The notes: generated by a model from the sequence alone, not told the origin. Shown: positions 1 through 64,000, numbered from the stretch's first letter. The stretch: 64,000 nucleotides of DNA from Trichosphaerium sp. ATCC 40318 (GCA_038496445.1 JALMLS010000491.1:1-64000), one strand, 5' to 3'. A program made the numbers and translations.

Positions 1-1961
1 TTCATGTCGTACATTTTTCAAGATTTGTCTCTTGAAGTCAAGGGGAAGGAGGCAGATGAGATTTTTGATGTCTACAGCGTAGGAGAGATACTAGGAAGGT
101 AAGAATTATCGTTATTTAAGCAAATGTGTGCATCAGTGCCGAGATTTTTCAAAAAAAAAAACTTGTTGGTTTTTTTTGAAGTTTTTCAGTATTTTTTAAC
201 CGTTATGTGCGTTACTAGTCGTTAGATTTTTTTTAAAGTTTTTTGTGCTACTCGACCGCTATCTGTTGTTTGTCACTAAGTGTATATTTTTAGAGGAAAT
301 TTTAGTACAGTAAAGCATGCTATACACAAAAAAAAAGGAAAAGCACGTGGCTGTTAAGATTATAAGCAAGAAGAAATTTTGGAATATGAAGAAGACAAAG
401 ATGCAAATACTTCGAGAAGTCGAGATTCTAAAGAAGATTAAACATGTTAATATTATCCAGTACCAAGAGATTTTCGATACAAAGGATCATTTGTACATAG
501 TCCTCGAACTGTACGTTCAATCTCATGAAAGAAGCCAAACCGCTCATTTTTTTCGAATTTCTCCTCTGATAGCTTTACATCTACGCGAAATAATTCATCT
601 ACGCGGACTACGTTTTTTTTTACGCGTACTACGCGAGTAGTAGTTTTTTTTTTTTTTTTTGTTTTGGGCTTGCTTTCTTATTTATTTCTTATTATGCTTA
701 TTTTTTCTTTCAAGTGTTACTGGCGGTGAGCTCTTTGAAAAATAGCAGAAGGTCATCTATATACAGAGTCTGAAGTTCGTAAATTGTTCACACAGATGCT
801 AAAGGCAGTAAACTATCTACACACCAATAACGTCGTTCACCGTGATCTAAAGGTATTGTGATACTTTATTTTGAATGACATTGACATTTTATGTTTTTTA
901 GCCAGAGAATATTCTCCTTGATAAACACGGAAACATAAAAATATCGGATTTTGGATTAGGTCAGTCTTTTATCACGTGACCTTTTGTTACAATTTCTTAC
1001 TCTATTTTAGCACGTATGACTAGCACTGTTAAACATATGACATCTCTATGTGGTACTCCACAATACGTTGGTGAGTAGGATGGCTTAAAGTAAACTTAAC
1101 GGTTTCAGTTTTCTAATCCGTGTTTTCTTTGTTAGCCCCAGAAATCATTCATATTGGCAACTTACCTGAAAAACATACTGGTTACCAGAGTGGCGTAGAT
1201 ATGTGGAGTTTAGGTGTTATTCTATATGTATTGTACGTACTTTTTGAAACAAACAAACCCAGAGCCTTGACCAGGTTTTTCTCTTTCTTTTTTTCTGATT
1301 TTGGCGGTGATGTCTAATAGTTCCTCTTTTTAGATTATCTGGTTGTCTACCATTTGAAGAGAGCGATAGCCAACAAGTCCCACTTTTTAAACAAATCTGT
1401 TGTGGAATGTATGACTTTGACTCCAGTACGTCAAAAATATGATATGAGACCGTGTACTAACTTTTTTTTTTTGCTTTTAGTTTATTGGGAAGGTGTTTCA
1501 GAAGAAGCTATACATTTGGTCCGAAGATTGCTTGACATTGAACCACGTACACGATTGACAGCGCCTCAAGCACTTAATCATCCTTGGGTCCACGGCAAAA
1601 AGCTACAAAGAACACCAGCACGTCAGCGACAGCAACAAACACGTGGCACAGGATTGAACGTATGAGCTTTTTTTTTTTTTTTTTTTTTTTTTTTCACAAA
1701 AAAAAACGTGCCGGTCATGTTCATGACTTGTGCACAACACGTTTTTTTTATTTTTGTCTTATTCTTATTCTGTAGTCGTCACCTAGCTTTGATCGAAAAC
1801 GTAAGTTATCAGCTATTGATGTGTTAACGACACGTGATAATAATAAGGAAAATAATACGAATGATACAAAACGTCGAAAAACGATAACACCTGATGCGAA
1901 AACAAAAAAGCAAAATGGTGTTTCTAGGCCTCTTAGGGCTAGGGCAATCTCTAGCATGTAG
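1..1961 (+). CDS. Chk2-like CAMK-group kinase, duplicate copy (5' part outside window; two homopolymer frameshifts)
   Basis: Spliced exons give VAVKII, VHRDLKPEN, ISDFG, CGTPQYVAPE and VDMWSLGV. Relative to the 9978-12836 copy there is an extra A near 340 and a missing A near 740. Confidence 0.85.
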
Positions 1962-2268
1962 ATTAATGCGCAAAACAAAAAAAAACAAACAAAAGCGCAA
2001 CCCCCGTTTAGAGATATCCTTCATTTTTAAAAAACCCTCCAAAAAAAAAAGGCAAACAAATTTCAAGAAAAACGTTTGTTTTATGCCTTGAAAAAAAAAT
2101 AATGTAATCTAGTGTTGTAACCCAATAAATTAAATCCCCTCTAGTGGGATACATTTGTACAAAAAAAAATTGAGAATCCTGATTGGGACACAGAGATGGT
2201 AAAACAGTCTAACAATTTTTGTTTATTTTCGACTTTTGACAAAGTGAGATGACAATTTTGCTTTAAAT

Positions 2269-3171
2269 TTATGGTGGCATTAATTGACCATTATCACTCC
2301 ACCTCGTACATTCTCCTTCTATTTTATCATTAACATAATTACATTGTCTACACAATGTGCCATTCATATACCACTCCTTAAACTCTCCTTCATGTTTACC
2401 ATTGACATACATTCCTTGTTGCCAGATTTGACCTGTATAATGCCATATTTTGTATTCTCCGTCTCTTTTACCATTGACATAACTACCTTGTTCCTGCAAC
2501 TGATTATCATCGTGCCATAACTTGTATTCTCCATGTCGTTTACCATTGACATAATTATACTGTTCCCAAATATTACCATTCTCACGCCATGATTTACACT
2601 CTCCTTCTCGTTCATCATTGACATAATTGAACTCCTCCATTAATTCACCGTTTGCATGCCACGACTTACAAACACCTTCTTGTATACCTTTGACAAGAAT
2701 ACATAGCTCAAAGATTGGACCATCAAAATAAAAAGTCTTGAACTCTCCTTCTAGTTTACCGTTGACATAATTGCAGCACATTGATAATTTACCATTATCA
2801 TGCCAAGACTTACACTCACCCTCGTGTTTACCTTTAACGTAACTTGCTTGTGCTAGTAATTTACCATCCTCATACCACTCGTTGTACTCTCCATGAAGCT
2901 TATCGTTGACATACCGAGACTTGGAGTGAAGTTGCCCTGGTTCTTCATAGAAGCACAAACATTCTCCTTCCTTTTTTCCGTTTTTGAAAGTCTGTTTCTT
3001 TTTGAGAATATAAATCCCTTGTTTTAGACTGTACGCCTGCCAAATGCCATGTTTTCTTAACGAGTCGTCAAATCGCATTCTAGCAGTTTGTTTAGAGAGC
3101 AGTGGCCATGATATAAACGATTTGGGGTCTAAATCCACTATTTCCTTGTGTAGTTCCGCCGGGAGATGCAT
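2269..3171 (-). CDS. Intronless MORN-variant (YwqK-like) repeat protein with F-box-like N-terminus
   Basis: About ten 24-aa repeats (YVNGKxEGExKxWxxNGxL); N-terminal LPAELHKEI. Confidence 0.9.
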   Translation of the reverse strand: MHLPAELHKEIVDLDPKSFISWPLLSKQTARMRFDDSLRKHGIWQAYSLKQGIYILKKKQTFKNGKKEGECLCFYEEPGQLHSKSRYVNDKLHGEYNEWYEDGKLLAQASYVKGKHEGECKSWHDNGKLSMCCNYVNGKLEGEFKTFYFDGPIFELCILVKGIQEGVCKSWHANGELMEEFNYVNDEREGECKSWRENGNIWEQYNYVNGKRHGEYKLWHDDNQLQEQGSYVNGKRDGEYKIWHYTGQIWQQGMYVNGKHEGEFKEWYMNGTLCRQCNYVNDKIEGECTRWSDNGQLMPP

Positions 3172-3621
3172 TATTGTGCGTACAAAGGCGCACGTACCAT
3201 CTTTCGTAATATTCTATTTATTGTTAGTGTTTCATAGCTAATACGAAAGAAATACGCACCTGCTTGCGTTTTAAAGCCATTACAGTCAAATATGGGCTGT
3301 GTACGACGAATTTGGATTACCGCCAATTTTCTGAGCTGAGAACAAAATTAAGTAAAACGCAAATCCGAGTTGGCAAACTTCTTGTCTCGTAGCAGGTTGA
3401 TTAGATATGTTTAAACACTCTAAAAACTGATACATATTGCACGTGCTTGATTCTTTTTAAACTCATCGTTTTTGTACACTTAGATCGAACTATAGCTACA
3501 ACCAACACGTCGCGAACGCCTACCCTGCTTCGAAGCACAGTGCAGAACAATAATTTGCTCTGGACCAGTACACATGTGAGTCATAGTTCTACAATTGGTA
3601 ACTAAAATACAATCTAACAAC

Positions 3622-3996
3622 ATGTTGCGATCCCTTTTACTGCTTTCCTTACTCTCACTTGCATACGGCCGTATCGCTTACGTCTCAAAGGACATGTCTT
3701 ACAGCCAAAATTCGAAATGGTACGCAGGTTAACCCTATAGGAGTACCAATTCATAATTATACGTTTGCAGGGATAAAGACAACCTGGTAGCAGGATTACC
3801 ACATTACGAGGAAGCAATACAGGAAGATAACCAAGACGAAGCAGTCCAATACGAAGACTACGACGCAACACAGCAATCTCCTGCAATTCAGTCATCAATA
3901 ACGTTTTTACTGTACATAGCAGCACTTTGCCTATCAATGTATGCACAACACCTGTAATATCCTGGACACAGGTATCTTGTGGAGTTAAATCTCTAA
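3622..3996 (+). CDS. Small secreted or membrane protein (3 exons; signal peptide, acidic middle, hydrophobic C-terminus)
   Basis: Splicing gives MLRSLLLLSLLSLAYG...EEAIQEDNQDEAVQYEDYD...ITFLLYIAALCLSMYLVELNL*. GT-AG sites are retained in the inverted copy. Confidence 0.6.
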
Positions 3997-4173
3997 TAAA
4001 AACAATTGTAACAAATAAATGCAAACACGTGGCAACAAGCGTCACTGGTCATGAAAACGAAGTCCAAATGAAAGCAATGAACATATTTACAGCGTGCGAC
4101 TTGTGAGCTGTAGAAAGATCGGGTTTAAGCCAATAACGTCCTATATTTTCACTATAATCATACAAGACAGCTA

Positions 4174-4495
4174 ATGGCGACGGTTGATACAAGTAAGCTC
4201 ATTGTAGTGTAATATAACGGACTAATAGCGGTTAAATAGCCTTACTCGCCACAAATGTCACTAGCGCTCCAGGAAATCATGGTTAGTGAACGCATTGATA
4301 ATCTCAGGGCTAATTACGCATTTAGGCCCAGCATCAGTAGCATCAATTACCATTCTTGTCGTGTTCCTTCTATTCTCACTCTGCGGTGCTTTGGCAGCGA
4401 TAATAACGTTTTTCGTGCTTGAAAACAAACGATCAACGACAAACATTGAGCGAAGGGAAACCTACACAGACGTACCTTACGAACTTATCCTGTAG
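4174..4495 (+). CDS. Small single-pass membrane protein (may continue to about 4757)
   Basis: Splicing gives MATVDTTLLATNVTSAPGNHG-PASVASITILVVFLLFSLCGALAAIITFFV-LENKR...YTDVPYELIL. Confidence 0.55.
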
Positions 4496-5138
4496 CGCGA
4501 GAAAATCTGTAAGCAATTTCAAATGGGCCTACAACAACCTTAAATGTGCTTGAAACGCACTTTACAAGCGCTAGAACAATATTTTGGCAGCTTTGGCGGA
4601 TTCCACCAAACAGTTGACTTCTATTCGTCCAACTACGCGTGAACCATACGCAACAGCTACCATCAATGCCATACATGAAACAATTCAAGTGTATGGCACT
4701 TTGGCACCCAAACAAATCAAAATTCATGAAAAACACAAACCAACACAAGAACAATAAATTTGATTTTTTTTTTTGCTAGAACAAGCTTAACGCAATTATT
4801 AAACCAATTTTGTAAATACGCACCGTCATAATAGTCCTTCGCGCTGCGCCTGTCTAAATACTAGTTCTTTTATTTGCTCGAGTTTTTGCTCAGGTTTTGG
4901 CGTTACAGGCGCAATCTCATTTATTAGGCTTGTGAGTTGATCAGCACTATCCATTGCAATCCTTTACAACACGTTTAGACAATTAGTCCCTTTGACAACC
5001 TAGAAATGATCGCCACTGATCAACGCGTTATCTATTGCTTCTGTCAATAGCCTCTGCACAGCGTACTCGCTGCCTTAATGAAATTAAGTAGGGTGTGCGT
5101 AAAACTTGTGCTCAAGATAAACATAACAACAACTCACC

Positions 5139-5452
5139 ATGACCCGTGGAAATCAACGCGATACAGACAGAAAACGAGCTGCAGCACGTAATGCAAAAAA
5201 TAAGAACAAGAGAGGTGGCAAAGGAAAGGGCCAGGAAACAAAGAAAAGGATGATGACGTACGTCAACAAAATTGAATATTAAACTGCTTTTTTGATTTCT
5301 TTAAAAAGCCTTTTTTGTAACGCAAGCACGCAATTAATCTCCGTACTAGAGACGCCGAAATAATGAGAGCAAAGCAGGCAGCTGCTAATGCGAAGAGGGA
5401 AGAAGCTAACAAAGTCCAACAAAAAGCATCGAAGAACCAGCGCAAGAAGTAA
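5139..5452 (+). CDS. SERF: SERF/4F5 family small EDRK-rich factor (2 exons)
   Basis: MTRGNQRD...RAAARNAK...DAEIMRAKQ family signature. Confidence 0.92.
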
Positions 5453-5688
5453 AGAACAACCCCTGTGTTAACGTAATTGTAAAATGTGAAAAATAAAACC
5501 TATAAACTTGTGCCATCAAAAGCTGAACTGCTCATAGTACGCTCAAAGTCACGACGTCTTCAATCTCACCAGGAGCTTTTCGTGCGCAGAAATATTGCGG
5601 TTTTGGTTTTTTTTTCAAACAGTCAAAGGCACCAAAGCCAAAAAAATAGCCAGTCTTGCTTTTTTATCCAACCACAACAGTAAGCAGC

Positions 5689-6931
5689 ATGTTTATCACT
5701 AACAGAATTGTCTTCTCCGTCGGTGGGATTTTCAAAGAGATTGGTAATGGCCTTGAGCGCTTTGGAATGCGTATACAAGGAAACTTTGCGTGCACAGAAC
5801 AATGTAAGTAGCGATAAAACAGAGTAATTGTTGTATTGAAGTAATTGGTTAATAATCTAATATCCGCCCAGTATCTAGACATAGACGAGTGGTAAGAATT
5901 GGAACATACACGGTACGGTCTTGGAGAACGCGCCGAATTTGTTTTAAACACACATAATAACACTGCGCACAGCCAAAAATCGGTACAGGCACATTTATTG
6001 CACCAAACGCCTGTGTTATCGCAAACGTCGAGCTTGGTGACAACAGTAGCGTATGGTATGGTGCTGTAGTACGTGGAGACGTGAACACTATAAAGATTGG
6101 CAAAAACACAAGCATTTGCGAGAGGACTTCAGTACACGTATGTTCGGTTCCATTTTTCACTTCTTTGCCGTCTATACGTTGATTATAAGGCTACAAAACA
6201 AAAAAAATGAACGCTCAAAGAAATAAAAAAACCCAACCAATCTTCGTTACTGATGACCTTCAAAAGGTTTCTAGATCGGATAATATAAGAACAGGTTCTC
6301 CTTGCTTGATTGGTGACAATGTAACAATTGGTACGCTTAGACGTCACTAACAGCCTGTCATAAGCTCATAAAATTATAGGCCAAGCTTGTGTCATTCATG
6401 GATGTACTATTGGTGATAACAGCCTCATTGAAGAAGGTACAAATCATAGCGCTTTTTTTTTCTCTTTTTTTTTTTTTAATGCAGTTCTGACGTCCTTGTA
6501 GGCGTCACACTCTTGGATGGTGTTCAAGTAAGCAGTGGTAGTATTGTAGCTGCTGGATCTGTCGTTTTGGGTGGCACTGTTATCCCAGCAGGCGAGGTAC
6601 ACTAATCTTTTTATTTCACGTTTTTTGTTTGTAAAAAAAAGCATGTTTAAATACGTAACAACACTGTAAAACGCTCTTATAAATACCATGCTACTTGCAC
6701 AGCAACCCGTACTTACTTTGGTAGAAATGGGGAGGAGCTCCAGCCAAATCACTTGGAAAGCTAACCGATGCTGATGTAACCCGTATCAAGGACACTGCCG
6801 CAAACTATTTAGAACTTGCTGTAAAGCATGACGAGAACCATATGCTTACACCATATGAACATATGCGTAATGAATATGACGCAAGATCAGGCGTAGGACG
6901 CGAAGAACACAACCCAGAAAAGTACTTTTAA
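5689..6931 (+). CDS. Mitochondrial gamma-carbonic anhydrase-like protein (complex I CA module), multi-exon
   Basis: LSRHRRVV, FIAPNACVIANVELGDNSSVWYGAVVRGDVN and IHGCTIGD hexapeptide repeats. Confidence 0.92.
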
Positions 6932-7449
6932 ACGTTGGAAATGAATGAGATAATCCCTCGTGTAAAACAAATTATAAATTGGCATCTTTTTTCTCTATCA
7001 AACATAATCTCTCTCTACAATTGAAAAATGGATCAGCCAAAAAAAAACCGCTTGGTATGTATGCAGCACACGCAGAAAAAAATAAAAAAAAAAAACAATG
7101 TCAGAATGCTAAGCGATAGTCCATTCTTTTCTTATCAACAAAATCGTAATAATAATGCGACTTTTGGCTTGTTCTAGCATCAGAATTTATTGTTCTTGTG
7201 TTGGTTTGTGTTTTTCATGAATTTTGATTTGTTTTGGGTGCCAAAGTGCCATACACTTGAATTGTTTCATGTATGGCATTGATGGTAGCTGTTGCGTATG
7301 GTTCACGCGTAGTTGGACGAATAGAAGTCAACTGTTTGGTGGAATCCGCCAAAGCTGCCAAAATATTGTTCTAGCGCTTGTAAAGTGCGTTTCAAGCACA
7401 TTTAAGGTTGTTGTAGGCCCATTTGAAATTGCTTACGGATTTTCTCGCA

Positions 7450-7771
7450 CTACAAAATAAGTTCGTAAGGTACGTCTGTGTAGGTTTCCCTTCGCTCAAT
7501 GTTTGTTGTTGATCGTTTGTTTTCAAGCACGAAAAACGTTATTATCGCTGCCAAAGCACCACAGAGTGAGAATAGAAGGAACACGACAAGAATGGTAATT
7601 GACGCTACTGATGCTGGGCCTAAATGCGTAATTAGCCCTGATATTACCAATGCGTTCACTAACCATGATTTCCTGGTGCGCTAGTGACATTTGTGGCGAG
7701 TAAGGCTATTTAACCGCTATTAGTCCGTTATATAACACTACAATGAGCTTACTTGTATCAACCGTCGCCAT
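7450..7771 (-). CDS. Duplicate of the small single-pass membrane protein at 4174-4495
   Basis: Inverted copy with splice sites retained. Confidence 0.55.
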
Positions 7772-7947
7772 TAGCTGTCTTGTATGATTATAGTGAAAAT
7801 ATAGGACGTTATTGGCTTAAACCCGATCTTTCTGCGGTCGCAAGTCGCACGCTGTAAATATGTTCATTACTTTCATTTGGACTTTGTTTTCATGACCAGT
7901 GACGCTTGTTGCCACGTGTTTGCGTTTATTTGTTACAATTGTTTTTA

Positions 7948-8322
7948 TTAGAGATTTAACTCCACAAGATACCTGTGTCCAGGTTATTACAGGTGTTGTG
8001 CATACATTGATAAGCAAAGTGCTGCTATGTACAGTAAAAACGTTATTGATGGCTGAATTGCAGGAGATTGCTGTGTTGCGTCGTAGTCTTCGTATTGGAC
8101 TGCTTCGTCTTGGTTATCTTCCTGTATTGCTTCCTCGTAATGTGGTAATCCTGCTACCAGGTTGTCTTTATCCCTGCAAACGTATAATTACGAATTGGTA
8201 CTCCTATAGGGTTAACCTGCGTACCATTTCGAATTTTGGCTGTAAGACATGTCCTTTGAGACGTAAGCGATACGGCCGTATGCAAGTGAGAGTAAGGAAA
8301 GCAGTAAAAGGGATCGCAACAT
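7948..8322 (-). CDS. Duplicate of the small secreted protein at 3622-3996
   Basis: Inverted copy with an intact spliced frame. Confidence 0.6.
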
Positions 8323-8771
8323 GTTGTTAGATTGTATTTTAGTTATCAATTGTAGAACTATTATGACTCACATGTGTACTTGTCCTGAGCAAATTATTGT
8401 TCTGCACTGTGCTTCGAAGCAGGGTAGGCGTTCGCAACGTGTTTATTGTAGCGATAGTTCGATGTAAGTGTACGAAAAACGATGAGTGTAAAAAGAATCA
8501 AGCACGTGCAATATGTATCAGTTTTTAGAGTGTTTAAACATATCTAATCAAGCCTGGTACGAGACAAGAAGTTTGCCAACTCGGATTTGCATTGTACTTA
8601 ATTTTGTTCTGGCTCAGAAAATTGGCGGTAATCCAAATTCGCCGCAACCATATTTGACTATAATGGCTTTAAAACGCAAGCAGGTGCGTATTTCTTTCGT
8701 ATTAGCTATGAAACACTAACAATAAATAGAATATTGCGAAAGATGGTACATGCGCCTTTGTACGCACAATA

Positions 8772-9674
8772 ATGCATCTCCCGGCGGAACTACACAAGGA
8801 AATAGTGCATTTAGACCCCAAATCGTTTATTTCATGGCCACTGCTCTCTAAACAAACTGCTAGAATGCGATTTAACGACTCGTTAAGAAAACATGGCATT
8901 TGGCAGGCGTACAGTCTAAAACAAGGGATTTATATTCTCAAAAAGAAACAGACTTTCAAAAACGGAAAAAAGGAAGGAGAATGTTTGTGCTTCTATGAAG
9001 AACCAGGGCAACTTCACTCCAAGTCTCGGTATGTCAACGATAAACTTCATGGAGAGTACAACGAGTGGTATGAGGATGGTAAATTACTAGCACAGGCAAG
9101 TTACGTTAAAGGTAAACACGAGGGTGAGTGTAAGTCTTGGCATGATAATGGTAAATTATCAATGTGCTGCGATTATGTCAACGGTAAACTAGAAGGAGAG
9201 TTCAAGACTTTTTATTTTGATGGTCCAATCTTTGAGCTATGTATTCTTGTCAATGGTATACAAGAGGGTGTTTGTAAGTCGTGGCATGCAAACGGTGAAT
9301 TAATGGAGGAGTTCAATTATGTCAATGATGAACGAGAAGGAGAGTGTAAATCATGGCGTGAGAATGGTAATATTTGGGAACAGTATAATTATGTCAATGG
9401 TAAACGACATGGAGAATACAAGTTATGGCACGATGATAATCAGTTGCAGGAACAAGGTAGTTATGTCAACGGTAAAAGAGACGGAGAATACAAAATATGG
9501 CATTATACAGGTCAAATCTGGCAACAAGGAATGTATGTCAATGGTAAACATGAAGGAGAGTTTAAGGAGTGGTATATGAATGGCACATTGTGTAGGCAAT
9601 GTAATTATGTTAATGATAAAATAGAAGGAGAATGTACGAGGTGGAGTGATAATGGTCAATTAATGCCACCTTAA
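8772..9674 (+). CDS. Intronless F-box-like MORN-variant repeat protein, second copy
   Basis: 300 aa; a few substitutions relative to 2269-3171. Confidence 0.9.
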   Translation: MHLPAELHKEIVHLDPKSFISWPLLSKQTARMRFNDSLRKHGIWQAYSLKQGIYILKKKQTFKNGKKEGECLCFYEEPGQLHSKSRYVNDKLHGEYNEWYEDGKLLAQASYVKGKHEGECKSWHDNGKLSMCCDYVNGKLEGEFKTFYFDGPIFELCILVNGIQEGVCKSWHANGELMEEFNYVNDEREGECKSWRENGNIWEQYNYVNGKRHGEYKLWHDDNQLQEQGSYVNGKRDGEYKIWHYTGQIWQQGMYVNGKHEGEFKEWYMNGTLCRQCNYVNDKIEGECTRWSDNGQLMPP

Positions 9675-9977
9675 ATTTAAAACAAAATTGTCACCTCACT
9701 TTGTCAAAAGTCGAAAATAAACAAAAATTGTTAGATTCTTTTACCATCTCTGTATCCCATTCAGGATTCTCAAATTTTTTTTGTACAAATGTATCCCACT
9801 GTAGGGGATTTAATTTATTGGGTTACAACACTAGATTACATTATTTTTTTTTCAAGGTAAAAACAAACGTTTTCCCTTTTTTTTTTGTTTTTTTTTTTGG
9901 AGGGTTTATTAAAAATGAAGGTTATCTCTAAACGGGGGTTGCGCTTTTGTTTGTTTTTTTTTGTTTTGCGCATTAAT

Positions 9978-12836
9978 CTACATGCTAGAGATTGCCCTAG
10001 CCCTAAGAGGCCTGGAAACACCATTTTGCTTTTTTGTTTTCGCATCAGGTGTTATCGTTTTTCGACGTTTTGTATCATTCGTATTATTTTCCTTATTATT
10101 ATCACGTGTCGTTAACACATCAATAGCTGATAACTTACGTTTTCGATCAAAGCTAGGTGACGACTACAGAATAAGAATAAGACACAAAAAGAAAAAAAAC
10201 GTGTCGTGCACAAGTCATGAACATGACCGGCACGTTTTTTTTTTGGTTCAGAAAAAAAAAAAAAAAAGAAAAAAAAAGAACTCATACGTTCAATCCTGTG
10301 CCACGTGTTTGTTGCTGTCGCTGACGTGCTGGTGTTCTTTGTAGCTTTTTTCCGTGGACCCAAGGATGATTAAGTGCTTGAGGCGCTGTCAATCGTGTAC
10401 GTGGTTCAATGTCGAGCAATCTTCGGACCAAATGTATAGCTTCTTCTGAAACACCTTCCCAATAAACTAAAAGCAAAAAAAAAGTTAGTACACACCGTCT
10501 CATATCATATTTTGACGTACTGGAGTCAAAGTCATACATTCCACAACAGATTTGTTTAAAAAGTGGTACTTGTTGGCTATCACTCTCTTCAAATGGTAGA
10601 CAACCAGATAATCTAAAAAGAGGAGCTGTTAGACATCACAGTCAAAATCAGAAAAAAAGAGAAAAAATTATCAAGGCTCTGGGTTTGTTTGTTTCAAAAA
10701 GTACGTACAATACATATAGAATAACACCTAAACTCCACATATCTACACCACTCTGGTAGCCAGTATGTTTTTCAGGTAAGTTGCCAATATGAATGATTTC
10801 TGGGGCTAACAAAGAAAACACTGATTAGAAAACTGAAACCGTTAAGTTTACTTTAAGCCATCCTACTCACCAACGTATTGTGGAGTACCACATAGAGATG
10901 TCATATGTTTAACAGTGCTAGTCATACGTGCTAAAATAGAGTAAGAAATTGTAACAAAATGTCACGTGATAAAAGACTGACCTAATCCAAAATCCGATAT
11001 TTTTATGTTTCCGTGTTTATCAAGGAGAATATTCTCTGGCTAAAAAACATAAAATGTCAATGTCATTCAAAATAAAGTATCACAATACCTTTAGATCACG
11101 GTGAACGACGTTATTGGTGTGTAGATAGTTTACTGCCTTTAGCATCTGTGTGAACAATTTACGAACTTCAGACTCTGTATATAGATGACCTTCTGCTATT
11201 TTTTCAAAGAGCTCACCGCCAGTAACACTTGAAAGAAAAAATAAGCATAATAAGAAATAAATAAGAAAGCAACCCCAAAACAACAAAAAAAAAAAAAATC
11301 AACTACGCGTAGTACGCGTAAAAAAAAAACGTAGTCCGCGTAGATGAATTATTTCGCGTAGATGTAAAGCTATCAGGAGAAATTCGAAAAAAATGAGCGG
11401 TTTGGCTTCTTTCATGAGATTGAACGTACAGTTCGAGGACTATGTACAAATGATCCTTTGTATCGAAAATCTCTTGGTACTGGATAATATTAACATGTTT
11501 AATCTTCTTTAGAATCTCGACTTCTCGAAGTATTTGCATCTTTGTCTTCTTCATATTCCAAAATTTCTTCTTGCTTATAATCTTAACAGCCACGTGCTTT
11601 CCTGTTTTTTTGTGTATAGCGTGCTTTACTGTACTAAAGTTTCCTCTAAAAATATACACTTAGTGACAAACAACAGATAACGGTCGAGTAGCACAAAAAA
11701 CTTTGAAGAAAAAAATCTAACGACTAGTAACGCACATAACGGTTAAAAAAATACTGAAAAACTTCAAAAAAAAAACAGTTTTTTTTTTTGAAAAATCTCA
11801 GCACTGATGCACACACATTTGCTTAAATAATGATAATTCTTACCTTCCTAGTATCTCTCCTACGCTGTAGACATCAAAAATCTCATCTGCCTCCTTCCCC
11901 TTGACTTCAAGAGACAAATCTTGAAAAATGTACGACATGAAGTCTACAACGTGAGTAAATACAAACCTGCTATAACAATAAAACAATTTCAAAGCGTATT
12001 TTGGATTTTAACGCGCGCCAAAAAAATAAAAACGCAAAAAAGCAAAAGAAGACGTTACTGGGAGTTTTTCATGTCTTCCGGCATTTTTGAGATGGTACAT
12101 TGCGCTTGTGAACTTTTTGCGGGCTTTGGTTTCAAAAAAAAAAAATTTGTGTACGCGAATGAGCTTTTGGTGTCTAGTACCTTCTGTATCATCGTTGCTT
12201 GTTACGAACGTAATCTTATCGCCGTTGCGTAATTCTACACGTTTGTGCTTTCCCAATTTATTGCCATTGATGAAAGTGCCGTTAGAGCTTTTTTTGCGGT
12301 TAGCGAGACATAATATAGGATTTGGAAAGAATGCTCGCTTGAGTCTGCAATATTTTTGAATTTAAATATTTTTAAATTTTGGAACCGTCCAATTGAAGAG
12401 GTTTAGGTAACGTGAATGAGGGATGGTAAAGTGGCTGTTTAGCGCGGTTTTTTTTGAAAAGTACCTTAAATCTTCAATATAAAATGATCCTTTGGTAGCA
12501 CTGACAGGATCAGAGCCTGCTCTGTACAATTTACAGTGTTTACCAGAGATCTGAGGTTCTTCGAAAACAACGTCGCATTCGGGTCTACGACCGAGTAGCA
12601 GCTCTTTATCAGGTAGTAGAAGATTGGAGTACTAAAAAAAAATTAATTTAGCCAAACACAAGCGCTACAGGGTTAATTTTCAATTAGCGGATAAAAAAAC
12701 CCGCTGTGTGGTGTCTCAGTGCGCCTACCTTAGGGTTTTTAGATACTAAACAGCCATAGTAGTCGTTTAAACTCGCTTGAGAGTAAGGCTGTGTAGAAGG
12801 GAAGCTCTCGGTCAAATTATCATCCATGGAGGCCAT
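9978..12836 (-). CDS. FHA-domain Ser/Thr kinase, Chk2/Cds1-like (or amoebozoan FHK family), multi-exon
   Basis: N-terminal TQ/SQ (STQPYSQ), FHA motifs GRRPECD, ISGKHC and SSNGTFING, followed by a complete kinase domain and a basic tail. Confidence 0.9.
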
Positions 12837-13305
12837 TTGCGAGTATTGATCAACTCCCAAGCAGTTTACCGCTAGATACTTTTCGAATTTTTGAAAATAA
12901 AAAACACTTCAAATTTCTGGTTTCCAAAGTTGGCGGGAGAATTATTCTTAAACCTACTGCAAGGTAGCACTTTTTGTAACATTGTTCATCACTCGGTTTT
13001 CAAAAAATGTACGTTGGTAGCTCATTTTTTTCAAACCCATTGCACAATTTCTATGGAACTCGTGCACATACAACGCCACGCTGGCGCGTAATTCTCGGGA
13101 CAACCAAACTTTCTAGAAAGGAAAAAAAACCTGGAGTTGCACAATTTCACACCTTACGCAGCTACACCAGTCTTTATGACTTTTACGGTTTAAAACACCC
13201 GCTTCGGGGTTGATTTTTTTGCTATGCTTAGTTCAGAGTTATCCTGAACAACGGGACTGGCCCAAGTGTGAAACAGTGAAGAAAAAAAGGTGTTTTTTTG
13301 TTGTT

Positions 13306-14832
13306 TTATTTTTTAGGCATAGTGACTTTGTCTACGTTTGCAGTTGTTTGTATGAGTCCGTATAGGGTCAAAGATGAATCCATGAGAGAAGGACCAGACA
13401 ATCCAGCTACAGATAAGTCTAAATATTCCTTCAACTGCTGTTTTTTATCCTCCTCTTTTGTAAAATTTGGCCATAGTTGACGTTCAATCAACATACGTTC
13501 TAATGATTCTTGCTCTAATGGATTACTTGATGCGTTTGGTTTATTGAGAGTATGATGGCAAGCCTGAAATCACATTATTAATGCGGTATGAACAAGTGCA
13601 GTTGCAAAAAAAAAAGAAAAAAAACCAAAAAAGGAAAAAAAGCAGAATTAGCCAGTTGAGATGGTAGTTACCTGATCAATATCACGTAATTCGGTATGCC
13701 CTCTTTTAAGAAACTTTACCATAAGATCTTTCGCAGGAATTGGTTGTGCTTGTCTATTTGAGTTAGTTAGAAACACGAAAAAAGACGAATGCAAAAACCC
13801 GAAAACGGAGCTTCCTTTAGGTTTGTAAGTACGTACCTCATAGACATGGAGATGGCAAACAATTGTGAGAGTGACAAATCTGTAAGAGATATTGCGTTTA
13901 GAGCGTCTGCACAATCCAGGATTTCCTGTTGTGTTGCAGGCTGCTTGTTTTCAGCCTAATTGTCGATATGTTAAACAAACCTTGAACTTGGGAAGGGGTT
14001 ATTATGCATACATTTGTGATTATAGCGTCCAATTTATCTCCTACTTCTTGGCTTATTTTATTATCGGATATGTTCTTTTTATTGATATCACGTAATGTCT
14101 GAGGGAATGTTTTGATAAGCTCCTTCTTCCTTAAAGCGTCCCTGAGAACAAGCTTTTTGAAGAATTTTGCATCCCAAAGAACAGTCGGTAACATTTCAGG
14201 GAATACAAGCCAAAAAAGAGGCGTGACATAACCAACAATAGGAACACAAAAAATCAAGATAGGTGTACAGTACTAAGATAAAACAAAATAAGCAAAAACC
14301 AAAAAGACATCAGTGAGAGAAGAATTAAGGCAAAAAAAAAAAAAAAAAGTTGCAAAGTTTTTTTTTGGTCACGTGACATACCAACACATTCAATCTTGAT
14401 GTCCTGATGAGCTCAAGAGCATTTAGTGTGAGTACTTCACCTAAACAAACATATAAGTTTTAAATTTCTAGAGCAATTCACGTGAGAAGTGATGGTCGAT
14501 GAGTTTACCTAAACGTCTTTTTTGGTGAAGTTCATTTGACAAAATGGCGTCTTTGTAAATTTGTTTAACACCTCTTACAATGTTCATTGTACTCTGTTTA
14601 GCGTTCTCAATAAAGCCAGCAATACCAGAAGCGTTCTTTGCCTGAACTCGCTCGGATTTCAGTCTCATTTGGGAAACTGGCATTATACTACGCTTAGCGA
14701 CGACTGTATATGTTGAGTTGCGTATTACTGCTTTAGATGATGCATAGCGAGTTGTTGAACGAAATCCTGTATTAATTACTCGATTAGATAGTTTACGCTT
14801 AGGTTAAGAGCTTTAGTACCTTTTACTAACAT
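13306..14832 (-). CDS. LETM1/LETMD1-like mitochondrial inner membrane protein (start approximate)
   Basis: GVKQIYKD, Pro-rich TM segment VPIVGYVTPLFWLVFPEMLPT, and LRDIDQ...ACH. Confidence 0.7.
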
Positions 14833-15013
14833 TTCGCGATTGTTCAGGTTTATCTCCGGTACAAGTCTTGTTTTCTTAGTATAGTGTTACGCAGTAGTGA
14901 CTTTCGGCGTAAACAAGTGAATAATGTCGCTATTCCCATAAGCGAGAAACAAAAAAAGGCTTAAGCACAAAAACAGCTACCTATCGATGTACACTACAGA
15001 GTAGGCGTAGAGA

Positions 15014-17212
15014 ATGCGGTCGCGTCGTTTGTTTACAAAAAGACAAAGGAGTACGTTAATATTATTACAGAAACTCACAAAGCGTTAATAATGCTCAATA
15101 TATACTTACAAGCATATGTAGCACATGAATTAGAAATTATAGCAGCAAAGCTCTCTGTGAACGTTCTAAACGATTGGTACAACGTCACTCATGCGGATTT
15201 AATACTTGCAGGTGGCAGACAACTCCTCAAGAGGTAAACGAGCAACAAAAAAGATGATTTGATCGAGAAATGTCACTGAGCACTTGTCAAACTGTTCTAC
15301 ACTCTCTCTTGCGATACCTAATACAACGTACCAATTTAAACAATCTTAGGCATAGTAACTCGTTACCACGTGCGCTGGCAACACTCTATCCTCATTTCCT
15401 TTGGACACCATGGAAGTTTAGGCAAGTGAATGTTCATTGTTTTGTTTACTGTTGATGCATTCTTCTGCGTGTTGATTAACTATTACTATGTTTAGAGCTG
15501 CGCCTATGGGATATTGGAATGCTATTGATAACCAAAGAGAAAGGTTTGATGGGATAGGAAAACGTCTTAATGTCAAAGTTATGGATGATTGGTATACTCA
15601 CGGAAAGAGCGAAATTCTTTCCTCTGATGGAGGTGCTGGTGTATTCAACAAGTACCTATTTATCTCGTTATCATATACATGAGTTTAATAACAAGTGTTA
15701 TAGGTATAAGAACTCATTATCAAAGACTTTAAGGAAGATATATCCGGATTACAGGTGGGAAAGTGTCAGATTCAAGTTCGTTTATGAATTGATTTTTTTT
15801 TTCTATTAAATGTTTGTCTAGGACTAAGCCAAGGCATTTTTGGACTATACATGCCAATCAACGACAACTTTTTCATGATGCAGGTATATCACTTGGTGTA
15901 AAAACAATCGATGATTGGTATAAAGTAACAACAGAACAAGTCCTCAAAATTGGGGGAGCTGGCTTGTTTCAAAGGTACAAAACTTAATTCTGGACTCTCC
16001 TTCTCCTTCTAATCCCCTGTTAAAACAGGCATCAAAAGTCTATATCACAAGTTCTACGTGTGGTATACCCCGAGTACGCTTGGGACAACTCTCTATTCAG
16101 GTTAGTCTTATGGCTTTTTTTTTGGATTACTGACAAAATGTCTTTATTTTTAGAAAAGCTCCTGGTGGGCATTGGACTCGTATGAAGAATATCGTGCCTT
16201 TCTTGAAATGTAAGAAACTTTTGAGATTTTTTATTTGCTTTGTTATAGTCTCTCTTATGGTATTTGTAGCTGTAGAAAAGGTTCTGAACGTTGCTAATCC
16301 ATCAGACTGGTACGATCAAAAAAAACCTTTTCCCAAATAGGAAAAAATTGGCTAAAACTCTTGGGTTGAAGGTATCGTGTTTCAAGGCCTCAAATAGCAA
16401 AATTCAAAGGAGGAGGAGTCCTATCGAAATTCCCGTTCATTTTGACAGAGCTGTACCCAGAAATGAACTGGTCTTGGTCAAGATTCGGTCTCAAAACAGG
16501 TCCAAAACGATCGATACAAAGGTACAATAAGTTCTCCACTTTCCTTTTATTGGTTTTAAGCCTTATCCTTCTAGGTGGTTATTAGAGTGTATTAAAGAGA
16601 TATGGGGTGATAGAGAAGTACAAGAAGAGCATTGTGTTGGATTTAAATCATCAGGTGAAAAGGTTATTGTTGATATATTTATACCAAAGTATAACTTGGC
16701 TATTGAGTATCAAGGTGAGTTAAAAAAAATGCTTCAAGCACCTCCTTTCTATTCATTTATTGGTTACTCTATAGGCGAGCATCATTATTACGATATAAAA
16801 CCGTATTCTAACCCTACACATGTGTTTAAAGCACGTGATGCAGAGAAAACTCATTTCTGTTCTGACATTGGTACTAACGAAGCGCTCCCTTCATTTCTTT
16901 GAAATACGACATCTCCTAACGTTTTAATTTAGGTGTTGATTTAGTTCCTATTCCGTATTGGTGGAAGGTGCACCATTTTGTATTTAAACATCTCTTATTT
17001 TGTTGTACATTAGGGAGACGTAGCTTCTTTGAGAGCAACATTAGCATACTATGCCCCCAATATTGGCATCAATTTTGATCCTAACATAGAACCTCTTGTT
17101 GGTCTAGTACCGCAAGGCAGGTGTTTTGGAGGTACTTCGCCTTTGTTTTTTGCTTGTGACCTTTCTTTTAGCCAAATCAATAATGAGTCCAGCTGGTGTC
17201 CTTGTCACCTGA
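15014..17212 (+). CDS. Tandem ~75-aa repeat protein with C-terminal PD-(D/E)xK (RAP/DUF559-like) domain
   Basis: Four repeats (W..DWY..GG..YP..W..F) followed by VDIFIPKYNLAIEYQGEHHY...RDAEK...PIPYWW. Confidence 0.8.
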
Positions 17213-20200
17213 TGCATGTGCGTGATAATGTGTTATCCATATGTGCAATACCAGGCAATAATCCATGTACGGAGACCCACAAGTGGTTAAAGAAGGAAGA
17301 AAAAACAGTTTACTAAACGATAGCTGCAAAAAACAAAACCTCGATTTAAATGACAGTTGTCGGAGTGTCGTATAAGGTTCCACCTCACTCCAACAGGAAT
17401 ATGTTGGCGTAGTGGCTATAAGATCCGACAGGAATGGATGTTGACACTCCCAAAGGCATAGCCAAGGGCTTGTTGCTCAATTTTATTGACATGGATTTAT
17501 TATGTGAATCACAGCAGTGAGCAAATTGTTGTGGTGTTGATGAATAAAGAAATAGAAAGTATTTGCTTTCTAAGATATTTGCTTCAATTCTTTTTTCACT
17601 TGGAACCCAAAGAAGCATCTTAATAAAACAAACAAGTCTGTAAAACTTGACAATTTTTAGTTTTGTGATTTCTACTTAATGTCACCTTTGATTGAAATCC
17701 AAAAGTAGCACACGAAAAAAAATTCGCGTAGAATAAACTGGTTGTGCAGATTGGCGGTGTTGTTTTCAAAAAAAGCTTCATTTTTGTCAGTTCGAACCAG
17801 AAAAAATTGAGACGAAAGTCTAACAAATTCGGTCTTGGATTTTCACAATCACAAGTCAAATGGAGTAAATTAGCCTTTCGTATTCGAGACAAGTAACAAA
17901 CGCCGGTTTTGGTTAACAACAACTTAAATAATTGTTGCTGTTGTACGTTAAATAGTATTTCAGTTACGCAATTGTATTTTAGCCCGATAGTAGATACATT
18001 CTTTAAAAACCAGCGAAATTCGGTTTCTTTGGTTTAAACGCTTAATCTAAACGTATTTTAACAAGGCCATACCTAACAGTAGACGGATAATGGTAAGTGT
18101 AAAGAAAAAGTTGTCCTTTGGTTGGTAGCGCTAGGCTGCAACGAAACGCACAAAATCCGTTTATTTTTGCCCGTTTAACTTCGTTGACTAATTGTACATA
18201 CAAGCTGAGTACTTGGACGTTATTGAAAAGTTTTGGCCAGATAATACTCGCAAATATGTAAGGATGGATTGTTTCATGGTACAGGGACATATTATCTCTG
18301 TGCGCTGAATAGCTAAAAGGGGATTTCTGACGCTCCGAATAGTGTCAACCAACTTACAACATACTGTAGAACCACCAACTGTAAGTACAGCTCATAATAT
18401 AGAGAATTAAAAAAACGGTTTGTGGTTTGCACGTGTTCCATATTTTATCAGTTCTAAGTCTGTCAAACGGGAATTTTTTGCTATGGTTTGGGTCTAAGCA
18501 GCTCTGAAACACTATTAAACAAACATACAGAAGTGAAAACGCTAAATAAGGTAAACTGCCTACCTGTTGAATTATAATTCTGCGGAATAGTACGCCAAAC
18601 ACGCTTATGCGTAAACTAGGTAACACATCTACTTCAAGCTTTCCAACAAGCACCAGAACATAAATTTGTAGCAGATGCTATTAAACGGGTTCTTGTTAGA
18701 TTGAATGGTCATATATGCGATTAAGATGCTGTATACCGGGGTTTGCAGTCTTTAAACTGTGTTGTCTATTTTTGACGCCTGGTATTAGCACCTCTTTGTT
18801 TTCAAGTTTCTGGTACATTCGTATTCTGTGAACAATGTGACTTGCCATCCAGACACATCACCTGGCACAACACTTGACATTTTCAAATGTTGTAGCTGTT
18901 CTTTGACATGTAGAATGTCAAGTAAGTATTAATCTAGAGCTAGCATTAGTATTTACCCAGTGTAAACAACATAACACCATCTCGTTATCAAATTAAATCT
19001 CACTCACTCTTCTTTCTAGTGACTACAAAGGCCGAGTGGAATTTGAAAAGGGCATCAAGCAACCCAAGAGGTGTTTGAGAATGCTTTGAATAGGCACAGA
19101 CAGGTTTCAGCCGAAATAGAGGAAGTAGAAGGTAAATAACAACAAAGGTAAAAAAGTTTTTGTTTATTTTTGGGTCTTTTTTAAATATCGTCATATTGCA
19201 GTGCTCTAACATGGTATTGTATTGACTTTGAGGACCCTTGTACCAAAACTATCGTTATATGTGAAAAGGAGAGCTTGACAGTGTCTAAGAGAGGTGCCAT
19301 CTAGTTGTCAATCTATTTTGTTTTCGTTTAGTATCAATCACATGAATCTAGTGCTCATTTTCGTCCCTGTAGAGACTACAAACACCAAACACTAACAATT
19401 TTCTGAACAGGCAAACAACCTAAGCACAAGCGTATTAGAAGAACCGGCACTTTGAGCTTCTCAGAGGTAGCAGTAGTAGTAAATCAACTTCCCACAACCC
19501 ACAAGACACAGCCTTATGACTAAGAAAAAGGCAAGAAAGAGGTGGAGGAGAAGAAAATGATGTAGTGGTAGACGAGGGCATATTCCTACGGGCAGTTATT
19601 AACCCCAACCCTATATCCATCTACTAGCACACCCACTTATTTTTAGGTTTTTTGCTTATTTCGTGCTAGTGTTACAGTTACCCTGTATTATCCCCACCCC
19701 TATCTCTCTTGCTCAACCTTGTTGTTATGTACTAATGTTTGTTGTCCTCCAGTACACAAACTCAGAACAATCGTTTATCAGCAAGGAAAGGGCATCTACA
19801 AGTACATGTTAACCAACCGTAATGTCAATCTCAGATGGACAATTATAAGCCCCAACTCTAACATGTTGAAATAGAACAGATTGCAACTGGTAGTGGCGAT
19901 ATGTTATGATACCTTTGACATGCTACACTATTTGAGTGCAATCTGAAGTGGAAAACAAGTTAACTCTGTCTGGTACTTTAAGGAGCACATACGCATGTAT
20001 GCTTTGCACTAAATAATTAATTGGGTTTTAACTACTTGTATTTGACACTTAGTTTTAGGTGTAACAGACTAACGAGATACTAAAGTTGATGTGTCTAGTT
20101 CTACTTCTCTACTTCCAAACAAATATGGCCAAGTCTGTGCTTTGGCAGCCCAAATCCAATAGTAGTAAATAAGGCACGTGCTTGCTATTCATGACTCCCT

Positions 20201-21633
20201 TTAGAACCAACAATAATACTACAGCATTACTTTTCTATTCCTGGAATTATCTCATTTTGGATTATAAATGCAACTCGTATGGAAGCACAGCATATACCAC
20301 ATCGTTTTACAATATGCAAGTGTACATTGTTTTATTTTACCTTTTTTAAGCAACCACAGAGGCACCTTACAATTGAGGCTTAACTCAAAGCAAAGCTTCC
20401 AAACCCAAACGGCAATACCCCAAAAAGTTAATATTACCATATGCGTACTATTTCACCGAATTCGCTTTATATATTGCGAACATAACGTAAAACAGCCTTT
20501 GGCATCAACGTACTGTGTTGGAGTAATCAAATGAAGTCACTTAAAATATACACAGAAAAAAGAATTAATAGTTTAGTACCATGTTTCGCGAACCAAAACA
20601 TCATCGATAGCGTTAACACGTTCGTACGCATGAAAATATGTAGTACAAGGGCTTTTTGAGAGTTTTGAAATGTGCATTATCCATATTTGGAGTATTAGAC
20701 TGGATATTTCAGTGAATTAGACGAAACTATCCTCGAATACCTTTGATCAACGTAAAACGAAGATACAAAACGCTCATAAACACCAATGCAACACAATGGA
20801 GCGAAGGAAATTGCGTTTTATCAACATTTCTCAATACCACTTTTTATTTTTATCCACAAATGAATGGTACATAAGTATTTAAATTTTCCTTGTATATCGG
20901 CGAAGGAATCGACAACTGTGAACGTGTGAGCAGTATCCAAGGCATCCGGTTTGTGCAAGAACCATGGCTTGTGGGTACAGTAGGCTTCCATCCTATCGGG
21001 CTCTTGAGCACGACAACCCCGGTACGGCCAGTATTGTTCCATTCCAGCACCGTTCTTTAACCCTGGACGCTGAGGGCTCCCACATTGCACCCGGGAGCCG
21101 TCTTAAACCGACAAGATTGTCTTTTTGCTAGTACAGGTAAAGTACCAACGAAAAATACAACCATAACATCGCTAATTATGCCCAAAGTATTCAAAATAAA
21201 GATTATTGTGAATTTATGTTAAATATCGATTAGTATTGTTATTTGGACAGAATTATACCATTGTGCGCTTATGTATTTGAAGCCTGAGATGATAGCGTTG
21301 AAACTTTGTACGGGGTACACATCCAATTTTACCAAAGCTATTTACAGTGGCACTATCAAAAGGCAACGTTCAGCACGTAGAGGTAGCCCGCTTAGTTGGG
21401 ACCACCTCTATCAACACCTTTTAAAGTAAAGGGATAACTGCTTCAATTATAACTTCCGCTTACCAAGAACCATTTACAAAACGAGAACAGTGGTTTCTTA
21501 GTACGAATCTTGTTCAAACTGTATGCCTAACCAGGTGTTATGGTCTTTCTATTAATACCTTCGGGCTCGTAAAACGTAATTTGTAAACAGTTTGAAAATA
21601 AACAATTTATTTATTAATGTAATATTACACATC

Positions 21634-22014
21634 TTAGGCTTTGTTGCTTGGTGTTCTAGCGTATATTATTTCCAGCATTGCCATCATGTGCTCATCATGC
21701 GCTTGTCCACACTCAAGCAGACTTGTCAATGTAACTATAGCTGTTGAAAGCACCTCCCGAAACTTCGCTTCATTTTCTGCTAGTACTCAATTTTCCTTTT
21801 CTGTGCGTTTAGTGTCCATTCTGCGATTGAAGGAGGACTCAGGTTGGCGTTTACATTTTTTAACTCCAGCCACAGTTGGTGGTTGATAACCTGGTGTAGG
21901 AGTGCTTTACTGCGTTGGCTTTGCACCTATTGGCCTTTGACTAAGGTAGGTGTAAGGATCAACTGTTATTGGCTGAAATAAACTCTGGCTGTTTGTTGGT
22001 TGTTGAGAGGACAT
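21634..22014 (-). pseudogene. Intronless 127-codon frame with two internal stops
   Basis: MSSQQPTNSQSLFQP...PTQ*STP...EKEN*VLAENEAKFREVL...SNKA*; a single frame with no indels. Confidence 0.5.
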
Positions 22015-22147
22015 GTTAACGTTGTTTGATGTAATGAAATTTCGCTCAAAGGAACACTATTTCAATCAAATTTCTTTTAGCGTTGTTTTGCTAAAAAAAC
22101 TACAATTATGGCAACTGATGATACTGTAGCATTAATTCTACTTGATA

Positions 22148-22388
22148 GATTCACTGTCGACCAAGCTTTCAACAGTACAAAAGAAGTTGCGCCTGCGAAT
22201 GATTTCCCAGATATACGTGTAATGACAGTAGGACAATCTACATACTCTAAAAAGTTGATCATCCATGGATTCCTGCAAGTAGTCAATCCATTGGCGTTGG
22301 TAACTGGTCTTCATTTAGTGCTGTGTGTTGGTTCTTTGGAAGAGACTTATACAATCACCTTGATGGTAAAGTGCCTATTGGACTTGTA
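22148..22388 (+). pseudogene. Sialate O-acetylesterase (SIAE/SASA) exon fragment, frameshifted
   Basis: FTVDQAFNSTKEV..NDFPDIRVMTVG, then in another frame PWIPASS...[13 protein letters not shown]...VPIGL. Confidence 0.75.
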
Positions 22389-22455
22389 CGTGAATACAGA
22401 ATGATACGAAAACACGTTTCGTTTTTGCTTCTTGTTTTTCTTATTATTTTCTTAG

Positions 22456-23024
22456 ATTCTTCCACGTTACCTTGTGTACTACAAGGCAATAGACAGTACT
22501 AATATCAAAGCATATGAACTTAAGTACAGGGACGCAAAGTGTCTTATATTATGTGTTGATGATAACCTATCATTTGAAAACAAGAAAATAATGGAAATGC
22601 TACGACAAAGACAAAAGAATACAGAGGCACCAAAACAAAACAAAGAAAAACTACTATTAAAAACAAATGTTAATGGAGTTTCAAGGTATTGGTAATGAAG
22701 TCATCATCAGAGGTATTGGCATGGATTGACAAGTTCAAAGGATTCTGTAACAACAGGTTACATATCATCACCAACAGCTATCGCAAAGGTGATGGAGATG
22801 AGCAGGCAGCAGAAAAGTTAACTCTCAAAAGTGTAAGAAAAATTAAGGCATGTGTCAAAACACCTGTTCTTGTTTTTTGTGGTATGTACTATTCTTTAAC
22901 CAGACGTATCGCATGTATTCTAATGAAAGAAAATATAGGAGACACGTCAAAGGTGAAATACATCAAGAAAAAGTACAAGAAGGTTAAAATAACAAATAAA
23001 GCCCAAGATGTATTGGACATTTGA
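22456..23024 (+). pseudogene. Fragment: PARP/ART-like C-terminal motif followed by a receiver-like domain, frameshifted
   Basis: [16 protein letters not shown]...N, IITNSYRKGDG..AAEKL and TPVLVFCG; frame break near 22685. Confidence 0.5.
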
Positions 23025-23469
23025 AGAATACCATAAACATCCTGAGCTTGTTATTGCTTGTGTCTAACGTAGTTCTATTCATCCACCTTCAATGCATCCA
23101 ATGACTTCTACCACTAGTGGATTAGAGGCGCTTTAAGACCAGTACTTCTAACTGAATGATCTGAACAAATTTGTCCAGAAAATTCTAATTTTATAGAAAA
23201 GGTTGTTCTTTGTAAATCAAAACGTTTTACTTGTTTTGGTTCCTTTCCTGTACTTTGTTTCAGTGTACTAAAACCAAAAACCAACGTCACTATAGCACCA
23301 TGCTAGAAGTGAATAAAGGACATTCAACGTATAGAAACCATTATCAACATACACCTTCTTGTTTTCATTTTGGGATTGCACGTGCACCAGTGCTTAGGAT
23401 TCTGTAAGTTATGCATTCATTGAATTTTGAACCGAAAGCCACTACGCTTATGTATTTAGCCTGTAAGCA

Positions 23470-24092
23470 ATGTATCTGACGACACGCAAAGCAAAGAAAA
23501 CTGATATACCCATAATACATCAAATAATACGCTCAGCGTACGCACCAGTTGAAAGAATACTCGGAAGACCACCAAGCGCGTTACAATTAACGAAACAACA
23601 TCTTTCATCTCAAATATCACGAAAACAGCTTTACACCATTGTCTACGCCAAAAAAGGTGGAAAGGAGGTAATCTGCGGTTGTTTTAGAGTATGTTACAAT
23701 AAACGTTACTCTTTGTATGAAATACGTCAAGTACGTCATAACAGTAAGCGCTGTGAGCTCCTGTAGACGATTTTTTGCGAGTTCAGTTGAATTGGATTGA
23801 CTAACATATTTTTTTCAGGTTGCAGTTGATCCCAAGTTTCAAGGTAAGGGTATTGGCAAGATGGCTCTTAATACAGCAGAGTCAATTGTGATAAAAAAAG
23901 GAGAGAGAAAGGTGATGTTAAGTACATACCAAGAAAACACGTGGGTTGTAAATTTTTATAGGTACCCAATAACTCCACAACAACAAAAACTGATGTCGGT
24001 ACTACCATCTTAGGAAGCAGGGATACACAATTTTCAGAGAGAGTTCAAGGCTAGGAAATCCGCTGGTTAAGATGGAGAAGGTATTTGTATAG
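23470..24092 (+). CDS. GNAT N-acetyltransferase (3 exons)
   Basis: RKAKKTDIPII, VAVDPKFQGKGIGK (acetyl-CoA motif A) and N...FYRKQGY. Confidence 0.9.
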
Positions 24093-24573
24093 AGAATTTT
24101 GAACTCTTCTATTCTGGGCTTGAAGACTGTAATCTCGAAGCGGAAATACTTTAGCATATTGTACATAGACTGTATCCAATAAATCGACATTATTTACAAG
24201 GAAGCAAGTAGGACCAAAGATGACATAAATCTAAAACGTGCCATTACACGGAACTTTCATGAGATTGACATGCACTTGTGCTACTGAGGGACGAATGAAT
24301 CTTAGATAGTGTACCTAAAGAGTGGAAATTTCATCTTGTGATTTGTAGATACACCAACAAGAAGTGCTTGTAGGTACAAACTCCTTTTTTGCTACACTAC
24401 TATAAGCAGTTAGTAAGTGTCAAGCGTTTACTGATACAGTTGTCAAAGACTTTTACCATGCGCTAAATTTGTATGCACTGAATATTAGCCACACAAAAGT
24501 CAGCATTAAACAACCCGTTTGAAAAAAATACACATTATTTTATTGAGGTAGCAAGTATTCACTAAGACGAATT

Positions 24574-25896
24574 TTATACAACGTTACTAATGAGTGCTCT
24601 TTTTTCGCCAGTGTGTTGGATGCTAACATCTTGTTCGTCGTCTGAAGTATGTTCATCATCTTGTTGTTGGTGATCATGAGAGTGGTGAATGCCATAAAGT
24701 ATAAAAAAAGAAGCACCAATACAATCAACAATCAGTGCAAATAATTTGATTGTTTCAAATGTATGTTCACCTTCCCACATCCCTATCCAATCTAAATGCT
24801 GTACCGCAAACATTTCATATGTCACCAATATACCAAGTGGTATACCAGACCACAATAAATCAAGCAAGAGTATAAACTCAATCCATCCTGAGTACTTGAT
24901 GATAGTTTTAATTGGTTTTCTTAGAATCCTACTAGAAAACAGTTTTGCCACTGTAACAACAACAAGTGATAACCTAGTACAGAAAATAGCTACTTTCCAT
25001 ATAATAACAAACATCAAAAATACAACGTTGGCTTGTATCTATAAATAAAGTTATAAGCGACGAGCCATTTGAACGAAAATGAATCCAAAAAAAAAGAACC
25101 AAAGACGATTTATGTGACTTATTTTTCTACTTTACAGATACGCTGCTCTTTTAAATTGTTGTAAAATCGACAACGGGCAAAGTGAATAATAGCACCATGT
25201 ATTATGATTTTATGACTGTAGACTTAAGTACTTAAAAAGTTGTTGGTTTTTTTTTTTCAAGTTTTTTTTTTCGTGGATTTGTTAAAGAAATGAAAGCACG
25301 TACATAGAGCCATCTGGAAGTCTTTTTTTTCTCTCCTTTTTTAGTTTTAGCTTCATTACAAAATATTAGTGCCAATGCAATAGGTACAAAACTAGCCATA
25401 GCTAGAATTATCCTTATATAGTTAAAATCTTCTTCTTTTCCTTCACCAACTTTAACCTTTGTTATACCAATCACGATTAAAAGTGCTTTAGCCAGTAATC
25501 CAATATCAGCTACTATATCTGCAAGCTAAAACAGTAATTAGTCACAAGCGTTTATGGATAAAGCCAAAAATCCAGAAATTCCAAAAAAGCTAGAAAACTC
25601 AGCTCTTTTGCTCTTTTCGGCTCAAAAATTGAGAAAAAACGTACACCGCACGATTGTACGAATAATACAATAAGTAAGAATAGGAGCTTTACTCTACGCT
25701 CAATTACGCCAAGAATCCATGCAAATGGGATAAGGAGAACCAAAAGAACCAAGGACGCAGAACTAACGCTCAGAAACGGTGCAAAAAGCAACCCATACAG
25801 TATTATTGCGCTTGTAAAGAAAAAAGCACCATTACTGTCTATAACAGCTAGAGTATACTTTTTAAGTCCTGTTGATACACAGGTTTCAATAGCCAT
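24574..25896 (-). CDS. Multi-pass membrane protein of unknown function (about 3 exons)
   Basis: Three hydrophobic ORFs joined by GT-AG introns; several predicted TM segments. Confidence 0.65.
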
Positions 25897-26475
25897 ACGT
25901 GGTCTTCACAAATGCGAGTTTCCAGTTTAAAAAAGTTCAAAACGTTTGCGACTTTTCTTGAATTTTTGCTGTTTCGCTTAAACACCAAGACTACGATTTG
26001 TGATAGCTTCTGCTTTTGTTAAAGGGTGCAAGTATTGTATCCTAATACAGTATTATAGCTGTTACAGACTAGTTGAAGACCCCATTAGCATCGCTTTTGA
26101 TTGGCAAAAATAATTTCACTGAAAAATACTAGATTTGGTACTTTTTTCTTTAGCTATTGCGTATTTATGAGTATAACATAATAGCTACATTACACAACGC
26201 TTCTTCGGTGAGTTAACGCATCTCAAAGATTCCGTTATTCTATATATCGTATTATCAACAATAGAAACAACTTTCTGTGATTTTATGCTATCTAGGCTGT
26301 TGTTTTGAATTGTCCCTTTAAGGCGCAACCTTTCGTGGTCTTAAACCTATGTAAAAGACGGTTTAATGCAGCCTCTATCTTATATATTGGTGTGAGAGTT
26401 GGTGATTGACTTACAATTAATTCCTCACGTGGCGACAGTTTACACCAAATAGTTTTTATTTTCATCGATCACAGC

Positions 26476-27550
26476 TTACTTTTGTAGAGCGATGCTGCCT
26501 TTCTAATGTATTTTTCAAAGACTGTAACATCCTGAGCACCTTTCAGAGTTATCTTGCTTGCCGTGCTAGTAAAAATAAAAGTTTAATATACGGAGATAAC
26601 GTGTACAACCAAATACCAAAAAATGTAAAAAAAGTGCCTTGATTGTAACGAACATTGTTGTCAAAAAAAAAAGTATTCTCAGTTACACAAGTCTTATGCA
26701 ATAAGATTCTAATGTACCTGTCATCACTAATAAAAGAAAAATGTGGTACACCAACGATATTGTTATCCCTTGCATCCTCAACAGCATCTGTGACCCATTT
26801 CTTAATATTTTTATCTTTCATTTTTTCAGTTGCGTTCTGAATACCAGCCTCTTCTGCTATACTAGCGAGTACCTACACCCATGAGTTCATGTCCCCATAA
26901 AACCTGAAACTAAAGCACCTCTAATTTGCCAATATCAAGACCCTGAACCCAGTATGCATCGAATATTGCATCAGAGACCTAAACTCAACTTTTAAAAAAA
27001 AATAAAATTTGAAGTTGTTTTTGGAACGTTGATTGCTTCGATCACGTGTACTTACCACATCCTGTTTTCCTTCTATGTATGCTATCCTAAGCAAAATATG
27101 CGAATTCAGCGAATTTGGCGCTATTGGCGGCACTTTAAAGTCAATACCAACTGAGGAGCCAGCTTTAGTTAAAAATCGTCCAAATCTATCTTTGTTAGAC
27201 CCCAGTCGCTTCAAAAATGCGTCAATTGAAACACCAGGCAAAGGAATACCAGGGCGAAGAATGTACGGTCGCCTAACAATCTAAATAAACAATTATCAGC
27301 AGAAATCGCTTTGGTACCGCTTAACATCATTGTAGACGTAAAATAGACGGTTATCTAGCGCTATTGTAAGAAACGTACCGAAATATCGTATTTGTCGCTT
27401 ATTCGCTTAATGGCGTCTTGAAGACTCTTCTCTGCTACATAACACCATCTTTTACATTGTTATTTTAAACGTTTAAGCTTTAAACAAAGCGTACGGGCAC
27501 ACAGTGTCAGAAGTTATGACAATTGTTATTTTTTGGCGTGAGCTGCTCAT
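26476..27550 (-). CDS. DsbA/FrnE-like thioredoxin-fold oxidoreductase
   Basis: SDTVCP/WCY (CxxC split by an intron), PNSLNSH, GVPHF and GAQD. Confidence 0.88.
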
Positions 27551-28109
27551 CGTTGATAGTAGTAAAGGGTTTGGTGAACACTATGTTAAGCCTGATTAGT
27601 AAAGGCACGTGCACTATTGCAACATTTGCCAAGCAACCAACCACGTGTTAATGCTGCCATTTAACAATTACCACATTACGAATACATCTATAGTTTAGGT
27701 TGCATACTTTTTTTCGGATTAAACCAGACGTTACAATCCTTCAGCAATGACCAAGACCTGTCTGAGAAGTCATTTAAGAGTTCAGTAATGAGTACTCAAG
27801 GGTAAGAAACTCTAGGAATACTTCAAAGACTTGAAACCACAGCAGTTTTTTTTGTTTTTTCTTGAAACTGCGACGATGATTGCCAAGCACGTGCCAACTT
27901 TATTACCCTATTTTGGCGTTCTGTTGCTAACATAGTTCTCGAGTATCTTTGGTACCACCATGATACATCTTGACAGTTCGTACAAAACAGTAATTCCAAG
28001 GAAACTGAACTTCGTCGTTTTTGTCGTCATTTTCTCCGCAGAAAACTCCACCTCGTCACTTAAATCATAACAAAATAGTGAACACGGAAGCATCATCTCG
28101 TAAGATACA

Positions 28110-29284
28110 ATGACATCAAAAGTAGCAGTTATAATAGGCGCTGGACCAGGTAAAAGTCAAAAAATTTTAAAATACCGTTATATTAACTCTTACGCTATTT
28201 TAGGTATTGGTGGATGTACAGCGAAGCGTTTCGCAAGCGAAGGGTATAAAATAGCTCTAGTGTCGAGGAAAAAAGATACTCTTACGCCTACTGAGGTAAT
28301 ACAGTGTATGTGCTTACGTAGGAGCTAATGTTATTGCCTAGAAAGAAATTGTAGCCAATGGAGGAACTGCCATTTCAGTTACAGCTGACGCAACAAGCGA
28401 GGAGTCGCTTATATCCGCTTTTAAAGAAATAGTACAAAAATTAGGGTAAGAAATGGTCTGTTTGTTATTAAAAGACTTAATGAGTCCTTTAACTTGTTGT
28501 AGGCATCCTGAAGTACTCGTATACAATCCAAGTTTTTTCATAAGTACGTATGGAAGCGCTCTAAATGTTGAAATGTCAGAAAACGAGTTGATTTTTTTTG
28601 TTTATTTTTTTTGGCTTCTTGCTGACGTTGTGACTTAGAGAGTAGTATTCTTGATATAAAAAGGGCAGATATGGAAAAAGCCTTAAATATGGGATGTCTA
28701 GGACCTCTTTGTGCAGCACAACAAGTGCTACCAAAAATGGTAGAAGGAAAAAAAGGTTCGAACCGAATCCAATCTATTTTTCTGATTTTTTTCTTTGTTT
28801 TGACACGTGACGTATACAGTATTTTTTGTGTCTATCCCCTCTTTGAATTAAGCACTGATTTATTCGTGTAGGCACAATTATTTTCACAGGAGCTACAGCC
28901 TCTCTTAGAGGAGGTGCTAAATTTGCTGCTTTTGCAACTCAAAAATTTGCTATGCGAGCTTTGGCTCAATCTATGGCTCGTGAGTTTGGCCCAAAAGGTG
29001 TTCATGTAGTGCATTCCATCATAGGTATGATACGCTGTTTAATATTAACCAGGTTATTAACGATATCAAACTAGATGGCGTTGTGGATGGACCCAATTAC
29101 GTATCAGATCTTGACTTGAATAAAAAAATGAAGCCAGAGTCAATTGCAAAAGCTTATTGGCAATTACATGATCAAGATCCATCTGTTTGGACTCTAGGTA
29201 TTTAATATTATCTATAGCGTAACTGTGTGTATTAACTATATTGCTTTAGAGCTTGATATGAGACCATATGTTGAGAAATTCTAA
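28110..29284 (+). CDS. Short-chain dehydrogenase/reductase
   Basis: GAGPGIG, FTGATASLRG, KFAMRALAQSMAREFGPKGVHV and ELDMRPYVEKF. Confidence 0.93.
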
Positions 29285-29448
29285 GAACTTAATAAATTGT
29301 TACCACAACTAGTATACTGTTGCAGCAAAAAATTTGAATATCTTCCTCCAAAAATGTGCAAGAGCACCTGAATCTCGGTTGAGTGTTGAGTACAGAAACA
29401 GCAGCGCCGGTACAGACAAGTGCAATATGTAGTCAATATCCCTAGCCT

Positions 29449-29698
29449 GGGTTTGCACTACCTTGCCCGAAATTGATTAGAGCCGATTGACTTAAAATGA
29501 GCTATTATTATCTGCAGAAATATTGTACAAAAGGGGTCAAAAGCACGCGATTTCTTACAACATGCCGTCGAAATTCGCAAAATGTAGTGCAACCCTTATC
29601 TTCTAGTGGACGGTAAATTCATGTTCGGTTAATATGGGTACTGTTTATTCTCTGATTACGGATTTGTAGGCTAAATGTCTCGAACAGTGCAACCCTTA
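29449..29698. mobile_element. Possible MITE remnant with short inverted ends
   Basis: gggtttgcactac (29449) versus gtagtgcaaccc (29584); a second agtgcaaccctta at 29686. Confidence 0.3.
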
Positions 29699-30195
29699 GA
29701 ATACCGTTGGTGATTGTAACAACTGATAATTAACAGCTGACTTCTGGGTATAGTTGCTTTACGAGGATTAGTTGCACCAGTAAGGAATATCTCATCTATT
29801 TACGAGGTTCCTTCCTGAAGTCAACATTAATTCAACGACTTCATAAACGTTTAGTTAAGTGTGCTAATCAATAGTTTAGTTTTTTGCCAAGATTAAGGTA
29901 GATACCTAGCTTTTAATGTCGTTACACTACAATGGAAAACCAGACGAGGTATTAAACACTATTTTAAGGGTAAGGAGAGCTTATTCGTAATAAACACAGA
30001 TCAAAACAAACTAACATGGCTAAAGATACTACCAATAAGTACGTTATACATAGAAAACCACATTTAACGGGTGTTTTATAGAATTAAAAAAAACAAACAA
30101 GCGAATCGCTCTAACTCAGGTACGATTTATTTTCAGCCCTTGTGTTCTACTTTTTTAGCGTTTTTTACCATTTTCGAGTTTAAAAGCTGGTTTGA

Positions 30196-31911
30196 TGGCT
30201 TCAAGCACCGTTACATCAGTTTTTTGATTGTATGCCTTATGCTATCTGTGATTGTTTTTTATGGCTATACCAGTATTTGAAACTGTCACGTGACTTGGTT
30301 TTTCGTAGATCGAAAGAATGACAAAATAATTTACTTCGATTCATTGTTTCCACTTGAGATTTGGGATATTATTGTTAGTTATCTACCTAAATGCTCTTCA
30401 AGTCATTTATCTATGACTTGGGTTTGTAAAACGTTCTTTCAAATGTTTAGTAGTAGAGCACCTGCTGAAGGTACAAGAGAAAGAAAACTAAAATGCTGTT
30501 TGTGGTTGATTAGTTTGTTTTTCTTTAGGATGTTACAACATGAGTTTCTACAACTGGAAGTACACTGCCTCTTTAACAATTATGCAAAAAGGTACCCAAG
30601 GGAATAAGTAAAAGGGTTTTGGATGATTAATAGCTTTTAGAAAAGTTAGTGGATGTCAAGATGTCACCGAAACTATACTTAAAAAATATTATGCGAAAAG
30701 TAATTAAGAAGAAAAAACGTCCAACTCCTGCTTTGGATGTGCTAAAACAACCTGAACAACCAAAAATAAGCAATGTGACTTTTGATTTTCAAGTGATTGT
30801 TGTTGGCAATAGAGGGATAGGTTCGTGTAATACAAAAAGACTTAACAAGATCATAAATGTGATAGGAATATCTACTTTTATCAACAAGTTCACTGGAGAT
30901 GCTGAACGAATTCCTGCTAATTATATCGGTGACTTTGAGATAGTAAGTGTTAATGAAATCAACAGCTTCATATTTTCATCGACACTAACATTAGTTCTAG
31001 GCAATAAAGACAATACAATATAAAGACAATAACTTTGCATTTTTTATGGTACACTCATCTCTTTTTTTTTTTTTATGAGTCCTGTCATTTCTTGTTTTTA
31101 CGTTTTGGGCAGGCCCTTAACAATAAAGTAGTCTAGTACTGTGAAGAATTAAACAGTACATTGTCAAAGTATATTACTCCATACTAGACACATGATTGTT
31201 GCAATTTAAATAAGTTGTACAAGTTAGTTTATTAGTTTTTGTAGCATGATTTTGTTGGAGGATACAAGGAATTTAGACCACCTAGAAGCTATACAAACGC
31301 AGACATACTATTAATATGTGAAGATCCAACTGATGGAGGATATTGTACGTAGTATTTTGTGTTTTCCACCACGTGGCAAAAGTTTCTTAACTAATACTAG
31401 TAAAAAATATCCCAAATTGGATTAATGAAATACAGAGATATGGTAAGGAGGATTATATGATTATGTTAGTATGTTTAAAGTCTGATTTGCCAGTTGTAAA
31501 TAGCATTAGGCCAAAACTAAAGGTAAGGACGTCACTTTGACTTCCTCTTTTTTTTACTTTTTTGTACTTCAATGCTCAAAGAAATTGGTCTTTACTACCT
31601 CTTACATTTACAACACATGAGGTCATTGTGTTTTTACAAATACAACCACGTTCCGTGTTGTAGGATACTTTCTCAACATTAATCTCTCTTTTCTTATGAT
31701 TCCGTTCAAGTGAAGCTTACTGGTTTTTTTATAGGACGCTTGTGAAAAATATAATTTGTGCTGTATAGAAGTCAGTGGATTAACAGGAAAGAACATTGAC
31801 AAGTTATTCAATTACATAGCGAGGCAGTACTTAAATAAGCAGATTATGGGAAACGATGAAGACAACCACATAGATGGTTTTGATAGTCACTTGTTTCGAT
31901 GCGAGTATTGA
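30196..31911 (+). CDS. F-box - Rab-like GTPase fusion with degenerate G motifs (start uncertain)
   Basis: F-box FPLEIWDIIVSYL...WVCKTF; Rab-like VIVVGNRGIGIST, HDFVGG, NIPNWINEIQRY, LKSDL and EVSGLTGKNIDKLF. Confidence 0.8.
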
Positions 31912-32801
31912 AAATAAACGACAGCAAACAAATTTTAACTTATGGACTGTATATGTGTTACTTCACTTTTGTACGCTATTCTAAAGCAGTAAGGTAAATA
32001 GTACTTATACACTTGTGAACATGCTCATGACAGCTACCCAAAATTATGGGTCTTAAATGTAGCCATAGACGTGATAAACAAAACATTCATGCTCATGTGC
32101 ATTGATGTGATAATGATATGTTTGTGAATACCTTCCAAATCAGAAACCTGGCAACGCTAAGGCATGTCCCATTCTTCAAGTGTGCCCAACGTGCTTCACA
32201 AAAAAGTGTCAAATAACATTCCCTAGGTGTTGTCTTCCATTGGTTCTATGTCAGTTATCATGTACATTAACCTTATCTAAAGTTAGATAAGCAAGTACAA
32301 GTTAACAAAACCTAGGACAAGTACAACAATGTTTGGCTTAATAATAGACACTGCTTTTAATAAGTAGTCTGCTACTCAGTGCTCAAGAAACAAATTGGTT
32401 GTAATGAAAGTTTTGCCACAATTGCAACAAGTTCTTCTGGGTTCTCTTTAAAGAATGTGAGTGGTCTATGGTACACTAACTCATGATTTATGCAAGGGGT
32501 TATGTGGTAATTTACTGTGAAGAGGAGTATGAATACGTATGTCTAACCATTAACTACCAACTTAATAAAATTTGTTAAGCGACGATCCAGAATGCAAGCT
32601 GTCAACTAATATTGCCAAAAAAGGGTAATAGATTTATTGTTTTTAAATGTGTGATGTTATTGAATTATTTTTGTACATAAGCGTTTGGTGTAGGTAGCAA
32701 TCTTTCATAAAGAGAAAAAATTTTTTTTGATAAATGTTGGGTTAATTTTGGGAATAGTAGTCTCCTCATGTGGTTTTTTTGGGTTTTAATGGTGAAGACC
32801 A

Positions 32802-35153
32802 TCACTCATCAAATTCATGGCTTTTTCCAGGTAGAGATTGTGTTACTGAAGCAAGGTAACATCCGGAAGATGCTGATCTTATAAGTTGTCGTCTTCTTGC
32901 ACGATTACGCCTCTCAGTCTGTTTCAAAATATCTGAAAGTGCAACATAGATAAAGTTATACTGATCTTTGTTTTGCACCATACCTGTTTTGAAAAAAACA
33001 CAATCAATATCAAACACATAAAAAACAACCAAGCACATAATGTAAAAAAACACAAAAGAGAAAAAAAGACAACCACCCACAGTAACAAAGAATAAAAGAA
33101 AAAAAAAACATTTTGTATTTTTTTTTCAATGTGATAAAAACAAAGCAGGTGTAAAGGACTAAGTTAAACGTACCAACACGTTGACTTCGTAGATGTAGCA
33201 CAGTATCTTTAACATCTATTTTGGCACCTCTTTGGGCTTCATGTACAAGCATGTGTATAGCTACAAATGTACCAGTACGTCCAATCCCAGCGCTGCAATG
33301 ACAAACAACAGGTCTCTTTTGTTCACGTCGGATATCCAACTCACGTATTAGACTATAAATAACATTTGTATCAGTAGGTACGCCAAAATCTACATAACAC
33401 AGTTAAACAAAGAGTAACAGTTTAAAACAACAAGACACCCAACACGTGCATGCAGATAGTTCACTGAAAAGTGACTTTCAAAAAGCCATTTTTAGTAATT
33501 TTTTTTGTTACTCGGATTGAATACTGCACGTGTTTTTTTCAAGTAGTTGGATAATAGAAAAAAAAAATGAGATTTCGGGTTTATGTACCTGGCCACCCTA
33601 CAAATTGAATTTGTGTAGCTTCATGTGCGGTAATAGGGACGGTTTCAGTCAGTTTAAACTAAGAAAAAAAAAGATTTAGATTCATGAACCGTTAATAAAA
33701 TACCCACTACTCAAACATAGTTACGCGCTAAAAAATATAAAATTGCACTACGCGAGTACATGGCTAGAATTCCACAACCTCCCAGAAAGCCGTTTCATTG
33801 AATGTTTAAAAAATTAACTAGCGTGATCAAAAACAAATATAATCGTGTACCTCTTCGTCTTCAGATTCGCTACTAGAAAGTGCGTCTTCTGAAAACGCAC
33901 TAAGATCCTCTTGATAATAAATGAGGAATTTCCTTACAATGATCAAATCACCACGCTTCTTTACGCTTGTACATTGAACTCTCATTTTACCGTAGGTTTG
34001 TGTTTTACCTTCTTCAGGCCAATAAACATGTGCCTAAAAAAACAAGTAAATTACATCATACTACGCGAGCAAGTAGCCAAAAGGATTAGAAAAAATCTAT
34101 TTGTTATATACCTTTACGCGGTTACCACGCTCAACTGTTTTAGTTAACATAAGAATCACCGAAGCATTTTGTTCCCATACCTATTCAACTACTCAGAAAA
34201 ATCACTACGCGCTTTACACGCTCCAAAAGAAACAAAAAACGCGCCACAACCTATGGTGGTAGCCACACATTGGTCTGTTTATCAGTGTTGCAATTTAAAA
34301 TAAAATACGAACTCACCATGCGCCAGAAATCACCAAATGTCTTAGGCAATGGAGCTTGACAGCATATGTAGCATTGATCTTCGACACCAAGTTTACTTGC
34401 TTTACCCTTTACGTGACTTGCATTTATGTACTCGGAGCCTTTATGCCCATCATTCTTTAGTTTAACCTACGAAATAGAACTGTCAGACGAAGAAAAACAG
34501 TATGACGACACTGCAACCCGATAAGTTCAAAAAAAAAAAAAGAATTGTAGAATAGGGTTTTATCGATAAAAACGTAAAATACTATTGCGTCAATGCAGTG
34601 GTAAGTATCAAAACTGTAAAAACTATCTTTGAGTATTCAGCAAAAAAGTGGGTTCTGCTGATTGTCTTGTGGATGGAATCAAGGCGTTTAAAAGGGTCGT
34701 ACAGCTGTTTTTTCAAAGGGGATAACGTTGCCGTATCTATTTGTTCGTTAATACGGCCAATCAAGTAAGTCTTGAATGCAATGAAAATGGAGGTGTATAT
34801 TACCTGTTTTTACTCTTATTAGGGGATTTCAAAGCGTCTTCAGCGAAATCCTTCCTTTCGCAATATTATAAGCTGTATACGTATAGAAATGATTGTTTGG
34901 GGTGTTGACAATACTTTTTGATCATTTTCAAAGGCAGACGTATTGGTACGAAGAGGAAACGGACAATTGCCAAAAATGAAGCTAAATAATACTCTATCGT
35001 ACTCGATGTGTCGCTTGCGAACTTCTCTAAACTCTGAATAGATCTTTTTCATGTCTTGCTCGCTCAAAGTAACCATATTTTCGTCCTTTCTCATCTTCTT
35101 GGCGTGTTGCTTCGCCACGGTAATACCACCGCATGATTGAGCGAGTTCTCCAT
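32802..35153 (-). CDS. Classical protein tyrosine phosphatase
   Basis: KNR, YINASHV, YICCQAPL, WPDFGVP, HCSAGIGRTG and MVQNKDQY. Confidence 0.95.
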
Positions 35154-35403
35154 GTGCTATTTGATTACGTTATAATTTTTTACTACAAAGCAGTTATTTG
35201 TAATGCGTACTGTTCAGGGACACCGAGCGAGTTGCTATTGACATGTTTTAACTACTTGTTTACTAAATATAGGCAGTCTACGAAAGTCTTACTTTTTTTT
35301 TTTGATCATCTTTTCACCGTTCTGCTTTGACAGCTACAAAAGCGGTTAATTTGATTACCAACTACTACATAACGATATAGTTTTGAACTGAAATACATAT
35401 AAC

Positions 35404-37822
35404 ATGGCAGCAGAAGGTTTATTGGCAAGCCTTGGTGTCGCTGGGATGGCAGGTACACGCTAACGATATCTCGTGAGTTTAGTATCCTCAATTACAGCAG
35501 GAAATCCCCTATTTGGTGCTGGTGCTGGTTTACTTGTACTTGGCTTCGGTCTAACTACTCTTGGTCGTGTATGTCAAGTATAATTATTTGTTACGCCTAA
35601 ACAATGCGTAGGCGTCTAGAGTGGGCGTTCAGCTGGCCAAACGCAGGTTTTTTGTGTCTCTTGAGGTACGTTATATTTATCTTATCTAAACCGCTTCAAA
35701 ATGAATGCATTGAAGTCACAACTGGATTTATGAGCGTCGTAGGTAACTAGAAAGGACCCAGCTTACCCATGGGTTCTAAAATGGATGGCAAAGAATAATA
35801 CGCATAGTAGACACTTGAGTCTAACCACCACGTAATCAGCAACATAATCAAATACAAAAAACAGCGAACTATTTTCTCTAAAACGAGTTTAACGGTCATA
35901 TTTGTTTTTATTTTTTCGCCTTTTTTGTTCGAAATTTTTTAGTCTGACGTGTTTTTATTTTAGTGTTAAAACTCTCAACAATGGTACTGTACGTTTAAAG
36001 TATAGAGATTTCGATACAACATAATATCTCTTTTTTATGTACAGGAGTATTAATTGGGGTGTAGCAATTGGCTAAGTATGATTTTTTTCCAAATGTCGGA
36101 CGACATTTTTTCCAGTTCAACAACACGTGGCTACAAGTAGAGAGGCTAAGAGAATCAGGATCAGTAGATAGAGAAGGACATGCGTGGGAAACTGTGAAAA
36201 TAACAACATTTGGTACGAGTGACAGGCAACAAAGAACTTTGCGATGTTTTATTTTTTTCTAACTTCTCCACAGCTTCGCAGAAGGATACAATCTTTGAGT
36301 TACTAGACTTATCAAGGAAGGCAGCTGTTCGAGAATTACAAGGTAAAATGATTGTTTATCAAGCAAGAGGACCTGAGTGGTTTGAATTTGGTAACCCAAG
36401 AAAGTAAGCCATGAAGCGCTTAAAAATATTAATTTGTGGTTTTTTTTAGTAAGAGACCTTTTAAGTCAGTTCTCTTAAAGGACGATGATGCAAACGAACT
36501 AAAAGAGGATGTTGAAGCGTTTTTGCAAAAATCTGAAAAATATCATGCTAGGGGAACCCCATACAGAAGAGGTTACTTACTCTATGGTCCACCTGGATGC
36601 GGAAAAACAAGTACGGTTTTTTTATTATTGGTACAGTGGAGCTGATTGATTTTCTCTTAGGTTTCATTCAGGCACTTGCTGGAGAACTTAATCATAATAT
36701 TTGCATTATGAACCTTGCTGATCGTACTCTAAGTGATGAGACTCTATGTTTGCTTCTTTCTACAGCACCAGAGAGGAGTATTATTTTATTGTACGAATTT
36801 TTTCTTGTAGTACTTTTCTTTTTGAGTGAGTCTGCTTGTCCTCGTAACTGACTGTCTGTGACAATGATTAACCCTGAAAGATCATTTAACAATCTGTTTT
36901 GGCTATTATTATTGTCAATGACAGTATGCACATTATGAGATCTGACGCGCAGTCAAAAACTACTTTATTTGGATTTATTCTCATTTTTTTCTTAAAGGGA
37001 AGATATTGATGCTGCATTTGCAAGTCGTGATGTTGCCAGAAAAATCGACGATGGTCCTCACGCACGCTTCTTAAACTTTGTCACTCTTTCAGGCCTTCTA
37101 AATGCATTGGATGGAGTTCCAGCAACAGAAGGTCGTATTGTATTTATGACAACAAACTACCCAGAGGTACAGCTCCACAATCATCTCACATAGCGCTATG
37201 TGAAGCACTATTTTTATACCTTAGAATTACAACGTACACGTGGGGTTGCAGTTGAATAACTGTACTTGACATGGAGTGTTGTCTTTCTTTCTTCCTGAGA
37301 GAAAACGTATTTCAACTCCAGTTTTTTTTTCAACGAAATTTATGCCTTGTACGATATTTGATACTGATGTATTATTGTTTAGCGGTTAGATCCAGCTCTT
37401 GTACGTCCTGGACGTGTAGACAAGAAGAAAAAGCTTGGATTAGCTATGAACTCACAAATTTCAAACTTGACTCGTCGATTTTATCCAGATGCAACTGATG
37501 ACCAAGTACAGGCATTTGTTGATAAGGTATGACAGCCATCTATGATATTTAGTTCTTTTACAATATTTATTTCAATTTTTGGTTTTATAAACACGTTTTG
37601 AGAATTTTTCTGGTTTTTTTCCGTTTTTTTGATGTTTTTTGATGTTAGGTTCCTGAAGACACAATGAGCCTTGCTCATCTTCAAGGTTATTTCTTGACTC
37701 ACGAAGATGACTTGAAAAAAGCTACTGATGCTTTTGATGAGTACTTCAAGAGTGAATTCAAAAATGATCAAAAAGTAGCACAGGATCAACAAGAAAGTGT
37801 TCAAAACAATATTTACAAATAA
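35404..37822 (+). CDS. BCS1: Mitochondrial AAA chaperone BCS1
   Basis: [50 protein letters not shown] and [12 protein letters not shown]. Confidence 0.96.
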
Positions 37823-38174
37823 TATTGTTTTCGAACAATACTCTTGGCTACTACCCTCCTTCCTTGTTTGGTAAACAGTTCAATACTGTATACATATGCC
37901 TGCGCACACCCCAAAGTAAAAGAGCCATTCAACATATATACCCTTTGGTATACATACATGCATGTTATTTATTGTAGAACAACAAGCAACAGTTTGCTAA
38001 AATAAAAATCTTGTTTTATTGAACCTTTGCTCAGAGCACCTATAGTTATCGCAATTGTTAAAACCTATTGGCTACTTTTAAAACTTTTTGTAGTGGTACC
38101 TGTTACTTTATCAATGGTACGTGTACCGCCACCAACAGTATTGATCGGCAAGAAATGTTGTATCATTCAGATTC

Positions 38175-40060
38175 GTAATTGTATAAGAACGCAGAATGCA
38201 CACCCCTAGTGTGAGCGCATACTATAGAACAAGGTGGTGTCATTAACTTAGGTGTATTCGCTACAATAAAAAAATAGTATAGTTCGTTAGAAGCTTTAGG
38301 ACAATAAAGAAACTACGATCTAAAAGGTAATTTGTTTTATTCTGACAAATATTGTCTTCTCGATTTGTTATCTATTCTAATACCAAGAGCACTGCAATTC
38401 TTACTTGAGTTCTCCAATTCTAGCAATACAGCCCTTGATAGCATGCGTCCATTCTGCTTCCTTAGGTCCACCAGGTTTCGCAACAGCTTTGTGCCATATT
38501 GGCTTTGCAATGTGCCCATTGTCAGCATAACGGCAGCCAGCAAACTTGGAAACAATGTCACCTTCTGTCAAATGCACTTCATATCTTATCACGCCAGCAT
38601 ACTTTTTGCTTTCACCGCACAGATTAAACAGATTGAACCAAGAATACACTCCAGGTGAATTAAATGAAGCGCCAGGGAGTGGTATTTCAGAAGCTACCAT
38701 TTCAGCAAGAGCTCCGCCAAGTGAGTGACCTTAAGGAAAACCAAAGTTAGTTTTTATTATTATTATTACAATGTGTTTAATGTCACTCTTGTTGTTTTTG
38801 TGTACCTGTAATAAAGTCAGGTTTCATGTCAGATTTCTTTGCTATGTCCACTGCACATGTTTTAGCCTTGCTGATTGTAGGTCCTGAGTAAATCAAAGAG
38901 AAATCTTGTACAACACCTACAAAGTATTTGAGTACATCAATTTCTTAACCAAAAATCAGAAAAAAAACTCACCAAATAGCGAATCCGTTCCTCTGAGTGC
39001 AAGTATCCTCTTGTTCTTGTACTTGCCCTTTAGAACCAAGTACAATCCATATTGAATAAAGTTACCACTTGTAAAATACTCAGTCTGTTTTTTTAGGTTC
39101 CTCAAATGATCCTTAAACTTGCCCTCCTCTTTGAAGTCGTATACGTCTTGTGAACATGCCAGCAATAATTGTCTAATATTGTCATCTTCCAAAGGAAGTG
39201 TGAATTTAGCAGGATGCTTGTCTTTAGGTTCTTTTTTGAGGATATCTTTCAAGCTTGGTGCTTTCTTGTCGGGGTTTATCCACTCCTTTAGATTTGGTTT
39301 CTCTCCGTTGTCCTTCTTTGTTGGTTTAGACTTTGGGTCATTCTTCTTAGGTGCTTTAGACATTTGGTTTTAGTTGTTGTTGTAGTGGTTGTGATGGTTG
39401 AGATGATTGAGATTTATACTTGCTTGATGAATTGTTGTTTTTTCCCGGTGAACTGCTCACGTGACATTTCACGTGAACAGATAAATCTACCTATGATCGA
39501 GTCAGGAGAAAGCTAACTATTTCTATGTAATTTTTGGGTGGTGTTACCAACTTGAACAATTTTCCCGCAAAAAAAAAATAGTTTTCCCGTAGAAATGTTT
39601 GCACCCGTTTTGGCTTACCAGCTGAAGTAATCCTAAATCAAGACTTGTAACGTTTTGACTGTAGCCCTTGTGTAATAAGACCTAGCTCCCTAGGTGCCTT
39701 TTGTATTCTTTTAGGTATGTACGCAAAGAATTTGTGCATAGATACAAGTACAGTTTATTTACAAGAGGTATTAAAGGTGAGATAACGTTAAAACCTCAAA
39801 GAAAATTACAAGCGCTTCCACAGTATCTTACGTTGAGTGTACGGTATTAGTATAGCGTAGTAGTATGTTTTAGAGTATAAGAGACAACTGATGAACGTTA
39901 GAGGACGTCAACAGAACTGCTAACAATGTACAAAAATAAAATAATGGTTAAAAACACGTGGATTTTAGTTTTCCAGAACTGACAAGATCTGTAAGATCTT
40001 GTAGTTTTTAACAGATCTTGCAAGAACTAACAAGATCGATCTTGTAGTTTTTAACGGAGC
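38175..40060. repeat. Left arm of second inverted duplication (lipase gene plus upstream DNA)
   Basis: Reverse complement matches 54770-55220 plus 56399-57866; more diverged than the first inverted repeat. Confidence 0.92.
38401..39363 (-). CDS. Class 3 lipase (3 exons)
   Basis: LALRGTD, ITG/HSLGGALA, FNSPG, GDIVS; Lys-rich N-terminus. Confidence 0.9.
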
Positions 40061-40507
40061 TATAATACCCAAACTATAAAGTATCATGGTAACCAGTATT
40101 ATGACTCATTCACCAATTATCACCAACGTGATGTAGCGTACAGCTTGCTACATGCTTTAATTGCAGCTCCAACATCAGTGAATTCGTGAGCAGAAAAGCC
40201 TGTGCTTCTCGTTAAGGAAGAATCCATGATTTTTATCAAATCCAATGAGTTGCCAGCAGTGTCCATTACAGTTACTGTAAATGATAGGGCCTACTTACGT
40301 CAAGCAAGACTTAAGTAGCGAACTTAACTAGCACACAAAAAAACGTTTAGAGACGCCAGGCGTCAAATCATTAATTTGTTTTATTATACTTCAAATACGT
40401 AAGAACTACGCAGTACCAATACATTCAAAGGCAAAACCCCTGACACAGACTTTAATTAGGCTTTTACATTTTGATTCTCGCTGGAACGTTATCTGTTGCT
40501 TTGTACA

Positions 40508-42247
40508 ATGGCTAAAACGGTCAAGAAACAGACTATTAATGTTTTTATTCATGGTCACGTTGATAACGGAACATCAACCCTCCTGGGCCACTTGTTGTAT
40601 AAATGTGGTATAATAAGGGAACAAACAATACAAAGGATGAGAAAGAGATCAACCAGACCAAGCCAGGAGTATGCTTCCGCATTGCTTTGTTTCAGAACAT
40701 TCGCGAGTCCATTGCGAAACTGTTATTCACTTGCCACCAATAACTGCAACGTACGTCATTACAAAGCCCAATGTTTTGTTCAAAAAATGTGAACCAAGAC
40801 AGAATCGACATTGTGTTTTTTGATTCTATAGAAAGACCCGCCACGTACAAGAGTTGGGTGACGAGACAACATTTTAGTTGCCATATAACTAAGTTTATTT
40901 TTTGTCAAGGTGTCTATTACTGCAGCAGATACATACACCGAACCATTGATTACAACATTGGCTAAATCATGTGATTGCATTTTATTGGTTGTTTCTGCAG
41001 CTCAAGGAATGTTTGAATCATCAATAGCTCGTCATGGTACAATAATACATTTGTTATCATCTGCCAAGATACTCAGTATTCCAAAAATAATTGTTGCTGT
41101 TACGTATATGGATAGTATTAGTACTGGTGTTAAATATGATAAAGGAAGGTACATTGAAGTGGTGTCAGGAATCCAAAAGATAATGAGAAAGTACGTCAAT
41201 AACCCCTTTTTGTTTATCAACTCGCAAGTCAACCTCTCTTGTTTTTAGCATGAACTACAACATTGAAGATGTTTTGTTTATTCCAGTTTCTGGAGCCCTT
41301 GGAGATAATTTGGTGGATATATCAAGTAACATGCCATGGTGGAAGGGATACACATTACTTGAAGCATTTGATACTATTGGCGAGAATCGTGAAGTAACAA
41401 CATCATTAAAAATGCCCATCACTTTCACCTTGACAGTTAAAGATGTAGGATTTGTTGTAGCAGGAACCGTTATGTCAGGGTGCTTGCGAGTAGGAGACAA
41501 CGTTATCATCGCTCCTACTGGATTAAAAACGAAGGTTATGGACATGGAATATGAACATACCAAGCATAAAGAAGCGCATAAAGGTACTCATGTTGCATGT
41601 TTGTTAGAAGGTATATCAAGAAAAGATGTCAAACGTGGATATGTCATTCTTGCATTAATCCCAAATAAGAAACAACAGATTTTAGTTTCTGAGTTTACAG
41701 CACATGTTATTAGCGCATCAAATCATATTTATGAGGGCAACATGTTACGCTTCGGTACAAATCCTTCAAAAAAAAAACAAAAAAAAAATCAAAAATTTAA
41801 GTAAACACATGATACTTATCAGCATTCATTACATTACATTTCTTTTGAAAACTGACATCTTCTCGTCGGTGATTTTTCTACCACTCATAAGTTTTGTGTA
41901 CTCTAGTTTAACAAACTTTTGGTAGGGCACACAAAGTCTGCAAAGAAGAAATGTTCGGTAACTAAAGTTATTGGGTGTTTGAAAGTAGAAACACATGAAG
42001 TGGTTGAACCAAAGCAACCAAAAAAACTATCAAATGATGAAATTGGCATCATACGGATACAGCCATCTTCTCCTATGTACTGTTGTACAAAAAAGGAGTC
42101 AAATTACTTTGGAAGTCTGTTTCTCAGAGTAGAAGGACAGCATCAGGTAATCCACAGTATTTCCTCCGTTTTTTTTAGGCCAATCCTCATAAACTATAAT
42201 AGATTATTGCAGTTGGTTCTATCGTATCTGTTACATATGTTGAATAA
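40508..42247 (+). CDS. Highly divergent eEF1A/eRF3/Hbs1-like protein with degenerate GTP-binding motifs (splicing near 40750-40800 unresolved)
   Basis: GHVDNGTSTLLGHLLYKCG, ILLVVSAAQGMFE, IIVAVTYMDS, FIPVSGALGDNL and domain II/III barrels. Confidence 0.8.
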
Positions 42248-42358
42248 CATCATCTTCATCTGAGCTGACTTTTGAGCTGTATTGCCTTGGCAGCATGACA
42301 CAGGGCTTGAAATCAATTTTATCTTTGTTTTTTGTACCGTCCATAAATAAAGTTAGTT

Positions 42359-42929
42359 CTAGAAAGTAAAGTAGGAAGTACCATTTGTTGAGCCTTGTAG
42401 TTGGAGATTTAGTAGTAGCCTCAGTGGTTGGAGCATCTGTAGTTGAGCTTCAGTGGTTGGAGCGTCTGTAGTTGGTGCCTCTGTCGTTGGTGCCTGTGGT
42501 TGGTGAAGCTGTTGTTGGCGCATCCGTAGTTGGTGCTGCTGTAGTCGGTGCTTCAGTGGTTGGAGCACTTGTAGTAGGCGCATCGGTTGGTGGAGCGCCT
42601 GTGGTAGGGGCTGCAGTTGTAGGTGCATCTGTAGTTGACACATCTACTGTAGTTAGGTGGAGATAGGTAAAAATAATATCGATCAAGTAGGTGCATCTGT
42701 GGTTGAAGCTTCAGTGGTTGGAGCGTTTGTTGTTGGAGCAGCCGTTGTAGGAGCCTCTGTTGTTGGTGCACCTGTTGTAGGAGCAACAGTTGTTTGTGTA
42801 GCAGTAGTTAGAGCCTCTGTAGTCGGCGCTAAAGTTTACAACGAAAAATAGCTCGTATATTGACAATGCGTTGAGTACAGCGATAAATATGAATGAAATA
42901 AAGAATCTATTAACAGCTGTTAGTAACAT
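42359..42929 (-). pseudogene. APTT-repeat mucin-like gene, frameshifted
   Basis: 15-bp (A/E/D/G)APTT repeats that switch frame several times. Confidence 0.65.
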
Positions 42930-43606
42930 CTTTGATATCACGTCACTTACCCGCCAAGGCTCTCGACCATAAGTTCTTGTAGCAAAAGGTGCCAGACAAG
43001 GAAACACAAAAAATGAAGAATAGTATAAAAGACTCCGCAACCACAACTGTTTTCCTTGTGCAAAACAGTCAACTTAAAAAGCACATAAATTTTTTGACAT
43101 GTGCGAGCACGTGATTTTACATGTAAAGGTAAAAAATTCAAAAAAAAACGATTTATGTACACCGATATAGCGTACTTATAAACAGCTAATAAGCTGCCAA
43201 GGAGCAAAACGGTTCTAAAGTGTCTTTAGCAAAACTTTCAGGCTTTCAAATAAGTATTGGTTTATAAGGTTGCTTTGTGCGTACTAATAGTTTTTAGGGA
43301 GGATAGAGCGAATATTATTTCGCTAAGGCATAATACCCAATCTATAATTGATAAATACAATAGTAGACGTGGAAAAGTCTGTCATGTCTCTGTAGAAGAA
43401 TAGAATCAAGAACATCCATGTTGCCAGTATTAAGGCTATAAGACCAACTACCACCGTAGAAAATAGGAAAAACTCGCTGATAGCTACTAAGACTAACACC
43501 ATATATTGATGGGGCAACCTGCAGCTGCAGAAATTTATTTCATAAATTTTTTACGGTGGTCAAACTTAGGTTCACAACTTTTTTGCGGATAGCCCGTGAG
43601 CACAGT

Positions 43607-45902
43607 ATGGGCAACTTCAAATCTAAAAAAAAGCCTTTAAATCAAATACATCGTAAAGAGAAGCAGAAACATGTACTAGTCGTAGGTATGACAGTGGTAA
43701 CTATTTATAGATAGCTACACAATTTTTGTTGACATTCGAAATAACATCAAAACTTAGGACCAAGCATGAGTGGTACTGTTCAGAATCGGAGTTAATGCGA
43801 TTTACTGAAAAAGTGTTTAGGGAAATCCAAGCTTCTGTTGCAGTTTAGACTCTTAAAAGAGGAAAAATTAACTCCTTGGTACCATCGGTATTACAGTAGC
43901 AAGGGTATATATTTTGTACAATGGTTCTTACGAGTTTTATCTGCACAACCTGAATTTTCAACTCTGGACAGCGTAAGATACATCTAAAGCACTAATTAGT
44001 AATATATGACATAAAATAGACGACACAAGATATGGTGAAGTCGTTTGTAGATATGACTGATGACACATGGACACAACAACACATCGACACTTTAAAACAG
44101 TATTCATATTTTTATTTTGTAAGTCAATCTCTTTGTGAACTAACCCTTGGGCTAGGTTGAAAGACAACAAAGAATTCATGAACATGATTTTGTATACTGA
44201 CTTTAAAAGTATTGTTTTATCCTGTAAGAAAAACATGAAAGCGTGAGTGGATTGTTAACCTTATGATACCTTTGTTTTAACTTTTTTTTTTTCTAAGTTT
44301 CATTGATTCAATTTGCTCTCAAACTGCAGATTCTTTCGTTGTGACTTATGAACAAAGGCTTAACTACTATTCACGTTCTTTCAACATTTTTGACTTAGAA
44401 GGTGAAGTTGATGGTACTGAATATAGATTGGGGGATGTTGGAGGTTTGTTTTTGCAAGTCTTTGTGTTTTCGACTTTTTTCTTTTCTGTATGTCAAATCC
44501 TTCTAGGAAGTCGTAGTGAGAGAAGACGGTGGGTACATGTTTTAGGTGGCATAGATTATTTAATCTATTGTATGTCTCTTGATAGGTGAGTGTCATATTG
44601 TGTTTATGTAATTAACCCTTCTCTCAAAAAAGTTACTTGTACGTTTGTGAAGATGATACAAGTAATGCGTTTGAAGAGTCATTGGAATTACTTCAAGATA
44701 TAATACAACGTTCTCATGTCAATGCTCCTATTGTCCTTGTATTGACAAAACTTGACTTGTTTGAGGAAGAGTTACAAAACCATCCGGAAAAGTTTAGAGA
44801 GTTCTTCCCTGATTACAAAGGTACCAACCTGTTTACCCATGTAGCTTATACATATACGATAGGAACAACAATGAATGCATACGATTGCGCTATGCACGTG
44901 TTCAATGTCATTTGTTCAAGACTAGATAACTCAGCATGTTTTCTTGGTGCTACTTTTACATCCTTGATAGAAAATCCTAATGTGATATCATATGTTTTAA
45001 GACAAACCTCAGGGAAAGGAGACGTCAGTAGTGACAGAGAAAAAGAATTTTCGTCATGTATGTATAATACTAAACCTTACATAAACACACTAATCATGCC
45101 ATAGTATCATCCATCCAACCTTTCATGTTTCCAAGAAAAACATCAACACTGTTACTTGATGTTGCAAAATTAAGCCAAGAAATATATGCCAACATGAACG
45201 AAGATAATGCCTTTATTTGTTCCTTACGCAAATACGGATCTTGCAAACATAAAAGCAAACTTCTAAAATCCCTCAAAAAGCTGTACAAATCAAACACTCA
45301 AGACTTTGATATTAATACTGGAACAGATTGTATTAAATGTCACAAGGTTAGTCCCTCATTTTTTTATGCTTCTACTTATGTAATTCAACTAGGCGATATT
45401 GATGTGCCGAGCTACATTCTTTGAAGGAGCTATTCTTTCTAACAATCTTGGGACAAATGGTGACGACAATACAAGCATTAGCTTAGAAGAAGATGTGTTC
45501 ATTATCAAAACTTTTATTCACTTTGCATACTTTGATGACATACCTCCTAATCTTGATTTGGATACTCTATTGAAGCTCTTAAAATTCTCAGATAAGTATT
45601 GTATAGATTCTCTACAATCTGTTGTGATATTCTATGTATTTAATCATAGTACACGTGATAAGATTACTGACAGTGACAAAGATTATTATTACCTTTCAAA
45701 AATGAGCGAATTTCTTGATTATGGATTATTGGGATGCAACTCGTTCATCATAAACAATATAACTTCCTGGTTTCTCTGTCAGAAATCTAAAAAGCTAAAT
45801 ATGTTTCTTGGCAAACACAAGGATACTGTTGCAGTAAAACATCTCTTAGATCACACTGTTCTGGTGCCAGATGATCCTTCAACAAAGAAAATATCCAAAT
45901 AG
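43607..45902 (+). CDS. G-alpha-like domain fused to a C-terminal BTB/POZ domain
   Basis: MGNFKS, VVGPSMSGKS, DVGGSRSERRRW and LVLTKLDLF. An in-frame intron ending at 45104 joins this to BTB motifs IKCHKAILMCRATFF...FIHFAY...LLKFSDKY. Confidence 0.85.
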
Positions 45903-46810
45903 GCACAGACAATAACACCTCCCACAGTAATTAAAATATTCGCAATCCAGTAGTACACCAAAAGCTACGGTGTCTGTACTAAATGTTGTTTTTTTGGAAA
46001 TTTTAGTTATACTGTTGTTCCTAAATACACTTGAGAGGCTGAAAGGGTGCTCTGCTTGGCTCAAGGAGTCGTTGTTTTGTGCTGTAAGCTTCTAACAATC
46101 AAATCCTGTAGCTCAAGTGGCACTATAGTTGTAGGTGCTTTTGTAGTTGGAGCCTCAGTGGGTGCATCTGTATGCTGTAGTTGTCAGTGCTTCAGTGGTA
46201 GGAGCCTCTGTAGGTGCTTAAGTAGTTGGTACTTCAGTTGCAGGTGCCTCGGTTGTTGGAGCCTCAGTTGTTGGCACTACAGTTGGTGCTTCTGTTGTTT
46301 GTGCAGCAGTTGTTGGGATTCTGTTGTCGGAGCTACTGTAGTAGGTACATCGGTTGTTCATGTGCTGCGGTATAGGCAACAGTTGTAGGTGCATCTGTTG
46401 TCGGTGCAGCAATAGTTGGAACCTCTGTAGTTGGTGCTTCAGTGATTGGAGCATCCGTTGTTGGAGCAACAGCTGGCTGAACCCACGGTTGATGAGCTTG
46501 TAGAAGGTGTTTCTGTACCTTCACATTTGCAACCGCTGTTATAGTTAGCATGGGTTTCTTCAAACAGAAAATCACGTGATTGAAATGTAAAGTTGAAGAA
46601 AAAAACTCTAGCCATTACAAGAGCTCGTCTTGCTGCGCACAGATATCAAATCGACTACACCATTTGCTCATACTTCTTCCATTTAACCTGTGTTGGGTGA
46701 AAAAACTATCACAAATACATACAACAGCGCTATTAACACCTGACAGGTACTTTTAAAGCAGGTTGATGCTGTAATTATTGCTGTAAGTATTGTAGCGTGC
46801 ACTCATTGCC
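45879..46810 (-). pseudogene. Second APTT-repeat mucin-like gene, disrupted
   Basis: EAPTT repeats in shifting frames; stops in the upstream exons. Confidence 0.6.
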
Positions 46811-47539
46811 AAAAATGTAATAATTACTCGTTCGCGACCGCCTCTGACTTTGACGGATACCAATACCTCTGTTTTGCACGTCATTTGGAGAAACAATTGC
46901 AATAAAGACACGTGGAAACTCACGTTAGTCGAATTAAGTGAAAATACAATGGCTTCTATCGTAAGCGAACTGGAGCAATTCGTCAGTGTTATTCAGGCAT
47001 CACGAAGTGTTTGAGCTTATTTGAGAGCCAAAAAGAGATTTTACACATACTCTAGTTTGTATCACTCAAAATGCACCGGTAAGAAAACAACAGGAGTGTA
47101 AATATATGATTTATAACAGTTTGAACAGTTTTGGTATAAAATTCGGTAAAAAAAACGTGATCTAAAAAATCGTTTCGCTATCGCTACAAAAACTGATTTC
47201 TATATCGAATTTCTCTGTTCCACGCATGGTCCGTAATGTTTCTCTTTTCAAAACACCTGTTTAAGGTTGTAGAAGCCTGTTCAACCTAACCGCTTACAAA
47301 TGCAGTTTCCTTCCTTCACATCAAATAAAAGCGTTAGTATTACACCAAATACGGTTCGAAAGTAAGGTGGAATTCGAGCGGTATCCATTTTTTGAAGTTG
47401 AGTTTAACCGTTAAATATCCAACTTAAGGGCGTAGGCCAACGTGACACTTTTGAATAAAATAATACAATCTTCTCTGAATTGAACCATTTTTAGTAAGTG
47501 CCACGTAATATGTTACACGGCAACATTTTTTTATTTCTC

Positions 47540-47923
47540 ATGGAACACAACATGATTACATTGAGACTTATACATAACTACATCTTAGCTGTTCATCCTG
47601 ATACTCTTGCTACAATTTTTCAGAAGAGCAATCCCGAGGATTTGGTATATTTCAATGAGCTGCTTGGAGAGTTCCTCAAGGCTGCAAATGCCAAATTAAA
47701 TGGCTATGTAGACCGTAGGATAGAAAGGATGTGCAAGAGAGTTGGTATAGTCCTTGATGATGAAGGTAAACCCATTGACAAAGAAAACCCACAAAATGCC
47801 GGAATTGTAAAGAAAAAACCTTTGTACACTCAAACCAAACTCAATTTTACTCCAAAAAAAAGACAAGTAGAGGTGTGTGTAGATAGTGATTCAGATGACG
47901 ACTTTTCTTTGTTGAAGGATTAA
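47540..47923 (+). CDS. Intronless orphan ORF (127 aa) between 17-bp direct repeats
   Basis: Clean ORF containing KEN, QTKLNF, PKKR and an acidic tail; TGACACTTTTGAATAAA at 47443 and 47964. Confidence 0.55.
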   Translation: MEHNMITLRLIHNYILAVHPDTLATIFQKSNPEDLVYFNELLGEFLKAANAKLNGYVDRRIERMCKRVGIVLDDEGKPIDKENPQNAGIVKKKPLYTQTKLNFTPKKRQVEVCVDSDSDDDFSLLKD

Positions 47924-49447
47924 AGAAAAAAACAAAGAAAAATGTAAGAGAGGGTGTCCAGCATGACACTTTTGAATAAACTTTTTCAGAATTACCTTGT
48001 TTTTATTGATACACTTTTCTGGATAGGGGTAGGCTAGCATTACACTATTGTACTATTAGGCGTCCTCTCAGATTAGACCCAGCGTACAGAATTTGCTACT
48101 TTTTACACAATGCATTCCAGACACACAAAGCATCCTCCATAGCGATTTAGAGCAACACAGGTCGCCTTTGAAAAATTGAAAAAAAAAACTGCTTAAACTG
48201 ATGTGCCAAAACCGAAAAGTGTCTAAAACGCGTTTTACTATCATATAAACACATTTTAGGCTATTTTACATTATTACTAAAGACAAAACCTGTATTTGAA
48301 GTTCATTTTTGATGACTGCACTTAGCACACATACATTAACCGTATATCAGCGTATTAAGCAAATTCAAGCATCTGCAAAAAAGAAAAAATACTAAATTAA
48401 GATTTACTTTCCAAAATAAGAAAAATTCAATCCCTAAACCTTATATTCGAAGCTGATATTGCCAAAAACACCTTAAATATGTGTGCAGACTTTGAATATA
48501 AAGTTTAAGGAAAATCTGAGGATGTACAATTGAGATAAAAAAAACTGCTAAAAAAAGCACATCATAATGCTCGAAGTTCATATTCGAAGCCAACTTTTTA
48601 CACAGAGCTGTGTATACACGTGTTTGTAGTGTGGCAAAAGTTTAAAGTAAATCAAAGCATGTACAATTTAGTAAACACTAATCTGAGATGACGCCCTTAA
48701 GTAAACACTTCTGGAGCGTTAGAGGTATACACACGAGCGTTGTAGCCCTTCCAACAGTGTTTAATAAATTACTCATTTGATAACGAACTAAATGAAACAA
48801 AAGTTGCTTGTCGATAGGTGCTGTTACCTCTACTGCATGTGCATTATCATTTCTTTCACTATACCTCCAATATCTCGCCTCAACGTGGGTTAATTCAATC
48901 CAAAACCACGAACCTCTAAACAGCACGACAAACGCTACAACTTTGTGATATCCCACAATTTATTTCGTGGATAAAGTTGAATGTACAAAAGGATTTCTGG
49001 ATTTCCAAGATAATGGAAAGCAAAAGGAGTGTGTGTTCTCTTGGCGCTTTCTAAATAGAAAATAACGACATGATTTGAAGTTGATGAGAATTCAGTGCCT
49101 CGAGGTATCGTACCTGATTCTCAACACAAACATCAATCTAGGATCATGTTAGACTGAGAGAAACTGGTATGAACTGGTACAGTTCCTTGGTCTCGAGTGT
49201 CCTTTGGCCGGTGTTCCAGTGTACGCCGTTGTCAATGGAGTGGGGCGCTCTGTGGGTTATTAAGGAGAGGATGTCTGCTCGGCCTATCTTTTTGTGAAAA
49301 AAAGGATTACAAGTTTTATTTTGCTATTTATCTAAAAAACACTGTTGGCCTCTTACTGGTCTGTTGATAGTTATTGCTATCCTCAACATTGTACTGAAGG
49401 TTTTTTCCAAGAGTAAGTTTGAGTGATTAAAGGTAAGGACACAAAAA

Positions 49448-50252
49448 CTAGTAACTAGTACTTGAACAACTATGTATTTTCTTTTTCTTGAAAAAAATAT
49501 ACAATTTATTGATACAAAGATTAGTCGGAAAGAAGTGAAGGATCATCAAAAGCCTCAAGTGCAACACCAAGTTTCTTTTTTCTATCCTTTGTAATAACTC
49601 GAACATAAGGTTTAAGTAATTTCGCAAAATCATTCAAGCTCTTCCTGCCAACTGCAAAGCAAGGTGTAGTCCCTAACAACCATTAGATTTATGTTTTGTA
49701 TTTTTAAAGACAGTACCTTTGCCGTCTGGATCACGTGCATAGAGCCTCACTTGATCTTTAGAAGTTTTATTAGTGATTTTGCCCATTGTCCATTGCTTAT
49801 CTCCGCGAAGTACAAGTGGAATACAGTGATTAGGTTGTCCAATAGGACCTGAGTAAGAATAAGGACCACCTTTTCAAAAAGTTTTCAAAGTGTACCTCTG
49901 CTTTCTTCATACAAGACAAGAAGAGCATTCTGAACTCTCTCGTCTTCCTTTTGAACGTAGGCCATAATGAAACAAGGTGTTGGTTTGGCACGACTTGCTG
50001 TTTTGAACATATGGAATGGCCTAACAGAATAAGCACGTGACATAGTTTTCATTGTACAGTACCAATAGCCTATAGGAGATATGATAGTGTCAGCATTATT
50101 TATCTCTTCTTGAAGTGATTTTAAGTCGGATTGAACACCTCCAATGGCAGTTGGTCCGAAGTAGTGTCCTTTAATTTTGATTGTCTAAAAATCACGTGTT
50201 AAGTTTACTGTTAGACAAAATAATCAGCGCATACGTTTTCAGAGTCTGACAT
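49448..50252 (-). pseudogene. Multi-exon gene of unknown function, probably disrupted
   Basis: Spliceable exons MSDSEN/TIKIKGHYFGPTAIGG...; an internal stop near 49635. Confidence 0.35.
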
Positions 50253-50839
50253 TTAGTTGATTTAGTAGTGGTAGTTGTTGTTGTTGGTTGTTATTGAGAA
50301 TGGTTTTAAGTAGACGTAAAGATATGACTTAACTCCTTTCACTTAAATCTCGAAGCGCTCTTGATACCACGTTCTTATCTCGGGCTATTCCAGTACTATA
50401 TTTAAATATGGGCCATATAACTGCCATAGCATGGACATAACACGTCAAGCAACAGCGTGTAAGTTAGGGTTTAAAAAAAAATATAAAACAGGACCGTGCA
50501 CCACTCCATTCACTGTATATGCTTATGGTCATATTGCGACACCTTTACCAAGTTACACGTGATGCTATCAAGGGCCTAGTGTCGATAAATAAACAATTAA
50601 AGCGATGACGTGTACTTTGCTTTCTCATGTATCTACGAAAGGCGCTTGGCATGTCAGTTGGCTACCAACCCTTTTTTGCTGTTAAAACGTAGCTTTGTGA
50701 CTTGACCTTTACATTACTACTATTCATTCGAAAGATCTTTTCTATTGGTGACGCCTCATGACACGTGTTTTGAATATTGCGTTGATCTTGCGCAATATGC
50801 ATATTGGCCACTGTCGCAAAGGAAGATTTTGGCCATCAA

Positions 50840-51640
50840 GTATGGCGCTTTGAGCCAAAATGGAAGCGGACAGTTCCAAATTTCTGTTGGATATTGCTGA
50901 AAAGTTGAGCTTGGATGTATAGTTGACACCCGAACAATTATTAATGGGAAAAATTGGTATTAAGCGCTTTGAGTATGTTGAGGATGTTCAATGTAATATC
51001 AACTTTACTCATTGTCTCCTGTCTTTTACTAAGTTTTAGGTTCTACCTTGTGGTCAAAGGATACACTTAACTTGTGGTCTCATAGAGTGGTATTACCTTT
51101 CATTAGCCCAAATGGCAAGTTCATCTTCTTTAACTACAAAAACAACAACTGTGGTGTTTGATAATAACACTGGCAAAAAAGTTGGTGTATTGAATCACCC
51201 TGTAAGACAAGTCATTGGTCAGGGTGATTACTTAATCATTATCAATAGAGATTGCATGTACAAGTACCTGGAAGATAACAACACATTTAATCTATTGTGG
51301 AAGACAAAATTCAAGAAATCGGAAATAGATACAGTTTCTGCTTATCATTTTTCCAAATCAATTCATCCTCCTGATTAATGACAATAAAACCGGTTAGATG
51401 TCCAAAATAAGTGTCACTCTTGTTGATGATATGGGTAATCAGGTTTGGCAGAAGTTTGTAGATATTGAAGGACTTGCATTGAAGTGCTATCCCGATGTTC
51501 ATTATGAGATAAGAGGAAAGCAAGGCATTATTTTAAAAGCATTTGAATATGAGAATGCTTTAATGGAATGTATCGGATGGGATGGCTCAACAAAATGGAG
51601 ATAGAGCGATTCATACCTATACCAGCTTGAAAGATGTAAA
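50840..51640 (+). pseudogene. Disrupted gene, possibly beta-propeller-like
   Basis: Protein-like frames (VFDNNTGKKV, LLWKTK, QVWQKFV, GWDGSTKWR) broken by stops and frameshifts. Confidence 0.35.
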
Positions 51641-51715
51641 GTTTTTTTTCTTATATTATTTACAGTGTACACCATAGTACTACAATCATTGTTATTATCG
51701 ATTCAAAGGTTATTT

Positions 51716-53640
51716 TTAAAATATTTCCATTGTTAATAGGTTCTCTACATTTAGTGATTTGAAGACGTAGAATTGAGGAGGTTCTTAGGTTTTTTCTTGA
51801 TTTTCTGACACATTGAGTATAATCTTTGTTTACTTCTGGGCTAATCTCTTCACAATTCTTTCGTTGAGCAATTAACGCTGTTGTTGACTTTATAGTAATA
51901 AATTCAATTAGTCTACGGATGTATCATGATATGATTTACCTCTATATTCTTCGAGTCTATCGTGAACGAACCTGTGAAACATTCCGAAACATCAACAACT
52001 GCTGTATCTTTTTTAATTTGTAAAACACTTCCTACGTTGATACTTATATTTCCTTTAGAAATAATATAGTTAGCATACAATACACGCTATTTTATAGGTA
52101 CGTACCAGGTACGTATAGATTTGAATTGACAACCACTACTGGAGCGTTGCTCTCCAAGTTTTCTAAATTTTTTTTAATACTCTAAGAAAAAAGCAGGAAT
52201 CTATTTGTTACCTCTTGTTCTTGGATCATTTTCAATCTCGCAAATAACGTTTATTGCTCCGACAGTATCACAACGATAATCGGCCCACCTTTGGGCAGAA
52301 CCCCTATACTCAACTGTTAAGAGACATGCTTTGAAGAACTAACATGGCTTGAAAATGCAATAAACAAAGCACGTGTGTGACACGTGCTCGTTCTGAAAAA
52401 AGAAAAGCGAAAGAAAAAAAAACGCACAAAACAACACAGTTCTCTTTGACTGAACCTGGAAACTTCTTGTTCTGAGGTTCTCGGCTAAACCAAGGATATT
52501 TCTTTATTGTTCTACCAAACTCCCTCTTTTCTTTTGTTACAGCCTAAGTGAGTATCACGTGTTAGTAGTTAATAAATAATAAATGAAAAGGTACCCATTT
52601 AAAATCAAAGTGATTACTACTAAATCCACTAGTAAGCCCTATCCATACACCTTCTCTGTTGAACTCTTGTTTTCTTACACTATGAACAAAAGTTTGCTCA
52701 TCAGCAGTTGTAATCGTAGCGATATAACCACACTGCCCTAGAAACAATAGCCGTTAATAAAAAAATCTATACTTGTGATACAACTTACCTTGTGCTTCTA
52801 TCCATGTCAACCTTTTTTTAATACCGTTGTAACAGTGACCTTTTATAATGTAAGTCAATGAGATGACATGTTATCTAAGCCGAAGAATGCCTGAAGTCGA
52901 AAATGACAAAGGATCTGTTTTTCAGAAGTAAGTTTGCTGCTAAAAATGTACCCGCTAGTACGTGATCGCAAGGTACCTCGTCAGGTACCACAACACATTC
53001 TTTATCTACTGATATATTTGCGTTATGAATTGCTTCGCAAATAAAGCGATTTGGAGCACATCCAGGAACGAGTGCCTTTTAGAAAAAAAAAGTTACAAAA
53101 AAAAAAAAGTGAAAGATCTATTAGGTTTATTTTGTGTACACACTGTACGTACCCCTCCTTTGAAAGTAGCGCAACCACCAATACCTGATTTACTATTTAC
53201 TCCAAAATTTCCCTTGAATAGAGTTGGAGAAACGCTTGAGCCATCAGACCAATAAAATTTTGAGTTCTTTCTTGTTAACATCACTTTAATGTCCTTCGTA
53301 TTGTCTTAGGCACGTGGTAAACGTAAAAAACCCGATGGTACCTTGAATAGCGAAATAACAGAAGCTTCCATAATTGAATCAATGACCAAAGGATGTGAGC
53401 CTGGATACTATTAACAAGATACAAAAACGCGAAATGGTTTGGGTCGAAAATGAAATTGTTTTTGATTTTATTTTTTTTGTCCCTTGTGATCCCCATTCGA
53501 TGCTTACCTGCTGCGCATGAAGTATTCGTATTATTTGTAGAATCGTGTAGGTAGTAGACTTTATTCTGCCACTTACAAGACGATATTTGCGTAGCTGTAC
53601 ATGACGTTACGCACAGAATAACACAAAGCCAAAGAATCAT
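51716..53640 (-). CDS. Secreted C-type lectin domain protein, multi-exon (3' end approximate)
   Basis: Signal peptide; GHCY...LTWIEAQ...GYIATITTADEQTFV...VWIGL...EP...ENC...WADYRC...VICE; an earlier WSDGS motif suggests two CTLDs. Confidence 0.8.
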
Positions 53641-54249
53641 GGTTTCGTTGCCACAAAAGAGAAAAACAAAGTTCGATAAGTCATTTTTTTTTTGGTGTAC
53701 ACGTGATTTATTTTAGGTTATCACTCGATTTGAATAATAAAAACCATAGAATCTTCAATAAATACTCACGCGCTCAAAAATTACGCGATAAGTATCACGT
53801 GATAAATTGAGGAAAAAAAAAGAACCGGATATAGCGGTTTTGTTGGTATTTTTTTCATCCTAGTGTGGTGTCATTTACGTTCTACTACGCCACTATTTTC
53901 ACCCGGAGCTCTGACAAAGCGAATTACTTGCGCGTACACATATCAAACTAAAGAACGCTCAATGAACGCTGTCGTGCATCTTTTTAGCGTTTTTTATGTA
54001 ATATGAGCGCTAGCCAACACCTTTAATCCGTACACACTATTAATCTTGTATATTTTACCCTCTGAGGCTGAGGATGGTGACCCTAGCGTTGACAGCCTGG
54101 GTTTGATCGAATTGATCAATCAATTCTTTTACCTTCATCGAGAAGTGACTTGTATTTCTTTGATAACAAACCAACTTTTATGAATGCAGCACATGTTAGT
54201 CGTATGGACGTTCATCTGTAATGCGCATACAGCAACTGAGATTAACAGT

Positions 54250-54620
54250 ATGGAAACCAGACAGTGACTGGTACGCCATTGGTGTAATGGTATTCTTCAA
54301 TTAATTCACCATTGCCAGACCAGTTGTACTCCATGAAGTATACCATTGGCATAAATACACTCATAAGACTGCACGATCCTCCCACAACTCTTTATACTCT
54401 CCTTCTATCTCGTCATTTACATAGTTACATGTGTACCACACTTGACACCTTTGTACCAACTTGTGACATGTCCTTCTTTTTTACCACCAACACTGAGACC
54501 TAGTGTCTAGAATCTTCTATTATGATTTAGCAGCTCACGTCTTCAGGTTGCTATTCTTCAATTTGTAATACTTGGAAAGTTGCCATTAAGACTTTGGCGA
54601 TTGTTACATGTGCGTAGGTA
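54250..54620 (-). pseudogene. Degraded MORN-variant repeat gene (relative of 2269-3171)
   Basis: Broken frames KKEGHVTSWY / CNYVNDEIEGEYKELWED / YANGILHG / NGELIEEYHYTNG. Confidence 0.7.
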
Positions 54621-55220
54621 TGTGTGGTGCGATTGTTGGTCACCTGACATTGGGACATTTTGTGAAATATACAAAAGCAATCTATGTTTGTATCTTTATT
54701 GTCCGTATCATTCAAGTTTGCAAAACTTTGCTACTTTTTGCTGTTTGTGACTTTTGGTTTTCGTGTTTAGTCAGATCTGACAGATCTTGCAACTTATGTT
54801 AGTTCTTGCAAGATCTGTTAAAAACTACAAGATCTGACAGATCTTGTCAGTTCTGGAAAACTAAATCCACGTGTTTTTAACCATTATTTTATTTTGTACA
54901 TTGTTAGCAGTTCTGTTGACGTCCTATAATGTTCATCAGTTGTCTCCTATACTCTAAAATGTACTATTACGCCATACTAATACCATACACTCAACGCAAG
55001 ATACTTTGGAAGCGCTTGAAATTTTCTTAGAGATTTTAACGTTATCTCACGTTTAATAACCCCTGTAAATAAAAATACAAACTGTACTTCTATCTATGCA
55101 CAACTTCTTTGCGTACATACTTAAAGAATACAAAAGGGAGCCAGATCTTATTACAAGGGCTACAGTCAAAACGTTACAGGTCTTGATTTAAAGGTGGTAA
55201 ATGATAATTTTTTGGGATTA

Positions 55221-56398
55221 GCGAATTTTGCTAAGCAGTGCCACTTGTTGTACACACGTAAATACGCATGGGAAACATGTTGTCACTAGTTTTAGTGCGT
55301 TTGTGTTATTTTGAAAGTCAAAAAAAAATCAATACTGTTTACGGGCAAAAAAAGTCAAATTTTTGCTGCGAAGAATTTAAATCACTATTTCCTCCACCTG
55401 TTAGGCTTTGGCAGTACTGATACTGCTGTTGCATGGCGCAGGTGGAACGTTGTGTGTGCTGTGAATACGTCAGGGCTGCTAAAGGCTCTAGAGTTACAGT
55501 ACATTACAAAAATGACCAATGGCACATGGGAAGCTTTCTTTGTTTGTTAGATGTGCATAGCGAAGCGGATAAAGGATTTGCGTGTGCTCAGTGACGGAAT
55601 GAAAACGCAATTGCGGTAAAGGTATGTCTAAAACCAAAAAACGGCAGCCAAAAGCCGACAAACTCTACAGCACCTATTTTACTACTACTTCTGAGAGTTT
55701 GGCTGCCGTTTTTTGATTTTGGCTTGAGATTTCAGGCCAACACAAAATCACGTGCCTATTTTGTTTTTTACCAACTTCTGCAAAGTGTTGTTAACGCATC
55801 TATAAGGCGTGTAAGAGGAGAGGAAGGCTTATTGGACCGTTTTCAAAACTCAAATCAAAAAAATACCAAAAACAGTGCGTCAAACTACTCCAATAATCAC
55901 ACTTACACAAGGATAGGCAGTTGGATGCGTTTAACAACAAAGTGCAACAACACGTGGTAGCGTTTCTTAAAACTCAAAGTAGGTATGCAAGAAGGTGCAG
56001 AGTTACAGTATCAAGTTCGAAAAATAGAGTTGCTTGAATACGAGAGTAGTAAACAAGAAAAACTTTGAATTTTGGGAATTGGATGATGGATTTTGTTGCT
56101 AGTCAAGTTCCTGCTAATGATAAAAGAGTACGCAAGGCATTTGACTGGAGCATACTAGATGTTTTGGATGAAAATAATGTCATTGGAGATGAGACTTTTT
56201 GTCTTTAATACGGAAAAATGACAAAAAAACTTAATCAACTGATGGGGAATGGTCAATAGTTTTTAGAGCTCTCTTAAGCTACACGCATATACCTAACATA
56301 TAGTAGCTTGTATACAAAAAATAAATTCACTGTTTTACGGGTTTCTAAGTTGTTGACGATTTTTTTTCCAAATGGGTACTGCTTAGTAAAATTCGCTC
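55221..56398. mobile_element. Non-autonomous TIR DNA transposon (~1.18 kb)
   Basis: Ends gcgaattttgctaagcagtgcc and ggtactgcttagtaaaattcgc, flanked by TA. The empty site is present in the other arm near 39625. Confidence 0.8.
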
Positions 56399-56671
56399 TA
56401 CTTTAGCTGGTTAGCCAAAACGGGGTACAAACATTTCTACGGGAAAACTATTTTTTTTTTGCGGGAAAATTGTTCAAGTTGGTAACACCACCCAAAAATT
56501 ACATATTAATATAGTTAGCTTTACTCTGACTCGATTATAGGTAGATTTATCTGTTCACGTGAAATGTCACGTGAGCAGTTCACCGGGAAAAAACAACAAT
56601 CATCAAGCAAGTATAAATCTCAATCATCATAAACATCACAACCACTAGAACAACAACAACTAAAAAACCAA

Positions 56672-57632
56672 ATGTCTAAAGCACCTAAGAAGAATGACCC
56701 AAAGTCTAAACCAACAAAGAAGGACAACGGAGAGAAACCAAATCTGAAGGAATGGATAAACCCCGACAAGAAAGCACCAAGCTTGAAAGATATCCTCAAA
56801 AAAGAACCTAAAGACAAGCATCCTGCTAAATTCACACTTCCTTTGGAAGATGACAATATTAGACAATTATTGCTGGCATGTTCACAAGACGTATACGATT
56901 TCAAAGAGCAGGGCAAGTTTAAGGATCATTTGAGGAACCTAAAAAAACAGAAGGAGTATTTTACAAGTGGTAACTTTATTCAATATGGATTGTACTTGGT
57001 TCTAAAGGGCAAGTACAAGAACAAGAAGATACTTGCACTCAGAGGAACAGATTCGCTATTTGGTGAGTTTTTTTTTGATTTTTGGTTAAATAAATAATGT
57101 ACTCATGTACTTTGTAGGTGTTGTACAAGATATCTCTCTGATTTACTCAGGACCTACAATCAGCAAGGCCAAAAGATGTGCTGTAGAAATAGCAAAGAAA
57201 TCTGACGTGAACCCTGACTTTATTACAGGTACACAAAAACAACAAGAGTGAAATTGGACCCTTGTAAAAACAAAAAAAAAAACTAACTTTGGTTTTCCTT
57301 AAGGTCACTCACTTGGCGGAGCTCTTGCTGAAATGGTAGCTTCTGAAATACCACTCCCTGGCGCTTCATTTAATTCACCTGGAGTGTATTCTTGGTTCAA
57401 ACTGTTTAATCTGTGCGGTGAAAGCAAAAAGTATGCTAGCGTTTTAAGATATGAAGTGCATTTGACCAAAGGTGACCTTGTTTCCAAGTTTGCTGGTTGC
57501 CGTTCCCCTGACAATGGGCATATTGCAAAGCCAATATGGCACAAAGCTGTTGCGAAACCTGGTGGACCTAAGGAAGCAAAATGGAAGCATGCTATCAAGG
57601 GCTGTATTGCTAGAATTGGAGCACTCGAGTAA
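56672..57632 (+). CDS. Class 3 lipase, second copy
   Basis: Same exon structure and GHSLGG motif as 38401-39363. Confidence 0.9.
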
Positions 57633-59490
57633 GAATTGCAGTGCTCTTGGTATTAGAATAGATAAGAAATCGAGAAGAAATTATTTGTCAGAATAAAACA
57701 AATTACCTTTTAGATCGTAGTTTCTTTATTGTCCTCCTAAAGCTTCTAAGGAAACTATACAATTTCAATTTTTATTGTAGCGGATACAACTAAGTTAATG
57801 ACACCACCTTGTTCTATAATATGCGCTGACAACTAGGGTGTACATTCTGCGTTCTTATACAATTACTTTTACTTTTGTTCGCAAAAAACCCTAAATAGTT
57901 CACTCTTGGTTTACGTCACAACGACAATAAAGACAAAGGGCATCGTTGGGAAATTGAACTGTACCTAAAGTAGTGTAGTTAGATATCTCTCCTGTACCAG
58001 TTCAATTGTAAGTCCAGTGTTAGATGAAGTATATTGATCACAAAGTATTGATGCATCAATATTCCAAAACGAAAAAAACAGCTTCTTTATTAGGAAAGTA
58101 CACGCGTACTTTCAACATGCTTTACTCAAAGGTTACATGACACTTGTTCTCGTTGTCTCGACACCTTACTAATACAATAACATTGACGTAGATCAAATTA
58201 AACAACAGTGTGCGCTTGATTGAGCTAGCGGTGATGTTGTGGTTATCTTTTAGAACAATACTCTGAACTCCCGCTAAAGGAGTGACACCATTCTAAGTAT
58301 TATCAAGACAAGCTATAAACAGCGTGTCCCAGCAAGAAATGACATCAAGAATAATAGCATGGAAACCAGCAAGTGCTTTAACACCTTATCAGTTAATGAG
58401 ACAAATAGTACTTTCGATGTACGTAGCTTATGACAAGGATTTAGCGAAGCTGTCAGTTTCGAATAAAAATACAACTGCAGTGATTATCTTGTCTTGGAAT
58501 TGACTTAGACTATCGTTGCTACAACGAAACAAATTGCATAAACTCGACCAAAAATACCTTTGATAACACTTTTCTCCTCATTAGTATATCTTGACTTGCA
58601 AGTACACCTAATATTCACCTTTGGTGAACGCTATTTTGTACTACAATCTATTCACCACACCACAAAAGGTCACTCTTATTTTCCATTAAACTTTTATTGT
58701 ACGGATTTGACATGAAATAACGATTTTTTAAAAGACCACCCCCGAGTAGCTTTCTTTCTTTTGTACATGTTAAGTACTCTATACTTATACACTAATGTTA
58801 TCTTGCAGAGTTTCAAAAGGCTACGTAAGTAGTAACGTTCTCAAACTCTGGAATTCGAATATTGTAATAATACACGTATAAAGATTTTAATAATAAAAAT
58901 AGAACAAACAAAAGTGCTATTTTGGTGTGCAACAATGAAAATAGGATAGTATTATTCCGTTCTCAAAGCGGCAACAATATGTGCAGTAGCAATTTCTCCG
59001 TGATTGACCAAGCTGACTTCCATTTTTGCAATTTGAACCACCCTTAATTGAAGGCTTTGAACACATCTATGTGTACGCAATTGACATTTACAGCCTTTGG
59101 GGGTATAAAAAACGCCACAAACATATGTGGGGTCAAGGAAAAAGCACTAACAGAAACGACAACTGTAAAGTTGAATCTTTTTGGTATTCGTTTTATTCAA
59201 AACTGCAAATAATTCCTAATTTGAGAACGCTACTATGTAGTTAAAAATACAAACCCCAACACCCCTTGAACAATTACAATGGCCTCTAAAAATAAACTCA
59301 TTCCGAGATTTCTGCAAGAAATTTACAATTTTTGCAATTTTGAAGTTAAAAAGGTGGAGAAATGTGTAAAAAAAGCAGCTCAAAAAACCTCTCTTCTCAC
59401 CCACTTAGACCATGTTTGCTGTCAAGCCTCCACAAAAATTCTTGTATTTTCTCATCTTGCGCTAAAAATAACAAATCAGACTTTCATACA

Positions 59491-60665
59491 ATGATTAAAG
59501 CACTTGCGATTCTATTTACTCTAATTTCCTTGACGCACTCACTAAGTAAGTCAATGATGTTTTAGCTCTACCATTGTGTTAAACGAAAAAGAAAAATAAA
59601 TGTATGGAGGCTGAAAACTAAGTATGTGGTAGGTGTAGGCGATAGAGGAGCTTGTACGATAACACATCAAATGACCAATCTCTTGGCACCGTCTGCCTAG
59701 TAAACAACCCTGATTTTATTGTTAACGATACAGCAATAGAATATCGTAACGAGTTTGTCTCAACTATAGTTGTTGATATAAACACAGACTCGTTTCAATT
59801 AACCATGTCATCAATGTTTCGACAAACTACAACCGACATCTTTTTAATTGCATGTGTTATGGAGCAACCAGTTATTGTTGAAGGTACGGTGTTAAAAAAG
59901 TAGGATGAACATTAAAATAGAATTTGTGTTCTATTTTTGTGTCATAGAGGCTATATATACCATTTTTTTTCGACTTTGTTTTTGTAACTATTTGAAAACT
60001 AAAATCTGAGACTTCGCTCAAGCTAATGACGTGTGACTTAAGTTGATCGACTTAGCTTCTTTTTTTTTTTTTGATTGAAAACGTTTGCAGTCACAGTGAT
60101 AGTACTATATCTAACGCTTTAACTACAGGTATATCATTGGTTTCTTCTAATTTCACCAATAATCCCGTAAATCCTTCCTTCAATCAAACAACATTCAGGT
60201 GTGTAATTATCAAATTGAGGCTGTTGGTTTAACTTTTTTAATAGTTTCGTTATACCCATTACAGACTTTCCTCCAGGTTTGTATGAACTGGAATATAGCA
60301 TAGCTTCATCAAGAGCGCCAACGACACTACCACCTACAACATTACCTCCTACAACACTACCACCTACAACACTACCTCCTACAACACTACCTCCTACTCT
60401 AGCTCCTACAACTCTAACTCCTACTCTAGCTCTACCTCCTACAACAGCGCCTCCAACAACTCTGCCGCCAACAACACTACCGCCAAATATGCCACCGTCA
60501 AACGTATTTCAATCAACTCCAACTCCCACAACACAAGAACCAACTGCCGTTCCAACACAATCTCCTGTAACTCAGCTGTGTTCTTCTTCAGAACAATTGA
60601 AGTCTATCAATCTCGTGTTTTACGTTTCTTTTGTAGCACTGTTAAGTATATTATTGTTGAATTGA
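59491..60665 (+). CDS. Secreted LPPTT-repeat mucin-like surface glycoprotein, probably GPI-anchored
   Basis: Signal peptide MIKALAILFTLISLTHS, N-glycosylation sites, (LPPTT)n and a hydrophobic C-terminus. Confidence 0.85.
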
Positions 60666-60853
60666 ATAAAAATTATTGAGAAAATACATCTCTGTCACAT
60701 TCCTATTAAATATCTAGATAATATGTTAAAAAATGGCGCGTGGTCGAGCAAGTGTGCTCAACTAAACAGTTTGTAATATACGCTATGTGCGAAAACTGTG
60801 TTTTATTGAGACTGTTAAAATCAGGTATGTCATTGCACTAGATGCATCTTGCT

Positions 60854-62491
60854 TTATGGTAAACTTGTTTTAGAGTAAACTTCCACTAAGACATCTCTTA
60901 GTGATTGAATACATTCATCCGTAACATACCTACAATAAAAAGAGAAATAGTATGAACACATGTTTGAGCGCTTTAACACCTTCATCTGTGAACGAAGTTT
61001 CGCCTTCATCTTTTGTTCAAAGAATTGAGTTGATTACAGCTGTTGTGAAGTTTACTCTATATGTTTAATTTTACTGTACATGTACACTTGAAGATGCAGC
61101 ATCCCTTCTTACAACATTGAGTTCAATAAAGTATGCATACTGTGATAGAATAATAAAAATTCTTCTATACCAAACAAATTGAGATTTATGTTTTGTCATC
61201 GCTCTCCAGCTACGCCATGGCGTCTTACTTGCCAAAACAAGGTGTGAATTTAATCTATAATAATATGTTAATAATGTTTTATACAAAATATACATCATAT
61301 GGTTGGTACCTATGAGATGGCTTGAAGTCAAGTAAAAGTCTTAACCAAGATGTAAATTTCATGAAAAAAGATTGTGTTTTTAAAGTGTAGTAACTAATCT
61401 TGTTGTATAAATGTTCTTGTGAATGACATATAACCCCATTATATGTATCAATATGATTTGGATGACCTGAAACACCTATAAATAGCGTAAATTGACAGAA
61501 CTCTCAGAGAACTTCAAAATTCAGTTAAAATAAAATATGTATTTTTGTTACAAACCTCCTTTATCAAACGTCACAATAACTGTGCATTTTAGTTCTTTGG
61601 CTATGTCTTCTATACGCTTAGATATTTCAAAAGCGTCCCATTTCTTATCGAAACCATCTGGAAAGTTACCAAGACGTACTCTAAGAGGTACGTCAAACAA
61701 CAACGGAACAAGATAAATATCACTAAAAAACGGCAAAAAAAAAACCACAAAAGAACAGCCAAGAAATCAACAACATCTCTATGTGTGGCCATTAAATGAC
61801 GCTATAAACATTCAAAATATACTAGAGATAATCTCTAGACTTCCAAAGCTTCGTCTCAAAGGCTGTAAACTGCTTTTTTGATGAAAAGGCAAAAAAAAAT
61901 GTTCAGAGTTTAAACTTTTGTTTCACGTTACCTGTCTGGAGTTATTCCCCATGTTGTCGCTGCGTTATATAATTCTACGTTTCTTCCTGGTTCTAATCCA
62001 ACACTCAGACACAATATAACTGTTATTTAAAGTCAGTAATCCGAAGAAGAAAAAAAACCACGTTGTGCGCGTTTTACGATGTCAAAAACCGACGTTACGT
62101 ACAAACGCGAGACCCATAGAGCTCTAGAAGGGGAGAAAAGAACATTGACTCGTCATCAGGATGAGCCTAAAAGTCTGTTTAAATAATAATCATGACATTT
62201 GTCTTGTTTAGAGTATTGGAGCAGTGTAGAGTGAAAACAAAAGAAATGAGTGACGTTTAATCTGTTTGATGTAAAAAGCGTACGGTTACTAGCAGTATAG
62301 TATCTCCACGCATTAAAAAGGTGTTTGACGCAGTATTATGCTTTGCAAGGCGTAACAATCTGAAATGGTACTACAAATAGGTGTGAATACGCGGGTACGC
62401 CGCTAGCGCGTTGGTAGCGTACACCAAACCATCCAAAAGCCAAACAAATACAAATTGCAATTATCTCGCTAAGAAGTAATACTGATAACAT
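60854..62491 (-). CDS. PIGL: GlcNAc-PI de-N-acetylase (PIG-L/GPI12; 3' end approximate)
   Basis: N-terminal TM, AHPDDESMFF, FPDG..W, TFDKGGVSGHPNH and HKSQFVWYR. Confidence 0.93.
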
Positions 62492-62613
62492 TATGGTCCT
62501 CAGAGCGGCGCCAGCCGAAAAATTGCCGATAAGCGCCTGTTTATGTAGTACTGGAACAACGCATTAATCTGAAGCCATCCAAGGGCTGTAAGGTGGCCGT
62601 AGTCGTAAAACGA

Positions 62614-62645
62614 GTTTGTTTGTTTGTTTGTTTGTTTGTTTGTTT
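62614..62645. repeat. (GTTT)n microsatellite forming the retroelement tail
   Basis: About 8 tandem GTTT units. Confidence 0.95.
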
Positions 62646-63636
62646 ATTGTTTTTTGTCTGGGGTTGACTTTCAGGGCGCAGATAAGGCCGCTATAGAAAA
62701 GACGCCACACCACCCGACATGGCTACTAGAGCCTATAATGTAAAAAAATAAAATAAGAATTAAAATAATGGAGGAAAAGTTACAGAAAACCCCCCTTGCA
62801 GGAAAAGCCCCCTGGCATAAAAACCTGCGACCCCGTCTACATAGTCTGTTCCGCTCCCTTATCTACCAATACCCTTTCATCCCGACTCACTCGTCCAAGC
62901 GTTCACTCCTCTTTCTCTTGACCTTCTTCCATCTACCTTTACCAACTGTTCTACCTCGCTCACTCCTTATTTTTGCCTCCGTTTTACATCTCGCTTTGTA
63001 TTTTCGATACAATAGCGTAATGTATGCCACGTTGATCATACTTGTGGCCATCTCCGCTTTAGCCTTGGACAATCCAAGTATGCCTTTCACCTTCTCACAC
63101 ATTCCTTTAATCACCCACCCCATGGACGTGCGATACGAGAAATTATCCTTACTATCCGGTTTCACACCCCATATCTCCGCCAATTCCGTGGCTCTTTGTA
63201 TGTTTGACATTCTGCCATGTAGTAATACCTCTTGTCTTACACGCCATTCTCTAATCTTCTCCTCACTCATCCCCAGCAAGGCCACTTCACGCATTTCATT
63301 TGTGACCCTCCAAGTTTTGACCATATCCGGTAGCACAAATGTGTTACCTGCCGTCACTCCCACTATAATTGACCTGTTAGCATCCGATTCATCCCACGAT
63401 AACTTAGGATGCGGCCATTGAGTCACATGTTGAAGTATGCGGGAGACCTGCGTTACAAAGTGAAACTCAAAATCAAAGTCACAATTGACACAGCTAGCAA
63501 AATGGTGAAAATTTTCCGTAGCTTCAACGCCAACTGCCAAGCAAGCTCCACAAAGTGCATGCGGGTAGTAAAACGAGTTGAAAAGGTAGTTAAGCCAATA
63601 TGATGAAAAGCGGTCAATCCTCCGCTTTATCCGCAA
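62614..63636 (-). mobile_element. 5'-truncated non-LTR retrotransposon (ORF2 C-terminus, 3' UTR and (CAAA)n tail)
   Basis: Intronless, GC-richer, start-less 249-codon frame with CGAC...ENFHHFASC zinc motif; simple-repeat tail at its 3' end. Confidence 0.75.
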
Positions 63637-63657
63637 TCAAATACACCTTGCTACGCT

Positions 63658-63912
63658 ATGGAGAATCAAACTAACACTACAAACATAGCGAAAGACACCA
63701 CAGTCGTAGCTCCCGCTAAACCAAAGCTTAAGATTTGCTGTGCATGCCCAGAGGTACTTTAAAAGCGATTTGTATGCAAAGTCGCGATTCTTACGAGTAT
63801 TCAGACAAAAAAAATACGAGATAACTGTATCGTTATGAACGGCGAGGAACAGTGCGGTGATCTCATCGAGAACCATAAACAATGCCTAAGAGACGCTGGT
63901 TTCATAGTGTGA
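63658..63912 (+). CDS. COX17: Cytochrome c oxidase copper chaperone COX17 (2 exons)
   Basis: KPKLKICCACPE/TKKIRDNCIVMNGEEQCGDLIENHKQCLRDAGFIV*. Confidence 0.97.
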
Positions 63913-64000
63913 GTTTACAACTTTCATAACAACGCAAAAAATGCACTTGACGCTCTCTATACACCCGTAACGTATTAAACAGGCGTTTAAAAACAATTTT

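Follow-up and report, generated by a model that had tools for sequence, protein, structure and literature searches.

Gene model of the locus

The analysed window, 64,000 nt in length, is low-GC eukaryotic DNA (36–37% GC) that is rich in short introns. An exon-by-exon rebuild from the sequence gives a 10-exon model on its plus strand at 43607–45902, with nine GT..AG introns, in which a G-alpha half is followed by a BTB-like half. The model is 1815 nt long (604 codons plus the stop), is open throughout, and has consistent phases at all splices. The introns measure 46–72 nt with a GC content of 23–35%, and the GC content of the exons is 34.7%. The exons, together with intron 8, which falls within the linker between the two halves, are as follows.

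43607–43685, plus strand: exon 1, MGNFKSKKKPLNQIHRKEKQKHVLVV and the first base of the P-loop Gly; motif read directly from the sequence
43758–43772, plus strand: exon 2, a 15-nt micro-exon encoding (G)PSMS(G) of the mid P-loop, with GT..AG on both sides
43821–43972, plus strand: exon 3, the last part of the P-loop (GKS) and the beginning of the helical-domain region
44020–44099, plus strand: exon 4, helical-domain region; an RNA contig from a ~92%-identical copy joins 44098 to 44156
44156–44242, plus strand: exon 5, helical-domain region
44298–44443, plus strand: exon 6, switch I and strands beta-2/beta-3 up to DVGG; Pfam G-alpha match and HMMER alignment to 8vga_A
44507–44585, plus strand: exon 7, switch II, SRSERRRWVHVLGG; Ser 44509–44511 at the catalytic-Gln position
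44633–45057, plus strand: exon 8, C-terminal half of the Ras-like domain with TKLD, ICSR and the alpha-5 helix, then the first part of the linker
45058–45104, plus strand: intron 8, 47 nt, GTATGT..ATAG, closed in all three frames; no contig cover
45105–45346, plus strand: exon 9, a ~65-residue linker and then the first BTB strands (DFDINTGTDCIKCHK, from 45302); contains the ATG at 45125
45393–45902, plus strand: exon 10, the remaining BTB-like core (to ~45647), ~84 residues of helices, and the stop at 45900–45902

The P-loop GPSMSGKS is assembled across exons 1–3, with the 15-nt exon 2 placed between introns of 72 and 48 nt, and the GxxxxGKS pattern is rebuilt by the chosen splicing only. The first-pass annotation had proposed a spliced G-alpha reading, and our rebuild recovers it from MGNFKS at 43607 onward with all G-alpha features in their places, including the claimed MGxxxS start and the intact P-loop lysine.

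Intron 6 lies within the switch II motif, between DVGG and the following Ser. Only one donor/acceptor pair keeps the SRSERRRW frame, and therefore the DVGG-S reading is independent of any free choice of splice sites. The intron itself (44444–44506, 63 nt) is stop-free in frame, and its retention would insert 21 mostly hydrophobic residues between DVGG and SRSER, in switch II. A 42-nt in-frame GT..AG stretch in exon 8 (44821–44862) was also considered as an intron and was rejected, because the spacing in the HMMER alignment with Gi-alpha-1 fits the unspliced reading.

The G-alpha half

The PROSITE rule for N-myristoylation is a Gly followed by an uncharged residue, two residues of any kind, a Ser, and a residue other than Pro. 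The N-terminus encoded by exon 1, MGNFKSKKK, fits this rule (G2 and S6) and continues into a polybasic run. The P-loop is preceded by ~26 residues, compared with ~39 in Gi-alpha-1, and the N-terminal helix that contributes to holding G-beta-gamma is therefore short.

The G-alpha profile of Pfam (PF00503) matched the exon 6–7 piece with 29.9 bits (E 4e-7) and the exon 8 piece with 50.2 bits (E 2.7e-13), and the gathering cut-off of 48.8 bits was exceeded by the exon 8 piece alone. With E limits of 1e-3 or 1, a sequence search of the PDB returned 122–298 chains of G-alpha proteins, and HMMER aligned the exon 8 piece to residues 233–345 of Gi-alpha-1 (3d7m_A). The language-model features of the same piece pointed exclusively to G-alpha clusters. 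It had no relatives in a metagenome scan, nor in a word search confined to subjects of 0.55–1.75 times the query length, a range that leaves full-length G-alpha proteins and fusions beyond its scope. The pieces from exons 3–5, which are too short for such a search, gave no profile match in Pfam. In this putative helical-domain region, ~125 residues separate the GKS of the P-loop (residue 34) from switch I, which starts at residue 159; the corresponding distance in Gi-alpha-1 is ~128.

The G1 (GxxxxGKS), G3 (DxxG) and G4 ([NT]KxD) motifs are all present, as GPSMSGKS, DVGG and TKLD, and align with their counterparts in Gi-alpha-1. In switch I (G2), LNYYSRSFNI at 44359–44388 aligns to LHARVRTTGI of 8vga_A, and the HMMER alignment of the wider segment (RLNYYSRSFNIFD against ILHARVRTTGIAD of 8vga_A) contains no gap. 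Tyr 44368–44370 occupies the position of the catalytic Arg (Arg178 of Gi-alpha-1), and Ser 44377–44379 that of the Mg-binding Thr. Switch II (G3) is well conserved (GSRSERRRWVHVLGG against GQRSERKKWIHCFEG). In the HMMER alignment, GSRSERRRW corresponds to GQRNERRKW or GQRSERKKW, and Ser 44509–44511 takes the position of the catalytic Gln (Gln204 of Gi-alpha-1). The first-pass annotation had claimed the loss of both catalytic residues, that of the Arg from an alignment by eye. The HMMER alignments to PDB chains confirm both substitutions beyond the by-eye comparison.

The G4 motif TKLD (44745–44756) aligns with NKKD of Gi-alpha-1 and keeps the Lys and the Asp. It had been listed earlier as a departure from NKxD. 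That reading of the residues is correct, but its status as a defect does not hold, because TKLD is the characteristic G4 motif of Rac, including Rac1 (PMC2575402; Table 1 of PMC3946479), and is thus no sign of decay. The G5 motif ICSR (44910–44921) aligns with TCAT of Gi-alpha-1 and keeps the Cys; FTSLIE, which had been matched to TCAT by eye, was dropped in favour of ICSR on the basis of the HMMER alignment. The G5 changes (Ala to Ser and Thr to Arg), together with the Thr to Ser change in switch I, could weaken nucleotide binding. The residues that contact nucleotide and Mg2+ are retained, namely GKS in the P-loop, Asp and Gly in DxxG, Lys and Asp in G4, and Cys in G5, whereas both residues required for hydrolysis are lost. 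The half can be recognised as a G-alpha despite its divergence, its P-loop is intact, and the replacement of the catalytic Arg and Gln by Tyr and Ser makes it an atypical member of the family, though still a member.

The alpha-5 helix is largely kept, with NSACFLGATFTSLIEN aligned by HMMER to NVCFVFDAVTDVIIK of Gi-alpha-1 as far as ..LIEN. Beyond this point the chain runs for at least 40 more residues whether the gene ends after the G-alpha half or continues into the BTB-like half, and a free receptor-docking tail is therefore absent in either gene model. The receptor-coupling C-terminus had been described as replaced by a BTB domain. This is too broad as regards alpha-5, and it holds for the last ~8 receptor-contacting residues, which give way to the ~65-residue linker and the BTB-like module.

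The BTB-like half

By eye, the segment DFDINTGTDCIKCHK of exon 9, continued in exon 10 by AILMCRATFF..ISLEEDV..FIHFAYF..LLKLLKFSDKYCIDSL, matches the pattern of a BTB domain, which is divided by intron 9. The pieces from exons 9 and 10 were searched separately in Pfam, and neither gave a BTB (PF00651) match at E up to 10. Exon 10 likewise had no match to the PDB by phmmer, none in the word search at E 0.01 or E 10, none among 1.84 billion representative proteins by phmmer at E up to 0.001, and no relatives in the metagenome scan.

Two other approaches point to a BTB fold. In the language-model comparison, exon 10 scored highest (0.94) against a BTB cluster labelled RhoBTB1-like, with which it has 171 of 256 features in common, and all of the family-bearing entries among those listed were BTB proteins, some of them with a SPOP/BPM-type BACK domain. 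The AlphaFold single-sequence model of exon 10 was poor (pLDDT 46). When this model was submitted to Foldseek (3Di and amino acids), 38 of the top 50 chains were BTB proteins, none of them with E below 0.38; they come from seven proteins, namely SPOP, KEAP1, gigaxonin, KBTBD4, NPR1, NS1-BP and BACH1. The language-model features and the Foldseek ranking are independent but soft pointers in the same direction. A VIA-align structure alignment on the same model found only generic helical bundles and was discarded.

On this evidence, we regard the C-terminal module as probably a BTB domain of the SPOP/RhoBTB-like type. The BTB domain claimed in the first-pass annotation thus has indirect support from the language-model features and the Foldseek ranking, but none from Pfam, which was negative on the exon pieces. 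The ~84 residues after the BTB-like core are predicted to be helical and could form a BACK or 3-box-like extension.

Such a module might serve a different end. The two halves may be fused, with the G-alpha part acting as a nucleotide-free or nucleotide-indifferent pseudo-GTPase binding surface and the BTB part only oligomerising the protein there, in the manner of KCTD12 or T1 domains, on the membrane and without Cullin-3. We consider this alternative unlikely, although several features agree with it: G2 and G5 are altered (Thr to Ser, and TCAT to ICSR), the BTB-like sequence is so divergent that neither Pfam nor the 1.84 billion representatives yield a match, and the Cul3-contact residues could not be mapped. 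The retention of GKS, of the Asp and Gly of DxxG, and of the Lys and Asp of TKLD would be unexpected in a protein that no longer binds nucleotide, and the closest look-alikes of the BTB module (RhoBTB, SPOP/BPM and KEAP1) are Cul3 adaptors.

One protein or two

Whether the two halves belong to one protein depends on intron 8 (45058–45104). When it is removed, the frame reads ..EFSS-L-SSIQPFMFPRK.. into the BTB part; when it is retained, the G-alpha frame stops at the TAG at 45102–45104. The intron has a GTATGT donor and an ACTAAT branch-like motif ~12 nt before its ATAG acceptor, its removal restores the frame exactly, and its length of 47 nt resembles that of introns 3 and 7. In a leave-one-out test with a splice-site matrix trained on the gene's own introns, it scored 6.1 and ranked fifth of nine, between the two introns with RNA support (−0.4 and 7.7), and so scored like the gene's other introns. 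The matrix has little power, as 11 of the 86 exon-internal GT..AG pairs score at least as high as intron 8.

If intron 8 is not spliced, the locus would consist of two neighbouring genes or products: a 369-residue protein with the G-alpha half alone, ending at the TAG at 45102–45104, and a BTB-only protein of ~243 residues from the ATG at 45125. These could arise by separate transcription, from a polycistronic transcript, or as alternative outcomes of intron 8 retention. The stop and the in-frame ATG lie only 20 nt apart, the junction has no RNA cover, and the splice matrix cannot tell intron 8 from chance GT..AG pairs, all of which leave room for this reading. The 47-nt segment, however, has the length, donor, branch-like motif and acceptor of the gene's other introns and restores the frame exactly. 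The 20-nt spacer is also too small for a 3′ end and a promoter, and the intergenic gaps on either side of the gene in the window span hundreds of bases. We therefore judge two separate products to be improbable, and a fusion of the G-alpha and BTB-like halves in one protein to be highly probable.

RNA evidence

The RNA support comes from contigs of one run (X1) of one public study, placed on 43000–46500. A 235-nt contig matches the locus with 0 mismatches over 45248–45344 and 45391–45528, and joins 45344/45346 to 45391/45393 with exact removal of the intron at 45347–45392. A second contig, of 172 nt, is ~92% identical to 44023–44242 (exons 4–5); it joins 44098 to 44156 with one changed base, lacks the intron at 44100–44155, and carries a Gln109 to Leu change at the splice codon. 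The contigs thus support two introns, one at the locus itself and the other only in the ~92%-identical copy. Because these joints are spliced, their source is processed RNA, and the 3′ half of the locus is expressed. The depth of the X1 contigs is zero over 44287–45222, which includes intron 8.

The divergent exon 4–5 contig suggests an expressed close paralogue, or else a divergent allele with a fast-changing helical domain. No paralogue of the G-alpha-BTB gene was found within the 64-kb window.

The loss of the catalytic residues and the very thin read support would also be expected of a decaying, functionless paralogue from an expanded gene family. We consider this very unlikely: the 604 codons are open over 10 exons with all splice phases intact, the 0-mismatch spliced contig indicates that the 3′ half is transcribed and processed, and the nucleotide-binding residues have been selectively retained.

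Comparison with known systems

The order of domains in the fused model recalls RhoBTB1/2/3 (DBC2) and Dictyostelium RacA, in which a BTB module comes after an atypical GTPase domain without the catalytic glutamine; RhoBTB2 forms an assembly with Cullin-3 (PMC3946479; PMC10413933). The GTPase of RhoBTB is a Rho domain, whereas here it is a heterotrimeric G-alpha that carries a myristoylation signal and a predicted helical insert, and only one BTB-like core is recognisable here in contrast to the two BTB domains of RhoBTB. In the phmmer search against the 1.84 billion representatives, exon 10 had no detectable sequence relationship to RhoBTB. The suggestion that RhoBTB is the nearest analogy is therefore fair for the succession of a GTPase and a BTB module, but it does not extend to family membership.

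Fusions of ARF- and Rab-family GTPases to BTB or F-box domains have occurred in a lineage-specific fashion, repeatedly in protists (Vargova et al. 2021, PMC8358228), so that Ras-superfamily GTPase domains have entered the architectures of ubiquitin-ligase adaptors several times there, and G-alpha is itself an Arf-derived lineage (PMC8358228). That survey lists ARF and Rab fusions, and we found no G-alpha-BTB example in it. Our literature search, whose coverage is incomplete, found no paper that joins G-alpha and BTB in one protein, in agreement with the earlier remark that the architecture is not known to have been characterised. GTPase-BTB fusions are already known for the Rho, Arf and Rab families; a heterotrimeric G-alpha in that position was not found in the papers covered by the search.

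A link between Cullin-3 and heterotrimeric G proteins has a precedent in KCTD5. The KCTD5/Cul3 ligase acts on G-beta-gamma, and CRL3 ligases thus regulate G-protein subunits (PMC10348674, PMC11047111). As a BTB adaptor, the protein described here would likewise connect Cullin-3 with subunits of heterotrimeric G proteins. KCTD5, which has no G-alpha, uses its own C-terminal domain to recognise G-beta-gamma, whereas the G-alpha module would be the recognition part here.

The closest parallel for the altered switch II is found in Rnd1 and Rnd3, which also have Ser at the position of the catalytic Gln (DTSGS there, DVGGS here). Rnd proteins are GTP-bound, lack GTPase activity, and are controlled by degradation (PMC3946479). 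Rnd1 and Rnd3 differ from the G-alpha-BTB protein in being small Rho-family proteins without a helical domain or a BTB domain.

Proposed mechanism

Our working model, for which we consider the balance to be about even, is a single gene for a protein of ~604 residues in which a lipid-anchored, non-cycling G-alpha is connected by a linker to a BTB domain, captures a G-alpha partner, and recruits Cullin-3. The myristoyl group and the polybasic patch at the N-terminus would anchor the protein to the membrane. The G-alpha module with its predicted helical insert would bind guanine nucleotide without hydrolysing it, and once loaded with GTP it would be unable to switch itself off, as in Rnd proteins. 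By analogy with that precedent, the constitutive GTP-like state predicted in the first-pass annotation is plausible. Because the free receptor-docking tail is gone, a GPCR probably does not drive the module. The conserved face of switch II would capture a G-alpha partner, while the BTB module would dimerise the protein and recruit Cullin-3. The target of ubiquitination might be the captured partner, or the protein itself, as has been proposed for RhoBTB2 (PMC3946479). The gene model, the G-alpha homology, the two substitutions and the lipidation motif are established by the analysis; the splice that joins the halves at this locus, the fold of the BTB module, its binding to Cul3, the loading of GTP and the nature of the partner are inferred, and the Cul3-adaptor role of the G-alpha-BTB protein is put forward solely on that footing.

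A more far-reaching extension, which we hold only tentatively, is that the protein belongs to a family, built up in this amoeba lineage, of membrane-anchored, non-hydrolysing G-alpha modules wired to Cullin-3 via BTB. The locked G-alpha would be the substrate receptor in such a family, and the targets of ubiquitination would be G-protein partners such as G-beta-gamma, RGS proteins, effectors or receptors. G-protein signalling would then be connected to CRL3 ligases in a third and independent way, in addition to RhoBTB and KCTD5. The locus could also toggle between a G-alpha-only product and the fused one through retention of intron 8.

If the working model is correct, an alpha subunit has been put to a new use, as the static recognition part of a ubiquitin ligase and not as a receptor-driven switch. 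The combination of the Arg to Tyr and Gln to Ser substitutions with intact nucleotide-binding residues would also make the protein a natural test of a permanently "on" G-alpha in the cell.

Neighbouring features

Just upstream of the G-alpha start, the minus strand contains a hydrophobic ORF of 64 residues at 43323–43517, and 43373–43519 is covered by an X1 contig that is unspliced and differs by an insertion of 6 nt and a deletion of 2 nt. The ORF may represent exon 1 of the adjacent repeat gene on the minus strand, rather than a 5′ UTR of the G-alpha-BTB gene. The G-alpha-BTB gene is flanked by arrays with a 15-nt period at 42387–42820 and 46234–46472, the consensus units of which are nearly identical. 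Read on the minus strand, they encode Thr/Pro-rich repeats of the TTEAPTT type, and could represent two mucin-like paralogues or a single gene on that strand within which the G-alpha-BTB gene lies.

An eEF1A/HBS1-like translational GTPase gene lies ~1.3 kb upstream on the plus strand (40496–42263), where ORF pieces match the GTP_EFTU, domain 2 and eEF1A C-terminal domain profiles of Pfam. Its P-loop reads GHVDNGTST, with Thr in place of Lys, and it is a second GTPase in the window with a damaged nucleotide site. Farther away, the minus strand at 33010–33339 contains an exon with the active site of a protein-tyrosine phosphatase (HCSAGIGRTG; Pfam Y_phosphatase, E 3.9e-15).
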